Source of the DNA: Escherichia coli
GTDB taxonomy: Bacteria > Pseudomonadota > Gammaproteobacteria > Enterobacterales > Enterobacteriaceae
Assembly (NCBI RefSeq): GCF_030384885.1
Contig: NZ_CP128613.1
Direction: 5' to 3' (one strand)
DNA length: 64,000 bases
Position numbers and translations under genes: made by a program. The notes beneath the pieces were generated by a model. That model worked only from the letters and a program-made list of their open reading frames with translations. It ran no database searches and was not told the DNA's origin. Below are positions 1 through 64,000 of the stretch, piece after piece; the stretch's first letter is position 1; every line of letters starts with the position of its first letter.

Positions 1-522
1 TCAAAAGCCACGCCGCTTGGCGCGGTGACTAAGTTTGGCGAGCACGGCAAACGTAAAGCGCGTAAAGATCTTGGCGTCAGTATGATGATGTACGGTCATG
101 TTTATGTGGCGCAGATTTCTCTCGGCGCGCAGCTCAACCAGACGGTGAAAGCGATTCAGGAAGCGGAAGCGTATCCGGGGCCATCGCTGATCATCGCTTA
201 TAGCCCGTGTGAAGAGCATGGTTACGATCTGGCACTCAGTCACGACCAGATGCGCCAACTCACTGCTACCGGCTTCTGGCCGCTATATCGCTTTGATCCG
301 CGTCGTGCCGATGAAGGCAAACTGCCGCTGGCGCTGGATTCACGCCCGCCGTCAGAAGCACTGGAAGAAACGTTACTTCACGAGCAGCGTTTCCGTCGTC
401 TGAATTCGCAGCAGCCAGAAGTGGCAGAACAGTTATGGAAAGATGCCGCAGCTGATTTGCAAAAACGCTATGACTTCCTGGCACAAATGGCCGGAAAAGC
501 GGAAAAAAGCAACACCGATTAA
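1..522 (+). CDS. ydbK: pyruvate:flavodoxin oxidoreductase (PFOR), C-terminal fragment; 5' end lies outside the window
   Basis: Frame-1 ORF runs from the window edge to the stop at 520-522; translation matches the PFOR C-terminus and the gene sits beside micC/ompN as in the K-12 gene order recalled from memory. Confidence 0.85.
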   Translation, partial: SKATPLGAVTKFGEHGKRKARKDLGVSMMMYGHVYVAQISLGAQLNQTVKAIQEAEAYPGPSLIIAYSPCEEHGYDLALSHDQMRQLTATGFWPLYRFDPRRADEGKLPLALDSRPPSEALEETLLHEQRFRRLNSQQPEVAEQLWKDAAADLQKRYDFLAQMAGKAEKSNTD

Positions 523-550
523 ATGCTCTGGATAAGGATTATCCAATTCT

Positions 551-660
551 AAAAAAAAGCCCGGACGACTGTTCGGGCTTGTCTTTTTATATGTTGGAAA
601 ATCAGTGGCAATGCAATGGCCCAACAGAAAATAAAATCTGTGACAATAAAGGCATATAAC
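551..660 (-). ncRNA. micC: MicC small regulatory RNA (Hfq-dependent, targets ompC)
   Basis: Reverse complement of 551..660 reads GTTATATGCCTTTATTGTCACAGATTTTATTTTCTGTTGGGCCATTGCATTGCC...GCCCGAACAGTCGTCCGGGCTTTTTTTT, matching recalled MicC including the terminator hairpin and U-run; lies between ydbK and ompN, divergent from ompN. Confidence 0.85.
559..578. terminator. bidirectional Rho-independent terminator shared by ydbK and micC
   Basis: GC-rich hairpin gcccggacgactgttcgggc flanked by an A-run on one side and a T-rich tract on the other. Confidence 0.75.
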
Positions 661-887
661 CCGCGCAGAATAACGTATAGCAAATTAAAAGTATAATTTT
701 TATTTTGTATGTATTACCTTCAATACATTCACCATACTTATTATCATTTCATAAGAATTATTTGATTAAGATTTAACTTAAGGCGTAACAAATGATATTT
801 ATCGGCTAACGGAACTTCTCCTTTAGGATGTTTTTACTCCCCGAAGCCGGGGTAAAAGGCAAATAAAATAACTAAAGGATTTATTCA

Positions 888-2021
888 ATGAAAAGCAAAG
901 CACTGGCACTCTTAATTCCGTCCCTGCTTGCAGCAGGTGCTGCACATGCAGCCGAAGTTTATAATAAAGACGGCAACAAATTAGATCTGTATGGCAAAGT
1001 TGATGGCCTGCATTATTTTTCTGATAATTCAGCGAAAGATGGCGACCAGAGCTATGCGCGTCTGGGTTTTAAAGGCGAAACCCAAATTAACGATCAACTT
1101 ACTGGCTACGGTCAATGGGAATACAATATTCAGGCAAACAACACTGAATCTTCAAAAAACCAGTCATGGACCCGTCTGGCATTTGCCGGACTGAAATTTG
1201 CAGATTACGGTTCTTTCGATTACGGACGTAATTATGGCGTAATGTACGACATCGAAGGCTGGACCGATATGCTGCCTGAATTTGGCGGTGACTCTTATAC
1301 CAATGCAGACAACTTTATGACTGGTCGTGCCAATGGCGTCGCGACTTATCGTAACACTGATTTCTTCGGTCTGGTAAATGGTCTGAACTTCGCGGTGCAG
1401 TATCAAGGTAACAACGAAGGAGCCAGTAATGGTCAGGAAGGCACCAACAACGGACGTGATGTTCGCCATGAAAACGGTGACGGCTGGGGTCTTTCCACAA
1501 CATATGATTTAGGCATGGGCTTTAGCGCTGGTGCGGCATACACCTCTTCTGACCGCACCAATGACCAGGTTAACCATACTGCGGCGGGTGGTGATAAAGC
1601 AGACGCGTGGACTGCTGGGCTAAAATACGATGCTAACAATATTTACCTGGCAACCATGTATTCAGAAACGCGTAATATGACCCCGTTTGGCGACAGCGAT
1701 TATGCTGTTGCAAACAAAACCCAGAACTTTGAAGTCACTGCACAGTACCAGTTTGATTTTGGTCTGCGTCCGGCAGTCTCTTTCCTGATGTCTAAAGGCC
1801 GTGACCTGCACGCTGCCGGTGGTGCAGACAACCCGGCAGGTGTTGATGATAAAGATCTGGTAAAATACGCCGATGTTGGCGCGACTTACTATTTCAATAA
1901 AAATATGTCCACTTACGTTGACTATAAAATCAACCTGTTGGATGAAGATGACAGCTTCTACGCTGCCAACGGCATCTCTACCGATGATATTGTCGCTTTA
2001 GGTCTGGTTTATCAGTTCTAA
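888..2021 (+). CDS. ompN: outer membrane porin OmpN (OmpC/OmpF family)
   Basis: 377 aa ORF with a signal peptide ([21 protein letters not shown]) followed by [16 protein letters not shown] porin N-terminus and a C-terminal F; RBS aggat upstream. Confidence 0.93.
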
Positions 2022-2030
2022 ATCCTCCTG

Positions 2031-2056
2031 CCCGCTGTTATGGCGGGCTTTTTCTG
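2031..2056 (+). terminator. Rho-independent terminator downstream of ompN
   Basis: Hairpin cccgctgttatggcggg followed by ctttttctg. Confidence 0.7.
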
Positions 2057-2080
2057 CTTATTCTTCCTCCTTTGATCTAA

Positions 2081-2596
<516 letters not shown>

Positions 2597-2602
2597 CACT
2601 AA

Positions 2603-2629
2603 CGCCCGCACATTGCTGCGGGCTTTTTG
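2603..2629 (+). terminator. Rho-independent terminator downstream of uspF
   Basis: Hairpin cgcccgcacattgctgcgggc followed by tttttg. Confidence 0.7.
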
Positions 2630-2771
2630 ATTCATTTCGCAAATGTGCTGACATTTTCCCCTCTAATCCGTACCATACACGCCACAGTTTTTATATCAGA
2701 TTTCTTATGCTGGGCGTTCCGGCATGACGCATACTCTTCTGATGCCATATAACGAATTGAGTCGCTTTTAA

Positions 2772-3707
2772 ATGTCGCAAAATCAAGAAATTAGTAAGAA
2801 AGAACAATACAATCTGAACAAATTACAAAAACGTCTGCGTCGTAACGTGGGCGAAGCCATTGCTGACTTCAATATGATTGAAGAAGGCGATCGCATCATG
2901 GTTTGCCTCTCCGGGGGTAAAGACAGCTATACCATGCTGGAGATTCTGCGCAATTTGCAGCAAAGCGCGCCAATCAATTTTTCGCTGGTGGCTGTTAACC
3001 TCGATCAAAAGCAACCGGGCTTCCCGGAACACGTTCTGCCCGAGTATCTTGAAAAGCTGGGCATTGAGTACAAGATTGTGGAAGAGAACACTTACGGTAT
3101 CGTGAAAGAGAAGATTCCGGAGGGCAAAACCACTTGCTCACTGTGTTCTCGTCTTCGTCGCGGAATTCTTTACCGTACCGCAACGGAACTGGGAGCGACG
3201 AAGATCGCGCTGGGTCACCATCGTGACGATATCCTGCAAACGTTGTTCTTAAATATGTTCTACGGCGGCAAGATGAAAGGTATGCCTCCGAAACTGATGA
3301 GCGATGATGGCAAACATATTGTGATTCGTCCGCTGGCCTACTGCCGCGAGAAAGATATTCAGCGCTTTGCCGATGCAAAAGCGTTCCCGATTATTCCGTG
3401 CAACCTGTGCGGTTCACAACCTAACCTGCAACGTCAGGTGATTGCTGACATGTTGCGTGACTGGGATAAACGTTATCCGGGGCGTATCGAGACGATGTTC
3501 AGCGCGATGCAGAATGTGGTGCCGTCGCATCTGTGCGATACCAACCTGTTCGATTTCAAAGGCATTACCCACGGTTCTGAAGTGGTTAACGGGGGTGATC
3601 TGGCGTTTGATCGCGAAGAGATCCCTCTACAACCGGCGGGTTGGCAGCCTGAAGAAGATGAAAATCAGTTGGATGAGTTACGACTGAATGTGGTTGAAGT
3701 GAAATAA
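2772..3707 (+). CDS. ttcA: tRNA-cytidine(32) 2-sulfurtransferase TtcA
   Basis: 311 aa; PP-loop motif CLSGGKDS and two CxxC pairs (CSLC, CNLC) typical of TtcA. Confidence 0.92.
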
Positions 3708-3795
3708 CCCGGATAGCGCCCGATGCGCAAGCTTATCGGGCTACTCTTATGGAGGCCGGATAAGACGCGGCCAGCGTCGCATCCGGCAATCCCGA
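3708..3795. repeat. REP (repetitive extragenic palindromic) elements, two units
   Basis: ccggatagcgcccgatgcgcaagcttatcgggc and gccggataagacgcggccagcgtcgcatccggc between convergent ttcA and dbpA. Confidence 0.8.
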
Positions 3796-3835
3796 AGAAG
3801 ATGTTTACTCTTGCACCCTGCGATTCAACATTTCA

Positions 3836-5209
3836 TTATTTTAATAACCGCACCCGGCACGTTTTTCCTTTAATCTTCCCGCCCTGTAACTGTTTCCATG
3901 CTTTATGAGCAACAGCCTGACGCACCGCAACATAGACATGCGCCGGATGCACGGCGATTTTGCCAATATCTGCGCCATCAAGCCCGATATCTCCTGTCAG
4001 CGCACCTAATACATCACCCGGGCGCATTTTGGCTTTTTTCCCGCCATCGATACATAACGTTGCCATTTCTGCTTCCAGCGGCACAATGGAACTATTAACT
4101 GGCGGCGTTTGCCAGTTAAGTTTTATCTGCAACATGTCAGAAATGATATTGGCCCGCTGTGCTTCTTCCGGGGCACAGAAACTGATCGCCAGACCGCTAT
4201 TTCCTGCACGCGCTGTACGCCCGATGCGATGTACATGAACTTCAGGGTCCCACGCCAGTTCAAAGTTCACTACCAGCTCAAGCGATTTAATATCAAGACC
4301 ACGCGCAGCAACATCCGTCGCAACCAGCACACGAGCGCTACCGTTAGCAAAACGTACCAGGGTCTGATCGCGGTCACGTTGCTCCAGATCGCCATGTAAC
4401 GACAATGCACTTTGCCCTATGTCATTCAGCGCGTCGCAGACAGCCTGACAATCTTTTTTGGTATTGCAAAACACCACGCAAGAGGATGGCTGATGCAAAC
4501 TTAATAACCGTTGCAACAGCGGAATTTTGCCTTTGCTGGATGTCTCATAAAATTGTTGTTCAATGGGAGGCAGAGCATCTGTTGAGTCAATTTCAATCGC
4601 CAATGGATCGCGTTGCACTCGTCCGCTGATTGCGGTGATGGCTTCCGGCCAGGTTGCCGAAAACAGAAGCGTCTGTCGAGATGCTGGCGCAAAACGGATA
4701 ACATCATCAATGGCATCGCTAAATCCCATATCCAGCATGCGATCGGCTTCATCCATCACCAGCATATTCAACGCATCCAGTGATACCGTGCCTTTTTGCA
4801 GATGGTCCAGCAAACGACCCGGGGTTGCCACGATAATATGCGGCGCATGTTGCAACGAATCACGCTGCATACCGAACGGTTGACCACCGCACAAAGTCAA
4901 AATTTTGGTATTTGGCAGAAAACGCGCCAGCCGACGCAATTCACCTGCCACCTGATCCGCCAGTTCACGCGTAGGGCACAGCACTAAAGCCTGGGTCTGA
5001 AATAGCGACGCATCAATTTTCTGTAGCAGCCCGAGGCCAAAAGCCGCCGTTTTGCCGCTGCCGGTTTTCGCCTGCACGCGAACATCTTTTCCGGCAAGGA
5101 TCGCCGGAAGCGCGGCGGCCTGCACCGGCGTCATAGTTAAATAACCCAACTCATTAAGGTTCGTGAGTTGGGCGGGAGGCAAAACATTCAGGGTAGAAAA
5201 AGCGGTCAC
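3836..5209 (-). CDS. dbpA: ATP-dependent 23S rRNA-specific DEAD-box RNA helicase DbpA
   Basis: 457 aa; Walker A KTGSGKTAAF, DEAD box (VMDEADRMLDMGF), SAT and HRIGRTAR motifs. Confidence 0.93.
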   Translation of the reverse strand: MTAFSTLNVLPPAQLTNLNELGYLTMTPVQAAALPAILAGKDVRVQAKTGSGKTAAFGLGLLQKIDASLFQTQALVLCPTRELADQVAGELRRLARFLPNTKILTLCGGQPFGMQRDSLQHAPHIIVATPGRLLDHLQKGTVSLDALNMLVMDEADRMLDMGFSDAIDDVIRFAPASRQTLLFSATWPEAITAISGRVQRDPLAIEIDSTDALPPIEQQFYETSSKGKIPLLQRLLSLHQPSSCVVFCNTKKDCQAVCDALNDIGQSALSLHGDLEQRDRDQTLVRFANGSARVLVATDVAARGLDIKSLELVVNFELAWDPEVHVHRIGRTARAGNSGLAISFCAPEEAQRANIISDMLQIKLNWQTPPVNSSIVPLEAEMATLCIDGGKKAKMRPGDVLGALTGDIGLDGADIGKIAVHPAHVYVAVRQAVAHKAWKQLQGGKIKGKTCRVRLLK

Positions 5210-5470
5210 AATCTGTTCTCGTGGTCATCGACGCAAAAATTAGCAAGCGCGTATCCTCGCAGATCTACGCTCACGATGCGACAATTTAATCGGTTCTTCA
5301 TCGGGTGGTGGGTCAGGCATGGGTTGCGGGCGAGGGATTGGATCGGGCACTGGAACAGGATCGCCAGGAATCGGTTCAGGGACAGGAATTTGCAAATAAA
5401 TGAGTGTCGTCATATTTCCCTCCGGTCATTGGGTGGACTCTTAAAGGGTAGACGCTGATATATAACAGGC

Positions 5471-5592
5471 AAAAAAAAGCCGACTCATCAAAGTCGGCGT
5501 CGTACGAATCAATTGTGCTATGCAGTAATTCAAAAAAGGAAGTAAGACAATATGGAGCGCAACGCCCATCGCTTGACGTTGCATTCACCTGC
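5471..5592 (-). ncRNA. fnrS: FnrS small RNA (FNR-activated, anaerobic)
   Basis: Reverse complement reads GCAGGTGAATGCAACGTCAAGCGATGGGCGTTGCGCTCCATATTGTCTTACTTCCTTTTTTGAATTACTGCATAGCACAATTGATTCGTACGACGCCGACTTTGATGAGTCGGCTTTTTTTT, matching recalled FnrS with its terminator; located between zntB and dbpA. Confidence 0.85.
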
Positions 5593-5628
5593 AAGAGAGA
5601 TATTGCCCTGAATGGGTAGAGAGTTTAT

Positions 5629-5642
5629 TGACTTCGCTCAAA
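5629..5642 (-). promoter_or_regulatory. FNR box (TTGA-N6-TCAA) centred about 42 bp upstream of the fnrS 5' end
   Basis: ttgacttcgctcaa matches the FNR half-site palindrome at class II promoter spacing relative to the fnrS start. Confidence 0.65.
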
Positions 5643-5687
5643 CTTTGCGGCGTTTTTGTATACAGATAGTAGGGAAAATTGCTGTTG

Positions 5688-6692
<1,005 letters not shown>

Positions 6693-6925
6693 TTATTTTG
6701 TAGTCTAGCCTTCTGGCCCTGTTACGCAACATCTCATCACCCCATTACCCTGAAATGATTAATAAAATTCTGTCTAAATTGAATACAAAAAGCAAAATGC
6801 TTTTCCATATACAAACCGTGTGAAGTGTTAAATAGCGTCTATCATTATCAGAATTATCTGATCATATGACGTGGCTTTATTGCGATCGGATAGCAACAAA
6901 AATTGATAAAAATAACGGGATCTCA

Positions 6926-8158
6926 ATGATTACGCACAACTTCAATACCCTGGACTTACTCACCAGTCCTGTCTGGATCGTTTCGCCCTTTGAGGAACAG
7001 TTAATTTATGCCAACAGCGCGGCGCGACTGTTGATGCAAGACCTCACGTTTAGTCAGCTACGAACCGGTCCCTATTCCGTCTCCTCACAAAAAGAACTGC
7101 CGAAATACCTCTCCGATCTGCAAAACCAACACGATATTATCGAAATCCTCACCGTTCAACGTAAAGAAGAGGAAACAGCATTAAGCTGTCGGCTTGTTTT
7201 GCGAGAGCTGACAGAAGCAGAACCGGTGATTATTTTCGAAGGTATCGAAGCACCGGCAACGCTGGGTTTAAAAGCCAGTCGCTCGGCAAATTATCAGCGC
7301 AAAAAACAAGGTTTTTATGCGCGCTTTTTTCTGACTAACTCTGCACCAATGTTGTTGATTGACCCCTCACGAGATGGCCAAATCGTCGATGCTAACCTCG
7401 CCGCGCTCAATTTCTATGGTTATAACCATGAAACGATGTGCCAGAAACATACCTGGGAAATTAATATGCTCGGGCGTCGCGTCATGCCTATCATGCATGA
7501 AATCTCGCATTTACCCGGTGGTCATAAGCCTTTGAATTTTGTTCATAAACTGGCGGATGGTTCGACTCGTCATGTGCAGACCTATGCTGGGCCGATTGAA
7601 ATTTATGGCGACAAGCTCATGTTATGTATTGTGCATGATATTACGGAGCAAAAACGGCTGGAGGAGCAGCTGGAACATGCTGCCCACCATGACGCGATGA
7701 CCGGATTACTGAATCGGCGCCAGTTTTATCACATTACCGAGCCAGGCCAAATGCAGCACCTCGCCATCACTCAGGATTACAGCTTATTGCTCATCGACAC
7801 CGATCGTTTTAAACACATTAACGATCTCTATGGGCATTCTAAAGGTGATGAGGTGTTATGCGCCCTCGCCCGCACTCTCGAAAGTTGCGCTCGCAAAGGC
7901 GATTTGGTGTTTCGTTGGGGAGGCGAAGAGTTTGTCTTATTGCTACCAAGAACCCCACTGGATACCGCGCTTTCGCTGGCTGAAACTATCCGCGTAAGCG
8001 TGACAAAAGTGAGTATTTCGGGCTTACCACGCTTTACCGTCAGCATTGGTGTGGCGCATCACGAAGGAAATGAAAGCATCGATGAACTGTTTAAACGCGT
8101 TGATGATGCTTTGTATCGGGCGAAAAATGATGGACGCAACCGCGTGCTGGCGGCATAA
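6926..8158 (+). CDS. dgcM: diguanylate cyclase DgcM (PAS-PAS-GGDEF)
   Basis: 410 aa from the ATG at 6926 (MITHNFNTLDLL); C-terminal GGDEF domain with RWGGEEF active-site motif. Confidence 0.88.
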   Translation: MITHNFNTLDLLTSPVWIVSPFEEQLIYANSAARLLMQDLTFSQLRTGPYSVSSQKELPKYLSDLQNQHDIIEILTVQRKEEETALSCRLVLRELTEAEPVIIFEGIEAPATLGLKASRSANYQRKKQGFYARFFLTNSAPMLLIDPSRDGQIVDANLAALNFYGYNHETMCQKHTWEINMLGRRVMPIMHEISHLPGGHKPLNFVHKLADGSTRHVQTYAGPIEIYGDKLMLCIVHDITEQKRLEEQLEHAAHHDAMTGLLNRRQFYHITEPGQMQHLAITQDYSLLLIDTDRFKHINDLYGHSKGDEVLCALARTLESCARKGDLVFRWGGEEFVLLLPRTPLDTALSLAETIRVSVTKVSISGLPRFTVSIGVAHHEGNESIDELFKRVDDALYRAKNDGRNRVLAA

Positions 8159-8178
8159 GCCGCGGATGCGTCTCGAGA

Positions 8179-8742
8179 TCAACGACTGCGCTTAGCGTGG
8201 CGCTCCCAGTTTTCTTGCTTTGCCTGCGCCGTTTTACGTAGTGCGACGTAACACGCCCCGCTGCCGCCATGATGCGGTAGCGCGGTACAATATGCCTGGA
8301 CATCATCAAATTCGGTCAACCAGCGCGCCACATAGCTGCGGACAATATTGGCATGCGATTTATCTTCCCGCCCTTTACCATGAATAATCAGCACATTACG
8401 CAAACCATCCGCCAGGGCTTGTTGAATGAAACTGAACACCATTTTGCGGCACTCTTCCACCGGCTGGCGCAAAAGATTCAGGCTCGCCTGTTGCGGATAT
8501 TTACCACTGCGCAGCTTATCCAGCACCCCATGTTGCAACCCTTCCCGCCGAAACTCCAGCGGCTGGCTTAGCGGGATGATGTCGAGAAATCCGGTGGTGA
8601 GGAAATTATCAAGTTGCAGCGTGTCGATACGCTGCGGCGCACGTTGGTTACGCGTTGGATGCCAGTGGACATCTGTAGCACGTTTCAGCGGCTGGACATC
8701 TTCCATGGCGTCAAGAAACAGCGATTTGTCGTCAAGGTTCAT
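8179..8742 (-). CDS. smrA: Smr-domain DNA endonuclease SmrA
   Basis: 187 aa, C-terminal Smr domain (LIIHGKGRED...); position between dgcM and abgR. Confidence 0.85.
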   Translation of the reverse strand: MNLDDKSLFLDAMEDVQPLKRATDVHWHPTRNQRAPQRIDTLQLDNFLTTGFLDIIPLSQPLEFRREGLQHGVLDKLRSGKYPQQASLNLLRQPVEECRKMVFSFIQQALADGLRNVLIIHGKGREDKSHANIVRSYVARWLTEFDDVQAYCTALPHHGGSGACYVALRKTAQAKQENWERHAKRSR

Positions 8743-8969
8743 GTTACATCCTCCCGCAATTAAGAGCGCGATATGATAACCAGACCGGGTCGGTCCAACA
8801 ACGTATTACCCAAAATTCCAGTAATAAGTTCCAAATGTTGCCGATATTTTAAGCAAAATGCTTATGCATGATTATTCATTCACGATATTAATAATGTAAC
8901 TTATATTTTCGTGAAATCTGTCACTGAAGAAAATTGGCAACTAAAGGTTAAAACCGTTATAACACAGTC

Positions 8970-9064
8970 ACCGGCGCAGAGGAGACCATGCCGGATTTAA
9001 GACGCGGATGCACTGCTGTGTGTACTGTAGAGTCTGGCGGATGTCGACAGACTCTATTTTTTTA
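8970..9064 (+). ncRNA. mcaS: McaS small RNA (IsrA)
   Basis: ACCGGCGCAGAGGAGACCATGCCGGATTTAAGACGCGGATGCACTGCTGTGTGTACTGTAGAGTCTGGCGGATGTCGACAGACTCTATTTTTTT matches recalled McaS including its terminator; convergent with abgR. Confidence 0.8.
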
Positions 9065-9071
9065 TGCAGTT

Positions 9072-9980
9072 TTAACTTTGCAGATAGCCGCATTCTCGCC
9101 GAAATTGCGTGATTAATGACGCGGTCAGTGGTGTCTGGCGACTATCACGCCGCTGAATCAAATAATAGGCCGCTTTCGGTAAAATTTCGCTAACCGGCAA
9201 CATCACCAGCCCCTGTCCGTGCAAGGGATCGCAGCCCATTTCTTCAGGTAGTATGCTGAGAAAATCGCTTTTTGCCACCAGACTGATACAGGCTGAAAAC
9301 GTCTCGCAGACTACGCCGACCTGTGGCGTTTGCGCCTGATCGTCAAGCAATTCACTCAACTGTTTGTAGTAGCTGCCGTGTGGCGTCGGCATTGTCCAGC
9401 TGTAGTCCAGTAACTGTTTGATCGAACGGGCACCAATGGCGGGATGTCCCGGGCGGCAAAAGATCGCGAATTGCTTTTCCAGTAATTTCTCAAAAGTAAA
9501 TTCGTGGTCGTAGGGTCCCTGATAATAGGTATTGATGGTGAAATCCAGTTCTCCCTGGCGCAATTCATTAATCATCGACACCAGTTGCCCTTCCATAATG
9601 CGTACTTTTACCTGCGGATGCTGCTGATGAAAACGAGATATGACAGCTGGCATCAGACTGCGGGAAATACTGGCCCCCATGCCGATATTAATTTGCCCTG
9701 CCAGTTGCCCTTGTCGTTGGCGAATATCCTCTTGCGCTGCGCGCAGCTCTTCAAGAATAAGACTGGCGTGCTGATAAAAACTTTCGCCGGCATCAGTTAA
9801 CGTCACGCCTTTACTACGGCGAAAAAAGAGTTGCGCCGCTAACCCTTCTTCCAGCTCCTGAATAGATTTACTCAGTGCCGGTTGCGACATATTCAACATG
9901 CGGCTCGCTCCGCGAATGCTGCCCTGACGAGCCACTTCAACAAAAGCCCGAATTTGATGAATTTTTACCTGAAAAGCCAT
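9072..9980 (-). CDS. abgR: LysR-family transcriptional regulator AbgR
   Basis: 302 aa; N-terminal HTH (ASRMLNMSQPALSKSIQELEE) and LysR substrate-binding domain; divergent from abgA. Confidence 0.9.
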   Translation of the reverse strand: MAFQVKIHQIRAFVEVARQGSIRGASRMLNMSQPALSKSIQELEEGLAAQLFFRRSKGVTLTDAGESFYQHASLILEELRAAQEDIRQRQGQLAGQINIGMGASISRSLMPAVISRFHQQHPQVKVRIMEGQLVSMINELRQGELDFTINTYYQGPYDHEFTFEKLLEKQFAIFCRPGHPAIGARSIKQLLDYSWTMPTPHGSYYKQLSELLDDQAQTPQVGVVCETFSACISLVAKSDFLSILPEEMGCDPLHGQGLVMLPVSEILPKAAYYLIQRRDSRQTPLTASLITQFRRECGYLQS

Positions 9981-10155
9981 GACGCCACCGATAACCGTTA
10001 TTTATCAGACCAAAGAAACTGGCATCTACTTTAATGCAGATGATTATGTCAGGGTAATTTATGAACGGTTAAAACTGTGAAAAATCAGTTAGTGATAAGT
10101 AAAAACTATCGCTACGTGAACCGGGTCACACTTTTTACTGATGACGGGAAAGGTT

Positions 10156-11466
10156 ATGGAGTCTTTGAATCAATTTATTAATTCGCTTGCCCCAAAATTA
10201 TCGCACTGGCGACGTGATTTTCACCACTATGCAGAGTCTGGCTGGGTGGAATTCCGCACTGCCACCCTTGTTGCGGAAGAATTGCACCAGCTCGGTTATT
10301 CACTGGCGCTGGGCCGCGAAGTCGTTAATGAAAGTAGCCGGATGGGATTACCTGATGAATTCACTCTACAACGCGAATTCGAGCGCGCTCGTCAACAGGG
10401 GGCGCTAGAACAATGGATTGCGGCTTTTGAAGGCGGTTTCACTGGCATCGTCGCCACCCTGGATACCGGTCGCCCCGGTCCGGTGATGGCTTTCCGTGTC
10501 GATATGGACGCGCTGGATCTCAGTGAAGAACGGGATGTCAGCCATCGCCCCTACCGCGACGGTTTTGCGTCATGTAACGCCGGAATGATGCATGCCTGTG
10601 GTCATGATGGACATACCGCTATTGGGCTTGGGCTGGCGCACACCCTTAAACAGTTCGAGTCCGGACTTCACGGCGTCATCAAACTGATTTTTCAGCCTGC
10701 AGAGGAAGGTACGCGTGGCGCGCGGGCGATGGTCGATGCAGGTGTAGTGGATGATGTTGATTATTTTACTGCTGTGCACATTGGCACTGGTGTACCTGCG
10801 GGCACAGTAGTGTGCGGCAGTGATAATTTTATGGCAACAACCAAATTTGACGCGTACTTCACCGGGACCGCCGCTCACGCAGGCGCAAAACCAGAAGATG
10901 GTCACAATGCCTTACTGGCGGCAGCACAAGCAACTCTTGCACTGCATGCAATCGCCCCGCACAGCGAAGGCGCTTCCAGAGTAAACGTGGGCGTTATGCA
11001 GGCAGGAAGCGGTCGTAATGTGGTTCCTGCCTCGGCGTTGCTGAAAGTTGAAACTCGAGGGGTCAGCGACGTCATCAATCAATATGTTTTTGACCGTGCA
11101 CAACAAGCGATTCAGGGCGCAGCAGCCATGTATGGTGTCGGCGTTGAAACTCGGCTGATGGGTGCAGCTACCGCCAGTTCTCCTTCGCCGCAATGGGTCG
11201 CATGGTTACAAAGCCAGGCGGCTCAGGTCGCGGGGGTCAATCAGGCCATTGAACGTGTTGAAGCGCCTGCGGGTTCCGAAGATGCCACATTAATGATGGC
11301 CCGCGTGCAGCGACATCAAGGGCAAGCCTCCTACATGGTATTTGGCACACAGCTGGCGGCAGGTCATCACAACGAAAAATTCGATTTTGACGAGCAGGTT
11401 CTCGCTATTGCCGTCGAAACGCTGGCGCGCACCGCGCTTAATTTTCCCTGGACGCGAGGTATCTGA
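10156..11466 (+). CDS. abgA: p-aminobenzoyl-glutamate hydrolase subunit A (M20 amidohydrolase)
   Basis: 436 aa from the ATG at 10156 (MESLNQFIN); M20 metal-binding motifs (ACGHDGH). Confidence 0.9.
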   Translation: MESLNQFINSLAPKLSHWRRDFHHYAESGWVEFRTATLVAEELHQLGYSLALGREVVNESSRMGLPDEFTLQREFERARQQGALEQWIAAFEGGFTGIVATLDTGRPGPVMAFRVDMDALDLSEERDVSHRPYRDGFASCNAGMMHACGHDGHTAIGLGLAHTLKQFESGLHGVIKLIFQPAEEGTRGARAMVDAGVVDDVDYFTAVHIGTGVPAGTVVCGSDNFMATTKFDAYFTGTAAHAGAKPEDGHNALLAAAQATLALHAIAPHSEGASRVNVGVMQAGSGRNVVPASALLKVETRGVSDVINQYVFDRAQQAIQGAAAMYGVGVETRLMGAATASSPSPQWVAWLQSQAAQVAGVNQAIERVEAPAGSEDATLMMARVQRHQGQASYMVFGTQLAAGHHNEKFDFDEQVLAIAVETLARTALNFPWTRGI

Positions 11467-12911
11467 TGCAGGAAATCTATCGTTTTATCGACGATGCGAT
11501 TGAAGCCGATCGCCAACGTTATACCGATATTGCTGATCAAATCTGGGATCATCCAGAAACACGTTTTGAAGAGTTCTGGTCAGCGGAACATCTGGCTTCG
11601 GCGCTGGAATCTGCAGGCTTCACCGTGACTCGCAACGTAGGCAATATCCCAAATGCCTTTATTGCTTCGTTTGGTCAAGACAAACCGGTTATCGCCTTGC
11701 TGGGGGAATATGACGCCCTGGCAGGTTTAAGTCAGCAAGCAGGTTGCGCGCAGCCTACATCCACGACGCCCGGTGAAAATGGTCACGGTTGCGGACACAA
11801 TTTGCTGGGAACCGCCGCTTTTGCCGCAGCAATAGCCGTCAAGAAATGGCTGGAACAATATGGGCAAGGCGGCACGGTGCGCTTTTATGGTTGTCCTGGC
11901 GAAGAAGGCGGCTCGGGAAAAACGTTCATGGTCCGCGAGGGGTTATTTGATGATGTGGATGCGGCACTCACCTGGCACCCGGAAGCCTTTGCCGGTATGT
12001 TCAATACCCGCACGCTGGCAAATATTCAAGCATCATGGCGCTTTAAAGGGATCGCAGCACATGCTGCAAATTCCCCTCATTTGGGACGCAGCGCCCTTGA
12101 TGCCGTAACGTTGATGACCACTGGCACCAACTTCCTCAACGAACATATTATTGAAAAAGCGCGCGTACACTATGCCATCACAGATAGCGGCGGGATCTCG
12201 CCCAACGTGGTCCAGGCGCAGGCAGAAGTGCTTTATCTTATCCGCGCCCCCGAAATGACCGATGTGCAGCATATTTATGATCGGGTCGCCAAAATCGCCG
12301 AAGGTGCGGCATTGATGACCGAAACCACGGTTGAATGCCGCTTTGACAAAGCCTGTTCCAGTTATCTCCCGAATCGCACCTTAGAAAATGCCATGTACCA
12401 GGCCCTATCCCATTTTGGTACTCCGGAATGGAACTGCGAAGAACTGGCTTTTGCGAAACAAATTCAGGCTACGCTCACCCCCAACGATCGGCAAAACAGT
12501 CTGAATAATATCGCCGCAACCGGTGGCGAAAACGGCAAGGCTTTTGCACTACGTCATCGTGAAACGGTACTGGCGAATGAAGTCGCTCCATATGCCGCCA
12601 CCGATAACGTGCTTGCGGCATCAACTGATGTCGGCGACGTCAGTTGGAAACTGCCTGTTGCCCAGTGTTTCAGCCCCTGTTTCGCCGTCGGTACACCGCT
12701 ACATACGTGGCAACTGGTTAGCCAGGGGCGAACGTCTATTGCTCATAAAGGAATGCTGCTGGCGGCGAAAACTATAGCAGCAACCACACTTAATCTCTTC
12801 ATTGATTCAGGGCTATTGCAAGAATGCCAACAAGAGCATCAGCAAGTTACGGACACGCAACCGTATCACTGCCCTATTCCGAAAAACGTGACACCGTCAC
12901 CTTTAAAATAA
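11466..12911 (+). CDS. abgB: p-aminobenzoyl-glutamate hydrolase subunit B (M20 family)
   Basis: 481 aa; start overlaps the abgA stop (atctgATG), indicating translational coupling. Confidence 0.9.
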   Translation: MQEIYRFIDDAIEADRQRYTDIADQIWDHPETRFEEFWSAEHLASALESAGFTVTRNVGNIPNAFIASFGQDKPVIALLGEYDALAGLSQQAGCAQPTSTTPGENGHGCGHNLLGTAAFAAAIAVKKWLEQYGQGGTVRFYGCPGEEGGSGKTFMVREGLFDDVDAALTWHPEAFAGMFNTRTLANIQASWRFKGIAAHAANSPHLGRSALDAVTLMTTGTNFLNEHIIEKARVHYAITDSGGISPNVVQAQAEVLYLIRAPEMTDVQHIYDRVAKIAEGAALMTETTVECRFDKACSSYLPNRTLENAMYQALSHFGTPEWNCEELAFAKQIQATLTPNDRQNSLNNIAATGGENGKAFALRHRETVLANEVAPYAATDNVLAASTDVGDVSWKLPVAQCFSPCFAVGTPLHTWQLVSQGRTSIAHKGMLLAAKTIAATTLNLFIDSGLLQECQQEHQQVTDTQPYHCPIPKNVTPSPLK

Positions 12912-12941
12912 CAACAACAACGCAAACACAACAATCGAGGA

Positions 12942-14474
12942 ATGCCCATGAGTATGTCATCCATACCGTCGTCCTCCCAATCCGGGAAGCTCTATGGCTG
13001 GGTCGAAAGAATTGGTAACAAGGTTCCCCATCCTTTTTTGCTCTTTATCTATTTGATTATCGTACTCATGGTGACGACGGCAATTTTGTCGGCCTTTGGC
13101 GTCAGTGCGAAAAACCCGACCGATGGTACACCAGTGGTCGTGAAAAACCTGCTCAGTGTGGAAGGATTACACTGGTTTTTACCCAATGTGATTAAAAACT
13201 TTAGCGGTTTTGCCCCACTAGGCGCGATCCTGGCGCTGGTTTTAGGTGCTGGTCTGGCGGAACGCGTCGGCTTACTGCCAGCGCTAATGGTTAAAATGGC
13301 ATCGCATGTTAATGCCCGCTATGCCAGTTATATGGTGTTGTTTATTGCTTTTTTTAGCCATATATCATCCGATGCGGCGTTAGTTATCATGCCACCGATG
13401 GGCGCATTGATTTTTCTGGCGGTGGGCAGGCATCCAGTGGCAGGTTTACTGGCCGCCATTGCAGGCGTCGGTTGCGGCTTTACGGCTAATTTACTGATTG
13501 TCACAACCGACGTGTTGCTGTCGGGGATCAGCACGGAGGCTGCGGCTGCGTTCAATCCGCAAATGCACGTCAGTGTAATTGATAACTGGTATTTTATGGC
13601 CAGCTCCGTAGTCGTACTGACGTTTGTTGGCGGCCTGATAACCGACAAAATCATTGAGCCACGGTTAGGTCAATGGCAGGGAAACAGCGATGAGAAACTG
13701 CAGACATTGACCGAAAGTCAGCGTTTTGGTTTACGCATATCAGGTGTCGTATCGCTACTTTTTATTGCCGCAATTGCGCTGATGGTGATCCCGGAAAATG
13801 GGATATTGCGCGATCCGATTAATCACACCGTGATGCCATCCCCCTTTATTAAAGGTATCGTGCCACTGATCATTCTCTTTTTCTTTGTGGTTTCGCTGGC
13901 TTATGGCATCGCTACCCGCACAATTCGACGTCAGGCGGATTTACCGCATTTAATGATTGAACCGATGAAAGAGATGGCGGGATTTATCGTGATGGTTTTT
14001 CCCCTGGCCCAGTTTGTCGCCATGTTTAACTGGAGCAACATGGGGAAATTCATCGCTGTGGGGCTGACCGATATACTCGAAAGTTCAGGGCTTAGCGGCA
14101 TCCCGGCGTTTGTCGGTCTGGCGTTGCTTTCCTCTTTCTTATGCATGTTTATCGCCAGCGGTTCCGCAATCTGGTCGATTCTGGCCCCCATTTTTGTACC
14201 AATGTTTATGCTACTTGGCTTTCACCCGGCATTTGCGCAAATCCTCTTTCGTATTGCCGACTCATCCGTATTGCCTTTAGCACCGGTATCTCCTTTTGTT
14301 CCACTGTTTCTTGGATTCCTGCAACGCTACAAACCAGACGCGAAACTGGGTACTTACTATTCGTTAGTTTTGCCCTATCCACTTATCTTTTTGGTGGTAT
14401 GGCTGCTGATGTTGCTGGCGTGGTATCTTGTCGGTCTGCCGATAGGTCCGGGGATTTACCCTCGTTTGTCTTAA
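12942..14474 (+). CDS. abgT: p-aminobenzoyl-glutamate transporter AbgT
   Basis: About 508 aa polytopic membrane protein; exact start (12942 or 12948) is uncertain. Confidence 0.9.
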
Positions 14475-14484
14475 GAGAGAACGG

Positions 14485-15000
14485 ATGCTGAGATTACTTG
14501 AAGAAAAAATTGCCACGCCACTAGGTCCACTGTGGGTGATTTGCGATGAGCAATTTCACTTGCGGGCGGTTGAATGGGAAGAGTACAGCGAACGCATGGT
14601 GCAGCTGCTGGACATCCATTACCGCAAAGAAGGCTATGAACGCATTTCTGCCACAAACCCAGGTGGTTTAAGCGACAAGCTTCGTGAATATTTTGCCGGT
14701 AATCTTAGCATTATTGATACGCTTCCCACTGCCACGGGGGGGACGCCATTTCAGCGCGAAGTCTGGAAAACATTACGCACAATCCCCTGCGGGCAGGTAA
14801 TGCATTACGGCCAACTGGCTAAACAATTGGGCCGCCCCGGCGCGGCGCGTGCCGTAGGTGCGGCAAATGGATCGAATCCCATCAGCATTGTTGTGCCTTG
14901 TCATCGGGTCATTGGCAGAAACGGTACCATGACCGGATATGCAGGCGGAGTTCAGCGAAAAGAGTGGTTATTACGCCACGAAGGTTATCTTTTGCTGTAA
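14485..15000 (+). CDS. ogt: methylated-DNA--protein-cysteine methyltransferase Ogt
   Basis: 171 aa; active-site PCHRV motif (VVPCHRVIG). Confidence 0.92.
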
Positions 15001-15161
15001 ACCTTATACAATTTGTGCCAGCTTGTTCACACTTTTATGTAAAGTTACCCTTAACAACTTAAGGGTTTTCAAATAGATAGACATATATTTACATCTAATA
15101 TCGGAATTCTCTGCTGTTAAGGTTTGCTTAGACTTACTTGCTCCCTAAAAAGATGTTAAAA

Positions 15162-15175
15162 TTGACAAATATCAA
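15162..15175 (+). promoter_or_regulatory. FNR box in the fnr promoter (autoregulation site)
   Basis: ttgacaaatatcaa is a near-perfect TTGAT-N4-ATCAA FNR site about 20 bp upstream of the fnr start codon. Confidence 0.7.
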
Positions 15176-15194
15176 TTACGGCTTGAGCAGACCT

Positions 15195-15947
15195 ATGATC
15201 CCGGAAAAGCGAATTATACGGCGCATTCAGTCTGGCGGTTGTGCTATCCATTGCCAGGATTGCAGCATCAGCCAGCTTTGCATCCCGTTCACACTCAACG
15301 AACATGAGCTTGATCAGCTTGATAATATCATTGAGCGAAAGAAGCCTATTCAGAAAGGCCAGACGCTGTTTAAGGCTGGTGATGAACTTAAATCGCTTTA
15401 TGCCATCCGCTCCGGTACGATTAAAAGTTATACCATCACTGAGCAAGGCGACGAGCAAATCACTGGTTTCCATTTAGCAGGCGACCTGGTGGGATTTGAT
15501 GCCATCGGCAGTGGTCATCACCCAAGCTTCGCGCAGGCGCTGGAAACCTCGATGGTATGTGAAATCCCGTTCGAAACGCTGGACGATTTGTCCGGTAAAA
15601 TGCCGAATCTGCGTCAGCAGATGATGCGTCTGATGAGCGGTGAAATCAAAGGCGATCAGGACATGATCCTGCTGTTGTCGAAGAAAAATGCCGAGGAGCG
15701 TCTGGCTGCATTCATCTACAACCTGTCCCGTCGTTTTGCCCAACGCGGCTTCTCCCCTCGTGAATTCCGCCTGACGATGACTCGTGGCGATATCGGTAAC
15801 TATCTGGGCCTGACGGTAGAAACCATCAGCCGTCTGCTGGGTCGCTTCCAGAAAAGCGGTATGCTGGCAGTCAAAGGTAAATACATCACCATCGAAAATA
15901 ACGATGCGCTGGCCCAGCTTGCTGGTCACACGCGTAACGTTGCCTGA
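15195..15947 (+). CDS. fnr: fumarate/nitrate reduction regulator FNR (CRP/FNR family)
   Basis: 250 aa from the ATG at 15195 ([29 protein letters not shown]); N-terminal Cys cluster and C-terminal HTH. Confidence 0.95.
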
Positions 15948-16098
15948 TTTTTCCGCATCACTCACTATCCTTCTGTCATATCATTAAATTTTTCTGATTT
16001 ATTGATCTGGCAGAAGGTTCATCACTGTTTCATTCACCAGATATGGGTTAATCTTTTAATTACAAACTGCGTTGACAGTTGTTGTAAGGAGACCCTGT

Positions 16099-17049
16099 AT
16101 GGCTATGTATCAGAACATGCTCGTTGTTATCGATCCTAACCAGGACGACCAACCAGCATTGCGGCGAGCTGTTTATTTACATCAACGGATTGGTGGCAAA
16201 ATTAAAGCCTTTTTGCCGATCTATGACTTCTCATACGAAATGACCACCCTGCTCTCCCCGGACGAACGTACCGCTATGCGTCAGGGCGTCATCAGCCAGC
16301 GAACAGCCTGGATCCACGAGCAGGCAAAATATTATCTCAATGCTGGCGTTCCCATTGAAATTAAAGTGGTCTGGCATAACCGTCCATTCGAAGCCATCAT
16401 TCAGGAAGTGATCAGCGGCGGACACGATTTGGTGCTAAAAATGGCGCACCAACATGACCGTCTGGAAGCGGTGATTTTTACGCCAACGGACTGGCATCTG
16501 TTACGCAAATGCCCAAGCCCGGTGTGGATGGTGAAAGACCAGCCGTGGCCGGAAGGGGGTAAGGCGCTGGTGGCGGTGAATCTCGCCAGTGAAGAGCCGT
16601 ACCATAATGCGCTCAATGAAAAACTGGTTAAAGAGACGATCGAACTGGCGGAACAAGTTAATCATACCGAAGTTCATCTGGTTGGCGCTTATCCGGTAAC
16701 GCCAATTAATATCGCGATTGAACTGCCGGAATTTGATCCGAGCGTTTATAACGATGCCATTCGTGGGCAACATTTGCTGGCTATGAAAGCCCTGCGGCAG
16801 AAATTCGGTATTAATGAAAACATGACACACGTTGAAAAAGGTCTACCAGAAGAGGTGATTCCTGATTTGGCGGAGCACTTACAGGCGGGGATTGTGGTTC
16901 TGGGAACGGTCGGACGCACCGGTATTTCAGCAGCATTCCTCGGCAACACGGCGGAACAGGTGATTGATCATCTTCGCTGCGACCTGCTGGTCATTAAACC
17001 TGACCAGTATCAGACCCCCGTTGAACTGGATGACGAAGAAGACGATTAA
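16099..17049 (+). CDS. uspE: universal stress protein E (tandem Usp domains)
   Basis: 316 aa from the ATG at 16099 ([14 protein letters not shown]); two Usp domains. Confidence 0.9.
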
Positions 17050-17098
17050 CGACTCTTCAATAACTGACAAGGCCCGAGTTAACGGGCCTATTTTTTAC

Positions 17099-17356
17099 TT
17101 ACTGCTCTTCGCCGCCAAGGAAATAAATTCCCAACGGGATTGCCAGCAACACAGTAAAGACCAGGCTATAAACAAAAATCATTGATGACTGAATCACATA
17201 CATTGATGTCGTCCACTCAGACAGCGGAATATTGTACTGTTCTATCACGCCGCCGATGGTCGCGCGAGTCACAACCGACGCCGCAATAATGAAAACCGCC
17301 AACAAACCAAAGAGAAATTTCTTCCCTTTCGCTGACTTCAGTTTCGCCATAATCAT
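17099..17356 (-). CDS. ynaJ: small inner-membrane protein YnaJ
   Basis: 85 aa, two predicted TM helices; position between uspE and ynaI. Confidence 0.75.
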   Translation of the reverse strand: MIMAKLKSAKGKKFLFGLLAVFIIAASVVTRATIGGVIEQYNIPLSEWTTSMYVIQSSMIFVYSLVFTVLLAIPLGIYFLGGEEQ

Positions 17357-17599
17357 GATGTAATCCTTGTGCAGACAAATTTCTTGTTACCTAACAGTAA
17401 CAATACCATGACATTTCACCGTTGTCTGCTCTGAAAACCTCACCTCTTAGCTGGATTTACAATCAACGCATTGATTAGTTAGCTAATGTTGCTACTTCCT
17501 TCCCTGACTATTGATGATCTGAATGAATTGTCGCGGTAAAATAGCCCCGCCAGGGGTTTCCGGCATGACGACAATTATCTGGAGGAGCCTGATAAAACA

Positions 17600-18631
17600 A
17601 TGATCGCTGAACTGTTTACAAATAATGCGCTTAATCTGGTCATTATTTTCGGTAGCTGCGCAGCATTGATTCTGATGAGCTTTTGGTTTCGCCGCGGAAA
17701 TCGTAAAAGAAAAGGATTTTTATTCCATGCGGTGCAATTTTTAATCTACACCATAATTATCAGTGCTGTTGGTAGCATCATTAATTATGTTATAGAAAAC
17801 TACAAACTCCAATTTATCACTCCAGGCGTTATCGATTTTATCTGTACGTCCCTGATTGCGGTTATTCTGACGATTAAGTTATTTCTGCTGATTAATCAGT
17901 TTGAAAAACAGCAGATTAAAAAAGGTCGCGATATCACCAGTGCGCGGATTATGTCGCGTATCATCAAAATCACCATTATTGTGGTACTTGTTTTGCTTTA
18001 TGGCGAACATTTCGGTATGAGCCTTTCTGGCTTGTTGACCTTTGGTGGTATTGGTGGTCTGGCTGTCGGTATGGCCGGTAAAGATATTTTGAGTAACTTC
18101 TTTTCCGGGATTATGCTCTATTTCGACCGTCCTTTTAGTATTGGCGACTGGATCCGTTCACCGGACAGAAATATCGAAGGTACAGTAGCGGAAATTGGCT
18201 GGCGAATTACCAAAATTACGACCTTTGATAATCGTCCGTTATACGTCCCGAACTCGCTGTTTTCGTCTATCAGCGTAGAAAACCCGGGGCGAATGACCAA
18301 CCGACGTATTACCACGACAATCGGTTTACGTTATGAGGATGCGGCAAAAGTGGGAGCCATTGTCGAAGCCGTACGTGAGATGCTTAAAAATCACCCAGCC
18401 ATCGACCAGCGACAAACCTTACTGGTTTATTTCAACCAGTTTGCTGACTCGTCATTGAATATTATGGTTTATTGCTTTACCAAAACCACAGTATGGGCTG
18501 AATGGCTTGCCGCCCAGCAGGATGTTTATTTGAAGATTATCGATATTGTACAGTCACACGGCGCGGATTTCGCGTTCCCAAGCCAGACGCTGTATATGGA
18601 TAACATTACACCACCAGACCAGGGTCGTTAA
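17600..18631 (+). CDS. ynaI: MscS-family mechanosensitive channel YnaI
   Basis: 343 aa; N-terminal TM helices followed by an MscS-like beta domain. Confidence 0.88.
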
Positions 18632-18676
18632 TTCAGACATCACTGGCGTTACCCACAAGGGTAACGCCAGTTCACA

Positions 18677-20290
18677 TCAATGTTTCACAATATACATAGT
18701 CCGGCTATACGCCACATCTTCCGGGTTATTAATGGGATAACCTTTCAGCCACGGCTTGATTAATCGTCCATTGGTATATTGATAAATTGGTGCAATCGGT
18801 GCTTGCTCCATGAGGATTTTTTCTGCCGCGTTGTAATCGGCATTACGCGCTTTAACGGTATTTTCCGTCGATGCCTGGGCCAAAACTTTGTCGTAGGCCG
18901 GGTTGTTAAAACGTGAAATGTTCCCTGAATGCGTTGACGTTAATAATGTCAGGAAGGTGGAGGGTTCATTATAATCCCCCACCCACGAGGCGCGGATAAC
19001 ATCAAAATTACCTGTATTACGACTATCGATATAGGTTTTCCATTCCTGATTTTGCAGTTTGACATCTACACCAAGGTTCTTTTTCCACATCGATGCCACA
19101 GCAATCGCAATTTTTTGATGGTTTTCTGAAGTATTATACAAAAGCGTCAGCTTCAGCGGTTTTTGCGGACCATAACCGGCTGCGCTCAACAAAGTTTTTG
19201 CCTGCGCATTCAGTTCTTCCTGACTCATTTGTTCAAACGGCGAAGGCTCCGGCGTGAATCCGGCAGTAACATCTGGCGTAAAATGCCACGCTGGTTTTTC
19301 GCCCGTCCCCAACACTTTTTCGGTCATCAGGCGGCGATCTATCGTCATACTTAATGCCAGACGAACGCGCTGATCTGCCGCCGGCCCTTTTTGCGTGTTA
19401 AACGCATAATAATAGGTCCCGAGCTGCGGCGGTGTATAAACCTGCCCCGGAATATCCTTCAACAGCTTCTGATACATATTTTTGGGGAAGGATTCGGTGA
19501 TATCAATATCCCCCGCGAGATAACGCTTAGTGGCTGCGGATTCCTGATTAATTGGCAGGAAGGTCACTTTTTGCAACACCGTTTTGGCGTTATCCCAATA
19601 ATGAGTATTTGGCACCACGACCAGTTTTTCATTGACTACACGCTCTTTAAGAACATAAGCGCCATTGCCGACCAGATTTCCGGGTTTCGTCCACTCTTTC
19701 CCGCTTTCTACGTTAGCTTTTTGCACCGGGAAGAAGGCAAAATTGGCTGTTAAATTCACAAACCACGGCAACGGTTTATCAAGCTGGATTTTCAAAGTAC
19801 GGGCATCAACCGCGGTGACGCCTAGCTGATCAGGCGTAGCTTTACCATCAATAATCGCCTGTGCGTTGTTGATTCCCGCCAGCGCGGCAAACCAGGCAAA
19901 CGGCGACAACGTTTTTGGGTCAACCAGACGTTGCCAGCTGTAGACAAAATCCTGTGCCGTTACCGGTGTGCCATCCGCCCATTTTGCGTTATCGCGCAGG
20001 GTGAAAGTCCAGATACGGTTGTCATTACTTTTCCACTGAGTCGCAACGCCGGGGACAATCTCCCCTTTCTCGTTCTGATTCACCAGTCCTTCAAAAAGAT
20101 CGCGAATGACCTGAATCTCTGGCAGACCCACGGCTTTAGCGGGATCCAGCGACGCAGGCTCATCTTTAATATGGCGCACCAGCTCCTGCTTCTCTGCCAG
20201 TACTGTGCCGCTCGGAACTTCTGCAGCATACGAAAGAGAAATGCTGCTGACCAACAGCGCACAACACGTGACTGAAACAGAGTGCTTCAT
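18677..20290 (-). CDS. mppA: periplasmic murein tripeptide-binding protein MppA
   Basis: 537 aa; signal peptide then an OppA-like family 5 solute-binding protein. Confidence 0.9.
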   Translation of the reverse strand: MKHSVSVTCCALLVSSISLSYAAEVPSGTVLAEKQELVRHIKDEPASLDPAKAVGLPEIQVIRDLFEGLVNQNEKGEIVPGVATQWKSNDNRIWTFTLRDNAKWADGTPVTAQDFVYSWQRLVDPKTLSPFAWFAALAGINNAQAIIDGKATPDQLGVTAVDARTLKIQLDKPLPWFVNLTANFAFFPVQKANVESGKEWTKPGNLVGNGAYVLKERVVNEKLVVVPNTHYWDNAKTVLQKVTFLPINQESAATKRYLAGDIDITESFPKNMYQKLLKDIPGQVYTPPQLGTYYYAFNTQKGPAADQRVRLALSMTIDRRLMTEKVLGTGEKPAWHFTPDVTAGFTPEPSPFEQMSQEELNAQAKTLLSAAGYGPQKPLKLTLLYNTSENHQKIAIAVASMWKKNLGVDVKLQNQEWKTYIDSRNTGNFDVIRASWVGDYNEPSTFLTLLTSTHSGNISRFNNPAYDKVLAQASTENTVKARNADYNAAEKILMEQAPIAPIYQYTNGRLIKPWLKGYPINNPEDVAYSRTMYIVKH

Positions 20291-20472
20291 AAGTTACCCT
20301 CAAACCTGCGTTAATAATCATGCGTAATTATTTGTTTCGCCTTAAAGAAATGCAAACAACTTCCGGCAAAAAAGTGATACAAGATCGATAACATAGCGTT
20401 GAAGAAAAGGATTTGATAATCCGCAAAATTTGCACAACACTGCCTGTAATACTTCCTGAACCAGAGACGATC

Positions 20473-21201
20473 ATGACCGTAACTCGCCCACGCGCCGAAC
20501 GCGGCGCATTTCCGCCCGGTACAGAACATTACGGACGTTCATTATTGGGCGCGCCTTTGATCTGGTTTCCGGCCCCAGCCGCCAGTCACGAAAGTGGTTT
20601 GATTCTGGCTGGCACCCACGGTGATGAAAACTCTTCGGTCGTGACCCTCTCCTGTGCTCTGCGGACATTGACACCGTCTTTGCGCCGCCATCATGTGGTG
20701 CTGTGTGTGAATCCTGACGGCTGCCAGTTAGGGTTACGGGCCAATGCTAATGGCGTGGATTTAAATAGAAACTTTCCGGCAGCAAACTGGAAGGAAGGTG
20801 AAACGGTTTATCGCTGGAACAGCGCCGCTGAAGAACGTGATGTCGTTTTACTGACAGGTGACAAACCTGGCTCCGAACCTGAAACTCAGGCGCTGTGCCA
20901 GCTTATACATCGCATTCAACCTGCCTGGGTGGTCTCATTCCACGATCCACTGGCCTGTATTGAAGACCCCAGACACAGCGAATTAGGTGAATGGCTGGCC
21001 CAGGCGTTTGAATTGCCACTGGTCACCAGCGTCGGTTATGAAACGCCTGGCTCTTTCGGCAGTTGGTGTGCGGATCTCAACCTGCATTGCATCACCGCAG
21101 AGTTTCCGCCCATCTCCTCCGACGAAGCCAGCGAAAAATACCTCTTTGCGATGGCTAACTTGCTGCGCTGGCATCCTAAAGATGCAATGCGCCCGTCGTG
21201 A
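20473..21201 (+). CDS. mpaA: murein peptide amidase A (M14 zinc carboxypeptidase-like)
   Basis: 242 aa from the ATG at 20473 (MTVTRPRAERGAF); HGDE zinc-binding motif. Confidence 0.88.
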   Translation: MTVTRPRAERGAFPPGTEHYGRSLLGAPLIWFPAPAASHESGLILAGTHGDENSSVVTLSCALRTLTPSLRRHHVVLCVNPDGCQLGLRANANGVDLNRNFPAANWKEGETVYRWNSAAEERDVVLLTGDKPGSEPETQALCQLIHRIQPAWVVSFHDPLACIEDPRHSELGEWLAQAFELPLVTSVGYETPGSFGSWCADLNLHCITAEFPPISSDEASEKYLFAMANLLRWHPKDAMRPS

Positions 21202-22141
21202 ATTGAAGCGCCGGTTCCACATCTACCGCCAGCCAGGTCGGTCCGTCAAGATCAGCAAAACTGACCTGCGGCACCAGCGGTAAAGCGGCGTTAATGGCAC
21301 GAGAGGTACACAACATGCAGCCCAGCATCAGACTGAAACCTTGTGCACGTGCTTCAGTCGCCAGCGCCAGCGCTTCCGTCAGGCCACCCGTTTTATCGAG
21401 CTTAATGTTAACCATCTCATAGCGCCCTTTCAGCGCCTTCAGATTGCTACGAGTATGACAACTTTCATCTGCACAAATCGGTAACGGATGAATAAAATTC
21501 TCCAACGCCGCATCGTCCTGCGCAGGAAGCGGTTGTTCAAGCATCGCAACGCCTAAATCCGCCAATAGCTGGCAACGCGCCGCCAACCCTTCTGCACGCC
21601 AGGATTCATTTGCATCAACGATTAGCGTCGCATCGGGTACAGCCGTGCGAATTGCTACCATCCGCTCACTGATAAGATGGTTATCCAGCTTCACTTTCAG
21701 TAATTTCGCGCCTGCCTGCCAGAGTGTTGATGCACTATTGGCCATCTGATCAGGCGTACCGATGACTACCGTCTGGGCAGTGGTGACTGTCTCGGGAAGC
21801 GTTATGCCGATCAAATCAGCCAGCGATTGCTGCTGTTTTCGCGCCGCCAGATCCCACAATGCACAATCCAGCGCATTACGTGCTGCGCCGGCAGGGAGAA
21901 TTTTTTGCAACTCCTCCCGTGTAAGCCCTTTCTCTAATTGCGGCACGACGCTCATAATTTGCGCCATTACCGAGGCATCACTTTCTCCATAACGCGGATA
22001 CGGCGTGCATTCACCGGTGCCTTTAATACCTTCTTCTTCCAGTTCAACCACCACCACGCGCGCTTCACTACGACTTCCCCGAGCAATCACAAACGGGGTA
22101 TGTAAGGGCCAGGCTTCCTCAAATACCTTAACGGTTCTCAT
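21176..22141 (-). CDS. ycjG: L-Ala-D/L-Glu epimerase (enolase superfamily)
   Basis: 321 aa from the ATG at 22141 (MRTVKVFEEAWPLHTPF); 3' end overlaps the mpaA 3' end by 26 bp. Confidence 0.88.
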   Translation of the reverse strand: MRTVKVFEEAWPLHTPFVIARGSRSEARVVVVELEEEGIKGTGECTPYPRYGESDASVMAQIMSVVPQLEKGLTREELQKILPAGAARNALDCALWDLAARKQQQSLADLIGITLPETVTTAQTVVIGTPDQMANSASTLWQAGAKLLKVKLDNHLISERMVAIRTAVPDATLIVDANESWRAEGLAARCQLLADLGVAMLEQPLPAQDDAALENFIHPLPICADESCHTRSNLKALKGRYEMVNIKLDKTGGLTEALALATEARAQGFSLMLGCMLCTSRAINAALPLVPQVSFADLDGPTWLAVDVEPALQFTTGALHL

Positions 22142-22259
22142 CTTTACTCCTTGTTGTCGCGGTGGTCTGCGGATTAAGCGCAAATAGCGTTTGCTGTGTT
22201 ATTGACAGTTAGCATAAACTAGGTGTGACGTTAACTATATGTAAACAGGAAAGATAATC

Positions 22260-22763
22260 ATGTCACAAACCGTTCATTTCCAGGGCAACCCGGTTACAGT
22301 CGCCAATTCCATCCCGCAGGCGGGTAGCAAAGCGCAGACTTTTACTCTCGTGGCAAAAGATCTGTCTGACGTCACCCTCGGTCAGTTTGCGGGTAAACGC
22401 AAAGTGCTGAACATTTTCCCGAGTATTGATACCGGTGTTTGCGCCGCATCAGTACGTAAGTTTAACCAACTGGCAACCGAGATCGACAACACCGTTGTGC
22501 TGTGTATCTCTGCCGATCTGCCGTTCGCCCAGTCTCGTTTCTGCGGCGCAGAAGGTCTGAACAACGTTATCACCCTCTCCACTTTCCGTAACGCTGAATT
22601 CCTGCAAGCCTACGGTGTGGCAATTGCTGATGGCCCACTGAAAGGTCTGGCAGCGCGTGCCGTTGTGGTTATCGATGAAAATGACAATGTGATTTTCAGC
22701 CAGCTGGTTGATGAAATCACCACCGAGCCGGATTACGAAGCAGCTCTGGCTGTACTGCGCTAA
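22260..22763 (+). CDS. tpx: thiol peroxidase Tpx
   Basis: 167 aa; peroxidatic Cys motif (TGVCA) and atypical 2-Cys Prx fold. Confidence 0.93.
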
Positions 22764-22772
22764 ACAACTGTG

Positions 22773-22810
22773 CCGTTCACTGAATCACCACCGGTGAACG
22801 GCAGTTTTTG
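22773..22810 (+). terminator. Rho-independent terminator downstream of tpx
   Basis: Hairpin ccgttcac...gtgaacgg followed by cagtttttg. Confidence 0.65.
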
Positions 22811-22916
22811 ATCTACCAGTCCCATTATTTTCCAGAGTTCCTGCCACTATTCCCCCTAACCGTTGTGCATTAAGATTGCTCTTTGCCATTATTGGCCCAG
22901 CGGAGTGATGACTATT

Positions 22917-24959
22917 ATGGATGATAAACAAATTACGGTCTGGCTTAAACACAATTGCTGTTCAACGGACATTCCTGCCATTGCCGAGGCACTAACGAAC
23001 CATGCAGAATGGCTTTTAGAGCTAGCGCCAGATCCTATTGAACAAGGTTGTTCATGTTTACCGCCGACAGCTGCAGCCGGTATTTTTCTTGGCGCAGCGG
23101 CGATGGTTCACTGCGGCGAGGCTAGTGGTGCAGAAACCTGGCTCGAAGCAGCCATTACTGATTACCATTTCTTTAATCCAAATGGATATAGTTCATGGAG
23201 AGGCAGTACGCCTGTTTTTACAGCATTATCGCGTTACCCGGCATTAAGAATGGTGTTATTTAACGCCGCTTGCGCAATGGAAGACTGGAATAAAGCATCC
23301 GCTGTTCTTGAATCGCTTTTCCATGCCAGCGATGTAACGGAAGATAACCCTGTCGCCCCCAATTTTACCCCTTATGCGCTGAAAGCGTTTATCGCGGATT
23401 ACCACCCGTTAGGGCCTGCTTATTATGATGAAACCTGGTTGCTGGCAAAACAAGCGTGGTTAATTAATGCGGGCGTTCTGGATGAGCGAACCTGTAATAC
23501 CTGGAAGCAATATACCCGCCATTTGCGCCATTTGATCCATAATGCACAGTTTTCCGATGCGATCTCTTTTGTACGCAGTAAAAAAGAACCATTAAATCAT
23601 ATCCATACCTACTCAGACTTTTATCTCTATGCGATTGGTTTATTTTCTTCTACTGATCAGCTAAGTGAAGCGCTAACCTGGGTAAAACAATTAATCCGCA
23701 ACAATGATGGTCATTTCCATGATCTTTTCGTTTCAACTGGCGCAAAGCGCCGAATAAAGCCTGAACTTAGTACCTTGCTGAATAATCTCTTGTACAGCGC
23801 AGAGTTTCAGGCGTTGCAGGATAAATATCTCACCGTCGGACATGATGTTGTGCATTCTGGTCCCTTCATGTCACTTTATGAAAAGGTTCTTGGCGGTAAG
23901 TCCCGAAAGCGCTGCGCGATTAGTCGAAAATTAATCTCACCCGGCGAAGCGGTTTATGAATATCGTCAGCTGGATAGTGTGGAATATATTGCAGCGAAAG
24001 CGGCCTTTCAGACATCTGAGCTAAATAATATCGCCCACCGGCATCATAATGATAGTTATCAGTGGCATGAATTTGCCGTCCAATGGCCTCGTCGGGGTTC
24101 ACTTTCTCACCCAGATATTGCCCGTTATTTGTTTGAGCGCCAGGAAGGAAAATGCTTTGATGCCGCAGAGTTTATACAACTGATTGCGGAACCGTTTGTC
24201 TTTCCGATGCGTTTCATATGGGTTGCCGGGTTGTCCTTTGAATTACATCAGTATCCGGATGCCTATTTCGTAAATGACAATATGGCGGGTGAATTTGTTA
24301 ATCTCTGCTGGATGGCTATGAAATGCGGACATGCTGGCGACATTTTCAAACAACTGGCCCACGAGCCGCATGACGTTGCTGACCCTATTTACGCCATGCT
24401 CGCCACGTTTGACCGCGCTGATTGCCGTAGCGCCGCCGCCGCGCACTTTGGACAACCGGAACTACCGGAAATAATGGCACTGGCTTTCAGTTCGAGGTTA
24501 TCGCTCGACAGCGTCCTTACCATCGCTGAGTTTGGTAAAAATCAGCCGCGATTTTCACATGCGCTAGCAACGGCCCTCCTGCGTTACAACCTGCACATCT
24601 ACTCAAACTATATGCCGCAGGTTAACTGGTACCTTCAGGGGCTGGAACACTATGCTTTGGCAAAAGGCGGTCAACTTTTAAATTTCTTTGTGCATATTCC
24701 AGAACAAATTCCCGTTCTGGCGACCATGCTGGAACATGGCGTATTAGTGCGTGGGATCGGTGAAGGTGCCTATGATGGTTATGATAATTCAGCAAATTCA
24801 TTTCATCATGCCGCCGTGATGCACTGCCTCACGCACGCGCCGGAAAAAGTCCGCTACTGGATGGAAACACCCTGGATTCAGAACTATTTAGTGAATGCGC
24901 CGCTGCGTCAAACGGCGCGCCATGTGGAAGCCTGGCATAAAAAGTTTGGCATCAAATGA
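22917..24959 (+). CDS. hypothetical protein, about 680 aa, no family recognised; probably cytoplasmic, Cys/His-rich N-terminus
   Basis: Single long ORF (table entry 22863..24959, which starts at a TTG); the ATG at 22917 has ggag 11 nt upstream. No signal peptide or TM segment by eye. Sits between convergent tpx and tyrR where recalled K-12 order has no gene. Confidence 0.6.
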   Translation: MDDKQITVWLKHNCCSTDIPAIAEALTNHAEWLLELAPDPIEQGCSCLPPTAAAGIFLGAAAMVHCGEASGAETWLEAAITDYHFFNPNGYSSWRGSTPVFTALSRYPALRMVLFNAACAMEDWNKASAVLESLFHASDVTEDNPVAPNFTPYALKAFIADYHPLGPAYYDETWLLAKQAWLINAGVLDERTCNTWKQYTRHLRHLIHNAQFSDAISFVRSKKEPLNHIHTYSDFYLYAIGLFSSTDQLSEALTWVKQLIRNNDGHFHDLFVSTGAKRRIKPELSTLLNNLLYSAEFQALQDKYLTVGHDVVHSGPFMSLYEKVLGGKSRKRCAISRKLISPGEAVYEYRQLDSVEYIAAKAAFQTSELNNIAHRHHNDSYQWHEFAVQWPRRGSLSHPDIARYLFERQEGKCFDAAEFIQLIAEPFVFPMRFIWVAGLSFELHQYPDAYFVNDNMAGEFVNLCWMAMKCGHAGDIFKQLAHEPHDVADPIYAMLATFDRADCRSAAAAHFGQPELPEIMALAFSSRLSLDSVLTIAEFGKNQPRFSHALATALLRYNLHIYSNYMPQVNWYLQGLEHYALAKGGQLLNFFVHIPEQIPVLATMLEHGVLVRGIGEGAYDGYDNSANSFHHAAVMHCLTHAPEKVRYWMETPWIQNYLVNAPLRQTARHVEAWHKKFGIK

Positions 24960-24996
24960 ACGTTGCCGCTGCGCCTGAACGGCGCAGCCAGCACAA

Positions 24997-26538
24997 TCAC
25001 TCTTCGCTTTTCTTCTGGTTTAAGCCATATTCCCGCAACTTATTGGCAATCGCGGTATGCGAAACGCCGAGACGTTTTGCCAGTTTGCGCGTGCTGGGAT
25101 AATTGCGATAAAGCTGAGTTAATACCGAGCGTTCAAAACGGCTGGTGATTTCGTCCAGCGAACCTTCCATCGCATCTTCGCCCACGGCTACCGTTGCGGC
25201 GTCATAATCCGGTAACAAAATATCCTGTGGACGTAGCTCATAACCGTCCAGTTGTGTCAGTGCGCGATAAATAGCGTTCTTTAACTGCCGCACATTTCCC
25301 GGCCACGCATAACGCGTAAGTACAGTATTCAGGTCAGCGGCCAGTTTCGGACGCGGCACGCCCTGCTCGTCGGCAAAGCGGGCGACGAACAGCTCGGTTA
25401 ACGGCATGATGTCCTGCGGACAGTCACGTAGCGGCGGCAGATTGAGCGTCAACACGTTCAGACGATAATAGAGATCTTCACGGAAAACGCCTTTTTGCAC
25501 CAGTTCGACTAAATTCTTCTGCGTAGCGCAAATAACCCTTACATCGACATGCACTTCATGATCTTCACCAACTCGACGGAAAGTACCATCATTAAGGAAA
25601 CGCAGTAATTTCGCCTGCATCCTTGGCGACATCTCGCCTATCTCATCTAACAGCACCGAACCACCGTTCGCCTGCTCAAAGAACCCTTTTTTACCTTCCG
25701 GAGCATGACCAAACAGTTCACTCTCGACCGCATCTTCCGGTATAGACGCGCAGTTCAGCGCCAGGTAAGGTTTGCCCGCTCGTGGGCTTGCCTGATGGCA
25801 GGCGTAGGCAAAGAGATCTTTACCTGTACCGGTGTCACCCGTAATCAGCAACGGCGCGCTTAGCATCGCCAGTTTCTGCGCCTGTTCGACAACATGCTTC
25901 ATTTTCGGGCTGACGGCGACAATTTGACTGAAGGCACTGACGTCCTGTGCAGCGACATTCTGCAACTGACGGCCCATACGAATCGTCGAGCGCAACATCA
26001 CCACCGCACCGGTCAGAACGTGTTGATCATTTTCATCCTGAAGATAAACAGGCGTAATCTCCATCAGGAAATTCTGCCCATTAATAACGACATGCTCGTT
26101 ATGCGAGTCTTGCGGTTCGCTTTCCAGCCAGCGTAAAAAATTAAAGCCGTTAATTAATTGCGCGGCGGTATGGTTGCGCAGGCGATCCAATTTTTGCCCA
26201 AAAAGCTGACAGCTCGCCGGGTTCGCCATATCCACTTTGCTTTTCATATCAACAGAAAGCACAGGCTCAGGCAACGCCTCCAGTAACGCGCTCAACGCCA
26301 GATGCTCACGTTCGGAAGGCATCCACGGAACAGTGCGCACATCGGTAACACCTGCAATACGGCGTATTTCGGCCATCAGACTGCTGAAACTTTCAAATTC
26401 CAGTTCGGCAAAATTGAGGTAGATTCGCCCAATGGGGTCAATCTCAATACCGCGTAAATCAATGCCTCTTAGCACGAGTAGATCGAGTAATTCGCGGGTC
26501 AGACCGAGTCGGTCTTCACAAAAGACTTCCAGACGCAT
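24997..26538 (-). CDS. tyrR: transcriptional regulator TyrR (sigma54-type AAA+ enhancer-binding family)
   Basis: 513 aa from the ATG at 26538 (MRLEVFCEDRLGLTREL); central AAA+ domain (GDTGTGKD, GAFTGA-like) and C-terminal HTH. Confidence 0.93.
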   Translation of the reverse strand: MRLEVFCEDRLGLTRELLDLLVLRGIDLRGIEIDPIGRIYLNFAELEFESFSSLMAEIRRIAGVTDVRTVPWMPSEREHLALSALLEALPEPVLSVDMKSKVDMANPASCQLFGQKLDRLRNHTAAQLINGFNFLRWLESEPQDSHNEHVVINGQNFLMEITPVYLQDENDQHVLTGAVVMLRSTIRMGRQLQNVAAQDVSAFSQIVAVSPKMKHVVEQAQKLAMLSAPLLITGDTGTGKDLFAYACHQASPRAGKPYLALNCASIPEDAVESELFGHAPEGKKGFFEQANGGSVLLDEIGEMSPRMQAKLLRFLNDGTFRRVGEDHEVHVDVRVICATQKNLVELVQKGVFREDLYYRLNVLTLNLPPLRDCPQDIMPLTELFVARFADEQGVPRPKLAADLNTVLTRYAWPGNVRQLKNAIYRALTQLDGYELRPQDILLPDYDAATVAVGEDAMEGSLDEITSRFERSVLTQLYRNYPSTRKLAKRLGVSHTAIANKLREYGLNQKKSEE

Positions 26539-26608
26539 GGGAACCTTCACCTGAAAAAAGAACAATTAATATGATGATATGACACTATTTGGATAGCAGG
26601 AAGGTTTC

Positions 26609-26626
26609 TGTCAACAATCATTGACA
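26609..26626 (-). promoter_or_regulatory. TyrR box (TGTAAA-N6-TTTACA-like palindrome) in the tyrR promoter
   Basis: tgtcaacaatcattgaca is an 18-bp palindrome matching the TyrR box pattern, upstream of the tyrR start. Confidence 0.55.
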
Positions 26627-26685
26627 CAAAGACGGAAAAACGGGCACTTCGGCGTAAAGATATCCGGTCAGCACCCGATATTGCA

Positions 26686-27747
26686 TTATTTTTCGCTGGG
26701 CGTTTTGCCTTTTTGCAGCGTCTCTTTCACCTGACCGATAAGCTGACGACGGAAATCCCCGAGGCGAGGTTTGTCATCGTCAATCCACGGCAGCGGGCGG
26801 CAAAGCTCCATAGCTTTAATCCCCAGTCGTGCCGTCAGAAGTCCAGCACCAATCCCCTGAGCTGCCCGGGTAGACAAACGCGCAGCGAGATCTTGCGACA
26901 TCCAGTCCATCCCCACTTCGCGCACCAGTTCGCTGGCTCCGGCGAAAGCGATATTCAGCAATACCAGCTTAAACAGGCGCAAACGGCTGTAATATCCCAG
27001 TTCAATGCCATACAGCGTGGCGATGCGATTGATCAAACGCAGATTGCGCCAGGCGATAAATGCCATATCCACCAGCGCCAGCGGGCTAACGGCGATCATT
27101 AACGTTGATTCCGCCGCTGAGCGACTGATTTCGCGCCGCGCCTGGGCATCTAAAACCGGCTGGACCAGATGAGCATACAGGCTGACCACTTCACGATCGT
27201 TCTGCGTTTCATGGATTGAGGCATACCAGCGTTGCAGTGCCGGATGCGACTGGTCGATGCCCGCCTGCTGCGCCAGTTTTTCGCAGAATGCACGGCCTTT
27301 ACCCGTGCCGTGACTGTGCAACAAATCGCGCGCTTCGTCGCGTTCATGGGCGCGCTGTCGCAAGCGCCATAAACGCCGCCACTCTGTTACCACAGAACCT
27401 ACGCCAGCGCCGATAATCAATGCCCCAGCGGCACATCCACCCAGCGCTACCCAATCCTGAGTTTGCCAGGCATTCATCGTCCACTGCACGCCCTGCCCGA
27501 CAACGCTTGCACCAAACAGAGCCAACCCGCCCATCACCATTTTGCGCCACAGGCTGCGTTTCGGACGTAACGCTGCGTCCATCACCGCTTCAACTTGCCC
27601 CTCTTCTTCCTGCGCTTCGTCGAGCGTGGCCGGGGCAAAATTTTGCGCCTGATTTTCGTCAAAGGTCTGCTGCGCCCTGAATTTTGGATTCTGATCGACC
27701 TCCAGTGGACCGTCGAAATCAATACGTGGTTTTAACGGTTCGGTCAT
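26686..27747 (-). CDS. ycjF: UPF0283 inner-membrane protein YcjF
   Basis: 353 aa with predicted TM helices; start overlaps the ycjX stop by 4 bp (operon). Confidence 0.85.
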
Positions 27748-29141
27748 CGCAATTTATCTCCTATTAAAAATTCCAGCGCAGCATCAAGACGAATATGCGG
27801 CAGCGGTTTGTCGACATCCATCACCTGCGGACGAAACGCCTCAAACTGGAAGCCTTGCTTATCCCAGAACGCCTGACCAGGCAAACGTGCGGGAACTTCG
27901 CCAGGATAAACAGTGAGCGGTGCGCCATCGCTGAGTCGATTACCGCGCAGCGCCGGGATTTTCTCACCGTTAACATCAATAATGCCGCTGGTGGTCGCCT
28001 GAACTGACGCCAGCCCCAGGCAGTCCATGCTGATCCCTTCGAACGCCGCATTTTGCCAAGCATCCTGAATCAGTTGTTGCAGTAATGAAACCATATTGGC
28101 GTGCTGATCGATGGTCACATGGTCTGCTTTAGTGGCAGCAAACAATAGCTTATCGATAACCGGCGAAAACAAACGCCGGAACAGGGTTCGCTGCCCGTAG
28201 TGGAAACTTTGCATCAGCTGCGTCAGCGCCAGACGCATATCATTAAATGCCTGTGGCCCACTGTTGAGCGGTTGCAGGCAATCCACCAGCACAATCTGCC
28301 GATCAAAGCGCAGAAAATGATTTTTATAGAACCCCTTCACCACTTTCTCGCAGTAATAATTAAATCGTTCGCGCAGCATTCCGGCATTGGTGTGCTTGTC
28401 GGCCTGTGCAAGTTTTGATTCGCCCCAGGCATCGACATCTGGCCACGGGAAGAATTGCAGCGCGGGCGCACCTGCCATATCGCCCGGCAAGACAAAACGT
28501 CCAGGCTGAATAAAGTGCAGCCCCTGCTGTTTGCAGTGGTGGAGATAATCGGTCCATGCGGCCGCAATGTCTGCAAGACGGTTTTCGTCGGCAGGTGCTA
28601 GTGGGTCCAGCCCTTCGCACATCATTCGCCATTTTGCCGACCATTCGCCGCGCTGACCATTGAGTAAGCCCGTCATCTGGCGCGACCAGCTTAAATAGTC
28701 CTGCGCCAACATCGGCAAGTCGAGTAACCATTCGCCGGGATAATCCACTATCTCCAGATACAACGTGGAAGTGTCTTTGAAGTGACGCAACAGCGAATCG
28801 TTCGATTTATAGCGTAGCGCCAGGCGAATCTCACTGACGCCGCGTGTTGGGGTCGGCCAGGCGGGAGGATCGCCATATAACTGCGCCAGCCCTTCATCGT
28901 AGGTGAAGCGCGGAATGCCAAAGTCACGCTGGGGAATGCGTTTTACGCCCAGCAGGCGCTCTTCACGCACCGCACTTAATAGCGGCAAGCGTGCTCCGGC
29001 ATGAATATTGAGCAACTGATTGACCATCGCAGTGATAAACGCGGTTTTGCCGCTGCGGCTAAGTCCGGTTACAGCGAGGCGCAGATGTCTGTCGACACCC
29101 CGATTCACCAGCGCATTAAGTTCATTTTTAAGTCGCTTCAT
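27744..29141 (-). CDS. ycjX: P-loop NTPase YcjX (DUF463)
   Basis: 465 aa; Walker [11 protein letters not shown] near the N-terminus. Confidence 0.85.
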
Positions 29142-29284
29142 TGCTGTCCTGTGGACCAGAAAAAATCATTCGTAAGGATATGAATGTGGGGGCCATGCCC
29201 TTGATTATCAACTGCCCGTGTTGTCATCTTGAGGGGAACTCCATAAGATGTGCAGCATTCACGTTCGGACGGAGTTCCTGACCT

Positions 29285-30283
29285 ATGTCCCCTACTATTT
29301 ATGATATTGCCAGGGTTGCCGGCGTATCAAAGTCCACCGTATCACGCGTGCTGAATAAGCAAACCAATATCTCCCCGGAAGCGCGCGAAAAAGTGTTACG
29401 GGCCATTGAAGAATTACAGTATCAGCCAAATAAACTGGCCCGCGCGCTGACCTCTTCGGGCTTTGATGCCATTATGGTGATTTCTACCCGTTCGACCAAA
29501 ACTACGGCGGGTAACCCGTTTTTCTCCGAAGTTTTGCATGCCATTACCGCCAAAGCGGAAGATGAGGGTTTCGACGTGATATTGCAGACGTCGCACAACC
29601 CGGCTGAAGACTTACAAAAATGTGAAAGCAAAATTAAGCAGAAAATGATTAAAGGCATTATTATGCTAAGTTCGCCAGCAGATGAGTCTTTTTTCGCCCA
29701 ACTCGATAAATACGATATTCCGGTGGTAGTAATTGGCAAAGTTGAAGGTGAATATGCCCATGTTTATTCTGTCGATACCGATAATTTTGGCGACAGTATT
29801 GCGCTGACCGATGCATTAATTGAAAGTGGACATAAAAATATTGCCTGCCTACATGCTCCGCTTGATGTCCATGTTTCGGTTGACCGCGTTAATGGTTATA
29901 AGCAAAGTCTGGAAGATCATAATATTGCAGTGCGCAATCAGTGGATCGTTGACGGCGGTTATACCCATGAGACAGCACTGCAAGCCGCGCGGGAATTATT
30001 AAGCCAGTCACCGTTGCCTGAGGCAGTGTTTGCTACTGACAGCCTGAAATTAATGAGCATTTATCGTGCGGCGGCAGAGAAAAACATTGCTATTCCGCAG
30101 CAGTTAGCGGTGGTGGGTTATAGTAATGAAACGCTGTCGTTTATATTAACGCCTGCACCGGGCGGCATCGATGTTCCGACGCAGGAGTTAGGTCAACAAA
30201 GCTGCGAGTTATTATTCCGCTTAATTGCCGGAAAACCGTCACCACAAAATATTACCGTTGCCACGCATATGTCGTTGAAATAA
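29285..30283 (+). CDS. ycjW: LacI-family transcriptional regulator YcjW
   Basis: 332 aa; N-terminal HTH ([21 protein letters not shown]) and periplasmic-binding-protein-like domain. Confidence 0.9.
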
Positions 30284-30299
30284 ATGCCAGCTACGTTGC

Positions 30300-30385
30300 C
30301 TGAATGCCGGATGCGATGCTGGCGCATCTTATCCGGCCTACATTTATAAACCGGATAAAGTACTCGCGCCGCATCCGGCAATTTA
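30300..30385. repeat. REP elements between ycjW and ompG
   Basis: gccggatgcgatgctggcgcatcttatccggcctac and ccggataaagtactcgcgccgcatccggc. Confidence 0.8.
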
Positions 30386-30393
30386 GCACATTA

Positions 30394-31299
30394 TCAGAAC
30401 GCGTAATTCACACCGACACCTGCATAATGGAATTTATCGCTATCGCCTTCGTCGTGATCCTGCCACTCAAACGCATATTCCAGCGAAACGGAAAGACCAT
30501 TCTGGAAATCATAACCGTAAAACAAACCAAGACGGTTAAAATCATGGCCTTCACGTTCGATATCATCCTGCCAGTCCCAGTTACTCCAGCGATCCAACCC
30601 AATGCGCGTATACGGCGTCACCGAGTGATTGCCGAGCGTCAACGGTAAATAGGCGCGAATTTCTTGCGTGGAGAATTCACCGTTATTGCGGCTGTCGTCC
30701 ATATTGAAGCCGCGCTCGAGATAATAGTTCACCCGCAAGGCAACCGTTTCGTTGAAAGTATATTGCAGACCCGTTTCCGTTTCGACACGGGTATCAGCAT
30801 AACCGGTCGTGTTCAGATCGTTGGCAAATTTATACATCGACAGCCAACCGTTGAAACGTAAATCGTCAGTCAGTTTCACGTCCCAGTCTGGCGCGATTTT
30901 CCAGCGCTGCATATTTGCCGTGTCTTTACCCGGTTCATCAACATAGTGATAACCATAGTTACGGAAACCACCGGTCAGGCCGAAACTGAAATCATCGCTT
31001 TCGAGAAACTGATAATGCACTTCCAGTTCCGGGCGATCAAACCAGGTTCCACGTTTACCCGCGCTATAATCTACTGGCCCTTCCTGGTAATAAGCCAGCG
31101 ATATTCTCCACGGCCCGTTGGCAGCATTAAAATAGACGGAAGGCTCCGCCAGCCCGTCCATATCTTCGCCATAACCCTCGACGTTTTCTATTTCGTACAT
31201 CGCGCCGATATTAAAGTGCCAGTCTTTTTTTTCCTCAGCCTGTGCGCAGGCCATTCCCGCACACATCACCAGTGCGGTACAGGGTAATAACTTTTTCAT
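30394..31299 (-). CDS. ompG: outer membrane porin OmpG
   Basis: 301 aa; signal peptide then beta-barrel ending in an aromatic residue (YAF). Confidence 0.92.
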   Translation of the reverse strand: MKKLLPCTALVMCAGMACAQAEEKKDWHFNIGAMYEIENVEGYGEDMDGLAEPSVYFNAANGPWRISLAYYQEGPVDYSAGKRGTWFDRPELEVHYQFLESDDFSFGLTGGFRNYGYHYVDEPGKDTANMQRWKIAPDWDVKLTDDLRFNGWLSMYKFANDLNTTGYADTRVETETGLQYTFNETVALRVNYYLERGFNMDDSRNNGEFSTQEIRAYLPLTLGNHSVTPYTRIGLDRWSNWDWQDDIEREGHDFNRLGLFYGYDFQNGLSVSLEYAFEWQDHDEGDSDKFHYAGVGVNYAF

Positions 31300-31343
31300 T
31301 ATTGTTCCTTGTATTATCCTGGGGGAATGCCTTCCCCCTGTAT

Positions 31344-32426
31344 TTAGCGAATTGCTATTTCCGTTTCTGCATCAAAGAAATGACATTTGGTCATATCGAA
31401 ATGAATAGTGACGTTTTCTCCTGCATGATAATCATTTAACGCACCGGCACGGACCACCAGCTCGTGCCCCCCAACCGTGGTGTAGAGCATAAATTCCGCA
31501 CCGGTTAATTCCGCCACGCTAATTTTGGCGGAAATGTTATTTTCCTCTTGCGCATCCGGATGAATATCTTCCGGGCGTATTCCCATCACAATGGGTTTAT
31601 GCAAACTTTCCTGCGTTTTCAGAACCGCTAATTTATCTTCGGGAATGGTTAATTTAAGCGTTTCCGTAACGAATTTATCGCCATCGATCGTGCCGCGAAT
31701 AAAATTCATTGCTGGTGACCCAATAAATCCGGCAACAAACATATTCGCCGGTTGGTTATAGACCGTTTTCGGCGCACCGACCTGCTGAACAATCCCATCC
31801 TTCATAATGACAATCCGCGTCGCCATGGTCATCGCTTCGGTCTGATCGTGGGTCACGTAGATCATGGTGGTGTTCAGTTTCTGATGCAGCTTGCTGATTT
31901 CCGCTCGCATTTGTACGCGCAGCTTGGCATCCAGGTTAGAGAGCGGTTCATCCATTAAAAACACGCCCGCTTCGCGCACAATCGCCCGTCCGAGCGCCAC
32001 ACGCTGGCGTTGCCCGCCGGAAAGCGCGCCCGGCTTGCGTTTCAGGTACTCACGCAGGCCGAGGATTTGCGCCGCCCAGTTAACCCGCTCATCAATCACC
32101 TCTTTGGCGATTTTTTGCATCTTCAGGCCAAACGCCATGTTGTCGTAGACCGTCATATGCGGATACAGCGCGTAGTTCTGGAAAACCATCGCGATATTGC
32201 GCGCTTTGGCCGGAACGTCGTTCATTCGTTTGCCGTCGATCAACAGATCGCCGCCGCTGATCTCCTCAAGCCCGGCAATCATACGCAGCGTCGTCGATTT
32301 ACCGCAGCCCGACGGACCGACAAACACGATGAACTCTTTATCGGCAATCTCCAGGTTGAAGTCCTTCACCACATGCACCTGGTTATCGTAGATCTTTTGA
32401 ATATGTTGTAACGAAAGCTGTGCCAT
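31344..32426 (-). CDS. ycjV: ABC transporter ATP-binding protein (MalK-like), apparently intact
   Basis: 360 aa; Walker A GPSGCGKST, signature LSGGQRQR, Walker B FLMDEP. Confidence 0.88.
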   Translation of the reverse strand: MAQLSLQHIQKIYDNQVHVVKDFNLEIADKEFIVFVGPSGCGKSTTLRMIAGLEEISGGDLLIDGKRMNDVPAKARNIAMVFQNYALYPHMTVYDNMAFGLKMQKIAKEVIDERVNWAAQILGLREYLKRKPGALSGGQRQRVALGRAIVREAGVFLMDEPLSNLDAKLRVQMRAEISKLHQKLNTTMIYVTHDQTEAMTMATRIVIMKDGIVQQVGAPKTVYNQPANMFVAGFIGSPAMNFIRGTIDGDKFVTETLKLTIPEDKLAVLKTQESLHKPIVMGIRPEDIHPDAQEENNISAKISVAELTGAEFMLYTTVGGHELVVRAGALNDYHAGENVTIHFDMTKCHFFDAETEIAIR

Positions 32427-32439
32427 GTTGATTCCTTTG

Positions 32440-33099
32440 CTATACGTTTTGCCAGAAGGCCGATAACCGCGGCCAGGTCAGGGACTCCGTTGAGGGCAAC
32501 AGTAATTGCGCCCCAGTTAAGCCCGCGCCGATCCCCACCGAACGCATACCGCTGGCGTTAATGGCGTCAATGCCCGCCTGCGCATCTTCAATGCCGATAC
32601 ATGCCTGCGGCGGCACGCCCAGCCCGGCACAGGCGGCGAGAAAGATTTCCGGGTCCGGTTTCGAGTGTTTAAGTTGGGAAGCGTCCGCGCAGAAGGTGAA
32701 AAACTCGCGCAGCTCCAGCGCCGCTAAAATTGTTGGGGCATTCAGAGAGACGGAGGCCAGCCCTACCGGGATGCCTTGCGCCCGAAGATCTGCCAGCAAA
32801 GGCCGAATTCCCGGCAGAACAGCGTTAACCGTCAGTTCGCGCAGTGAGTGGACGTAGAGCAGATTTTTGCGATACGCCAGTTGCGCCCGCTCTTGCACGT
32901 TAAAGTCGCCCTCTTTGCCCCCGTGTTGCAGAATGCGCCGCAGGGACTCATCGCGGCTGATCCCTTTTAACGTCTCGTTAAATTGCGCATCGATGCTGAT
33001 GCCGATTTCGGCGGCAATCTGCTGCCATGCCTGGAAGTGCAGATGTGCGGTGTCGGTGATCACGCCATCCAGATCGAAAATTACCCCTTGTAGTTTCAT
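32440..33099 (-). CDS. pgmB: beta-phosphoglucomutase (HAD superfamily)
   Basis: 219 aa; HAD motif [10 protein letters not shown]. Confidence 0.9.
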
Positions 33100-35363
33100 T
33101 CATCCTCCTGATGTTTGGTAGCGGTCCCATTGAAGGGCAAAATAAAATCACCCAAACAGAAAACAGATTCTTCAGTCACGGAAATAAGCTGACCGTTCAA
33201 CCGCATTGAAACGGGCGCAGAAGTTCGAATCGCAATACGCTGCGCGTCGAGAGTGACCTGTAATTCGCAGCCCTGCCAGAACAAAGGGAAAGATAACTGT
33301 TGCCACTGCTCAGGTAACGCTGGGTTCAGATGTAATTCGCCGTCGCGCACGCTGACTCCGGCAAAACCCTGAATCGCCCCCAGCCAGATAGCGCCAGTTG
33401 CGGCGGCATGGATACCGTCATCGCAGCTATGCGGATCAGCACCAAGATCGATTTCACTCCCCTCGCGCCAGAACGGGTAACTCTGCGCAAGCAAGCCACA
33501 ACGCGCGGCAACAATGCCGTGGATCGCTTTACTCAATGACGAGTCGTGAATGGTGCGCGGTTCATAAAATTGCAGATTGGCGAGACACGAGGCCGCTGAA
33601 AATTGTTCCGGTAGCATGTAATTGAGCATCACCACATCGGCCTGCTTGAGGATCTGCATCTCGTTCACTTCTGCGCGTGAATAATCCAGCAGAATGGTTT
33701 GTTTACCTGCCGCCGCTTTGTATTTCGCCAGATCTATCGCCGGTTTCGCCATAAACGAATCATCCTGCGGCAAAACGCCGTCGGGCTGAATTTCTGGCAT
33801 CCACAGCTCTTTGAGGAACATGTCGGCACGATGAATAAACGCATCGTCGCTACAGCCAAACTGGCGAGCAATATTCAGTGCCTGTTGGACGTTGTAGCAG
33901 GCCATATAACTTGTGTATGCGTTATTGTTAACGTGTTCGGTATATTCGTCTGGCCCAATAACATCATGAATTTCCAGACGATCGTTAACCCTTACCGCGC
34001 GGCTAATCCAGAACTTTGCGGTCTCCAGCAGTAGCGCCATGCCTTCGTGAGCAATGAAGCTTTCATCCCCCGTTACCTGCCAGTATTGAATAACCGCCCA
34101 GGCGATATCGGCAACCAGATGATGTTCTGCCTGCGCTGAGGCCACTTTTTGCCGCAGCCCAGTACGAATGTTAATGGCGGCAAATTCCGGCGTTTCTTCT
34201 TCGCCGCTACGTGCGCTCTCCCACGGAAACAGCGCGCCCTGCCAGCCATTGCGTCGCGCTTTCTCCTGCGCGCCAGGCAAGTTGTGCCAGCGATAGCGCA
34301 GTAAACTTCGGGCAATCGTCGGTTCGCTAAACAGATGGAACGGCAGCAGAAACACTTCCGTATCCCAGAAAACGTGGCCTTTGTAGCCTTCGCCGGTTAA
34401 GCCTTTCGCCGCAATGCTGCTACGCTCGTCATGGGCGGGCGTCATAATACGCAAATGATAAAGCGCATAGTCTAACGCCCGCTGAGCGTGCGCATCGCAA
34501 CTGTTTACCGTGATACGACGTTTCTGCCACCATTGCAGCCAGTTTTCTGTGGATGCTGCAAGAAGTTGGTCATAACTCTGCTGCGCGCACATTTCGAGCT
34601 GGCGAAGCGACGCACTGCCCCACTCGTCTAAAGCAGCTTGTCGGTCGTCCCGCCAGTCAATCCACACCCGCTTTTGCAAGGTCAGTGTTTCACCTGTGCG
34701 AAGTTGCGCGCTGGTATGTTGCAGCAAACGGCGCTCTTTTGCGGTATAGCACTGCTGAACGTCACCATCCGCCTGACAGTGACAACTGATTGCCACATCA
34801 CTGCGCCCATCCTGGGTGGTATAGATCCCCTGCATCAAATGCTGACCAAACACCCGCACCTGGGTTTCGTCGAGATGCTGGCGACCGTGGTTGGTTTGCG
34901 TGGCATCAATGCCTGTTGAGATCAGCACTGATGCCTCGGCATCCAGCGGGGTAATACTGATTTCCAGCGCGATCAGCGGCAGTTGATCTGTCGAAACAAA
35001 ACGACGGCTTTCAATGGTGAACCCTGCGCCGTCGCTGGTGCGCCAGATAACACTGCGGCGTAATTCTCCACTGGCAAAGTCAAGCTCACGCTGCCACGCT
35101 TCGCGCGATAACGAAAAAATCTCGCCGTTTAGGGTAATTTCCATTCCCACCACGTCTGGCAGATTCACCAGTTCGTTGATTTCTCCTTTACCCGCTCGAT
35201 GATACAGCCCTGCCAGATACATGCCGCGCGTCTGCCGCGTGTAATCTTCTTCATGGCTGGCACGAAGCCCAAGATAGCCGTTCCCCTGCGCCATTAATGA
35301 GGCATATTTATTCAGGGTATGCTGGCTGAAATGGGGTTCCGTTAATGTTACTGGCCTGGTCAT
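33096..35363 (-). CDS. ycjT: kojibiose phosphorylase (GH65)
   Basis: 755 aa GH65-type protein; start overlaps the ycjS stop. Confidence 0.88.
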
Positions 35364-36415
35364 AATTCCACACGCGTCCCTGTTTCTGCGGATTGATACA
35401 GCGCCGCCACCAGTTGCTGGATGATGTACCCTTGCTCGGCGTCGGCAATCATCACTGGCTTGCCCTGTACGTGATTGATAAAGGCTTCCATGCTGCGCAA
35501 ATGACGGTTGTCGTCGGCCAGTTCCCGTTGCATCAGCGTCATTAATTCACCGTTGTTATCGGTATAGATATGCGCCGGAAACAGCGTGGCTCCCGCTTTA
35601 TCACCGCAAAAGCTGACGTTCATAATCGACTGTTCGCGGATGTTGAGTGCAAATGATGTCTCGAGCCAAAGAATGCCGCCGTTATGAAATTCAATGGTGC
35701 CAAACAGCGAATCTTCGACGCTGTAGGCTGCCGGGTCCCACTCGCCAAATTGACCACAGCTCTTTTGCGGGCCGATCTTTTGAAAGCTGTGCGCATTCAC
35801 GCTTTTCACCGCCGGAAAGCCCAGCACATACATCGCGGCATCCAGCATATGAATGCCAATATCGATCAGCGGGCCGCCGCCCTGCAGTTCTTTATTGGTA
35901 AAGACACCCCAACCGGGAACACCGCAGCGACGCAGGGCGCGGGCGGTCGTGACGTAAATCTCACCCAAAACGCCGTTGGTCACCTGTTCACGCAGTTGTT
36001 GCGTATCAAGGGCAAAACGATGGTGAAAGTCGTAGGCCAGCACCTTGCCCTGTTTACGCGCGGTATCACACATCTCCCGCGCCTGTTCCGGCGTCATGGC
36101 GGGCGGTTTCTCGCACATCACATGGCAGCCTGCCTCCAGCGCCATCAGGGTATGCTCGTAATGAAAACGGTTAGGTGAACAGACGCTTACCACGTCAGGT
36201 TTTACCGCCAGCAGCATGGCCTGCGGATCGTCCCACACGGATGCATTCCCGTATTTCTCTGCCAACGCCTGCGCCTGGGAAAGGCGGCTGTCACAGACAG
36301 CCACCAGTTCCAGATCGTTGCGGGTGCAGTAGTACGAAGCATGAACCTTATCCGCCACCTGGCCCGCGCCTATTATCGCGACCCGCAGCGGAGAGCTTGT
36401 CATTGCACTTTTCAC
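35360..36415 (-). CDS. ycjS: Gfo/Idh/MocA-family NAD-dependent oxidoreductase (glucoside 3-dehydrogenase)
   Basis: 351 aa; Rossmann motif IIGAGQVA at the N-terminus. Confidence 0.88.
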   Translation of the reverse strand: MKSAMTSSPLRVAIIGAGQVADKVHASYYCTRNDLELVAVCDSRLSQAQALAEKYGNASVWDDPQAMLLAVKPDVVSVCSPNRFHYEHTLMALEAGCHVMCEKPPAMTPEQAREMCDTARKQGKVLAYDFHHRFALDTQQLREQVTNGVLGEIYVTTARALRRCGVPGWGVFTNKELQGGGPLIDIGIHMLDAAMYVLGFPAVKSVNAHSFQKIGPQKSCGQFGEWDPAAYSVEDSLFGTIEFHNGGILWLETSFALNIREQSIMNVSFCGDKAGATLFPAHIYTDNNGELMTLMQRELADDNRHLRSMEAFINHVQGKPVMIADAEQGYIIQQLVAALYQSAETGTRVEL

Positions 36416-36424
36416 AAAGACCTC

Positions 36425-37213
36425 TTAGCAGGTGCGCAACCAGGCCAAAGAATCACGGTACGCCTGAGCAGGATCTTCTGCCCGAATGCGCCCTTCATAC
36501 ACCACATAGCCCTGATAGTTATCGGCGCGCAGCTGTTCAAACAGCGCGTGGAAATCGAGGGTGCCGCTGCCCGGCTGGTAGCGATGGTTATCCGCAATAT
36601 GCACATGACCGAGCAGGTCGCGGTTGTCATGCAGCGCCTGCGCCAGGTTATCTTCTTCGATATTCATGTGATAGAAATCGCCGATAATCTGCACATGTTT
36701 AAGATCGTTTTCGACGATGTAACGGCGGGCATCGGCGAGGGTGTTGATCATGTGATCCTGATAACGGTTTAACGGTTCGAGATACACCACCGTTCCGGTA
36801 CGTGCGGCCACCTTTTCCAGGAAACGAAGGGAATCGCTCACCATTTGACGATCGCCGTCCAGGCTGCGCGGCGAGGTCATCGGCGGTAAGCGAAAGGTAA
36901 ACATGCCCCACGCTGCCGGAACGACAATACCTTTGCCGCCCACTTCCGCCAGCGCCTCAAGAATGCGCTCGATCTGCTTTAAACCATTAAGACGACGCTC
37001 TTCGATAAAGTCGCCAATCCAGCCGTCATAGCCGCCGCAGGCGGTGGTCACCGGTAAACCGGTTTCTTTGATCGCTGCTTTGACTTCTTCGATATTGTTG
37101 ACCAGCAGTTTGCCGTCAATTTCAAAACCATCAAATCCCATCTCTTTGATATAACGAAATTTCTCCAGAATATTTTCCGGAAAGAACGCCTGATTCTGTG
37201 TGCCGATTTTCAT
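36425..37213 (-). CDS. ycjR: sugar phosphate isomerase/epimerase family protein (3-keto-glucoside epimerase)
   Basis: 262 aa xylose isomerase-like TIM barrel. Confidence 0.85.
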   Translation of the reverse strand: MKIGTQNQAFFPENILEKFRYIKEMGFDGFEIDGKLLVNNIEEVKAAIKETGLPVTTACGGYDGWIGDFIEERRLNGLKQIERILEALAEVGGKGIVVPAAWGMFTFRLPPMTSPRSLDGDRQMVSDSLRFLEKVAARTGTVVYLEPLNRYQDHMINTLADARRYIVENDLKHVQIIGDFYHMNIEEDNLAQALHDNRDLLGHVHIADNHRYQPGSGTLDFHALFEQLRADNYQGYVVYEGRIRAEDPAQAYRDSLAWLRTC

Positions 37214-37229
37214 TTTTCCGTCCTTAGAA

Positions 37230-38282
37230 TTAAAAAGTTACGCCCATTTTGATGCTCTGTTCCGGATGCTGGTCGACATACTGCATGTAGCTTTCCGGGC
37301 TGTTAGCAAAGGTCACCACCGGGTCGATTAAATCTTCACAATTGAGATAACCGTTCATCAGCAGTTCCCAGCAGGTTTCTTCAATACGCTTGCGACTCCA
37401 GCGCGGATAATCCGGGTTCGGTTCACTGCACGCACGAGAGAAGACAATTTTGGCGTTGTTGAAATGCGCTTCACGTCCGAGGTTGAAACCTTCGGCAAAT
37501 GGTTTGGCAAATGCGACATACGAGATGGTGCCGCCATAAGCCAGGCCGCGCAGTGCCGATTGCAGCGCGTCGGCGTAGCCGCTGGTTTCGATAATCACAT
37601 CGGCACCCTGCTTGCCGGTCAGCGTTTTAATCTCTTTGCCTACATCTGTGCCAATGGGGTTAAGGCAGAAATCCGCCCCGTGGCGACGGGCAATATCACA
37701 GCGATGAGCGATAGGATCGACACCAATCACCACCGACGCGCCAGCGCGTTTTGCCAGTTGAATGGCAATTTGACCAATCGCGCCAAGCCCTACCACCACC
37801 ACAAAATCGCCCACGCGCACGTTGGCATCGCGCACGCCGCTCATGGCAAACTGCGCCGGGTCGTAACAGACGGCGTTTTTCCACGAGCTACCTTGCGGCA
37901 TCTTGCGCAGTTTGTAGTTATTCACCGCGTTAATGATGACCGTTTCGGAAAGCGGGCCGTAGCCGCATACGCTGTCACCCACCGCGTAGTCGGTAACGTC
38001 GCTGCCGCACTCGATAATGTCGCCAACCACCATGTTGCCAAGCTGGAACTTGCCAAACTCAATGCCGCGCGGCGCATCTGCCGGACGGGGGGTGAACATC
38101 TGCCATTCGCCATTAAAGTCTTCATCGATAAACGGGCTGGCGGCGCGGAAATCGACCACTTCCGTCCCGTGCTTCGGCGCGCCGAACCGCACGCGGATCT
38201 TCACTTCATTGGCTGAAATCGCCCTGTCTTCATACTCCACCAACGCGGCAACGCGCGGTGCTGTGGCTACTAACTTTTTCAT
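37230..38282 (-). CDS. ycjQ: zinc-binding alcohol dehydrogenase family protein
   Basis: 350 aa; MDR fold with GLGAIG Rossmann motif. Confidence 0.85.
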   Translation of the reverse strand: MKKLVATAPRVAALVEYEDRAISANEVKIRVRFGAPKHGTEVVDFRAASPFIDEDFNGEWQMFTPRPADAPRGIEFGKFQLGNMVVGDIIECGSDVTDYAVGDSVCGYGPLSETVIINAVNNYKLRKMPQGSSWKNAVCYDPAQFAMSGVRDANVRVGDFVVVVGLGAIGQIAIQLAKRAGASVVIGVDPIAHRCDIARRHGADFCLNPIGTDVGKEIKTLTGKQGADVIIETSGYADALQSALRGLAYGGTISYVAFAKPFAEGFNLGREAHFNNAKIVFSRACSEPNPDYPRWSRKRIEETCWELLMNGYLNCEDLIDPVVTFANSPESYMQYVDQHPEQSIKMGVTF

Positions 38283-38312
38283 GTAAAACTCCTTGTCAAG
38301 AAACTGGCCGCT

Positions 38313-39155
38313 TTAGCCCTTCACGCCACCGGCGGTCAAACCACTCTTAATAAAACGTTCCGAAAGTGCATACATAATCACCACCGGCAATGCGGTCACC
38401 AGCGAGGCCGCCATCATTCGGCCCCAGATGTAATCAGGGGTACTGAACAGCGCGTTCAGGCCTACCGGTAAAGTGAAATTGCTGGCGCTGGAGAGGAAAA
38501 TCGAGGCAAACAGATAGTCGTTCCACGCCACCATAAAGCAGTAGACGAACACGGATATCAGCCCGGACATCGCCAGCGGTACCGTGATGCGGAAGATGAT
38601 TTGCAGCCGGTTGAGGCCATCCATCATCGCCGCTTCTTCGATTTCATCGGGGATGGTGTCGAAGTAGCTTTTCAGCATAAACACGGCGGTAGGCAGGGTT
38701 TGCGTCACCATGGTGATGATCAGCGCCATCTCGGTGTCGTAAACGCCAAGCGCGGTGATGATTTTGAACAGCGGCACCACCAGCAAAATGCCGGAGAACA
38801 TGTACACCGTGTAGAAGCTGGCGTTGATGGTCATTCGCCCTTTAAAGCGCAGGCGGGAAAGCGCGTAAGCCCCGAGAATGCCGAGAAATACTGCTATCAC
38901 GGATGAAACTACCGACACCACCATGCTGTTACGGAAATAATCGACAAACGGGAAAATCACCGGGTTAAAAATGTCGACGTAATACTCCAGCGTCCACTGC
39001 TGTGGCAGCAGCGTAGGATGCAGCGAGATCGCCTCTTTCGCGCTTTTGAACGAGGTCATCAGCATCACAAAAAACGGAAACAACGTGATGATGAGAAACA
39101 GCGCCAGCCCGCAGTAAAAACCGATGCGACTGAGTGTGCGTTTATTTGTTGCCAT
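38313..39155 (-). CDS. ycjP: ABC transporter permease (MalG-like)
   Basis: 280 aa polytopic membrane protein; part of the ycjM-V cluster. Confidence 0.88.
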   Translation of the reverse strand: MATNKRTLSRIGFYCGLALFLIITLFPFFVMLMTSFKSAKEAISLHPTLLPQQWTLEYYVDIFNPVIFPFVDYFRNSMVVSVVSSVIAVFLGILGAYALSRLRFKGRMTINASFYTVYMFSGILLVVPLFKIITALGVYDTEMALIITMVTQTLPTAVFMLKSYFDTIPDEIEEAAMMDGLNRLQIIFRITVPLAMSGLISVFVYCFMVAWNDYLFASIFLSSASNFTLPVGLNALFSTPDYIWGRMMAASLVTALPVVIMYALSERFIKSGLTAGGVKG

Positions 39156-40022
39156 TGAGGTTCACCCGTTTTCTGGTCAGCAGAATGACAGCGAAAATAA
39201 TGATGAAGAGCACCACCGAGATCGCCGCCGCTTTCCCTAAGTCATTAAAGGCAAAGGCGGTTTTGTAGAGATAGACGCCGAGAATATCGACCTTGGTCGT
39301 CAGCAAATAAACGTCAGCGAACATGTAGAACATCCAGATGGTACGCAGAGTCACCACCGTCGCCAGGACCGGCATAATCGCGGGCAGCGTGACGATGCGA
39401 AACCGTTGCCAGGCATTCGCGCCGTCCATCTCTGCCGCTTCGTACAACGATTTATCAATGGTCTGCAAAATCGCCAGAAACGAGATAAAGGCATACGGGA
39501 GTAGCGCCAGATGGCGAACAGCACCACCAGCACAAAACTACTGCCCGGGTTATCGAACCACAGCGGCGCCTGCTCATAGAGATGCAGAAGATCGACGCCG
39601 AGGTAGTTCACAATGCCGTAGCCGTTGTTGAACATGTATTTCCAGGCGAACACCAGCGAAATGGATGGCGTTACGTAGGAGAGGATCACCAACGAACGCG
39701 CGGTTTTGCGCAGGCGAAACTCGCGGTTGAAAAACATCGCCACCGCCAGCCCGAGCACGGTGCTACCTGCCACCACCAGCGCGGTATACCAGACCGTCAT
39801 CCACAGCGAGTGCCAGAAGCCGGGATCGGAGAGAATACGCACATAGTTGCTCACCCCAACAAACGTTGACTCGATGTTGGGATTGAGCGGCAGACGTAAA
39901 AAACTGATTTCGATATTCGACACCATTGGCCACGCCACCAGACCGCCCAGCAGTAATAAGCTGGGCGCGAGAAGCAGCAGCGCAAAGGGCATATCGGAAC
40001 GACCTGAAAAAAGCCTGTTCAT
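39142..40022 (-). pseudogene. ycjO: ABC transporter permease YcjO, interrupted by a -1 frameshift near 39510
   Basis: Two overlapping ORFs (39351..40022, N-terminal part; 39142..39468, C-terminal part) each carry a recognisable part of one MalF-like permease; the reading frame breaks after ...FAIWRY. Confidence 0.75.
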
Positions 40023-40042
40023 TGCGGATTCCTGTCCTGGGA

Positions 40043-41335
40043 TTAGTGCTGTTCGATCAGTTCATCCAGCTTTTTCTGGCTCGCTTGCAGCGTGGTTGAG
40101 AGATCGGCTTTCCCCACGGTGACGTTATGCACCATTGAACTCACCACACCAGACCCCGTGACATCGCCCATGCGGGTAAAGTTTTTGTCCCCTACCGCAC
40201 CAAAGACCTGAATGTTTGGCAGTTCGCTAATCAACTGATTCGGCAAGTCTCCCAGCGCCTTAATCACGTCGTTATCTTTCCAGGTGGCAGTCGTCACAAC
40301 CGCTTTGTTAACCGGCAGCGCCGCGCCTGGCGACATCATCACCCAGTCGGCAATGTTGTCCGCCTGCTCCATAAAGGTGACAAATTTTTCTGCCGCTTCC
40401 GTCTCTTCGCTCTTTTGCCCGGCGGTAATGGTCAGCGAGGTCAACATGCCGTAGACCGCCGAGTTTTTCTCGGTTGGCACCACGAAACCGACATTTTTCG
40501 GGTCACCTTCTTTAATCACAGCCGGAAGGATATAGGTGGAGTAAATCGCCATCGGCGCGGTGCCGTTCATAAAGGCGTCTTTCACTTCCATAATGTCGTT
40601 AGAACCCGGCATGGTGTTGGCAGCAAGGTCGCGGTAATAGGTCAGCGCCTGCATCATCTCCGGCGTATCAAGGGTGATTTTGCCTTCGGCGTTAAAAACG
40701 TTGGCCTGATTGGATAACGCAAACTGGGAGAACGATTGTTCCGTCAGTACGCTTTCTGCCGTCGGAAGAGCAATACCGTATTTTTTATTCGCCGGATCGT
40801 TCAGTTTCTGTGCGACATCCAGCAACTGTTGCCAGTTTTTCGGCTCATCCAGCCCGGCTTTTGCCAGCACATCTTTGCGATACCAGATACCGCCAATCCA
40901 TGCGCTGACAGGAACACCAGTCCAGGCGCTACCATCTTCGGTGCGCACAATCCGTAGAACGCCGTCATAAAACGCGCCTTCACCGACATTACTGATGACC
41001 GTAGCAACCGCTTTGCGATCGATAAGCTGTTCTTTGTCCATCACTTTCGCGTAGTCATGGCTGGTTTCGATCACTTCCGGCAGCGAGCCGCTACGGGAAA
41101 GGGTGATGACTTTGGTGTTATAGGCATCTTCTTCCACCGGCACCTGTTTAACAGTGATGCCTGGGTTTTCTTTTTCAAAACGCGCAATTAACTGACTAAT
41201 TACCGCCTGGCGTTCCTGTTCCACCGAAGAATGCATAAACTCGATGGAGACATTCGTTTTATTTTCTTCTTTACAGCCTGAAATCAGGGCGCAGGAAACC
41301 AGTGCTGATAACAGCACGATTTTTGATTTAATCAT
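40043..41335 (-). CDS. ycjN: ABC transporter periplasmic sugar-binding protein
   Basis: 430 aa; lipoprotein-like signal (LSALVSCALISGC) and family 1 solute-binding protein. Confidence 0.88.
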   Translation of the reverse strand: MIKSKIVLLSALVSCALISGCKEENKTNVSIEFMHSSVEQERQAVISQLIARFEKENPGITVKQVPVEEDAYNTKVITLSRSGSLPEVIETSHDYAKVMDKEQLIDRKAVATVISNVGEGAFYDGVLRIVRTEDGSAWTGVPVSAWIGGIWYRKDVLAKAGLDEPKNWQQLLDVAQKLNDPANKKYGIALPTAESVLTEQSFSQFALSNQANVFNAEGKITLDTPEMMQALTYYRDLAANTMPGSNDIMEVKDAFMNGTAPMAIYSTYILPAVIKEGDPKNVGFVVPTEKNSAVYGMLTSLTITAGQKSEETEAAEKFVTFMEQADNIADWVMMSPGAALPVNKAVVTTATWKDNDVIKALGDLPNQLISELPNIQVFGAVGDKNFTRMGDVTGSGVVSSMVHNVTVGKADLSTTLQASQKKLDELIEQH

Positions 41336-41348
41336 GAGATGTTCCTTT

Positions 41349-43028
41349 TTATTTAATCCACATAACCTGCCAGGGGCGCAGCGTTATTTCATTACCCACT
41401 ATATCAACTTCACTAATCAGATCCCGACCGTGCAGGTCAGTAATATTTATATGCTGAATATTTTCACCGACATTAAACAATCCTGTCAGACAATTACCAT
41501 CCGCGTTGCTTCTTTGAATACGCATTACGGATGAATTAACCGTATCGATGGTAAAATCATTATCTGGATGAAACTCGTTATGACTGCGACGAATTTTAAT
41601 TAGTCGCGACAATTCATGATATACCGCGTGCCTTAACGTCGCTTTATTGTTCAGTTCGGTCGTGATCTCTTCGCTGGTGTATTTTTTACGGTTAATCGCA
41701 CGGTTATATCCCAGTTTTTCGACACCTGCGTAATCATTACGCGAGCCCAGAATACTTTGAATATATATCGCTGGCACACCGGGGAAAATTAACAAAATCG
41801 CATGGGCAAGGATAAACCGGGCACAGCGTTCTTCGTCACTGCAATCGCGATGGCTCAATGCGTCCATGTAGGTCACATTCATTTCATACGGACTGCGCGT
41901 ACCATCGGGATTATTTTTCCAGTTTACTAATGCCCCTTCCTGCTGTAACGCCTCGACTAGCGCTAATATCTCGCTTTCAGGCAACAAGCCTCGCAGTGGG
42001 TTAAGTCCAATACCATCATGAGACGCGAGGAAGTTAAACCAGGTGGTTTTGCTGGAAGGCAACGTCAGACTTTGCGCCCACTGGCACAGCGCCTCGACGT
42101 TCTGTTTTTGCACCGCATGTAACACCAGCGGCGGCAGTGAGAACTGGTACACCATATGCGCTTCGTCATCGCCGTTGCCAAAGTAAGCAATGTTGTCTTT
42201 ATGCGGGACATTGGTCTCAGTAATGATGACTGTCCCCGGCGCGACGCTATCAGTAATGGCGCGTAACAGTTTGATAATTTGATGTGTTTTATCCAGGTGG
42301 ATGCAACTCGTTCCCGGCTCTTTCCACATAAAGCCAACGGCATCCAGACGGACATACTCTGCGCCTTTTTCCAGGTAACACAACAGCACATCTACCATCG
42401 CCAGTAATACATCTGGGCTGCGATAATTGAGGTCAATTTGATCGTCGCTAAAGGTGGTCCATAAATGGCGCGTTGAATGATCGCGCATCTGGAATGGCGT
42501 TAATAACGGTAACGCACGCGGGCGAGTGACGGCGCTGAGATCGGTTTGCGGGTCAACGGCAATAAAAAAATCTTCAAAACCTGGCTGCTGTTGTAAATAG
42601 TTTTTAAACCATTCACTTTTTGCCGACATATGGTTGCAGACAAAATCAAACATTAAATGACTGCATTCACCGAGTTGCTGAATATCCTGCCACTCCCCCG
42701 CTTCACTGGCGACCTGATGATAATCAATTACCGAAAAGCCATCATCAGATGACCATGGATAAAACGGCAACAAATGAACATGTGAAAAAATGCTTTGCAG
42801 CCAGTGATGGTAAAACTGATTAAATGTGGGTAGTGGTTTTAAATCATTACTGTGAAATTGATCGGCATAGGTAATTAACACGACATCACTTTCATCCCAG
42901 TGTTTTTTACGTCGCTGTGTAATTAATCTTTTCGCACTCTCAAGACGCGTTACAAGTTTCTGTAAATGAGTCGCGGTAAATGTTCCACCGTAGATTTCGT
43001 CCAGGTAATCCGTAATTTTCTGTTTCAT
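41349..43028 (-). CDS. ycjM: glucosylglycerate phosphorylase (GH13 sucrose phosphorylase-like)
   Basis: 559 aa from the ATG at 43028 (MKQKITDYLDEIYGG); GH13 catalytic regions. Confidence 0.88.
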   Translation of the reverse strand: MKQKITDYLDEIYGGTFTATHLQKLVTRLESAKRLITQRRKKHWDESDVVLITYADQFHSNDLKPLPTFNQFYHHWLQSIFSHVHLLPFYPWSSDDGFSVIDYHQVASEAGEWQDIQQLGECSHLMFDFVCNHMSAKSEWFKNYLQQQPGFEDFFIAVDPQTDLSAVTRPRALPLLTPFQMRDHSTRHLWTTFSDDQIDLNYRSPDVLLAMVDVLLCYLEKGAEYVRLDAVGFMWKEPGTSCIHLDKTHQIIKLLRAITDSVAPGTVIITETNVPHKDNIAYFGNGDDEAHMVYQFSLPPLVLHAVQKQNVEALCQWAQSLTLPSSKTTWFNFLASHDGIGLNPLRGLLPESEILALVEALQQEGALVNWKNNPDGTRSPYEMNVTYMDALSHRDCSDEERCARFILAHAILLIFPGVPAIYIQSILGSRNDYAGVEKLGYNRAINRKKYTSEEITTELNNKATLRHAVYHELSRLIKIRRSHNEFHPDNDFTIDTVNSSVMRIQRSNADGNCLTGLFNVGENIQHINITDLHGRDLISEVDIVGNEITLRPWQVMWIK

Positions 43029-43200
43029 GTTGCCTTTCCGTGGTAGCGGTCCCATGAAACGAGAGACTACTCCGCAGAAAATAAACTGTCAATTGAGCAC
43101 AAGGGTTTTAGTCACGCAGGAAATCATTTTTTACCAGGGAAAAAGCGTATTTGTGAGCTGACGCAAATAATCTATGGGGATGTAAATAAGGTGTGACAGA

Positions 43201-43224
43201 AAAAGTAAACGGCGCATAAGCGCC
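43201..43224 (-). terminator. Rho-independent terminator downstream of pspE
   Basis: Minus-strand hairpin GGCGCTTATGCGCC followed by GTTTACTTTT. Confidence 0.6.
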
Positions 43225-43241
43225 GCTTAGGGGGGATTCTT

Positions 43242-43556
43242 TTAACCTTTGACCTTCGGCATTGCGATGTCTTTCAGGCCGCCAGCGTTCTCAACGTGGG
43301 TATATCCCATCTCGCTAAGGATCTCTTTTGCCTGCCCTGACTGGCGTCCGGCATTGCAATACACTTTCACGGTGTCGTTTTTATCCGGAACGGCGGTGGC
43401 AATGCGCTCTTTCACTTCCTTCAGGGGAATATTGATGGCTCCCTGAACGTGCTCTTGCTGATACTGCTCTGGAACACGAACATCGATCCAGTGTTCAGCG
43501 GCGAAAACGGGCAGTGAAAACACCACTGTCAGAGCAAGTAAGCCTTTTTTAAACAT
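43242..43556 (-). CDS. pspE: thiosulfate sulfurtransferase PspE (rhodanese)
   Basis: 104 aa; signal peptide and rhodanese active-site Cys (VYCNAGRQSGQ). Confidence 0.92.
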   Translation of the reverse strand: MFKKGLLALTVVFSLPVFAAEHWIDVRVPEQYQQEHVQGAINIPLKEVKERIATAVPDKNDTVKVYCNAGRQSGQAKEILSEMGYTHVENAGGLKDIAMPKVKG

Positions 43557-43630
43557 GTAAGCGTCCTTCTATGGATGAAAATTGCCATCCATAATACGCC
43601 TTAGCTTTAACAATTTTTGCGAAACTCCCC

Positions 43631-43852
43631 TCACCTTTTATAACGCTGCGCCAGTTTATTGGCAGCCCGACTTAACAGCGGTTCCAGCGCCACGGCCAGC
43701 AACATTTTCAGCGGTCGGCGAGCAACTGATTTTATCGCCCAACCAGCTACACCCGCCGGGCCATAGCGCAGTGCGGTAAGAAGTACCAGCTTGCCTGCTA
43801 ATTTGAAACCAGGCTTCACCTTTTGCCCGGCCTGTTGCCAGCGAGTATTCAT
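43631..43852 (-). CDS. pspD: phage shock protein D
   Basis: 73 aa starting [15 protein letters not shown]. Confidence 0.88.
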
Positions 43853-43860
43853 AACTTTCC

Positions 43861-44220
43861 TCACAGTTGACGGAAACGGCTACGTAACGTGAAAGTATCG
43901 GAAGTGACATAACGTTCCATCTCGCGTAAACGCGTTTCACTGGCCGCCAGTTCACGGTCGACATCATCCAGCAATTCGCTGCTGGAAGGTAGCTGCTCAC
44001 CAAAGGCCATGTTGTCCGGCATTGGATCAAGCGCAAATGACAAAATGATGTAAGCAACCAGGGTAAACAGCGCCAGACCGAAGAAAATCGACAGCACCAC
44101 CAGGATACGCACCAGTTTTACCGGTACATCAAAATAGTTGGCAATCCCGGCGCAGACGCCACGTACCATGCCCTGCTGTGGAATACGCCATAATTTTTTA
44201 TTGAGATTAATACCCGCCAT
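43861..44220 (-). CDS. pspC: phage shock protein C
   Basis: 119 aa, single TM; start overlaps the pspB stop. Confidence 0.9.
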
Positions 44221-44444
44221 TAGCGATCCCTCCAGTTCGGATGTTCTGCATCAAGAATGGATTCCAGTGCCTGAATACGTTCGCGCATCCGTTTTGCTTC
44301 ATCAGCCAGTTGCGCTAATCGTTGCTGCTCACTTTGCGACAATTCACCGCGACCGGAACGATTGCTGTAATGCAGCCATAACCAGATCGGTAAAACAAAC
44401 AGCACAAAAATGGTTAACGGAATAGCCAGAAATAGCGCGCTCAT
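44220..44444 (-). CDS. pspB: phage shock protein B
   Basis: 74 aa, N-terminal TM helix. Confidence 0.9.
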   Translation of the reverse strand: MSALFLAIPLTIFVLFVLPIWLWLHYSNRSGRGELSQSEQQRLAQLADEAKRMRERIQALESILDAEHPNWRDR

Positions 44445-44497
44445 AAGTACTCCTTAGACGATGAGCGGCGGCGCGTTCGGACGCCGCCTGGATGTTA

Positions 44498-45238
<741 letters not shown>

Positions 45239-45332
45239 TTATCTTTTTGATTTATAAAGATCTGATTGAAGAATCAACAGCAACATGCCAGGATGAGTTA
45301 GCGAATTACACTAACAAGTGGCGAATTTCATC

Positions 45333-46310
45333 ATGGCAGAATACAAAGATAATTTACTCGGTGAGGCGAACAGCTTTCTCGAAGTGCTGGAACAGGTTTC
45401 GCATCTCGCACCGCTGGACAAACCGGTGCTCATCATCGGCGAGCGCGGCACAGGTAAAGAGCTGATTGCCAGCCGTCTGCATTATCTCTCCTCCCGTTGG
45501 CAGGGGCCGTTTATTTCCCTTAACTGCGCGGCGTTAAATGAAAATCTGCTGGATTCCGAACTGTTTGGTCACGAAGCGGGCGCGTTTACCGGTGCGCAAA
45601 AACGTCATCCAGGGAGATTTGAACGTGCCGACGGCGGTACGCTATTTCTTGATGAACTCGCTACGGCACCGATGATGGTACAGGAGAAATTATTGCGCGT
45701 GATTGAGTACGGTGAACTGGAGCGCGTTGGCGGCAGCCAGCCATTGCAGGTGAATGTGCGGTTAGTATGCGCGACGAATGCCGATCTCCCCGCGATGGTC
45801 AATGAAGGTACTTTTCGCGCTGACCTGCTCGACCGGCTGGCTTTCGATGTAGTGCAACTGCCGCCCCTGCGCGAGCGCGAAAGCGACATTATGCTGATGG
45901 CAGAACACTTTGCCATTCAGATGTGTCGGGAAATCAAGCTGCCTCTGTTCCCGGGTTTTACGGAGCGCGCCAGAGAAACATTGCTGAATTATCGCTGGCC
46001 GGGAAATATTCGTGAATTGAAAAACGTGGTGGAACGTTCAGTGTATCGCCACGGCACCAGCGAGTATCCGCTGGATGAAATTATTATTGATCCCTTTAAA
46101 CGGCGTCCACCTGAAGAACCCATCGCCGTTCCAGAAAACACTTCACTTCCGACGCTGCCACTGGATTTACGTGAGTTTCAGATGCAGCAGGAAAAAGAGT
46201 TGCTGCAACTCAGTTTGCAACAAGGGAAATATAACCAGAAGCGCGCGGCTGAATTACTGGGGTTAACCTATCATCAGTTCCGCGCGTTGTTGAAAAAGCA
46301 CCAGATTTAG
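45333..46310 (+). CDS. pspF: psp operon transcriptional activator PspF (sigma54 AAA+ activator)
   Basis: 325 aa from the ATG at 45333 (MAEYKDNLLGEAN); GAFTGA motif and C-terminal HTH. Confidence 0.93.
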   Translation: MAEYKDNLLGEANSFLEVLEQVSHLAPLDKPVLIIGERGTGKELIASRLHYLSSRWQGPFISLNCAALNENLLDSELFGHEAGAFTGAQKRHPGRFERADGGTLFLDELATAPMMVQEKLLRVIEYGELERVGGSQPLQVNVRLVCATNADLPAMVNEGTFRADLLDRLAFDVVQLPPLRERESDIMLMAEHFAIQMCREIKLPLFPGFTERARETLLNYRWPGNIRELKNVVERSVYRHGTSEYPLDEIIIDPFKRRPPEEPIAVPENTSLPTLPLDLREFQMQQEKELLQLSLQQGKYNQKRAAELLGLTYHQFRALLKKHQI

Positions 46311-46425
46311 CGAAGTTGGGCAATACAACTTGCCGGATGCGGCGTGAACGCCTTATCCGGCATACATAATCAATACGTCGTTTGCAGGCCTGATAAGCGC
46401 AGCGCATCAGACATTATTGCGTTGG
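46311..46425. repeat. REP elements between pspF and puuE
   Basis: gccggatgcggcgtgaacgccttatccggcatac and gcctgataagcgcagcgcatcaggc. Confidence 0.8.
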
Positions 46426-46429
46426 GCTA

Positions 46430-47695
46430 TTAATCGCTCAGCGCATCCTGCAATATTTTCATTGCCGCATCGAATTGCGCATCCGGGATGGTCAGCGGAT
46501 ACAGGAAGCGAATCACGTTGCCGTATGCGCCACAGGTCAGCAGGAGCAGCCCCTGCGCCAGCGCGCGTTGCTGGATTTTCTGTGCAATCGCCGCTGACGG
46601 CTCGCCCGTTTGCGGATCGTTAAACTCTGCCGCAATCATCGACCCCAGACCGCGTACCGCCGCGATGGCCGGAACGCTTTCTTTGGCATCAATCAACGTA
46701 TTTGTCAGACGCTGGCCCAGTTGATTAGCGCGTTCGCAAAGGGATTCTTTGTCGATAATGTTGAGCACCGCGTGCGCGGCAGCCACCGCCAGCGGGTTCC
46801 CGGCGTAGGTACCACCAAGCCCGCCCGGCGCGGGCGCGTCCATGATATTCGCGTTACCGACCACGCCCGAAAGCGGCATCCCGCCCGCGAGGCTTTTCGC
46901 CATCGTCATTAAGTCCGGCTTATCGGCGTAGTGATCCATGGCAAACAGTTTACCGGTACGCGCAAAGCCGCTTTGCACTTCATCGGCAATCATCACAATA
47001 CCGTGCTCGTCGCACAGGCGGCGAATGGCGGCAACCAGCTCTTTTGGCGCAACGTTGAAACCGCCTTCGCCCTGCACCGGTTCGAAAATAATCGCCGCCA
47101 CCTGCTTCGCTTCAATGTCCGATTTAAACAAGCGTTCGATGGCATCGAGGGAGTCCTGCGTTGAAACGCCATGTAAATCTGACGGATAAGGTACGTGATA
47201 CACCGAACCGGGGAACGGGCCGAAGCCGATTTTGTACGGCGCGACCTTTCCGGTCAGCGCCATGGTCATATATGTACGACCGTGGAAGCCGCCGCTAAAC
47301 GCAATCACGCCAGGGCGTCCGGTATGGGCGCGGGCGATTTTCACCGCGTTCTCCACCGCTTCCGCACCGGTGGTGAAGAACGCAGTTTTAGCCTGCCCGC
47401 TCACCGGGGCAAGGGCGTTGATTTTCTCCGCCAGGGTGACGTAGCTTTCGTACGGCACAATCTGATACGCCGTGTGGGTAAACTGTTGCAATTGCTGCTC
47501 CACCGCCGCGACCAGATCAGGGTGGCGATGCCCGGTATTCAGCACCGCAATGCCTGCGGCGAAATCGATATATTCGTTGCCCTCTACATCCTTCAGCGTG
47601 GCGTTTTCTGCCGACTGGGCGAAGAAGTTACACATCACGCCAACCCCGCGTGGGGTAGCAGAAAGACGACGCTGATGGAATTCATTGTTGCTCAT
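46430..47695 (-). CDS. puuE: 4-aminobutyrate aminotransferase PuuE (class III PLP aminotransferase)
   Basis: 421 aa class III aminotransferase. Confidence 0.9.
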   Translation of the reverse strand: MSNNEFHQRRLSATPRGVGVMCNFFAQSAENATLKDVEGNEYIDFAAGIAVLNTGHRHPDLVAAVEQQLQQFTHTAYQIVPYESYVTLAEKINALAPVSGQAKTAFFTTGAEAVENAVKIARAHTGRPGVIAFSGGFHGRTYMTMALTGKVAPYKIGFGPFPGSVYHVPYPSDLHGVSTQDSLDAIERLFKSDIEAKQVAAIIFEPVQGEGGFNVAPKELVAAIRRLCDEHGIVMIADEVQSGFARTGKLFAMDHYADKPDLMTMAKSLAGGMPLSGVVGNANIMDAPAPGGLGGTYAGNPLAVAAAHAVLNIIDKESLCERANQLGQRLTNTLIDAKESVPAIAAVRGLGSMIAAEFNDPQTGEPSAAIAQKIQQRALAQGLLLLTCGAYGNVIRFLYPLTIPDAQFDAAMKILQDALSD

Positions 47696-47732
47696 GTTTC
47701 ACACCTTTTGACTCTTCACTGTTAATCGGAAA

Positions 47733-49013
47733 TTAAACGCCCAGACGATCGCGCAAGCTGTAATAAGCCGCGCCCATCGCGGTAAATGGCACGCGCAGCG
47801 TGCGCCCGCCGGGGAACGGGTAATGCGGCAGATTGGCGAAGGCGTCGAAGCGTTCGGCGTCACCGCGCAGCAGTTCAGCAATCAAACGCCCGGCAAGATG
47901 GGTACAGGTGACGCCGTGGCCGCTGTAACCCTGCATGTAATAGATGTTGGTATCAAGGCGACCGAACTGCGGCATGCGCGACAAGGTCAGCAGGAAGTTG
48001 CCCGTCCAGCGGTAATCAATTTTCACGCCCTTCAGCTGCGGGAAGGTCTTCAGCAGTTTCGGCACAACAAGACGCTCAACGTCATCCGGGTCGCGCGCGC
48101 CGTAGACCACGCCGCCACCGTACAGCAGGCGGTTATCGGCAGTCAGGCGGTAGTAATCAAGAAGATAGTTACAGTCTTCCACACAGTAGTTTTTCGGGAT
48201 CAGCGAACGGGCTAAATCTTCCGACAGCCGCTCGGTGGTGATCACCTGCGTGCCGCACGGCATGCTGCGTTTCGCCAGTTCCGGCTCTACTTTATCGCCC
48301 AGATACGCATTCCCGGCGACAATCACATACTTCGCCGTCACCTGACCATTGGCAGTCCGCACCACGGCTGGCGTGGTGTGCTGGATCTGCGTCACGGCGG
48401 AAAGCTCATACACGCGCCCGCCGTTCAGGCGAATGGCATCGGCTTCACCAATGGCGAGGTTTAGCGGATGAATATGCCCACCGCTGTGATCCAGCAGCGC
48501 ACCAGTGTAGCGATCGCTGGCGACCTCGCGGCGAATAGCGTTGGCGTCCAGCAGCTCCAGCTGTTTATTGCCGTAGCGTTCCCAGTTCTCTTTCTGCTCT
48601 TCGAGTGTGGCGAGTTGTTTATCATTCATCGCCACAAACAGGCCGCCGGGGCGATAGTCGCAGTCAATCTGATAACGTTTGATACGTTCGCGGATGATCT
48701 CGCCACCCTCGAACATCATGCTGCCGAGCATACGGGCGGTATCCATGCCGTAGCTTTTTTCGATAACGTCGATGTCGCGGCTGTAGGAGTTCACAAGCTG
48801 CCCGCCGTTGCGTCCGCTTGCGCCGAAGCCGATGCGTGAGGCTTCAAGAACCACCACATCAAAGCCCGCTTCCGCCAGATGCAGCGCGGAGGAAAGCCCG
48901 GTATAGCCGCCGCCGACCACGCAAACGTCGCAGGAAATCGACTCATTCAGCGTGTCGAATGGCGCGTATTTATTCGCACTGGCGGCGTAATAACTGCTGG
49001 TATGTTCGGTCAT
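47733..49013 (-). CDS. puuB: gamma-glutamylputrescine oxidase (FAD-dependent)
   Basis: 426 aa; FAD-binding GGGYTG near the N-terminus. Confidence 0.9.
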   Translation of the reverse strand: MTEHTSSYYAASANKYAPFDTLNESISCDVCVVGGGYTGLSSALHLAEAGFDVVVLEASRIGFGASGRNGGQLVNSYSRDIDVIEKSYGMDTARMLGSMMFEGGEIIRERIKRYQIDCDYRPGGLFVAMNDKQLATLEEQKENWERYGNKQLELLDANAIRREVASDRYTGALLDHSGGHIHPLNLAIGEADAIRLNGGRVYELSAVTQIQHTTPAVVRTANGQVTAKYVIVAGNAYLGDKVEPELAKRSMPCGTQVITTERLSEDLARSLIPKNYCVEDCNYLLDYYRLTADNRLLYGGGVVYGARDPDDVERLVVPKLLKTFPQLKGVKIDYRWTGNFLLTLSRMPQFGRLDTNIYYMQGYSGHGVTCTHLAGRLIAELLRGDAERFDAFANLPHYPFPGGRTLRVPFTAMGAAYYSLRDRLGV

Positions 49014-49014
49014 T

Positions 49015-50502
49015 TCAGGCCTCCAGGCTTATCCAGATGGTTTTCAGTTCGGTGAATTTTTCAAGGGCGTGCAGGGATTTGTCGCGACCGTTGCCGCTCT
49101 GCTTATAGCCGCCAAACGGCACGGTCATATCACCGTCGTTGTAGTTATTGACGAAGACGGAACCGGCTTTCAGGCGGCGACTCATGCGGTGCGCGCGGGA
49201 GAGGTCGCGTGTCCATACCGCCGCGCCAAGTCCGTACTGGCTGTCGTTGGCAAGCTGTAGCGCCTGCTCTTCTGCTGTGAAACGCGTGACCACCAGCACC
49301 GGGCCGAAAATCTCTTCGCGACTTAAGGACGCATTCGGGTCCACATCCACAAAGATGGTCGGGCCGATGGCCGCAGCCAGCTCGGCGTTACGGCCATCCA
49401 GCAGCAGTTGCCCTTTGCTTTCGCCTTCCCGAATAAAGCTATGCACCGAGTCAGCGTGGGCGCAGTCGATTAAGGTGCCCATGGTGGTCGCGGGATCAAG
49501 CGGATGCCCCGGCTGCCAGTTTTGCGCCTGCTGTTTTAACAGGTCTAAGAATTCATCGGCGATGCTATCTTCCAGCAACAAACGCGTTCCGGCGATGCAC
49601 ACCTGGCCCTGGTTATAAAAGATGCCCGCGGCGGTGGCACTCGCTGCCTGTTGCAGATCCGGGCAGTCGGCGAAAACGATGTTGGCGCTTTTGCCGCCCG
49701 CTTCCAGCCAGACGCGTTTCATGTTGCTGTCGCCTGCATCTTTCAGCAGTTGTTTCCCGGTGCGGGTCGAGCCGGTAAAGGCGATAACGTCGATATCGTT
49801 ATGACGCGACAGCGCCTGGCCCGCTTCATGACCAAAACCCGTCACCACGTTCAGCACACCATCCGGCAGACCTGCTTCTTTCGCCAGCCCGGCGAGACGA
49901 ATCGCGCTAAGCGGTGATTTTTCAGACGGTTTTAGAATCACGCTGTTTCCCGCCGCCAGCGCCGGGCCGAGTTTCCAGCAAGTCAGCAGCAGCGGGAAGT
50001 TCCACGGCACGATGGCGGCAATCACGCCGACCGGTTCACGCACGATCATCGCCAGCTCATGGCTACTGGTGGTCGCCACTTCGCCATACACTTTGTCGAT
50101 GGCTTCGGCGTACCAGCGAATGGCGCGCGCCGCGCCGGGAATATCATCACGCAGGCTGTGACAAATTGGTTTGCCGGTGTCGAGCGTTTCCAGCAGCGCC
50201 AGCTCTTCGGCGTGGGCTTCCATTAAATCGGCGAGTTTATTCAGTACCGCTTTACGTTTTGCCGGAGAAGAGTGTGACCAGTCGCCGCGTTCAAATACGC
50301 CGCGTGCTGCGCTCACCGCACGGTCGATATCGACGCTCTTGCCGCGGGCAATTTTCGCCAGCGGTGCCTGGGTGACCGGATCAACGGTTTCAAAAGTTTC
50401 ATTTTCCGCCGCAGCAGTATATTCACCGTTAATAAATAAGCGGGTTTCAATGGCGAGACTTAACGCTTTATCCTGCCAGTAAGCCAGATGATGAAAATTC
50501 AT
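49015..50502 (-). CDS. puuC: NAD(P)-dependent aldehyde dehydrogenase PuuC
   Basis: 495 aa from the ATG at 50502 (MNFHHLAYWQDK); ALDH motifs including catalytic Cys (QGQVCIAG). Confidence 0.9.
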   Translation of the reverse strand: MNFHHLAYWQDKALSLAIETRLFINGEYTAAAENETFETVDPVTQAPLAKIARGKSVDIDRAVSAARGVFERGDWSHSSPAKRKAVLNKLADLMEAHAEELALLETLDTGKPICHSLRDDIPGAARAIRWYAEAIDKVYGEVATTSSHELAMIVREPVGVIAAIVPWNFPLLLTCWKLGPALAAGNSVILKPSEKSPLSAIRLAGLAKEAGLPDGVLNVVTGFGHEAGQALSRHNDIDVIAFTGSTRTGKQLLKDAGDSNMKRVWLEAGGKSANIVFADCPDLQQAASATAAGIFYNQGQVCIAGTRLLLEDSIADEFLDLLKQQAQNWQPGHPLDPATTMGTLIDCAHADSVHSFIREGESKGQLLLDGRNAELAAAIGPTIFVDVDPNASLSREEIFGPVLVVTRFTAEEQALQLANDSQYGLGAAVWTRDLSRAHRMSRRLKAGSVFVNNYNDGDMTVPFGGYKQSGNGRDKSLHALEKFTELKTIWISLEA

Positions 50503-50651
50503 TATGACTCCTGTTTCACGTGTATCAGATATATGCAGTTTGTGAACGTCAGGGCGCAGAGATCCCCGGGCCGCATGCCCGTTTATTTCTGGCGACATTC
50601 TTTATGGATTGCCGGGCGCATTGCGCTTACCCGGCTTACAGAACAAAAAGA

Positions 50652-51209
50652 TTAAAACGTGGTGGGCGTATGGGCGCTGATAATTCGGCAAATACCTGCC
50701 GACGTATTACTGAAACTGTGCGGGATGCCGGTATTAATGGCATAACTTTGCCCCGCGACGAGGTGGTAATCCTGACCATTAATCGTCAGAACAATTTCAC
50801 CTTCCAGTACAGTGCCTATTTCCTCACCCTGATGCTTAATTCTTTCCCCAGTGGTTGTACCCGGCTGGTAAGTTTCAAAGATCATCGCCAGCGTGCGATT
50901 CGGGTTACCGTTATGAACCAGCTTCATTGACACACCCTGACTGCCCATCTCAATTAAGTCGTCCTGATTAATGACGACCTGTGGCTCATCAGGTTTTTCC
51001 GGCTCGGAAAAGAATTCCGAGAGTGACAGACCATACACCTTCAGCAGCTTTTGCAGCGTACTGATGGCAGGGCTGACTTTATCTTGTTCTATCGTACTGA
51101 TAGCACTGTGAGTCAGCCCGGAGAGTTCGGCGGCACGACGTTGTGAAAGCCCCTGCTGCTGGCGGATTTCCGACAAGCGTTTTCCTGGCGCCAGTCCCTC
51201 ATCACTCAT
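50652..51209 (-). CDS. puuR: HTH-type repressor PuuR (XRE HTH plus cupin)
   Basis: 185 aa; N-terminal XRE HTH and C-terminal cupin. Confidence 0.9.
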   Translation of the reverse strand: MSDEGLAPGKRLSEIRQQQGLSQRRAAELSGLTHSAISTIEQDKVSPAISTLQKLLKVYGLSLSEFFSEPEKPDEPQVVINQDDLIEMGSQGVSMKLVHNGNPNRTLAMIFETYQPGTTTGERIKHQGEEIGTVLEGEIVLTINGQDYHLVAGQSYAINTGIPHSFSNTSAGICRIISAHTPTTF

Positions 51210-51235
51210 ATTTGCATTTCCTTAAACTGTAGTGG

Positions 51236-52000
51236 TCAGAGTCGCTGTTTTTCAGCGATATGGTGCTGACAAGCGGTGATAAAGCCCTCGAACAATATAC
51301 GCGAAAGCGCGTACTCGCTACTGTTCCATTCCGGGTGCCACTGTACGCCCAGCGCAAAAGGATGATTGATGACGCTAACCGCCTCAACTAAGCCATCCGG
51401 TGAGCGAGCTTCAACACGCAACCGTGGGCTAACGACCTTCGCCCCTTGTCCATGCAGAGAGTTTACCCAAAAGTTGCTACATTCAGGTAACAACGCAGAC
51501 AGCAATCCCCCCTCTTCAACCTGAACTTCATGCGACGGTGCATATTGCTGTTCCACCGGCAGTTCGGGATCTTCCCGATGTTCCAGCAATTCAGGCTGTT
51601 CGCACAGCTTGCGATGCAACGAACCACCGGTTGCCACCACCAGTTCCTGTAAACCCCGGCAGATGGCGAAAATGGGGATGCGCCTTTCGAGTGCGGCATT
51701 AATTAACGCCATGCTCAGAAGATCACGCCCGGGATCGGCGTCAGGCTCATCGCCGTTTTCACCATATAGGTGCGGCTGCACATTGCTGGGACTACCAGGA
51801 AGATAAATACCATCGAGTTTCGGCAAAAGTTGTTCAAGTAATGACGGTTCCGCCAGCGCATGTGGCAGCGCAATTGGCAAGCCGCCTGCGTGGATGATGG
51901 CATTCAGGTACTTTTCTTGCAGAGTCTGGGTCGCATGACCCTTAAGCCTGTTCCTGCACATTACGACACCGATAACCGGATTGTTCATTATATTTTCCAT
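51236..52000 (-). CDS. puuD: gamma-glutamyl-gamma-aminobutyrate hydrolase PuuD (class I glutamine amidotransferase-like)
   Basis: 254 aa from the ATG at 52000 (MENIMNNPVIGVVMC). Confidence 0.88.
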   Translation of the reverse strand: MENIMNNPVIGVVMCRNRLKGHATQTLQEKYLNAIIHAGGLPIALPHALAEPSLLEQLLPKLDGIYLPGSPSNVQPHLYGENGDEPDADPGRDLLSMALINAALERRIPIFAICRGLQELVVATGGSLHRKLCEQPELLEHREDPELPVEQQYAPSHEVQVEEGGLLSALLPECSNFWVNSLHGQGAKVVSPRLRVEARSPDGLVEAVSVINHPFALGVQWHPEWNSSEYALSRILFEGFITACQHHIAEKQRL

Positions 52001-52211
52001 GCTCAATCTCACAAAGTGGACTAAATTATCGCCATTACTGCGCTTTAAATGACCTTTATGTTCAATATTTTTTCAATCTAGCAGCGAGTTTTCATTTTTG
52101 CAAACTCAATTTAACATTTGACAAACATTTAGTTTGCATACAGATTCGAATGGTGGTCATTATATTTTACGCTTTGATAACGAGCGGAAAACAAACCAAA
52201 GGCGAAGAATT

Positions 52212-53630
52212 ATGGAAACCAATATCGTTGAAGTAGAGAACTTTGTTCAGCAGTCAGAAGAGAGGCGGGGTAGCGCCTTTACGCAGGAAGTGAAACGCTA
52301 CCTGGAGCGCTACCCGAATACGCAATATGTTGATGTTTTACTTACCGATTTGAATGGTTGTTTTCGTGGAAAACGTATTCCTGTTTCAAGCCTGAAGAAG
52401 CTCGAGAAAGGGTGTTATTTCCCGGCCTCGGTGTTTGCAATGGATATTCTGGGCAACGTAGTAGAAGAAGCGGGTCTGGGTCAGGAAATGGGCGAGCCGG
52501 ATCGTACCTGTGTTCCTATTCTCGGTTCCTTAACCCCATCTGCCGCCGATCCAGAGTTTATCGGTCAGATGCTCCTGACCATGGTCGATGAAGATGGCGC
52601 TCCCTTTGACGTTGAGCCGCGGAACGTTCTTAACCGCCTGTGGCAGCAGCTGCGCCAGCGCGGATTGTTCCCGGTTGTAGCGGTAGAGCTGGAGTTCTAT
52701 TTACTGGATCGCCAGCGCGACGCTGAAGGGTATCTGCAACCGCCCTGCGCGCCCGGCACCGATGACCGCAATACACAAAGTCAGGTTTACTCAGTTGATA
52801 ACCTCAACCACTTCGCCGACGTGCTCAATGATATTGATGAGCTGGCGCAGTTACAGCTGATTCCGGCAGATGGCGCGGTCGCCGAGGCCTCGCCAGGTCA
52901 GTTTGAAATCAATCTTTACCATACCGATAACGTGCTGGAAGCTTGCGATGATGCGCTGGCACTAAAACGCCTGGTGCGTCTGATGGCAGAAAAGCATAAG
53001 ATGCACGCCACTTTTATGGCGAAGCCGTATGAAGAGCACGCGGGCAGCGGGATGCATATCCATATCAGTATGCAAAATAATCGTGGCGAGAACGTGCTTT
53101 CTGACGCGGAAGGCGAAGATTCGCCGCTGCTGAAAAAGATGCTCGCCGGGATGATTGACCTGATGCCGTCATCAATGGCGTTGCTGGCACCAAACGTGAA
53201 CTCGTATCGCCGCTTCCAGCCGGGGATGTATGTACCGACGCAGGCGTCGTGGGGCCATAACAACCGCACCGTCGCCCTGCGCATTCCCTGCGGCGATCGC
53301 CATAATCACCGCGTGGAATATCGCGTGGCGGGTGCCGATGCCAACCCGTATTTGGTGATGGCAGCGATTTTTGCCGGTATTTTGCATGGCCTTGATAACG
53401 AACTGCCATTACAGGAAGAAGTCGAAGGCAACGGGCTGGAACAGGAAGGCTTACCCTTCCCGATTCGCCAGAGCGATGCCCTGGGTGAGTTTATCGAGAA
53501 TGATCACCTGCGCCGCTATTTAGGCGAACGCTTCTGCCATGTCTATCACGCCTGTAAAAATGATGAGCTGTTGCAGTTTGAGCGCCTCATCACAGAAACA
53601 GAAATTGAGTGGATGTTGAAAAACGCGTAA
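52212..53630 (+). CDS. puuA: glutamate--putrescine ligase PuuA (glutamine synthetase family)
   Basis: 472 aa from the ATG at 52212 (METNIVEVENFV); GS-type catalytic domain. Confidence 0.9.
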   Translation: METNIVEVENFVQQSEERRGSAFTQEVKRYLERYPNTQYVDVLLTDLNGCFRGKRIPVSSLKKLEKGCYFPASVFAMDILGNVVEEAGLGQEMGEPDRTCVPILGSLTPSAADPEFIGQMLLTMVDEDGAPFDVEPRNVLNRLWQQLRQRGLFPVVAVELEFYLLDRQRDAEGYLQPPCAPGTDDRNTQSQVYSVDNLNHFADVLNDIDELAQLQLIPADGAVAEASPGQFEINLYHTDNVLEACDDALALKRLVRLMAEKHKMHATFMAKPYEEHAGSGMHIHISMQNNRGENVLSDAEGEDSPLLKKMLAGMIDLMPSSMALLAPNVNSYRRFQPGMYVPTQASWGHNNRTVALRIPCGDRHNHRVEYRVAGADANPYLVMAAIFAGILHGLDNELPLQEEVEGNGLEQEGLPFPIRQSDALGEFIENDHLRRYLGERFCHVYHACKNDELLQFERLITETEIEWMLKNA

Positions 53631-53932
53631 TACCCCTTGCGGGGTTGTTTCAGCGGCCTGAGCGGAGCCAGGCCTGACATTTGCTGGTAATCCAGACATT
53701 TCCCGGATGTCGCGTTATGGAGCGCAGGCGGCAACGGGCTTCCGTTAACGATTAAGACTGTGACGAGGAAATGAGATGATGCCGATGATTAAATCCCCGC
53801 ATGGCGAGGGAGGCTGCGTATGCGCCCCTCCTGCGACTGACTGGACTCCGCCCCCTTTGCTTCCCTTGCTAAACAGGTTTGATTTCAGGTCGATACGACC
53901 GCAAACCTTATTACGCAGGGGAGGCAGCAATT

Positions 53933-55318
53933 ATGGCTATTAATTCACCACTGAATATTGCTGCGCAACCCGGCAAAACCCGTCTGCGAAAATCACTGAA
54001 ATTGTGGCAGGTGGTGATGATGGGTCTGGCCTATCTCACGCCGATGACTGTGTTCGATACCTTTGGCATTGTTTCCGGCATTAGCGACGGTCACGTTCCG
54101 GCGTCCTATTTGCTGGCGCTGGCGGGTGTGCTGTTTACCGCGATCAGCTACGGCAAACTGGTTCGCCAGTTTCCGGAGGCCGGTTCGGCCTATACCTACG
54201 CGCAAAAGTCGATTAACCCGCACGTCGGATTTATGGTCGGCTGGTCATCGCTGCTGGATTATCTCTTTTTGCCGATGATCAACGTTTTGTTGGCGAAAAT
54301 CTATCTCTCCGCCCTCTTCCCGGAAGTGCCGCCGTGGGTGTGGGTGGTAACCTTCGTCGCCATTTTAACCGCCGCGAATCTGAAGAGCGTCAACCTGGTG
54401 GCTAACTTCAATACCCTGTTTGTGCTGGTGCAGATTTCCATCATGTTGGTGTTTATCTTCCTGGTGGTTCAGGGGCTGCATAAAGGAGAAGGCGTTGGCA
54501 CCGTCTGGTCGCTTCAGCCGTTTATCAGCGAGAACGCACACCTGATCCCGATTATTACCGGGGCGACGATTGTCTGTTTCTCGTTCCTCGGTTTCGATGC
54601 GGTGACCACGCTTTCGGAAGAGACGCCGGACGCCGCACGCGTGATCCCGAAAGCCATCTTCCTGACGGCGGTATACGGCGGCGTTATCTTTATCGCGGCG
54701 TCGTTCTTTATGCAGCTGTTCTTCCCGGATATCAGCCGCTTTAAAGATCCGGACGCCGCACTGCCGGAAATCGCACTGTACGTTGGCGGCAAGTTGTTCC
54801 AGTCGATTTTCCTCTGCACGACGTTTGTGAACACGTTAGCGTCTGGCCTGGCGTCACATGCCAGCGTGTCGCGTCTGCTGTATGTGATGGGGCGCGACAA
54901 TGTGTTTCCGGAACGCGTGTTTGGCTATGTGCACCCGAAATGGCGGACTCCGGCACTGAATGTCATTATGGTCGGGATTGTCGCGTTGTCAGCGCTGTTC
55001 TTTGATTTAGTCACCGCGACAGCATTGATTAACTTCGGTGCTCTGGTGGCGTTTACCTTCGTTAACCTGTCGGTGTTTAATCATTTCTGGCGGCGTAAAG
55101 GAATGAATAAAAGCTGGAAGGATCACTTCCACTATTTGCTGATGCCGCTGGTTGGCGCGCTGACGGTGGGTGTGCTGTGGGTTAACCTCGAGTCAACGTC
55201 ACTGACACTCGGTCTGGTATGGGCTTCATTAGGCGGCGCATATTTGTGGTATCTGATCCGCCGCTATCGCAAAGTGCCGTTGTATGATGGTGACAGAACG
55301 CCGGTGAGCGAAACGTAA
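53933..55318 (+). CDS. puuP: putrescine importer PuuP (APC family)
   Basis: 461 aa from the ATG at 53933 ([12 protein letters not shown]); 12-TM amino acid/polyamine permease. Confidence 0.88.
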
Positions 55319-55327
55319 TAGTCGGAT

Positions 55328-55368
55328 GCGCGGCGCATTATCCTGCCTGAGGGTAATGCGCCGCGCCA
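55328..55368 (+). terminator. long GC-rich palindrome downstream of puuP (terminator or REP-like)
   Basis: gcgcggcgcattatcctgcctgagggtaatgcgccgcgc; no clear T-run follows. Confidence 0.4.
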
Positions 55369-55451
55369 TTAACTATAAAAAGATGTATGACCCGGATCAC
55401 GAGTGCTATCATCCGCCCTTATGCTTAGCGCATTAACCCCAGGGGCAAATA

Positions 55452-55697
55452 ATGAACCACGATATCCCGCTAAAATATTTTGATATTGCCGATGAGTACG
55501 CGACCGAATGCGCAGAGCCTGTCGCAGACGCAGAACGCACACCGCTGGCCCACTACTTCCAGTTACTGCTCACCCGTTTGATGAACAATGAAGAGATCAG
55601 CGAAGAAGCCCAACATGAAATGGCTGCTGAAGCGGGGATTAATCCCGTACGCATTGATGAGATCGCAGAGTTTTTGAATCAATGGGGTAATGAGTAA
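55452..55697 (+). CDS. ymjA: small protein YmjA (DUF2543)
   Basis: 81 aa starting [19 protein letters not shown]; position between puuP and sapA. Confidence 0.8.
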
Positions 55698-55730
55698 TTA
55701 TTTCATTGCAGACGCTCGGTCAGTATCGTT

Positions 55731-55790
55731 GCCCGGATAAAGCGTTCACGCCGCATCCGGCTAAAAATGACACGCACTGCAGCGTGCTTT
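55731..55790. repeat. REP element between ymjA and sapA
   Basis: gcccggataaagcgttcacgccgcatccggc followed by a short hairpin. Confidence 0.7.
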
Positions 55791-56009
55791 AATGGGTTTC
55801 TCACGATCGTACCGCTCTGCTCCTCGCTAAGTTGTTCTGTGAGTTATAGTTATAGAGAAATCACGGGTACGAATGTTGAACAGATGGCGACGTCACCTGT
55901 TCAACGACCAACCACACGGCCCTCATTACGACCCCTGAACACAAACGGTAATGGCAAATGTCATTAAATATTAGTAAGATAGCCTCTTTACATAAAATCC
56001 CTTAATATT

Positions 56010-57653
56010 ATGCGCCAGGTATTATCGTCTCTTTTGGTGATTGCTGGACTTGTGAGTGGTCAGGCAATCGCCGCGCCTGAATCCCCCCCGCATGCTGATA
56101 TCCGCGACAGCGGTTTTGTCTATTGCGTCAGCGGGCAAGTCAACACCTTTAACCCATCCAAAGCGAGCAGTGGGTTAATTGTCGATACCCTTGCCGCCCA
56201 GTTTTATGATCGACTGCTGGATGTCGATCCCTATACCTATCGCCTGATGCCGGAACTTGCCGAAAGCTGGGAAGTGCTCGACAACGGCGCGACCTATCGC
56301 TTCCACCTGCGTCGCGATGTTCCGTTTCAAAAAACCGACTGGTTTACTCCCACTCGTAAAATGAATGCCGACGATGTGGTGTTTACCTTCCAGCGAATTT
56401 TTGACCGTAACAACCCGTGGCATAACGTCAACGGCAGCAACTTTCCCTACTTCGACAGCCTGCAATTTGCCGATAACGTTAAAAGCGTTCGCAAACTGGA
56501 TAATCATACCGTTGAGTTCCGACTCGCCCAGCCGGATGCTTCTTTTTTGTGGCACCTGGCGACCCATTATGCATCGGTCATGTCGGCAGAATATGCCGGG
56601 AAGTTAGAGAAAGAAGATCGCCAGGAGCAACTCGACCGTCAACCGGTTGGCACTGGACCGTATCAGTTATCGGAATACCGCGCCGGGCAATTTATTCGCC
56701 TACAACGTCATGATGACTTCTGGCGCGGCAAACCGTTAATGCCGCAGGTGGTGGTGGATTTAGGCTCCGGCGGTACCGGACGTCTGTCGAAACTCCTGAC
56801 CGGGGAGTGCGACGTTCTGGCCTGGCCTGCTGCCAGTCAGCTATCCATTTTGCGTGACGACCCACGCTTGCGTTTAACGCTGCGCCCGGGGATGAATGTC
56901 GCCTATCTGGCATTTAACACTGCTAAACCGCCGCTAAATAATCCCGCTGTCCGCCATGCGCTGGCACTGGCGATCAATAACCAGCGTCTGATGCAATCCA
57001 TCTATTATGGTACGGCTGAAACGGCAGCCTCTATTTTACCGCGTGCCTCGTGGGCCTATGACAACGAGGCTAAAATTACTGAATACAACCCGGCGAAATC
57101 GCGCGAACAGTTGAAGGCGTTAGGGCTGGAAAACTTAACGCTGAAACTGTGGGTGCCCACACGTTCGCAGGCGTGGAACCCCAGTCCACTGAAAACCGCC
57201 GAACTGATTCAGGCGGATATGGCGCAGGTTGGCGTAAAAGTGGTGATTGTGCCGGTAGAAGGTCGTTTTCAGGAGGCGCGGTTGATGGATATGAGCCATG
57301 ATCTGACATTATCCGGTTGGGCGACAGACAGTAACGATCCGGACAGTTTCTTTCGTCCGCTACTGAGCTGCGCAGCAATACATTCCCAGACCAACCTCGC
57401 CCACTGGTGCGATCCGAAATTCGACAGCGTGTTGCGTAAGGCGCTCTCCTCGCAACAGCTGGCGGCGCGTATTGAAGCCTATGACGAAGCGCAAAGTATT
57501 CTGGCGCAGGAATTGCCCATTTTGCCGCTGGCGTCGTCATTGCGCTTGCAAGCCTACCGTTACGATATCAAAGGGCTGGTTCTTAGCCCGTTTGGTAACG
57601 CCTCCTTTGCTGGTGTGTATCGCGAGAAACAGGATGAGGTGAAAAAACCATGA
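56010..57653 (+). CDS. sapA: periplasmic binding protein SapA (peptide/putrescine ABC system)
   Basis: 547 aa; signal peptide and family 5 solute-binding protein. Confidence 0.92.
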
Positions 57654-58615
57654 TTATCTTCACCTTACGCCGCATTTTGTTATTGATTGTCACCTTGTTC
57701 CTGCTGACGTTCGTTGGCTTTAGCTTGAGCTATTTCACCCCACATGCGCCGTTACAAGGCGCGTCACTGTGGAATGCCTGGGTGTTCTGGTTTAATGGTC
57801 TGATCCACTGGGATTTTGGTGTTTCCAGCATTAACGGTCAACCGATTGCCGAACAGTTAAAAGAGGTCTTCCCGGCGACGATGGAACTGTGCATCCTCGC
57901 CTTCGGTTTTGCGCTGATTGTTGGCATCCCCGTAGGGATGATTGCCGGGATTACGCGCCATAAGTGGCAGGATAACTTGATCAACGCCATCGCCTTACTG
58001 GGCTTTTCCATCCCGGTGTTCTGGCTGGCGCTTCTGTTGACGCTATTTTGTTCACTCACGCTAGGTTGGTTGCCCGTTTCAGGGCGTTTCGATCTGCTCT
58101 ACGAAGTGAAACCGATTACCGGTTTTGCGTTGATTGATGCCTGGCTTTCGGACTCACCATGGCGGGATGAAATGGTCATGAGCGCAATCCGCCATATGAT
58201 ATTGCCCGTGATCACCCTGTCGGTTGCGCCAACAACTGAAGTGATCCGACTGATGCGTATCAGCACAATCGAAGTGTATGACCAGAACTATGTTAAAGCG
58301 GCGGCGACCCGCGGTTTGTCGCGCTTTACTATTTTGCGTCGCCATGTTCTGCATAACGCGTTACCTCCGGTTATTCCTCGCCTGGGCTTACAGTTTTCTA
58401 CCATGCTGACGCTGGCGATGATCACCGAAATGGTTTTTAGCTGGCCGGGTTTAGGGCGCTGGTTAATTAACGCCATCCGCCAGCAAGATTACGCGGCCAT
58501 TTCCGCCGGAGTGATGGTGTGTGGCTCACTGGTCATTATTGTTAACGTGATTTCTGATATTTTGGGTGCCATGGCTAACCCTCTGAAACATAAGGAATGG
58601 TATGCCTTACGATAG
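57650..58615 (+). CDS. sapB: ABC permease SapB
   Basis: 321 aa; start overlaps the sapA stop. Confidence 0.92.
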
Positions 58616-59492
58616 CGTATACAGCGAAAAGCGCCCGCCGGGCACGCTGCGTACCGCCTGGCGCAAATTTTATAGTGATGCCTCTGCGATGGTCGGTCTG
58701 TACGGCTGCGCGGGACTGGCTGTACTGTGTATTTTTGGTGGCTGGTTTGCGCCTTACGGAATCGATCAGCAATTTCTCGGCTATCAATTATTGCCGCCGT
58801 CATGGTCACGCTATGGCGAAGTTTCTTTCTTCCTGGGGACTGACGACCTCGGACGCGATGTTTTAAGTCGTTTACTGAGTGGAGCTGCACCAACCGTGGG
58901 GGGGGCATTTGTGGTGACGCTTGCAGCGACAATCTGTGGCCTGGTACTTGGCACCTTTGCCGGGTCGACGCACGGTCTACGCTCAGCAGTACTAAACCAT
59001 ATTCTGGATACCTTACTAGCGATCCCTTCTCTGCTGCTGGCAATTATCGTTGTAGCGTTTGCCGGACCGAGTTTGTCGCACGCCATGTTTGCTGTCTGGC
59101 TGGCGCTGCTGCCGCGTATGGTACGTTCAATTTACAGCATGGTGCATGATGAACTGGAAAAAGAGTATGTTATCGCCGCCCGTCTGGATGGCGCATCAAC
59201 GCTGAATATTCTCTGGTTTGCGGTGATGCCTAACATCACCGCCGGGCTGGTCACCGAAATCACCCGCGCACTGTCGATGGCAATTCTTGACATCGCCGCG
59301 CTGGGCTTTCTCGATCTCGGCGCACAACTCCCCTCGCCTGAATGGGGAGCGATGCTCGGTGATGCGCTGGAACTGATTTATGTCGCCCCGTGGACTGTCA
59401 TGCTGCCAGGTGCGGCAATTATGATTAGCGTGCTGTTGGTTAACCTCCTTGGCGACGGTGTTCGTCGTGCAATTATTGCGGGGGTGGAATAA
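58602..59492 (+). CDS. sapC: ABC permease SapC
   Basis: 296 aa; overlaps sapB by 14 bp. Confidence 0.92.
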
Positions 59493-60484
59493 TGCCATTA
59501 CTCGATATTCGTAACCTGACCATTGAATTTAAAACCGGTGATGAGTGGGTTAAAGCCGTCGACCGCGTAAGTATGACCTTAACCGAAGGTGAAATCCGCG
59601 GTCTTGTTGGCGAATCCGGTTCCGGCAAAAGTTTGATTGCAAAAGCAATTTGTGGGGTGAATAAAGATAACTGGCGTGTTACTGCTGACCGTATGCGTTT
59701 TGATGATATCGATTTGCTGCGTCTCTCCGCACGCGAACGGCGCAAGCTGGTTGGTCACAACGTGTCGATGATTTTCCAAGAACCGCAGTCTTGTCTTGAC
59801 CCTTCAGAACGTGTGGGTCGCCAGTTGATGCAAAACATCCCAGCCTGGACCTATAAAGGCCGTTGGTGGCAGCGTTTTGGCTGGCGCAAACGCCGTGCCA
59901 TTGAACTTCTGCACCGTGTGGGGATTAAAGATCACAAAGATGCAATGCGCAGTTTTCCCTATGAGTTGACCGAAGGTGAATGTCAGAAAGTGATGATAGC
60001 CATTGCACTGGCGAATCAACCGCGTCTGCTGATTGCTGACGAACCGACAAACTCAATGGAGCCAACAACCCAGGCGCAAATCTTTCGCCTGCTGACGCGT
60101 CTCAACCAAAACAGCAATACCACTATTTTGCTTATCAGCCATGACTTACAAATGCTTAGCCAATGGGCGGATAAAATTAACGTGCTTTACTGCGGTCAAA
60201 CGGTGGAAACCGCGCCGAGTAAGGAGTTGGTGACAATGCCACATCATCCCTATACCCAGGCGCTGATCCGCGCGATACCAGACTTCGGCAGCGCGATGCC
60301 GCATAAAAGTCGCCTCAATACGCTGCCCGGCGCTATCCCACTGCTGGAACAGTTACCGATTGGGTGTCGTCTGGGGCCGCGTTGCCCGTATGCACAACGA
60401 GAATGCATTGTGACGCCACGTTTGACGGGGGCGAAAAATCATCTCTATGCCTGTCATTTCCCGCTGAACATGGAGAAAGAGTGA
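59492..60484 (+). CDS. sapD: ABC ATP-binding protein SapD
   Basis: 330 aa; Walker A GESGSGKS. Confidence 0.92.
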
Positions 60485-60485
60485 G

Positions 60486-61292
60486 ATGATCGAAACGCTG
60501 CTTGAAGTGCGTAATTTAAGTAAAACGTTCCGCTACCGGACCGGCTGGTTTCGTCGTCAGACCGTAGAAGCGGTAAAACCCTTGAGCTTTACGCTACGTG
60601 AAGGCCAGACACTGGCGATCATTGGCGAGAATGGTTCTGGTAAATCCACGCTGGCGAAAATGCTGGCGGGAATGATAGAACCGACCAGCGGCGAGTTATT
60701 GATTGACGATCATCCGCTGCATTTTGGCGATTATTCCTTCCGTAGTCAGCGTATTCGCATGATTTTTCAGGATCCTTCGACCTCGTTGAATCCCCGTCAA
60801 CGTATCTCGCAGATTCTTGATTTTCCACTGCGCTTGAACACCGATCTGGAACCTGAACAGCGTCGGAAACAGATTATTGAAACAATGCGGATGGTTGGGC
60901 TGCTACCGGATCACGTCAGTTACTATCCGCATATGTTGGCACCCGGGCAAAAACAGCGTCTGGGGCTGGCGCGCGCGCTGATATTGCGTCCAAAAGTGAT
61001 TATTGCCGATGAAGCCCTCGCCTCACTGGATATGTCGATGCGTTCGCAGTTGATTAATCTGATGCTGGAGTTACAGGAAAAACAGGGCATTTCGTATATT
61101 TATGTCACCCAGCATATTGGGATGATGAAGCACATTAGCGACCAGGTACTGGTGATGCATCAGGGCGAGGTTGTCGAGCGAGGTAGTACTGCGGATGTGC
61201 TCGCCTCTCCGCTGCACGACCTCACTAAACGACTGATTGCCGGTCATTTTGGCGAGGCATTGACGGCGGATGCGTGGCGTAAGGACCGTTAA
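60486..61292 (+). CDS. sapF: ABC ATP-binding protein SapF
   Basis: 268 aa; Walker A GENGSGKST. Confidence 0.92.
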   Translation: MIETLLEVRNLSKTFRYRTGWFRRQTVEAVKPLSFTLREGQTLAIIGENGSGKSTLAKMLAGMIEPTSGELLIDDHPLHFGDYSFRSQRIRMIFQDPSTSLNPRQRISQILDFPLRLNTDLEPEQRRKQIIETMRMVGLLPDHVSYYPHMLAPGQKQRLGLARALILRPKVIIADEALASLDMSMRSQLINLMLELQEKQGISYIYVTQHIGMMKHISDQVLVMHQGEVVERGSTADVLASPLHDLTKRLIAGHFGEALTADAWRKDR

Positions 61293-61362
61293 TTTTCTGA
61301 ATCAAGCTTGCAGAATATTCACCTCATTCTGACAGGGAAATTCATCCTGTCAGAATGAAGGG

Positions 61363-61809
61363 ATGGATAAAATAAAAGCAAATGCCCGCGATTTAAGACG
61401 CAACCTCACCCCGCAGGAGCGAAAGTTCTGGCGATATCTTCGCAGCCGACGTTTTGCTGATTTCAAATTTCGCCGTCAACATCCGGTGGGGAATTACATT
61501 CTCGATTTTGCCTGTTGCTCTGCACGTTTAGCGGTAGAGCTTGATGGTGGGCAACATGATTCAGCTATCGCGTATGATACCAGGCGCACGCGCTGGCTTG
61601 AGTCCCAGGGCTGGACCGTGCTGCGTTTCTGGAATAACGAGATCGATCATAATGAAGAGGCGGTTCTGGGGGAGATTCTGCAGGAACTGAACCGCCGGTC
61701 ACCCTCACCCCAACCCTCTCCCCAGAGGGGCGAGGGGGCTGTATGTGCCTGTTTGTTGCTGCGCAGGCAAATGAACAAGCGGTGCCGGGGATCATTCTGC
61801 AGGAACTGA
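61363..61809 (+). CDS. ycjD: DUF559 (endonuclease-like) protein YcjD; C-terminal end uncertain because the ORF runs into a repeat
   Basis: N-terminal ~110 aa read as the conserved protein; the last ~35 codons (PSPQPSPQRGEGAVCAC...) are encoded by the repeat at 61671..61930. Confidence 0.7.
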   Translation: MDKIKANARDLRRNLTPQERKFWRYLRSRRFADFKFRRQHPVGNYILDFACCSARLAVELDGGQHDSAIAYDTRRTRWLESQGWTVLRFWNNEIDHNEEAVLGEILQELNRRSPSPQPSPQRGEGAVCACLLLRRQMNKRCRGSFCRN

Positions 61810-61930
61810 GCCGCCTGTTACCCTCTCCCTGAAAGGGCATGGGGGCTGTATGTGCCTGTTTGTTGCTGGGGTGACAACGCGCACAATCGGTCCCCTCGCC
61901 CCTCTGGGGAGAGGGTTAGGGTGAGGGGAA
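61671..61930. repeat. composite repeat: ~37-bp inverted repeats flanking a tandem direct duplication (MITE-like)
   Basis: ccctcaccccaaccctctccccagaggggcgaggggg (61701..61737) pairs with its near-perfect reverse complement cccctcgcccctctggggagagggttagggtgagggg (61892..61928); between them attctgcaggaactga(a/g)ccgcc and gggggctgtatgtgcctgtttgttgctg each occur twice. Confidence 0.7.
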
Positions 61931-62080
61931 AAGCGCACACCCGTGCCCACATTCCTGCCAACTATAGCCACCCACAGCCAGGTTGATTATAATAACCGTT
62001 TATCTGTTCGTACTGTTTACTAAAACGACGAATCGCCTGATTTTCAGGCACAACAAGCATCAACAATAAGGATTAAAGCT

Positions 62081-62869
62081 ATGGGTTTTCTTTCCGGTAA
62101 GCGCATTCTGGTAACCGGTGTTGCCAGCAAACTGTCCATCGCCTACGGTATCGCTCAGGCGATGCACCGCGAAGGAGCTGAACTGGCATTCACCTACCAG
62201 AACGACAAACTGAAAGGCCGCGTAGAAGAATTTGCCGCTCAATTGGGTTCTGACATCGTTCTGCAGTGCGATGTTGCCGAAGATGCCAGCATCGACACCA
62301 TGTTCGCTGAACTGGGGAAAGTTTGGCCGAAATTTGACGGTTTCGTACACTCTATTGGTTTTGCACCTGGCGATCAGCTGGATGGTGACTATGTTAACGC
62401 CGTTACTCGTGAAGGCTTCAAAATTGCCCACGACATCAGCTCCTACAGCTTCGTTGCAATGGCAAAAGCTTGCCGCTCCATGCTGAATCCGGGCTCTGCC
62501 CTGCTGACCCTTTCCTACCTTGGCGCTGAGCGCGCTATCCCGAACTACAACGTTATGGGTCTGGCAAAAGCGTCTCTGGAAGCGAACGTGCGCTATATGG
62601 CGAACGCGATGGGTCCGGAAGGTGTGCGTGTTAACGCCATCTCTGCTGGTCCGATCCGTACTCTGGCGGCTTCCGGTATCAAAGACTTCCGCAAAATGCT
62701 GGCTCATTGCGAAGCCGTTACCCCGATTCGTCGCACCGTTACCATCGAAGACGTCGGTAACTCCGCAGCGTTCCTGTGCTCCGATCTCTCTGCCGGTATC
62801 TCCGGTGAAGTGGTCCACGTTGACGGCGGTTTCAGCATCGCTGCAATGAACGAACTCGAACTGAAATAA
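62081..62869 (+). CDS. fabI: enoyl-[acyl-carrier-protein] reductase (NADH) FabI
   Basis: 262 aa starting [40 protein letters not shown]; SDR fold. Confidence 0.96.
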
Positions 62870-62887
62870 TCGTTCTGTTGGTCAAGA

Positions 62888-62915
62888 TGGGCGGCGTTCT
62901 GCCGCCCGTTATCTC
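62888..62915 (+). terminator. probable terminator downstream of fabI
   Basis: Hairpin gggcggcgttctgccgccc followed by a T-containing tract. Confidence 0.55.
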
Positions 62916-63012
62916 TGTTATACCTTTCTGATATTTGTTATCGCCGATCCGTCTTTCTCCCCTTCCCGCCTTGCGTCAGGATAACGATTTCCTTTACGAC
63001 CAAGGAGCGCCC

Positions 63013-64000
63013 ATGGAACAACGCCACATCACCGGCAAAAGCCACTGGTATCATGAAACGCAATCCAGTACTGCGGAGAATGACGTTCTGCCTCTGGTCC
63101 CGGAAGCCGCAAAGGTTCGCGATCCCTTTCTGCTCGACGTGATCCTTGATGAAGAAACGCTGGCCCCCTTCCTTTCATGGATGGTCCCGGCGCGCATTCT
63201 TGCAGCGGAGTTGTTCCCTGACCAGCTTACTGTGACCCGTTCACAGACCTTCACCGCTTATGAACGTTTGTCGACGGCCCTGACGGTTGCTCAGGTTTGC
63301 GGCGTCCAGCGGTTGTGCAACTACTATTCGGCGCGACTTACACCGCTCCCCGGACCTGATTCCTCCAGGGAAAGCAATCATCGACTGGCACAAATCACGC
63401 AATATGCCCGTCAACTGGCCAGCTCGCCTTCAATAATCGACAACCGATCGCGCCAGCATCTGAATGACGTCGGTCTTACTGCCTGGGACTGTGTGATTAT
63501 CAACCAAATCGTTGGTTTTATTGGCTTTCAGGCGCGGGCAATGGCGACATTTCAGGCTTATCTCGGGCATCCGGTACGCTGGTTACCCGGTCTGGAGATA
63601 CAAAAGTACGCCGACACGTCACTGTTTACGGTTGAATCAATACGCTGGCGAAGCTGCTATGAGGTGGAAAAACTCCCTGAAGAACAGACAAAAAGTTCAA
63701 CTGCAGAACTGTGCCAACTGGCTGAAACGCTCTCTCTCCACCCTAATTCACTTTCCCTTCTCGAAAAGTTGTTAAACAGCACACGGGTCAATACACAGCC
63801 GGATAATAAGCTTGCGGCGTTGTTATGCGCGCGTATTAATGGCAGTCCTGCTTGTTTTGCCGCCTGTATAAATTCATCAAATGAATATAAAAAAATCAGC
63901 CCCCTTCTCCGTAAGGGCGAAAATGAAATTAACCAATGGGCTGACCGTGATTCTGTTGAGCGCGCTACCGTTCAGGCGATACAATGGCTGACCCGAGCAC
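63013..64000 (+). CDS. yciW: CMD-family (carboxymuconolactone decarboxylase-like) protein YciW, 5' portion; 3' end outside the window
   Basis: Open frame from the ATG at 63013 ([17 protein letters not shown]...) to the window edge with no stop; absent from the ORF table only because no stop codon falls inside the window. Confidence 0.8.

Follow-up and report, generated by a model that had tools for sequence, protein, structure and literature searches.

The small ORF in the long leader of puuP is ymjE, a known and annotated small gene. Hence, the ORF itself adds nothing new, given that it is annotated and its product was detected earlier; the contribution of the present analysis is to propose a testable function for this small protein, for which none existed. 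We propose that ymjE probably acts mainly in cis, as a leader ORF coupling its translation to that of puuP, and that it may also mask a C-rich tract resembling a Rho-loading site. The first-pass annotation of this DNA had suggested either a leader peptide or uORF coupling puuP translation, or a chance ORF. Of these options, uORF coupling is the best supported: a predicted hairpin enclosing the puuP Shine-Dalgarno (SD) sequence has its 5' arm in the ORF, and the stop codon is held 5 nt past the puuP ATG. We infer the coupling from this anatomy, and the dependence of puuP on ymjE translation, the role of Rho and the input signal are likewise put forward from the sequence.

Positions refer to the window, i.e., the whole stretch of 64,000 nucleotides of Escherichia coli DNA that was analysed. 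The features at the ORF and its junction with puuP are the following:

53765-53770, + strand: ymjE SD GAGGAA, 5 nt 5' of the ATG at 53776, read from the sequence
53776-53943, + strand: ymjE ORF, 55 codons from the first ATG, an upstream (leader) ORF with an 11-nt overlap with the puuP start
53933-53943, + strand: ymjE-puuP junction ATGGCTATTAA, with the puuP start and the ymjE stop inside 11 nt (AUG-N5-UAA)
53933-55318, + strand: puuP, putrescine:H+ symporter, the regulated main ORF

From the puuA stop codon (TAA, 53628-53630) to the puuP ATG at 53933, the spacer within the puuAP operon measures 302 nt, in agreement with the puuA-puuP gap of about 300 bp reported in the first pass. The same annotation had described an ATG at 53776, preceded by gaggaa, that opens a frame of about 55 codons crossing the puuP start in another frame. 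This description holds: the ORF encodes 55 aa, it ends with a TAA at 53941-53943, and its frame is one base ahead of that of puuP. The uORF candidate is therefore real and was correctly located, yet the extent assigned to it (53771-53945) was a few bases too wide, and its identity as ymjE was missed. Position 53771 is the ATG of a two-codon mini-frame, ATG-AGA-TGA.

RefSeq annotates a 'YmjE family protein' of 54 aa at 53779-53943, starting from the second ATG, in a strain that is 100% identical and also in K-12; in both, ymjE is flanked by puuA and puuP in the same orientation. The gene corresponds to K-12 b4742, located at 1359177-1359344 of that genome, and the protein encoded here is 98% identical to K-12 YmjE (I40 here, T40 in K-12). 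The annotation is carried by 30 of 30 records sampled from 4373 matching genomes. Against Pfam PF23692, YmjE scores 144.8 bits over residues 2-55 (cut-off 27, E = 6.9e-43); it presents no other Pfam domain besides this family of its own, and NCBIfam has no model for it. The first ATG is kept in 35 of 35 aligned loci, and the second is ACG, ACA, GTG or GAG in 9 of them, a comparison which favours the start located 3 nt upstream of the one annotated in RefSeq.

In K-12, SPA-tagged YmjE was seen by immunoblot, and ribosome profiling with tetracycline also scored it positive (VanOrsdel et al. 2018, Proteomics, PMC6001520); the same work describes it as a small protein with no assigned function, directly 5' of puuP. 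Its abundance is low (bioRxiv 511675). In the literature searched, no published function for ymjE was found, and a leader-ORF role, the SD hairpin, a distribution beyond Escherichia and the upstream RNA element are undescribed.

When E. coli is considered alone, a 55-codon frame is unremarkable, given that 10.5% of dinucleotide-preserving shuffles of the ymjE interior are free of in-frame stops. The frame is far beyond chance only once the comparative data are added: a ymjE-type frame is uninterrupted in all of about 58 PuuP/PlaP loci that carry the uORF, which span many Enterobacterales genera, and shuffles put the chance of an open frame at about 0.12 per sequence. Conservation of the frame, proposed in the first pass as a check, is thus confirmed. 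The frame-disrupting indels in relatives that were to count against the ORF did not appear, since the ATG-to-ATG distance takes twelve distinct values, ranging from 157 to 202 nt, and all of them are 1 mod 3. The stop of the uORF falls at +9 to +11 of the transporter in 57 of 58 uORF-bearing loci (56 TAA and one TAG). Codon 3 of the transporter always ends in T (ACT in 24 loci, ATT in 18, GCT in 11, CAT in 3, TTT in 1 and GAT in 1), the background frequency of T-ending codons being 9.6% for Thr and 8.5% for Ala; in transporter homologues that have no uORF, no stop is present at the AUG-N5 position. At the start of the uORF, the SD ACGAGGAA and the ATG are conserved, with ACGAGG(A/T)A invariant or nearly so in all uORF-bearing loci. 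The documented translation (PMC6001520), together with a frame, SD/ATG and stop conserved across many genera, excludes a chance ORF.

The protein database search for YmjE returned entries only from Escherichia and Shigella. Homologues exist in many genera and were missed by gene callers, which is a caution for annotators. Some lineages with a functional puuP have lost ymjE. In the short-spacer lineages of Serratia and Pantoea, the puuP ATG is located exactly at the position of the ymjE ATG, behind the same SD. This suggests the uORF and its hairpin form a removable relay module.

The hairpin in question comprises the following elements:

53858-53926, + strand: predicted SD-sequestering hairpin, with 5' arm UGCUUCCCUUGC at 53858-53869 (ymjE codons 28-32) and 3' arm GCAGGGGAGGCA at 53915-53926
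53876-53881 / 53902-53907, + strand: inner stem of the hairpin in the predicted fold
53918-53924, + strand: puuP SD GGGGAGG, 8 nt 5' of the puuP ATG, inside the 3' arm of the hairpin

According to the models, the puuP SD is held in a stable hairpin that presents compensatory changes and has its other arm within ymjE, in essentially all lineages. The hairpin is predicted by the MFE folds of E. coli, the same hairpin is found in about 35 lineages, and the RNAalifold consensus agrees with it. In terms of pairing, 82.9% of cells are paired, a share that does not exceed 53% in slid controls, and 10 pairs have changes at both partners; in the alignment of the puuP SD, G88, G89 and G91 are invariant. 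The mean z is -2.86 against dinucleotide shuffles, and the 90-nt region of E. coli yields -35.4 kcal/mol with z = -5.1. The hairpin is no better than shuffles (z from -0.4 to -1.5) in Raoultella terrigena, Enterobacter sp. 10-1, Pluralibacter gergoviae, Franconibacter and Serratia.

Two other structures were considered and rejected. A second hairpin in ymjE codons ~10-20 is convincing by eye in many genera, but its mean z is -0.22 against dinucleotide shuffles, it has no RNAalifold consensus, and its register varies among clades. A switch of SD, anti-SD and anti-anti-SD with three or four segments (GAGGGAGGC / GCCCCUCC / CUUCCC / GGGGAGG) is feasible on paper in E. coli and Klebsiella, but was rejected as a general mechanism because it is not conserved in the Cedecea/Buttiauxella group.

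In the mechanism we propose, the puuP SD would be locked in the stable hairpin, whose complementary arm lies inside ymjE. A ribosome would start at the accessible ymjE ribosome-binding site, melt the hairpin while reading through, and terminate at the UAA located 5 nt past the puuP AUG, from where it would proceed by termination-reinitiation. Given termination at that point, the puuP start would be exposed with a ribosome already present. Since translation of ymjE would open the puuP start, PuuP synthesis would be set by initiation at ymjE, whose initiation site sits directly behind a conserved structured RNA. What is found in the leader is what a coupled leader would present: an SD, start and frame of its own that are conserved, a stop that overlaps the downstream start, and a covarying SD pairing inside the uORF. 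When placed behind the ribosome-binding site of a vector, puuP is functional (PMC11630599), which fits a role of ymjE in cis and is not a test of it.

The proposal also involves Rho, on account of one further feature of the ORF:

53823-53900, + strand: C-rich, G-poor tract in ymjE (37% C, 21% G), resembling a Rho-loading (rut) site, a role it may have

Ribosomes on ymjE would cover this tract and might thereby shield the 300-nt spacer from Rho-dependent polarity. A window with C>G exists within the uORF in 34 of 35 lineages despite the drift of the sequence, with a mean C-G of 13.9 per 78 nt. In equal-size chunks of the puuP CDS, the mean C-G is 5.9, and the uORF mean is reached in only 3%. 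Part of the C excess in the tract derives from the anti-SD arm. The supplements of PMC7815308 and PMC5694010 present no Rho, Term-seq or CLIP signal for the puuP leader, and the Term-seq supplements of the former list no leader 3' end, the operon being only weakly expressed in those conditions.

Selection on the peptide itself is restricted to one segment:

53776-53814, + strand: YmjE codons 1-13 (MMPMIKSPHGEGG; consensus MMQMFKYP[HQ]GEGG), the only part under amino-acid-level purifying selection

In these codons, the ymjE frame has a pN/pS of 0.22 and the two alternative frames have 1.27 and 0.86; synonymous third-position changes are visible in the alignment. Past residue 13, pN/pS rises to 0.71-0.79 (0.79 in the C-terminal part), the sequence drifts, and the length ranges from 55 to 70 residues among loci. 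The N-terminal motif is well conserved in Enterobacteriaceae only, and the uORFs of Serratia, Franconibacter and PlaP-type loci differ. A peptide that is mostly unconstrained and variable in length fits a role in cis. Pure coupling, however, does not need the selection on residues 1-13, which suggests the nascent or free peptide does something more. A PPP motif was considered as a general EF-P/polyamine sensor and rejected, as it is present only in Escherichia.

Upstream of ymjE, the spacer contains the following features:

53633-53644, + strand: small GC hairpin CCCC-UUGC-GGGG just 3' of the puuA stop, with no proper U-tract and not called a terminator
53650-53763, + strand: conserved structured RNA of ~115 nt with three hairpins, directly 5' of the ymjE SD, obtained from alignments and a covariance model
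53655-58 / 53671-74, + strand: P1, with loop UGAGCGGAGCCA
53683-87 / 53692-97, + strand: P2, part of the upstream RNA element
53702-05 / 53735-38 plus 53709-13 / 53728-32, + strand: P3, with loop GUUAUGGAGCGCAG
53650-53 / 53760-63, + strand: possible closing helix of the upstream RNA, a candidate pairing

In the upstream RNA, the share of paired cells is 97.6%, slid controls reach at most 40%, and compensatory changes occur in P1 and P2. Among the sequences fetched for this comparison, to which the search was confined, the covariance model matches all Enterobacteriaceae puuP loci that were scanned, and also Franconibacter and one Pantoea; within the 64-kb window it has no other match. The Rfam scan of 4 kb returned nothing at E <= 1, and the best hit of a 341-nt scan, whose search space is smaller, was RAGATH-36 with 15 bits against a 70-bit threshold (E = 0.83). 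The element is probably the regulatory input to ymjE initiation. GCCCC-GNRA-GGGGC hairpins equivalent to the one after puuA occur in other genera, and neither an intrinsic terminator nor a sigma-70 promoter was found in 53400-54100. In the literature searched, nothing relevant was found linking puuP to a riboswitch, CsrA, bicyclomycin or a uORF. Two further candidates in this region were set aside. RegulonDB-derived lists predict a sigma-54 promoter for puuP, with the motif aGGCCTGACATTTGCT at 53671-53686. This motif is conserved only in Escherichia, Pseudocitrobacter and one Enterobacter, overlaps the P1 and P2 stems, and is not general among these leaders. A pairing between the conserved AUUUCC (53698-53703) and GGAAAU of the ymjE SD presents no covariation in the Klebsiella/Raoultella clade and is unsupported.

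Classical coupling through a ribosome that unfolds a sequestered ribosome-binding site is known from rpmI-rplT of the IF3-L35-L20 operon and from the coat-replicase and lysis systems of MS2. The arrangement of ymjE-puuP resembles these in its buried downstream SD, in the partner strand being translated as part of the upstream ORF, and in a stop and a start that are a few nucleotides apart. It differs in having a dedicated, fast-evolving leader ORF with a conserved N-terminal peptide and a structured 5' element of its own.

A close parallel is yoeI-plaP (K-12 b4678 / b2014), in which a small ORF also overlaps a paralogous putrescine importer by 11 nt (CC-ATG-TCG-CAT-AA) and the plaP start region is likewise predicted to pair with yoeI codons. 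A yoeI-plaP construct complements, whereas plaP alone does so only poorly (PMC11630599). With 20 codons, YoeI is shorter than YmjE, and no upstream structured element is present in the leader of plaP (no covariance-model match). The PlaP-type uORFs of Edwardsiella, Photorhabdus and Samsonia are long, with about 70-75 codons from the first ATG. Homology between the N-termini of YmjE and the YoeI/PlaP-type uORFs (M-x-Q-x-F-x-Y/F) was considered and rejected, as BLASTP aligns only the tail encoded by the ribosome-binding site.

Polyamine-responsive uORFs are also known from the E. coli leaders of mdtU-mdtJI and speFL-speF-potE (Adams et al. 2021, eLife, PMC7815308), and ymjE resembles them as a uORF in the leader of a polyamine transport or metabolism gene. 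In those systems, expression requires translation of the uORF and involves Rho termination, and for mdtU a pairing of the uORF RNA with the main ribosome-binding site is predicted (PMC7815308). The mdtU stop, however, lies 106 nt upstream of mdtJ, whereas that of ymjE overlaps puuP. Moreover, the conserved end of MdtU and SpeFL is the C-terminal one, close to the stall site, and that of YmjE is N-terminal; selection at a stall site or C-terminus, as an arrest peptide would present, is absent from YmjE, where it is found at residues 1-13 only. A BLASTP comparison of YmjE with SpeFL yielded 13.9 bits and E = 0.057 for a single comparison, which is not significant. The resemblance of NSFDF to NRFDF was rejected as well, as it is not significant and FDF is specific to Escherichia.

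The selection on residues 1-13 bears directly on readings that assign ymjE more than coupling. The N-terminal nascent peptide (MMQMFKYP[HQ]GEGG), the upstream RNA, or both might sense a polyamine-related signal and tune ymjE initiation or elongation, with feedback on putrescine import; putrescine, spermidine and gamma-glutamyl-putrescine are the candidate signals, and speFL (ornithine) and mdtU (spermidine) the analogues. Selection limited to those residues is consistent with such sensing, as are the covarying ~115-nt RNA with invariant loops and no Rfam family directly 5' of the ymjE SD, the overlapping uORFs at both E. coli putrescine importers, and the precedents among E. coli polyamine genes (mdtU-mdtJI and speFL, PMC7815308). 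We nevertheless regard it as unlikely: in known arrest peptides, conservation lies near the stall site or C-terminus, whereas the C-terminal part of YmjE drifts, the motif is well conserved in Enterobacteriaceae only, the similarity to SpeFL is not significant, and a stall at codon ~13 would leave the ribosome short of the anti-SD arm. A specific form of sensing, which we likewise consider unlikely, is a previously undescribed two-part feedback sensor of a polyamine-pathway signal, in which the RNA at 53650-53763 would gate ymjE and the N-terminal nascent peptide of YmjE would be the other part, one or both responding; the uORF and hairpin would relay the signal to puuP, and the shortened yoeI version to plaP. 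The same residues, together with the detectable accumulation of the tagged protein (PMC6001520) and the constant linkage of the gene to puuP, could also point to a small protein acting in trans, e.g., as a modulator of PuuP or PuuA, with the puuP overlap being ordinary operon compaction. Yet about 75% of the sequence is near-neutral (pN/pS 0.71-0.79), and loci differ in its length (55 to 70 residues); the make-up of the peptide (Arg, Pro, Cys, Gly, Ser, Thr) mirrors constraints on the RNA, among them the anti-SD arm and the C-rich tract; YmjE has no Pfam domain beyond its own family and is of low abundance (bioRxiv 511675); and ymjE is lost in lineages with a functional puuP. Given that this reading also leaves the SD hairpin and the fixed stop position unexplained, we find it quite improbable.

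Two further readings concern the leader and the frame instead of the peptide. CsrA could repress the leader as a dimer bound to the GGA of two hairpin loops plus the ymjE SD, with ymjE only relaying the repression to puuP. Both loop 1 (GCGGAGC) and loop 3 (A[AU]GGAGC) have an invariant GGA, the SD is GAGGAA, and GGA in hairpin loops plus the SD is typical of CsrA targets such as the glgC and pgaA leaders. The loop-1 context CGGAG, however, is a poor match to A(N)GGA, no CsrA-puuP link was found in the literature searched, and the CLIP-seq supplements of PMC5694010 give no peak for either puuA or puuP, a negative that is weakened by low expression; repression of this kind seems very unlikely to us. 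It is harder still to credit that the ymjE frame is open by chance, or that it serves as the first ORF of a programmed +1 frameshift fusing YmjE to PuuP. An open frame in a single genome is not improbable (P = 0.105), the frame of puuP is +1 with respect to that of ymjE, and prfB and antizyme undergo +1 frameshifting that polyamines stimulate. Chance is opposed by the frame, start and stop conserved across genera and by the detected protein (PMC6001520). As for a frameshift, the puuP ATG is invariant with a conserved SD 7-9 nt before it, a slippery site with the SD geometry of prfB is missing, and the N-terminal extension that a fusion would add is not conserved.

Under the coupling we favour, ymjE probably falls outside the usual meaning of a protein-coding gene, and would be a relay that ties PuuP synthesis to upstream initiation. 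If this is true, the long puuA-puuP spacer would be explained, PuuA and PuuP could be differentially expressed from one operon, and ymjE-puuP and yoeI-plaP would represent one ancestral design. Both putrescine importers would then join speFL and mdtU among the uORF-controlled polyamine genes. If the two-part sensor were also true, both E. coli putrescine importers would be added to the speFL/mdtU systems, and a natural polyamine-responsive RNA might be revealed.

In the puuA-puuP gap, given as about 300 bp, the first-pass annotation had described a frame of about 55 codons that is preceded by GAGGAA and crosses the puuP start in another frame. Each of these points holds: the gap measures 302 nt, GAGGAA lies at 53765-53770, and the 55-aa frame, with its TAA 8 nt past the puuP ATG, overlaps puuP by 11 nt, puuP being in the +1 frame relative to the small ORF. 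The features concerned are as follows.

puuD, minus strand, in the window
puuA, plus strand, stop codon TAA at 53628-53630
53650-53763, plus strand, conserved structured RNA of about 115 nt with three hairpins (P1-P3) and a possible closing helix, directly before the Shine-Dalgarno sequence (SD) of ymjE
53776-53943, plus strand, flagged ORF (ymjE), 55 aa, MMPMIKSPHGEGGCVCAPP...
53823-53900, conserved C-rich, G-poor tract in the ORF interior (37% C, 21% G)
puuP, plus strand, ATG at 53933
ymjA, gene in the same neighbourhood as puuD, puuA and puuP

The flagged ORF is the known gene ymjE. A megablast search with 53600-53960 matched 4373 of 5426 complete E. coli genomes at a minimum of 95% identity, and the annotation under the match was "ymjE / YmjE family protein" in every sampled row. 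Full-length puuP occurs in 4370 of the 5426 genomes (only partial matches in about 430 and none in about 630), and wherever it does, the leader is essentially always present. Both K-12 (b4742, 1359177-1359341) and a strain of 100% identity carry an annotated CDS that corresponds to 53779-53943 and encodes 54 aa, starting at the second ATG. Pfam PF23692 "YmjE-like" recognises the translation (144.8 bits, cut-off 27), and NCBIfam has no model for YmjE. The gene was placed "immediately upstream of ... puuP", gave a positive result in a tetracycline ribosome-profiling screen, and its chromosomally tagged protein was seen by immunoblot (VanOrsdel et al. 2018, PMC6001520), YmjE being among the least abundant tagged small proteins (Weaver et al.). 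No function is assigned to it in the literature searched. Only the functional reading and the unannotated upstream RNA element are new here.

Several other features were observed nearby. A small GC hairpin without a proper U-tract (CCCC-UUGC-GGGG, 53633-53644, plus strand) directly follows the puuA stop and might be an mRNA-stabilising 3' structure for puuA; similar GCCCC-GNRA-GGGGC hairpins are present in other genera, with REP-like insertions there in some genomes. A two-codon mini-frame, ATG-AGA-TGA (53771-53779, plus strand), overlaps the ymjE start codons; its counterpart in other genera is ATG-AAA-TGA or a start-stop ATG-TGA, and there is none in the Klebsiella/Raoultella clade. Scanning 53400-54100 gave no terminator-like and no sigma-70 promoter-like site. 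Downstream of ymjA, a sub-threshold Rfam match to naRNA4 (55731-55798, plus strand; 24.9 bits against 59.5) is probably REP element REPv111, which a transcriptome paper tied to puuP.

The interior of ymjE lacks an in-frame stop in 10.5% of dinucleotide-preserving shuffles, and the open frame of a single genome is by itself unremarkable. A protein-database search returned only Escherichia and Shigella entries, a range which is a gene-calling artefact. The frame was read directly in 80 fetched loci encoding PuuP relatives, one genome per species. With a conserved SD and ATG at its head, the upstream ORF (uORF) overlapping the start of the transporter gene remains open over 55-75 codons in Escherichia, Pseudocitrobacter, Klebsiella, Raoultella, Enterobacter, Citrobacter, Cedecea, Trabulsiella, Lelliottia, Huaxiibacter, Buttiauxella, Pluralibacter, Shimwellia, Franconibacter, several Serratia and Hafnia, as well as at PlaP-like loci of Edwardsiella, Photorhabdus and Samsonia. 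The distance from uORF ATG to transporter ATG takes twelve distinct values (157-202 nt), all 1 mod 3, with a chance of about 0.12 per sequence of an open frame. Conservation of the frame, proposed as a check across Enterobacteriaceae when the ORF was flagged, is found in many genera, with all twelve lengths keeping the frame. Given that puuA is not upstream in Shimwellia, Edwardsiella and Photorhabdus, the uORF moves with the transporter rather than with puuA. One record titled "Chryseobacterium sp. 18061" (L035, CACSKA010000001.1) carries a typical Enterobacteriaceae puuA-ymjE-puuP locus with PuuP 88% identical, and the assembly is likely mislabelled or contaminated.

Both ends of the uORF are conserved. 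The ATG at 53776 is kept in 35 of 35 aligned sequences, whereas the second (53779) is ACG, ACA, GTG or GAG in nine, so translation probably begins at 53776, 3 nt before the annotated start. The uORF stop falls at transporter positions +9 to +11 in 57 of 58 uORF-bearing loci (56 TAA, one TAG), the exception being Samsonia, where it lies 3 nt earlier. Its T is the wobble base of transporter codon 3, which reads ACT (24), ATT (18), GCT (11), CAT (3), TTT (1) or GAT (1) in the 58 loci and therefore always ends in T, irrespective of amino acid; in the same genes overall, 9.6% of Thr and 8.5% of Ala codons do so. No stop occupies that position in uORF-less PuuP homologues (short-spacer Serratia, Erwinia, Pantoea, Pseudomonas, Bacillus). 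This comparison indicates that the stop position is under selection.

In the predicted fold of the E. coli leader, the puuP SD GGGGAGG (53918-53924) lies inside a long hairpin, in which UGCUUCCCUUGC (53858-53869, ymjE codons 28-32) pairs with GCAGGGGAGGCA (53915-53926), with an inner stem GGUUUG/CAAACC. Folded independently, 35 lineages agree on this arrangement; their anti-SD arm lies within the uORF and 67-79 nt before the transporter ATG. The arms co-vary between lineages (ACCCCC/GGGGGG, CCUCCC/GGGAGG, UUCCCC/GGGGAA), and both stems are recovered by RNAalifold. A 19-pair model presents 82.9% of cells paired, against at most 53% with partners slid, ten pairs changed on both sides, and a covariation score reached by 0 of 500 shuffles. 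The 90 nt before the ATG have a mean z of -2.86 against dinucleotide shuffles (E. coli: -35.4 kcal/mol, z = -5.1), the fold being weak in a few lineages (z of -0.4 to -1.5).

Translational coupling combines an accessible upstream ribosome-binding site, a downstream one buried against a translated segment, and a stop near the start; the ymjE-puuP leader shows these textbook features. A ribosome reading ymjE would melt the SD hairpin and terminate on top of the puuP start, and PuuP synthesis would require ymjE translation. By the established thermodynamic rule of de Smit and van Duin, puuP initiation independent of ymjE should be negligible at the hairpin stability modelled here. A uORF coupling puuP translation, one of the options raised by the first-pass annotation, is the best-supported reading and, judging from comparative anatomy, a fairly probable one. 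Per 78 nt, C exceeds G in the uORF by a mean of 13.9 across lineages, against 5.9 +/- 4.4 in equal-size chunks of the puuP CDS, of which only 3% attain the uORF mean. Given this conserved C-rich, G-poor tract, ymjE translation would also shield the spacer from Rho, a second proposal that is weaker than coupling. The Term-seq and CsrA-CLIP supplements searched, from conditions in which the operon is poorly expressed, contain nothing for the puuP leader.

At the peptide level, only the N-terminus is well conserved in the 35-sequence alignment (consensus MMQMFKYP[HQ]GEGG), its codons varying synonymously at third positions (TTC/TTT, TAT/TAC, CAG/CAA, GGC/GGA, GAG/GAA). This block has a pN/pS of 0.22 among 28 Enterobacteriaceae (1.27 and 0.86 for the same nucleotides in the other frames); the values are 0.76 for the middle, 0.71 for the "TPLLSRF" block and 0.79 for the C-terminal part. 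All three codon positions are conserved in "TPLLSRF", which points to an RNA-level constraint. A PPP motif (CCG CCC CCT, 53848-53856, plus strand) is found in YmjE of Escherichia only; E. albertii and the most frequent E. coli allele have PPPP. In that genus the motif could render ymjE, and puuP by way of it, EF-P-dependent. The AtoC ChIP site published for puuP from over-expressed AtoC (GCCATGCGGGGATTTAATCA, PMC3118216) corresponds to 53784-53803 (minus strand), within ymjE codons 3-10 of the N-terminal block; its nucleotides are not conserved in other genera, and third positions vary.

These patterns bear on the other readings. A chance ORF, the alternative raised initially, or a +1-frameshift is excluded or very unlikely, given the invariant puuP ATG with a conserved SD in front of it. 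A trans-acting YmjE protein is unlikely, considering that three quarters of the sequence evolves near-neutrally, that its length is variable, and that it is lost in some lineages. Regulation of the relay by polyamine sensing is attractive on three grounds: the N-terminal peptide is under selection, a structured RNA precedes ymjE, and E. coli offers precedents in mdtU-mdtJI and speFL (PMC7815308). Yet a classical arrest peptide would carry its conserved block at the other end, and the YmjE block is unlike any known arrest peptide and well conserved only within Enterobacteriaceae.

The upstream RNA element, outside the coordinates first flagged, is highly conserved across genera in the alignments. 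Its model presents 97.6% of cells paired, against at most 40% in slid controls, with compensatory changes in P1 (GGCC/GGCC, GGUC/GACC, GGGC/GCCC) and P2 (GCUGG/CCAGC, GCAGG/CCUGC, and GCCGG/CCGGC in Pantoea and Franconibacter). Less confidence attaches to the closing helix, in which no pair changed on both sides. Searching with a covariance model recovered the element from all Enterobacteriaceae puuP loci examined (139-164 bits), from Franconibacter (39 and 32 bits) and from Pantoea (33 bits, immediately ahead of the puuP ATG). There was no match in Serratia, Hafnia, PlaP-type loci, K-12 plaP or elsewhere in the window, and the element belongs to no Rfam family. An invariant GGAG in two loops (GCGGAGC, A[AU]GGAGC) fits CsrA-type binding, and the CsrA CLIP supplements searched give no support for the element (PMC5694010). 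Binding of a ligand or of a protein is just as conceivable for this RNA, and a CsrA-type, a riboswitch-like or a ribosome standby role could apply. Because of its position, the element is likely the input setting ymjE initiation. A sigma-54 -24/-12-like motif, aGGCCTGACATTTGCT (53671-53686, plus strand), agrees with a predicted puuP sigma-54 promoter; it overlaps the P1 and P2 stems, and its conservation is limited to Escherichia, Pseudocitrobacter and one Enterobacter.

The paralogue plaP of K-12, whose protein is 63.7% identical to PuuP, is preceded by yoeI (20 aa; minus strand, 12053-12115 of locus L083, K-12 2087052-2087114) with the same 11-nt overlap (ATG-N5-TAA; GAC-CAT-GTC-GCA-TAA over ATG-TCG-CAT-AAC) as ymjE-puuP. 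Codons 8-12 of yoeI are predicted to pair with the plaP start region, and yoeI was required in cis for full plaP complementation in a 2024 paper (PMC11630599). Long uORFs with SD hairpins accompany the PlaP-like genes of Edwardsiella, Photorhabdus and Samsonia, and similarity between YmjE and PlaP-type uORF peptides is restricted to the tail that the SD and ATG impose. With overlapping uORFs at both types of locus, the design is therefore older than the PuuP/PlaP split. The puuA-puuP spacer is only 108-150 nt in some Serratia (L043, L047, L054, L058, L060) and a Pantoea (L045), at about 2950-3010 of these loci, where both uORF and SD hairpin are missing and the puuP ATG stands at the usual place of the ymjE ATG, behind a ymjE-type SD (GGTGAGGAA...ATG). 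These loci look as if the relay had been deleted, and uORF plus hairpin thus act like a relay module that can be removed.

Follow-up and report, generated by a model that had tools for sequence, protein, structure and literature searches.

In IS10, a read-through RNA that enters from outside the element holds both arms of an inverted repeat and hides the translation start site, whereas the element's own transcript starts within or after the repeat and escapes this pairing. Such fold-back inhibition in IS10/Tn10 reportedly guards against fortuitous activation by external promoters. At the left end of IS200, a terminator hairpin acts against impinging transcription, and another inverted repeat after it sequesters the start of translation (PMC4513863). 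Here we describe an inverted repeat in front of the small Escherichia coli gene ycjD, found in a 64,000-nucleotide stretch of contig NZ_CP128613.1 (hereafter the window), and compare it with these systems.

The locus order in E. coli is sapD-sapF-ycjD-fabI. The ycjD gene is single-copy and its product matches DUF559 (Pfam E=1e-46; DUF559/MTES_1575), a family with a nuclease fold. It was present at the sapF-fabI site in approximately 3,377 of 5,426 complete genomes, the remainder of which carry the eefRABCD efflux operon between sapF and fabI in an orientation convergent with sapF; that the two occur as alternatives at this site agrees with PMC12817139. In the window, sapF ends with a TAA stop codon at 61290-61292 (plus strand), directly after which the conserved upstream region of the cassette type discussed below begins, and ycjD occupies 61363-61809 on the same strand, its DUF559 domain spanning residues 3-110 and its start lacking a Shine-Dalgarno sequence at a usable distance. 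The window allele is rare, being identical in 5 of the 5,426 complete genomes, whose annotation lists ycjD as a pseudogene. The allele shares approximately 87% identity with the common one and lacks the normal stop codon, giving an open reading frame of 148 residues. The K-12-type alleles have ATA in place of the ycjD ATG (K-12 locus extract 1755-1761), so their annotated start is the GTG one codon upstream, and about 1,480 of the 3,377 ycjD-bearing genomes fall within the identity band of this allele class. Together, the K-12-type ATA and the lost stop of the window allele suggest that selection on ycjD may be relaxed in E. coli. A conserved upstream mini-ORF, suggested by the ATGAGGTGATG overlap in K-12 types, was rejected as it is conserved neither in the window nor in the paralogues.

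An initial annotation of this DNA had reported a perfect 12-bp inverted repeat with a 10-bp spacer between sapF and ycjD. The flanking genes were as claimed, and the two 12-mers were located at 61325-61336 and 61346-61357. Reading of the bases and an exhaustive scan corrected the dimensions, as the perfect arms are 13 bp long (TCATTCTGACAGG at 61324-61336 and CCTGTCAGAATGA at 61346-61358) and are separated by 9 nt (gaaattcat, 61337-61345). When two mismatches were allowed the arms extended to 18 nt, and the 3' arm then terminated on the A (61363) of the ycjD ATG; the sequence context near 61,300 reads ttcacctcattctgacagg gaaattcat cctgtcagaatgaaggg ATGG. We refer to this structure as hairpin 2 (61319-61363, plus strand), with a left arm at 61319-61336, a loop at 61337-61345 and a right arm at 61346-61363. 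Its stem of 13-18 bp begins 27 nt past the sapF stop when the imperfect arm is counted from 61319.

The inverted repeat is far beyond chance. The full palindrome pattern, with up to three mismatches, had a single match in the window and no match in 100 shuffles. Inverted repeats with perfect arms of 12 bp or more and loops of 3-20 nt were found at three distinct sites in the 64-kb window versus a mean of 0.13 hits per shuffled window. The window's only other perfect repeats of at least 12 bp with a loop of up to 20 nt lie at 18642-18671 (ACTGGCGTTACCC-acaa-GGGTAACGCCAGT) and 55328-55366 (GCGCGGCGCATTA-13-TAATGCGCCGCGC). Folded as RNA, the 116-nt region around the palindrome gave -32.1 kcal/mol (z=-3.6) and hairpin 2 alone gave -24 kcal/mol. 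An Rfam scan of the palindrome region returned sub-threshold, microRNA-type noise, with scores of at most 20.7 bits against gathering scores of at least 70.

Within Escherichia the pairing of the stem is conserved. The common ycjD-type alleles have a better palindrome than the window, TCACCTCATTCTGACAAGA-7-TCTTGTCAGAATGAGGTGA, with 19 bp. In an alignment of 11 Escherichia alleles, 88.9% of cells were paired versus 34-47% for slid partners, and the clearest switches on both sides were seen at three pairs (U:A/C:G, G:C/A:U and A:U/G:C). Loop lengths across the Escherichia alleles were 3, 7, 9, 10, 11 and 13 nt.

Strains that have no ycjD also carry the stem. Its core, CATYCTGAC...GTCAGRATG, was found directly after the sapF stop in eef-type E. 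coli, Escherichia sp. MOD1 and E. albertii, all without ycjD, where it is placed in a spacer of about 50 nt between the convergent sapF and MFS genes and has loops of 3-13 nt. The arms of the eef-type stems are perfect and show lineage-specific compensatory changes, and in the E. coli eef types the stem is followed by a moderately T-rich tail, TTCATTACTTTTG. That a perfectly paired stem persists in the eef-type strains shows a value, or a mechanism of maintenance, that is independent of ycjD.

These observations bear on the first alternative that has to be weighed, namely that hairpin 2 is a terminator without a U-tract, or a barrier to 3' exonucleases, at the 3' end of sapABCDF, which acts independently of ycjD and has been retained since sapF and eef were convergent neighbors. 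In all of the Escherichia lineages examined the hairpin comes after the sapF stop, regardless of what is downstream, and the eef-type spacer stems have the perfect arms, the compensatory changes and, in E. coli, the T-rich tail that this alternative would favor; as the stem is kept in eef-type strains without ycjD, the alternative stays substantial. However, the window and K-12 alleles have no T-run, and in the eef strains the full hairpin was not called as a terminator by the scan. In addition, homologous hairpins precede DUF559 genes at loci unrelated to sapF, and other genera carry unrelated sequence after sapF. Across 73 non-Escherichia genera or species the sequence following sapF was unrelated, often with a different terminator or a 120-nt sapF-fabI spacer, and this ruled out a conserved sapF terminator across the Enterobacteriaceae.

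The transcript ends listed for K-12 also weigh against this alternative. The tail of hairpin 2 reads AAGGGATGGATAAAAT on the plus and GGTGAATATTCTGC on the minus strand, there is no T/U run on either strand, as had been claimed, and the terminator scan did not call it. In K-12 the hairpin lies at 1351801-1351757 on the minus strand. The curated and thresholded lists for K-12 (Adams 2021) have no Term-seq 3' end between 1350208, which is the fabI terminator, and 1361446 on either strand, and no Rho-termination entry between 1350047 and 1361395. As the lists hold no minus-strand entry in 1350208-1361395, there is no listed 3' end at the K-12 hairpin. The statement in the initial annotation that the palindrome is not a canonical terminator therefore agrees with both the missing T-run and the curated lists. 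These data argue against a major transcript 3' end at hairpin 2 in K-12, although low sap expression could hide one. The same annotation had let the significance of the palindrome hang on conservation in relatives and on an associated transcript boundary: conservation was found within the genus, and no 3' boundary was mapped. On balance, we consider a role confined to the sap 3' end to be unlikely, yet deserving of serious weight, and the two functions, at the sap 3' end and in the insulation of ycjD, are not mutually exclusive.

The evidence that ties the palindrome to ycjD came from other loci. Homologues of ycjD with 60-70% amino acid identity were found at two other chromosomal loci in other enterobacteria, one following hemW/yggW (Enterobacter, Lelliottia, Pseudenterobacter, Franconibacter and RIT691, with a rearranged version in Phytobacter) and the other adjacent to yfeX (Klebsiella and Kluyvera). 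Approximately 75 nt before the ATG, including two hairpins, aligned almost without gaps among the ycjD, hemW-locus and yfeX-locus cassettes, and revealed a common layout of hairpin 1, hairpin 2 and then CAGAAT, CAGAGT or CACTGT exactly 6 nt before the ATG, a distance kept in 13/13 aligned sequences. Hairpin 1 of the hemW-locus cassettes (TTCTGAA..TTCCAGA followed by T's) is terminator-like; that of RIT691 was called as a terminator on both strands by the terminator scan, and in Enterobacter and Lelliottia a stem with TTTT is evident. The window retains a 5-bp remnant, TTCTG at 61295-61299 and CAGAA at 61311-61315 (61295-61315, plus strand), which is a weak counterpart of that stem.

Pairing in hairpin 2 is also maintained across these loci. 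In the inner helix, 82.9% of cells were paired across 13 sequences versus 29-49% with slid partners, with changes on both sides at 4/9 pairs and wobble-preserving changes at three pairs, the commonest alternative pairs being 50:69 (CG/AU) and 53:66 (GC/AU). In this set of sequences G.T outnumbered A.C by 16 to 5, which favors the sense RNA as the form that pairs. The hemW-type hairpin 2 folded at -25 kcal/mol in the sense versus -15 in the antisense orientation, and in these cassettes the AUG itself pairs with a CAU. Hairpin 2 was strong where the upstream gene is co-oriented (sapF, hemW) and degraded where it is divergent (the yfeX locus and Phytobacter), and in the latter the CAGAGT-6-ATG spacing was retained despite the degraded hairpin. 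That the strength of hairpin 2 tracks the orientation of the upstream gene is suggestive, as it is seen over four locus contexts only. Based on these comparisons, the best explanation of the palindrome, although as a whole we hold it with somewhat less than even confidence, is that it belongs to a cassette of the ycjD family of DUF559 genes (Vsr-like nuclease fold) and not to sapF. No terminal repeats, target duplications or transposase were identified at the DUF559 cassette.

The hairpin 2 of the ycjD-less strains can be read in the same light. Eef-type E. coli N1131 and Ecol_448, Escherichia sp. MOD1 and E. albertii keep hairpin 2 and miss a 22-nt stretch that holds most of hairpin 1. As the hairpin kept by the eef-type strains is homologous to the upstream regions of DUF559 genes elsewhere, the ycjD cassette, or at least its 5' end, probably occupied the sapF-fabI site before eefRABCD. 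This order suggests a history that differs from the reading of repeated loss of eef in PMC12817139.

On the left, the ycjD and eefRABCD haplotypes part exactly at the 3' foot of the stem, and on the right their boundary is the fabI promoter. About 90 bp upstream of fabI there is a strong promoter-like site, TAGCCA-17-TATAAT (10/12 matches, 61965-61993), at the right-hand boundary where ycjD-type and eef-type haplotypes regain homology. In E. coli EC1722-1, the loop, homologous to window positions 61337-61345, is exactly inverted relative to other common alleles (AGATTAAAT to ATTTAATCT), which we read as the likely signature of a flip mediated by the inverted repeat or of a template switch.

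A boundary placed exactly at the foot of the stem, together with the precisely inverted loop, would fit an element that acts as DNA. Such a cruciform or hairpin would be the left end mark of a DUF559 cassette that moves or recombines, or a recombination breakpoint, and its symmetry would be kept up by intrastrand templated repair rather than selection on RNA. The occurrence of the cassette at three loci, with dispersed GC-rich repeats after it, would also fit, and templated correction is able to make apparently compensatory pairs in one step. However, the palindrome is single-copy per genome, neither target duplications nor a transposase were seen, evidence of recent mobility was not found, and the G.T-rich stems of the hemW type suit RNA better than cruciforms derived from a duplex. 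We regard an element of this kind as improbable.

The palindrome that we favor as part of the 5' module of a ycjD-family cassette also contains a promoter-like sequence. A sigma-70-like site lies within it on the plus strand (61329-61356), with a -35 hexamer CTGACA at 61329-61334, a 16-nt spacer, a TG at 61348-61349 and a -10 hexamer CAGAAT at 61351-61356. A mirror site is present on the minus strand (61326-61353; -35 at 61353-61348 and -10 at 61331-61326), with a predicted +1 at about 61319 that would direct transcription antisense into the 3' end of sapF. In the promoter scan, CTGACA-16-TGtCAGAAT gave 9/12 matches with a TG at -15/-14 on both strands. The plus-strand -10 ends at 61356, which places the predicted +1 at 61363, on the A of the ycjD ATG. 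No member of the family, among the aligned cassettes and the window, has a Shine-Dalgarno sequence at a workable distance, and a +1 on the A of the ATG without such a sequence fits the geometry of the window and of 13/13 aligned sequences. The exception in start codon is the K-12-type allele, whose GTG is a poor start for leaderless initiation.

The hexamers had been noted before. Genomic SELEX with RpoD holoenzyme produced a peak in the K-12 sapF-ycjD spacer, and CTGACA-16-CAGAAT was listed as a constitutive ycjD promoter (Shimada et al. 2014, PMC3946193); the resolution of the peak is that of the spacer and the hexamers were assigned in silico. In the accessible part of that paper there is no word of a palindrome, hairpin or mirror promoter, nor of a +1 that coincides with the ATG, and from it the sigma-70 holoenzyme of RNA polymerase is the sole protein with binding evidence in this spacer. 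Hits above the promoter scan threshold were confined to Escherichia, the ycjD-less E. albertii among them, while the hemW and yfeX cassettes (with -10 sequences CAGAGT or CACTGT) and the eef-type E. coli scored below it.

With scan matches on both strands, RpoD holoenzyme binding in the spacer to which the same hexamers were assigned (PMC3946193), and a constant distance from hexamer to ATG across paralogues, the palindrome might be no more than a plain sigma-70 promoter for ycjD with its mirror, the symmetry arising incidentally, since CTGACA is the reverse complement of TGTCAG, the sequence in front of AAT. Several findings run counter to this. The complementarity continues well past the hexamers, up to 19 bp in the common E. 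coli alleles, and the spacer and outer stem, in which a promoter demands no pairing, also show compensatory changes. In addition, eef-type E. coli keeps the stem and loses the hexamer spacing, and the hemW-type cassettes keep the pairing with a poor -35. A promoter alone is thus a rather doubtful account of the whole structure.

We propose instead that hairpin 2 is the second hairpin of an insulation module, similar to those of IS200 and IS10, that guards ycjD from read-through, an assignment which we favor tentatively and at somewhat less than an even chance. RNA reading through from the sap operon would contain both arms, and these would form a stem of 13-19 bp with a predicted energy of -22 to -33 kcal/mol, in which the start codon of ycjD would be buried together with the few purines in front of it. 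As a usable Shine-Dalgarno sequence is missing from ycjD, a read-through RNA with its start buried in the stem should stay untranslated. By contrast, a transcript from the internal sigma-70 promoter, with its -35 CTGACA in the left arm and the extended -10 TGtCAGAAT in the right arm, would start at the A of the ATG, and would be free of the hairpin and leaderless. Within this model, we infer the translational occlusion, the use of the promoter in vivo and the leaderless initiation. The initial annotation had offered the idea of an RNA stem that controls read-through from the sap operon: the RNA stem is supported by the compensatory changes in Escherichia and by the homologous cassettes, while control of sap read-through as such is not, occlusion of the ycjD start codon being likelier. 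Several observations stand against the insulation model, as the hairpin is also retained in eef-type strains that have no ycjD to protect, the window ycjD allele is annotated as a pseudogene, the K-12-type alleles must begin at GTG, and the promoter threshold is reached in Escherichia only.

Also counting against the model, public K-12 tracks of transcription start sites, Term-seq and ribosome profiling are stated to show antisense, not sense, activity at the ycjD 5' end (PMC12817139). Antisense to the 5' end of ycjD there is a 38-residue open reading frame (window 61350-61466, minus strand; K-12 locus extract 1655-1771), and a weak terminator-like hairpin with a T-rich tail also lies antisense to ycjD (window 61386-61403; K-12 locus extract 1719-1736). 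By analogy, an antisense regulator similar to art200 or RNA-OUT is conceivable at this position.

A perfect palindrome that overlaps a promoter-like site could also be an operator for a dimeric transcription factor controlling ycjD or sap read-through, and the initial annotation had raised a regulator-binding palindrome as one possibility. In the usual sense of the term this was not supported. The half-sites lie 3 to 13 nt apart depending on the Escherichia allele, there is no second site in the window or genome, and no regulator gene is adjacent. The genome-wide motif check that had been proposed for the palindrome found it to be single-copy, with a median of one place per genome in 3377 genomes. 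We therefore consider an operator very improbable. The idea of a regulon was likewise rejected, with six other half-site near-matches in the window versus about 2.6 expected and none arranged as an inverted repeat. The single copy also ruled out the identification of the palindrome as a dispersed repeat.

Dispersed repeats of another type are found downstream. A BoxC-like GC-rich repeat in reverse orientation (61702-61753, minus strand) forms the 3' end of ycjD, where it encodes ...SPSPQPSPQRGEG and is one arm of a 52-nt inverted repeat; a forward copy of this dispersed element is at 61876-61927 on the plus strand (CCCCTCGCCCCTCTGGGGAGAGGGTTAGGGTGAGGG). The GC-rich element occurs at a median of 18 places per E. 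coli genome, and its copy number and size are consistent with BoxC. A tandem duplicate of the ycjD 3' end follows the gene (61651-61770 and 61770-61877).

A metagenome scan for further enterobacterial cassettes yielded mostly distant, environmental DUF559 genes, which are informative on the GC-rich element and not on the fine covariation of the E. coli hairpin. Among 74 such genes, 57% had in the 70 nt upstream a perfect hairpin with a stem of 7 bp or longer versus 4% of control windows, and 74% had a GGGAGAGGG/GGGTGAGGG-type motif upstream versus none of the controls. The reverse complement of this motif was present at the DUF559 3' end in 54/71 loci with enough downstream sequence (76%), where it encodes ...PSPRPSP tails.

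We speculate, as a long shot, that DUF559 genes of the ycjD subfamily encode the partner protein of a hairpin repeat family, in the way that RAYT transposases are paired with REP elements. The gene would be bracketed by inverted copies that are GC-rich in most bacteria and are dispersed as BoxC-like elements in E. coli, and the palindrome between sapF and ycjD would be an AT-shifted copy of the left end. The Vsr-like nuclease would act on the hairpins, some of which have G.T pairs, or mobilize them, and the eef-type relic would represent a cassette older than eefRABCD.

Of the features described above, the hexamers had already appeared in PMC3946193 as a predicted ycjD promoter. In searchable papers there was no mention of the palindrome or its covariation, of the mirror promoter, of a +1 that falls on the ATG, or of homology to other DUF559 loci. 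What is established here is the structure with its conserved and covarying pairs, the relation to other DUF559 loci by homology and the promoter-like match, next to the published in-vitro binding of RNA polymerase in the spacer. The palindrome offers a concrete regulatory design, of insulation with a possible leaderless transcript, for the uncharacterized ycjD, a member of the widespread DUF559 family, and connects three hitherto separate observations, the SELEX-predicted ycjD promoter, the conserved two-hairpin 5' module of DUF559 genes at different loci and the hairpin that persists in eefRABCD strains. The hairpin relic in those strains bears on the recent proposal of repeated eef loss. As the mechanism would be of a known kind, basic concepts are unchanged.

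Among the known systems, an intrinsic (Rho-independent) terminator is like hairpin 2 in being a stable stem-loop just past a stop codon; hairpin 2 differs in that it has no U-tract, the top of its stem is AT-rich and it has no mapped 3' end in K-12. The REP/BIME, ERIC and BoxC elements are also extragenic palindromes in enterobacterial spacers, and BoxC-like copies lie 340-560 bp downstream of this one, but the sapF-ycjD palindrome is single-copy. With IS10 and IS200, ycjD shares an inverted repeat over the translation start, the right arm ending on the ATG; it is not a transposase-encoding element. An outer terminator-like hairpin is clear in RIT691, appears as a stem with TTTT in Enterobacter and Lelliottia, and is reduced to the 5-bp remnant in the window. 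Unlike the leadered IS10 mRNA with its ribosome-binding site, ycjD's own transcript is predicted to be leaderless. The differences from IS200 are that ycjD is a gene of DUF559 nuclease fold and not a known transposase, with no mobility seen, that it has a start codon only and no Shine-Dalgarno sequence to be sequestered, and that its proposed promoter is within hairpin 2 rather than between the hairpins; a ycjD counterpart of the IS200 antisense RNA art200 is only hinted at (PMC12817139). The likeness to the IS200 left end lies in the arrangement itself, as in both there are two successive inverted repeats before one small gene, in the same order as hairpin 1 with its T-run followed by hairpin 2.

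What the first reader, a model, noticed from the sequence alone, without database searches (positions are those of the whole stretch)
61671..61930. MITE-like composite repeat fused to the 3' end of ycjD
Between ycjD and fabI, a ~37-bp G/C-rich sequence occurs twice in inverted orientation about 155 bp apart. The intervening DNA holds two tandem direct repeats (a ~22-bp unit and a ~28-bp unit, each present twice). The ycjD reading frame runs straight into this structure, giving a low-complexity tail (SPSPQPSPQRGEGA...) and an ORF about 30 codons longer than the ~117 aa I recall for K-12 YcjD. The architecture resembles a miniature inverted-repeat element or a duplicated intergenic repeat, and could form a large stem-loop in the transcript upstream of fabI.
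Basis: seen in the sequence. Interest (0 to 1): 0.5.

Follow-up and report, generated by a model that had tools for sequence, protein, structure and literature searches.

The report
BoxC repeats capping the ycjD nuclease gene
The two inverted G/C-rich arms are copies of BoxC, a long-known but unexplained E. coli repeat, and the fusion to ycjD is the local case of a pattern seen across many bacterial phyla and apparently not yet reported, in which this small nuclease gene is bracketed by such repeats.

Summary
Two 36-nt arms (61702-61737 and 61892-61927, 1 mismatch, 154 nt apart) match the published BoxC/PIT/TMECO triplex-motif pattern exactly. The fabI-proximal arm is identical to copy #9 of the K-12 catalogue.

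The '22-bp' and '28-bp' repeats are the best-kept cores of a single decayed 119/107-nt tandem duplication. Each unit is the last ~50 nt of ycjD plus a BoxC plus ~30 nt. Some strains carry only one unit.

The 148-aa ORF arises because this BoxC copy has no stop codon in its hairpin loop. The DUF559 nuclease domain (residues 3-110) is intact.

The composite unit is not a MITE. Its spacer is single-locus, it has no target-site duplication, and no transposase is nearby. Only the arms are dispersed (1-27 matching places per E. coli genome).

What I could not find in the literature: YcjD-family genes in many phyla end inside a BoxC-like hairpin and are usually flanked by inverted copies of it. That is about a 50-fold local enrichment in 80 loci, and it held in 12 of 12 loci of a tail-unbiased sample.

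My reading, with moderate confidence, is that BoxC is the cognate DNA site of this Vsr/homing-endonuclease-like nuclease. The layout resembles the RAYT/REPIN system.

The parts
60486..61292 (+). sapF, the left conserved flank of the polymorphic segment
   Evidence: ORF; annotated as sapF in the identical strain. It differs from the K-12-type gene at 4.7% of nucleotides.
61325..61357 (.). 12-bp perfect palindrome (CATTCTGACAGG-N9-CCTGTCAGAATG) 5 nt upstream of the ycjD ATG. Probably a promoter/operator or the left boundary of the enterobacterial cassette.
   Evidence: Read directly. It overlaps promoter-like hexamers on both strands. The K-12 allele keeps the stem through a compensatory change, CAGG/CCTG to CAAG/CTTG. 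Related palindromes sit just upstream of ycjD homologues in other Enterobacteriaceae, at different genomic positions.
61363..61698 (+). ycjD nuclease domain (codons 1-112): DUF559, a Vsr-like PD-(D/E)XK fold, intact
   Evidence: Pfam PF04480 covers residues 3-110 at full model length, E = 1.3e-46. NCBIfam PRK09767 scores 235 bits against a cut-off of 218. dN/dS is 0.18 against the K-12 allele. D48, E59 and D61 are invariant in 56 diverse homologues. The AF2 model has pLDDT 92.7.
61699..61809 (+). Read-through tail of the ORF (codons 113-148). It is the translation of BoxC plus spacer and lies outside any protein domain.
   Evidence: The K-12 allele stops at a TGA in the hairpin loop. In homologues the stop falls in the loop or just after the hairpin.
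61651..61769 (+). Tandem unit 1: the last 48 nt of the ycjD domain coding sequence, a complete BoxC(+), and about 30 nt of spacer
   Evidence: D1 and D2.
61702..61737 (+). BoxC/TMECO copy 1. As read on the + strand: C-rich mirror block, then hairpin. It overlaps the ycjD ORF.
   Evidence: Exact match to the published TMECO pattern on the - strand.
61770..61877 (+). Tandem unit 2: a decayed copy of unit 1, with a remnant of the ycjD 3' end and a degenerate BoxC (about 61820-61846) that lacks the 12-nt third block
   Evidence: The tblastn remnant is at 61770-61814. The degenerate hairpin folds no better than shuffles. The unit is deleted in one-unit variants.
61892..61927 (-). BoxC/TMECO copy 2. 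As read on the + strand: hairpin, then G-rich mirror block. It is identical to TMECO #9 of MG1655.
   Evidence: Holder et al. Table S8, row 9. Homology with strains that carry eefRABCD resumes about 30 nt downstream, at 61959.
61965..61993 (+). Promoter-like site of fabI (TAGCCA-17-TATAAT), downstream of the repeat structure
   Evidence: The sequence from here on is identical between alleles.
62081..62869 (+). fabI, the right conserved flank

Best explanation
What it is (shown). The region is the 3' end of a small conserved cassette: ycjD, then BoxC(+), then a spacer, then BoxC(-). The two arms are BoxC (also called PIT or TMECO) elements. Each is a 36-nt three-block motif made of a C/G hairpin plus a mirror-repeat third block. 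BoxC is dispersed in E. coli and can form an intrastrand triplex in vitro.

Between the arms, the unit 'ycjD 3' end + BoxC + spacer' was duplicated in tandem and the second copy has decayed. The ORF is 31 codons longer than in K-12 only because this BoxC copy carries CAGA in its loop instead of a TGA-containing loop.

How it works (inferred). BoxC is the cognate DNA site of the YcjD nuclease. YcjD is a Vsr-like / homing-endonuclease-like PD-(D/E)XK enzyme. It would recognise and nick BoxC DNA when the repeat leaves B-form, as a hairpin, cruciform or triplex, during replication or under supercoiling. Host repair and recombination at these nicks would then copy, delete, amplify or disperse BoxC units.

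The gene stays bracketed by its own sites. In this respect it resembles a RAYT transposase gene, which stays bracketed by REP/REPIN sequences.

How likely. Identity of the arms as BoxC and the duplication model: about 0.95. Non-random family-wide association of the gene with the repeat: about 0.9. A specific enzyme-site relationship: about 0.45-0.5.
For: Identity of the arms:
- Both arms match 5'-CCCTCNCCC-N3-6-GGGNGAGGG-N3-GGGNGAGGG with no mismatch and 0 expected by chance (pattern).
- The fabI-proximal arm equals MG1655 TMECO #9.
- The reference that Holder et al. cite for the first description of BoxC is the envM (= fabI) sequence paper.
- A query of ycjD plus the first arm (window 61363-61740) hits 1-27 places per E. 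coli genome, median 14; apart from the ycjD locus itself these are BoxC matches.

Family-wide association:
- Enterobacterial YcjD homologues end ...PSPRPSP(*), or run on as ...PSPWKGEGE.
- Of 109 diverse representatives found with the tail-less 112-aa core, 58 carry a P-x-P...G-E/R-G tail. None of the control segments did.
- In 80 genomic loci from many phyla, 68 have a pyrimidine-arm/purine-arm hairpin within -25 to +80 nt of the domain end, and 56 have one within 160 nt upstream. About 1-2 of each were expected from the background of 0.012 per 100 bp.
- 145 of 227 strict three-block elements lie next to the gene. The dominant layout is hairpin-Gblock / gene / Cblock-hairpin.
- Upstream and downstream copies are usually the same variant, often with reverse-complementary loops. 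Two paralogues 2 kb apart in L034 carry different variants.
- A sample free of tail bias gave 12 of 12 loci with flanking motifs. It included Deinococcus, cyanobacteria, Neisseria and alphaproteobacteria.
- Four of the five K-12 BoxC doublets have this same configuration, with 16-27 nt in place of the gene.

Enterobacterial cassette:
- The layout palindrome + gene + BoxC(+) + spacer + BoxC(-) recurs in different genomic contexts.
- Tandem amplification of the BoxC unit recurs, with 7 x 103 nt in L019.

The enzyme:
- Acidic residues D48, E59 and D61 are invariant across 56 diverse homologues, as expected for catalytic positions of a PD-(D/E)XK nuclease.
- dN/dS is 0.18.
- The nearest characterised folds are the catalytic domain of homing endonuclease I-Bth0305I (E = 5.5e-5), then Vsr.
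- A Caulobacter DUF559 protein causes DNA damage in vivo.

Consistent background:
- BoxC loci are hypervariable between strains.
- BoxC counts are 19-30 in phylogroups A/B1/C, which carry ycjD, and 1-2 in B2, which lacks it.
Against: - There is no biochemical evidence that YcjD binds or cuts BoxC.
- In E. coli and other Enterobacteriaceae there is no BoxC upstream of the gene. The 'left-type' copy lies downstream instead.
- BoxC abundance does not track ycjD within phylogroups D/E/F. Genomes without ycjD hold 6-17 copies, similar to the rare D/E-type genomes with ycjD (10-17). The A/B1-versus-B2 contrast may therefore be purely phylogenetic.
- Paralogues within one genome are at most 73% identical in nucleotides, so the gene itself has not moved recently.
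- The cassette is rare on plasmids, 41 of 72,556 records.
- Earlier experiments found no promoter, terminator or conjugation effect of PIT elements, and no stable triplex in vivo.
- A PD-(D/E)XK nuclease cannot rejoin DNA, so any dispersal mechanism must rely on host repair functions and remains undefined.
- The 80-locus sample was ranked with a query that included the tail. This inflates the downstream figure, though not the upstream one.
Confidence: 0.5

Rival explanations
1. BoxC elements are passive structured repeats with no dedicated protein. They flank YcjD-family genes because the hairpins insulate the gene, for example by blocking read-through into or out of a potentially toxic nuclease gene or by stabilising its mRNA 3' end. 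Alternatively, the repeats preferentially accumulate in such intergenic niches. The local duplication would come from replication slippage at a structure-forming sequence.
For: - The region can fold into strong hairpins.
- Copy number of the tandem unit varies in a way typical of slippage or unequal crossing-over.
- Triplex and hairpin motifs are associated with instability in their own right.
- The position of the stop codon relative to the hairpin varies, as expected if only the DNA or RNA structure matters.
Against: - PIT/BoxC elements showed no terminator or promoter activity in earlier tests.
- There is no T-run after the hairpins here.
- A roughly 50-fold enrichment at one particular gene family, in inverted orientation on both sides and across phyla, with paralogue-specific variants, is hard to obtain from generic insulation or passive accumulation.
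Confidence: 0.25
2. YcjD is a solitary Vsr-like repair endonuclease acting on T:G mismatches or methylation-linked damage, as proposed for Caulobacter VsrA. Its function has nothing to do with BoxC, and the flanking repeats are an evolutionary by-product.
For: - The fold is related to Vsr.
- Caulobacter VsrA carries a DUF559 domain, is SOS-induced, and causes DNA damage when ScmA methylation is absent.
Against: - E. coli already has the canonical Dcm-linked Vsr.
- No methyltransferase gene lies next to ycjD.
- This model does not explain why the gene ends inside the repeat and is bracketed by inverted copies in so many phyla.
- The structural match to a homing endonuclease is stronger than the match to Vsr.
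Confidence: 0.15
3. The 260-bp composite is a MITE, meaning a non-autonomous transposon with terminal inverted repeats that is mobilised in trans by a transposase.
For: It has 36-nt terminal inverted repeats, a size in the MITE range, and arms that are multicopy in the genome.
Against: - The internal sequence is single-locus in all 5,426 genomes.
- I saw no target-site duplication in the flanks I read by eye.
- No transposase with matching ends is known.
- Half of the 'element' is the coding 3' end of ycjD and a duplicate of it.
- The arm orientation here (+,-) is the reverse of the common BoxC doublet.
Confidence: 0.03

Closest known systems
BoxC / PIT element / TMECO triplex motif of E. coli (Bergler 1992; Hoyne & Maher 2000, 2002; Holder et al. 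2015, PMC4666352)
   Same: - Both arms fit the published 3-block pattern exactly.
- One arm is the catalogued MG1655 copy #9.
- The arms are multicopy in the genome.
- They occur as an inverted pair.
- The locus is hypervariable between strains.
   Different: - Copy 1 lies inside an ORF, whereas TMECO was described as always intergenic.
- The pair is in (+,-) orientation with a 154-nt spacer, rather than the usual (-,+) doublet with 16-27 nt.
- The published work reported no common function among the flanking genes and no association with mobile elements. The papers I could search do not mention the link to ycjD/DUF559.
REP/REPIN sequences and their RAYT transposases (comparison from my own knowledge of Nunvar 2010, Bertels & Rainey 2011, Ton-Hoang 2012)
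   Same: - A low-copy nuclease gene, inherited at a stable position within a genus, is flanked by inverted copies of a short structured repeat.
- The same repeat is dispersed through the genome as singlets and inverted doublets.
- Paralogues carry their own repeat variants.
   Different: - The protein is a Vsr-like PD-(D/E)XK nuclease, not an HUH/Y1 transposase. It therefore has no obvious strand-transfer chemistry.
- The repeat is a hairpin plus a mirror (triplex-type) block.
- There is no biochemical evidence.
- In enterobacteria the layout is permuted: both repeats lie downstream of the gene.
Homing endonuclease I-Bth0305I (PDB 3R3P) and Vsr (PDB 1VSR, 1CW0)
   Same: The catalytic fold is shared. 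Foldseek E = 5.5e-5 for I-Bth0305I and 0.02-0.05 for Vsr. D48, E59 and D61 are invariant in the YcjD family alignment.
   Different: - YcjD is a stand-alone domain of about 115 aa with no separate DNA-binding domain.
- It is not inside an intron or intein.
- It is not next to a methyltransferase gene.
- Its target is unknown.
MITEs
   Same: Short length, terminal inverted repeats, and potential to form a hairpin.
   Different: The composite is single-copy, I saw no target-site duplication, and there is no cognate transposase. Half of the interior derives from ycjD coding sequence.

Membership tests
BoxC / TMECO | Sequence pattern CCCTCNCCC-N3-6-GGGNGAGGG-N3-GGGNGAGGG (Holder et al. 2015) | tested here: met
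   Two exact matches, at 61702-61736 (-) and 61893-61927 (+), with 0 expected by chance. The pattern is quoted.
BoxC / TMECO | Dispersed in multiple copies in the same genome | tested here: met
   A query of ycjD plus the first arm hit 10 places in the source-identical strain, 9-26 in the listed ycjD-positive genomes, and 1-27 (median 14) over all genomes. MG1655 has 23 catalogued copies.
BoxC / TMECO | Intergenic location | tested here: not met
   This holds for copy 2. Copy 1 lies within ORF 61363-61809. In K-12 the ycjD stop codon lies inside the degenerate copy.
BoxC / TMECO | Forms an intrastrand purine-motif triplex | not testable with these tools
   The third block is a mirror of the hairpin arm with a T-for-A substitution. 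It covaries with the arm across lineages. Triplex formation in vitro was shown by Holder et al. for a near-identical oligonucleotide.
MITE | The whole element (arms plus interior) is present in many copies | tested here: not met
   The spacer 61741-61888 has a median of 1 place per genome, always at the ycjD locus.
MITE | Target-site duplication flanking the terminal inverted repeats | tested here: not met
   I saw no direct repeats outside the arms here or outside the flanking hairpins in the other loci I read by eye. This was not tested systematically.
RAYT/REPIN-type system | Nuclease gene flanked by inverted copies of the dispersed repeat | tested here: met
   Thirty of 80 loci have the strict (-,+) layout and 45 of 80 have hairpins on both sides. 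In E. coli itself the layout is permuted, with both copies downstream.
RAYT/REPIN-type system | HUH / Y1 transposase protein | tested here: not met
   The protein is DUF559, a Vsr-like fold. It is therefore an analogue, not a member.
RAYT/REPIN-type system | The repeat population depends on presence of the gene | tested here: inconclusive
   Counts are 19-30 in A/B1/C (with ycjD) against 1-2 in B2 (without). However, D/E/F genomes without ycjD hold 6-17. The comparison is confounded by phylogeny.
YcjD family (DUF559, NCBIfam PRK09767) | Full-length domain match above the curated cut-off, with conserved acidic residues | tested here: met
   PF04480 covers residues 3-110, E = 1.3e-46. PRK09767 scores 235 bits against a cut-off of 218. 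D48, E59 and D61 are invariant.
Intrinsic terminator | G+C-rich hairpin followed by a T-run | tested here: not met
   No terminator-like site on the + strand between ycjD and fabI.

The most novel reading that the evidence does not exclude
YcjD-family DUF559 proteins are the dedicated nucleases of BoxC-type triplex-motif repeats. This would be a second 'nuclease gene plus its own dispersed repeat' system alongside RAYT/REPIN. It would be built on a Vsr/homing-endonuclease fold and a hairpin-plus-mirror-block DNA site, and it would be spread across many bacterial phyla. It would explain how BoxC/PIT elements arise and spread, why their loci are unstable, and what a very large domain of unknown function does.
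Probability: 0.4. Interest if true: 0.85.

Novelty: new variant of a known kind. Interest (0 to 1): 0.6.

Why it matters
BoxC/PIT/TMECO repeats were first described in 1992. They are present in hundreds of proteobacterial genomes (3,610 copies in 262 genomes surveyed by Holder et al. 2015) and have no known origin, partner or function. DUF559 is a very large family: 26,023 clusters at 50% identity were found here, and no target is known for any of them.

A conserved physical link between the two turns both open questions into one direct experiment: does YcjD cut BoxC? If it does, that would supply a mechanism for the 'triplex-associated genomic instability' reported in E. coli, and a second example of a domesticated nuclease living with its own repeat population.

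For annotation, it shows that P/S/G-rich C-terminal tails and 'pseudogene, missing C-terminus' calls on these genes are artefacts of reading through the repeat. They are not signs of gene decay.

Tried and rejected
- Rfam scan of 60000-64000 at E <= 1: no match.
- PADLOC and PHROGs: only weak matches to nuclease domains of large proteins; no defence-system membership.
- A ycjD remnant in strains carrying eefRABCD: none found. Homology resumes only at 61959.
- Recent transposition of the gene: within-genome paralogues share at most 73% nucleotide identity and no extended flanks.
- Plasmid or phage carriage as a route of mobility: rare, and mostly on chromids or mislabelled chromosomes.
- Target-site duplications: none seen in the flanks I read by eye.
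- ycjD presence against BoxC count in E. coli: a strong contrast between A/B1 and B2, but none within D/E/F. I therefore treat it as suggestive only.
- Correlation between protein identity and hairpin-arm identity: weak (Spearman 0.14) and based on non-independent pairs.
- Permutation test for covariation of the third block: circular, because the elements were selected on that same criterion. I report it only as a descriptive list of covarying variants.
- Literature searches (BoxC, DUF559, ycjD, TMECO, intrastrand triplex + endonuclease, RAYT + BoxC, RAYT + Vsr): no paper links the gene and the repeat. The library lacks most subscription-journal papers, so this absence is not proof.
Full report
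**1. Locus and observation**

The window around 61.3-62.9 kb is the E. coli sapF - ycjD - fabI region.

Its reverse complement, with one mismatch, lies at 61892-61927. There is no other copy in the 64 kb, and none was expected by chance.
- The '22-bp' unit is at 61675 and 61794. The '28-bp' unit is at 61734 and 61841. Both are real.
- These units are interleaved, not tandem. They are the best-kept parts of a single imperfect tandem duplication: unit 1 is 61651-61769 and unit 2 is 61770-61877, at 82-83% identity with a 12-nt indel.
- Unit 1 begins 48 nt inside the ycjD domain coding sequence. Unit 2 still translates to a recognisable remnant of the YcjD C-terminus.
- The ORF is 148 aa. The K-12 type is 117 aa.
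- In the sequence-identical strain 2013C-4282, PGAP calls the gene a pseudogene 'missing C-terminus'.

**2. What the arms are**

- Both arms fit, without mismatch, the pattern CCCTCNCCC-N3-6-GGGNGAGGG-N3-GGGNGAGGG. Holder et al. (2015, PMC4666352) use this pattern to define the TMECO triplex motif, previously called BoxC or PIT element.
- The fabI-proximal arm is identical to row 9 of their MG1655 list, at 1351239-1351204.
- The reference they cite for the first description of BoxC is the envM (= fabI) sequence paper of Bergler et al. 1992. The repeat at this locus has therefore been on record for three decades.
[quoted passage not shown] It reports no promoter or terminator activity, no common function among flanking genes, no association with mobile elements, and hypervariability of BoxC loci between strains.

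**3. Why the ORF is longer**

- In K-12 the first BoxC is degenerate. It lacks the 12-nt third block and has a TGA in its loop, which ends YcjD at ...RRSPSP.
- In the window the first BoxC is complete and its loop (CAGA) has no stop. Translation therefore runs on to a TGA in unit 2.
- Pfam DUF559 covers residues 3-110 at full model length, so the tail lies outside the domain.
- dN/dS against the K-12 allele is 0.18, so the nuclease gene is under purifying selection and is not decaying.

**4. Polymorphism**

- The segment between the sapF stop and about 61959 is a local island of divergence. ycjD has dS = 0.41 against K-12, compared with 4.7% nucleotide difference in sapF and 1.9% in fabI.
- The window allele is found at 99% identity or more in only one of 5,426 complete genomes. 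The next best match is 88%.
- Strains of phylogroups B2, D, E and F carry the eefRABCD efflux operon in place of ycjD (PMC12817139). No ycjD remnant is left in those strains.
- Some strains have lost exactly one tandem unit by recombination between the two copies of the ycjD 3' end. This gives a 147-aa chimeric ORF that reads through the second BoxC.

**5. The composite is not a MITE**

- The spacer between the arms occurs only at this locus, with a median of one place per genome, and only in the 3,377 genomes that carry ycjD.
- I saw no target-site duplication in the flanks I read by eye.
- No transposase is nearby.
- Only the arms are dispersed (1-27 matching places per genome).
- The region can fold into a long hairpin on paper (-151.6 kcal/mol, z = -9.5). 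It lies upstream of the fabI promoter-like site at 61965-61993, and no T-run terminator follows ycjD.

**6. The lead that goes beyond the locus**

- YcjD homologues in other Enterobacteriaceae, at about 60-70% identity, nearly all end ...PSPRPSP*, or run on as ...PSPWKGEGE.
- A search of 1.84 billion representative proteins with the tail-less 112-aa core found 26,023 relatives. Among the best 150, 109 had a locatable domain end and a tail of at least 8 residues. Of those, 58 carry a P-x-P...G-E/R-G tail about 20 residues after the RFWNN motif. None of the control segments did.
- These tails are translations of CCCTCTCCC...GGGAGAGGG-type hairpins.

**7. DNA-level test**

I fetched eighty loci from gamma-, beta- and alpha-proteobacteria, cyanobacteria, Chloroflexi, Nitrospirae, Elusimicrobia, Armatimonadetes, candidate phyla and others. 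I then used a detector for a pyrimidine arm, a loop and a complementary purine arm. In the 64-kb window this detector finds only the two BoxCs.

- 68 of 80 loci have such a hairpin within -25 to +80 nt of the domain end.
- 56 of 80 have one within 160 nt upstream of the gene, and 45 have both.
- The background is 0.012 hairpins per 100 bp, so about one to two loci of each kind were expected.
- With a strict three-block definition, 145 of 227 elements lie next to the gene, which occupies about 4% of the sequence.
- The dominant layout is [hairpin-Gblock] - gene - [Cblock-hairpin]. These are inverted copies with the third block on the gene side.
- The two flanking copies are usually the same variant, often with reverse-complementary loops. 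Two paralogues 2 kb apart in one contig carry different variants.
- The third block mirrors the hairpin arm with a T-for-A change, and it changes together with the arm between lineages. Examples are CCTCTCCC/CCCTCACC, CCTCCCCT/TCCCCACC and CTTCCCCC/CCCCCATC.

Caveat: the 80 loci were ranked with a query that included the tail, which favours in-frame downstream motifs. An independent sample drawn with the core only from the plasmid collection gave flanking motifs in 12 of 12 loci and on both sides in at least 8. It included Deinococcus, Picosynechococcus, Synechocystis, Pseudanabaena, Neisseria, Sphingomonas, Azospirillum, Sinorhizobium, Shinella and Klebsiella.

**8. The enterobacterial version**

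- In E. coli, Enterobacter, Kluyvera, Phytobacter, Pseudocitrobacter and relatives there is no BoxC upstream of the gene.
- The cassette there is: a small T-run hairpin, a palindrome just before the ATG, the gene, BoxC(+), a spacer of about 10-155 nt, and BoxC(-).
- It sits in different genomic contexts: sapF/fabI in E. coli, hemW/yggN in Enterobacter, and others.
- In [Erwinia] mediterraneensis the BoxC(+) unit is amplified to seven 103-nt tandem copies before the final BoxC(-). The two-unit array in the window is a small version of the same thing.
- Four of the five BoxC doublets of K-12 have the (-,+) configuration that brackets the gene elsewhere, with only 16-27 nt between the two copies. 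They look like gene-less versions of the cassette.

**9. The protein**

- The only solved close relative is an uncharacterised Neisseria protein, 3HRL.
- The AlphaFold model (pLDDT 92.7) is closest to 3HRL. Next come the catalytic domain of homing endonuclease I-Bth0305I (E = 5.5e-5) and then Vsr (E = 0.02-0.05).
- D48, E59 and D61 are invariant in 56 diverse homologues.
- A Caulobacter DUF559 protein, VsrA, is SOS-induced and causes DNA damage in cells that lack ScmA cytosine methylation. This shows such proteins can be active nucleases in vivo. It also supports the rival view that they are solitary repair enzymes.

**10. Does repeat abundance follow the gene?**

- Holder's tables give 19-30 TMECOs in phylogroup A/B1/C strains, which carry ycjD, and 1-2 in B2 strains, which do not. 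Phylogroups E, D and F have 10-11, 12-15 and 6-7. Holder et al. found no TMECO in Salmonella.
- My own sample of 60 genomes shows 9-26 places in ycjD-positive genomes and 1-17 in ycjD-negative ones.
- Within phylogroups D/E/F the presence of ycjD makes no visible difference. The contrast may therefore be phylogenetic, and I count it only as compatible with the model.

**11. Interpretation**

Shown:
- The arms are BoxC.
- The interior is a decayed tandem duplicate of the ycjD 3' end plus BoxC.
- The long ORF is read-through.
- The composite is not a dispersed element.
- YcjD-family genes are non-randomly bracketed by BoxC-type inverted repeats across phyla.

Inferred:
- BoxC is the cognate site of the YcjD nuclease.
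- Cleavage at structured BoxC DNA, followed by host repair, drives the copying, loss and amplification of the repeat.

The layout resembles RAYT/REPIN, but the enzyme fold and the repeat structure are different, so this is an analogue and not a member.

Against the inference:
- There is no biochemistry.
- The layout is permuted in enterobacteria.
- The gene shows no recent mobility.
- It is rare on plasmids.
- PD-(D/E)XK enzymes cannot rejoin DNA.

I found no paper that links DUF559/YcjD with BoxC. The searchable library is incomplete, so this is not proof that the link is unreported.

**12. Verdict**

The flagged feature is real, and its arms are an already known repeat. The MITE reading of the composite fails. 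The fusion to ycjD, which prompted the flag, is the local example of a conserved gene-repeat cassette that appears to be undescribed. That cassette makes two old unknowns, BoxC and DUF559, testable together.

Noticed in passing
window 61325-61357: A perfect 12-bp palindrome (CATTCTGACAGG-N9-CCTGTCAGAATG) lies 5 nt upstream of the ycjD start. The K-12 allele keeps the stem through a compensatory change on both sides. Related palindromes precede ycjD homologues in other Enterobacteriaceae at unrelated loci. It could be an operator/promoter or the left end of the cassette.
   Followed up: partly
window 61304-61959, compared with L002 and L003/L084: The sapF-fabI interval holds either ycjD plus BoxCs (about 0.65 kb) or the eefRABCD efflux operon (about 7.9 kb). 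The right-hand junction lies about 30 nt beyond BoxC(-). A possible decayed BoxC (CCCCAACCTACCCCTTGCAGGCG) sits in the eefR-fabI spacer of eef strains (L003 2421-2443).
   Followed up: partly
window 61363-61740: This ycjD allele is found at 99% identity or more in only 1 of 5,426 complete E. coli genomes, and the next best match is 88%. dS is 0.41 against K-12, although the flanking genes differ by only 2-5%. This is a sharp island of divergence, suggesting import of the whole cassette or an old balanced polymorphism.
   Followed up: partly
L088 940-1315: In one-unit variants of the locus, one 119-nt unit has been deleted precisely between the two copies of the ycjD 3' end. This gives a 147-aa chimeric YcjD that reads through the second BoxC.
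   Followed up: yes
L019 5329-6131: Seven tandem 103-nt units, each with a BoxC(+), follow the DUF559 gene of [Erwinia] mediterraneensis and end in one BoxC(-).
   Followed up: partly
L060, L037, L025, L057 (ORFs downstream of the DUF559 gene): In several loci the DUF559 ORF reads straight into a large downstream gene. Those large proteins themselves contain in-frame insertions of the repeat, for example five tandem LPSPFGRGAGGEASS units in L060. The repeats therefore also invade coding sequence in frame.
   Followed up: no
L034 1116-1525 and 3053-3491: Two DUF559 paralogues lie 2 kb apart in a Chloroflexi contig. Each is bracketed by its own hairpin variant: CTTCCCCC/CCTCCCCC for one and CCCCCTTT for the other.
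   Followed up: partly
fold search of the YcjD model: Several mitoribosomal proteins of Toxoplasma and Tetrahymena match the DUF559 fold (E = 0.006-0.02, TM up to 0.71). This suggests the nuclease fold has been recruited into organellar ribosomes.
   Followed up: no
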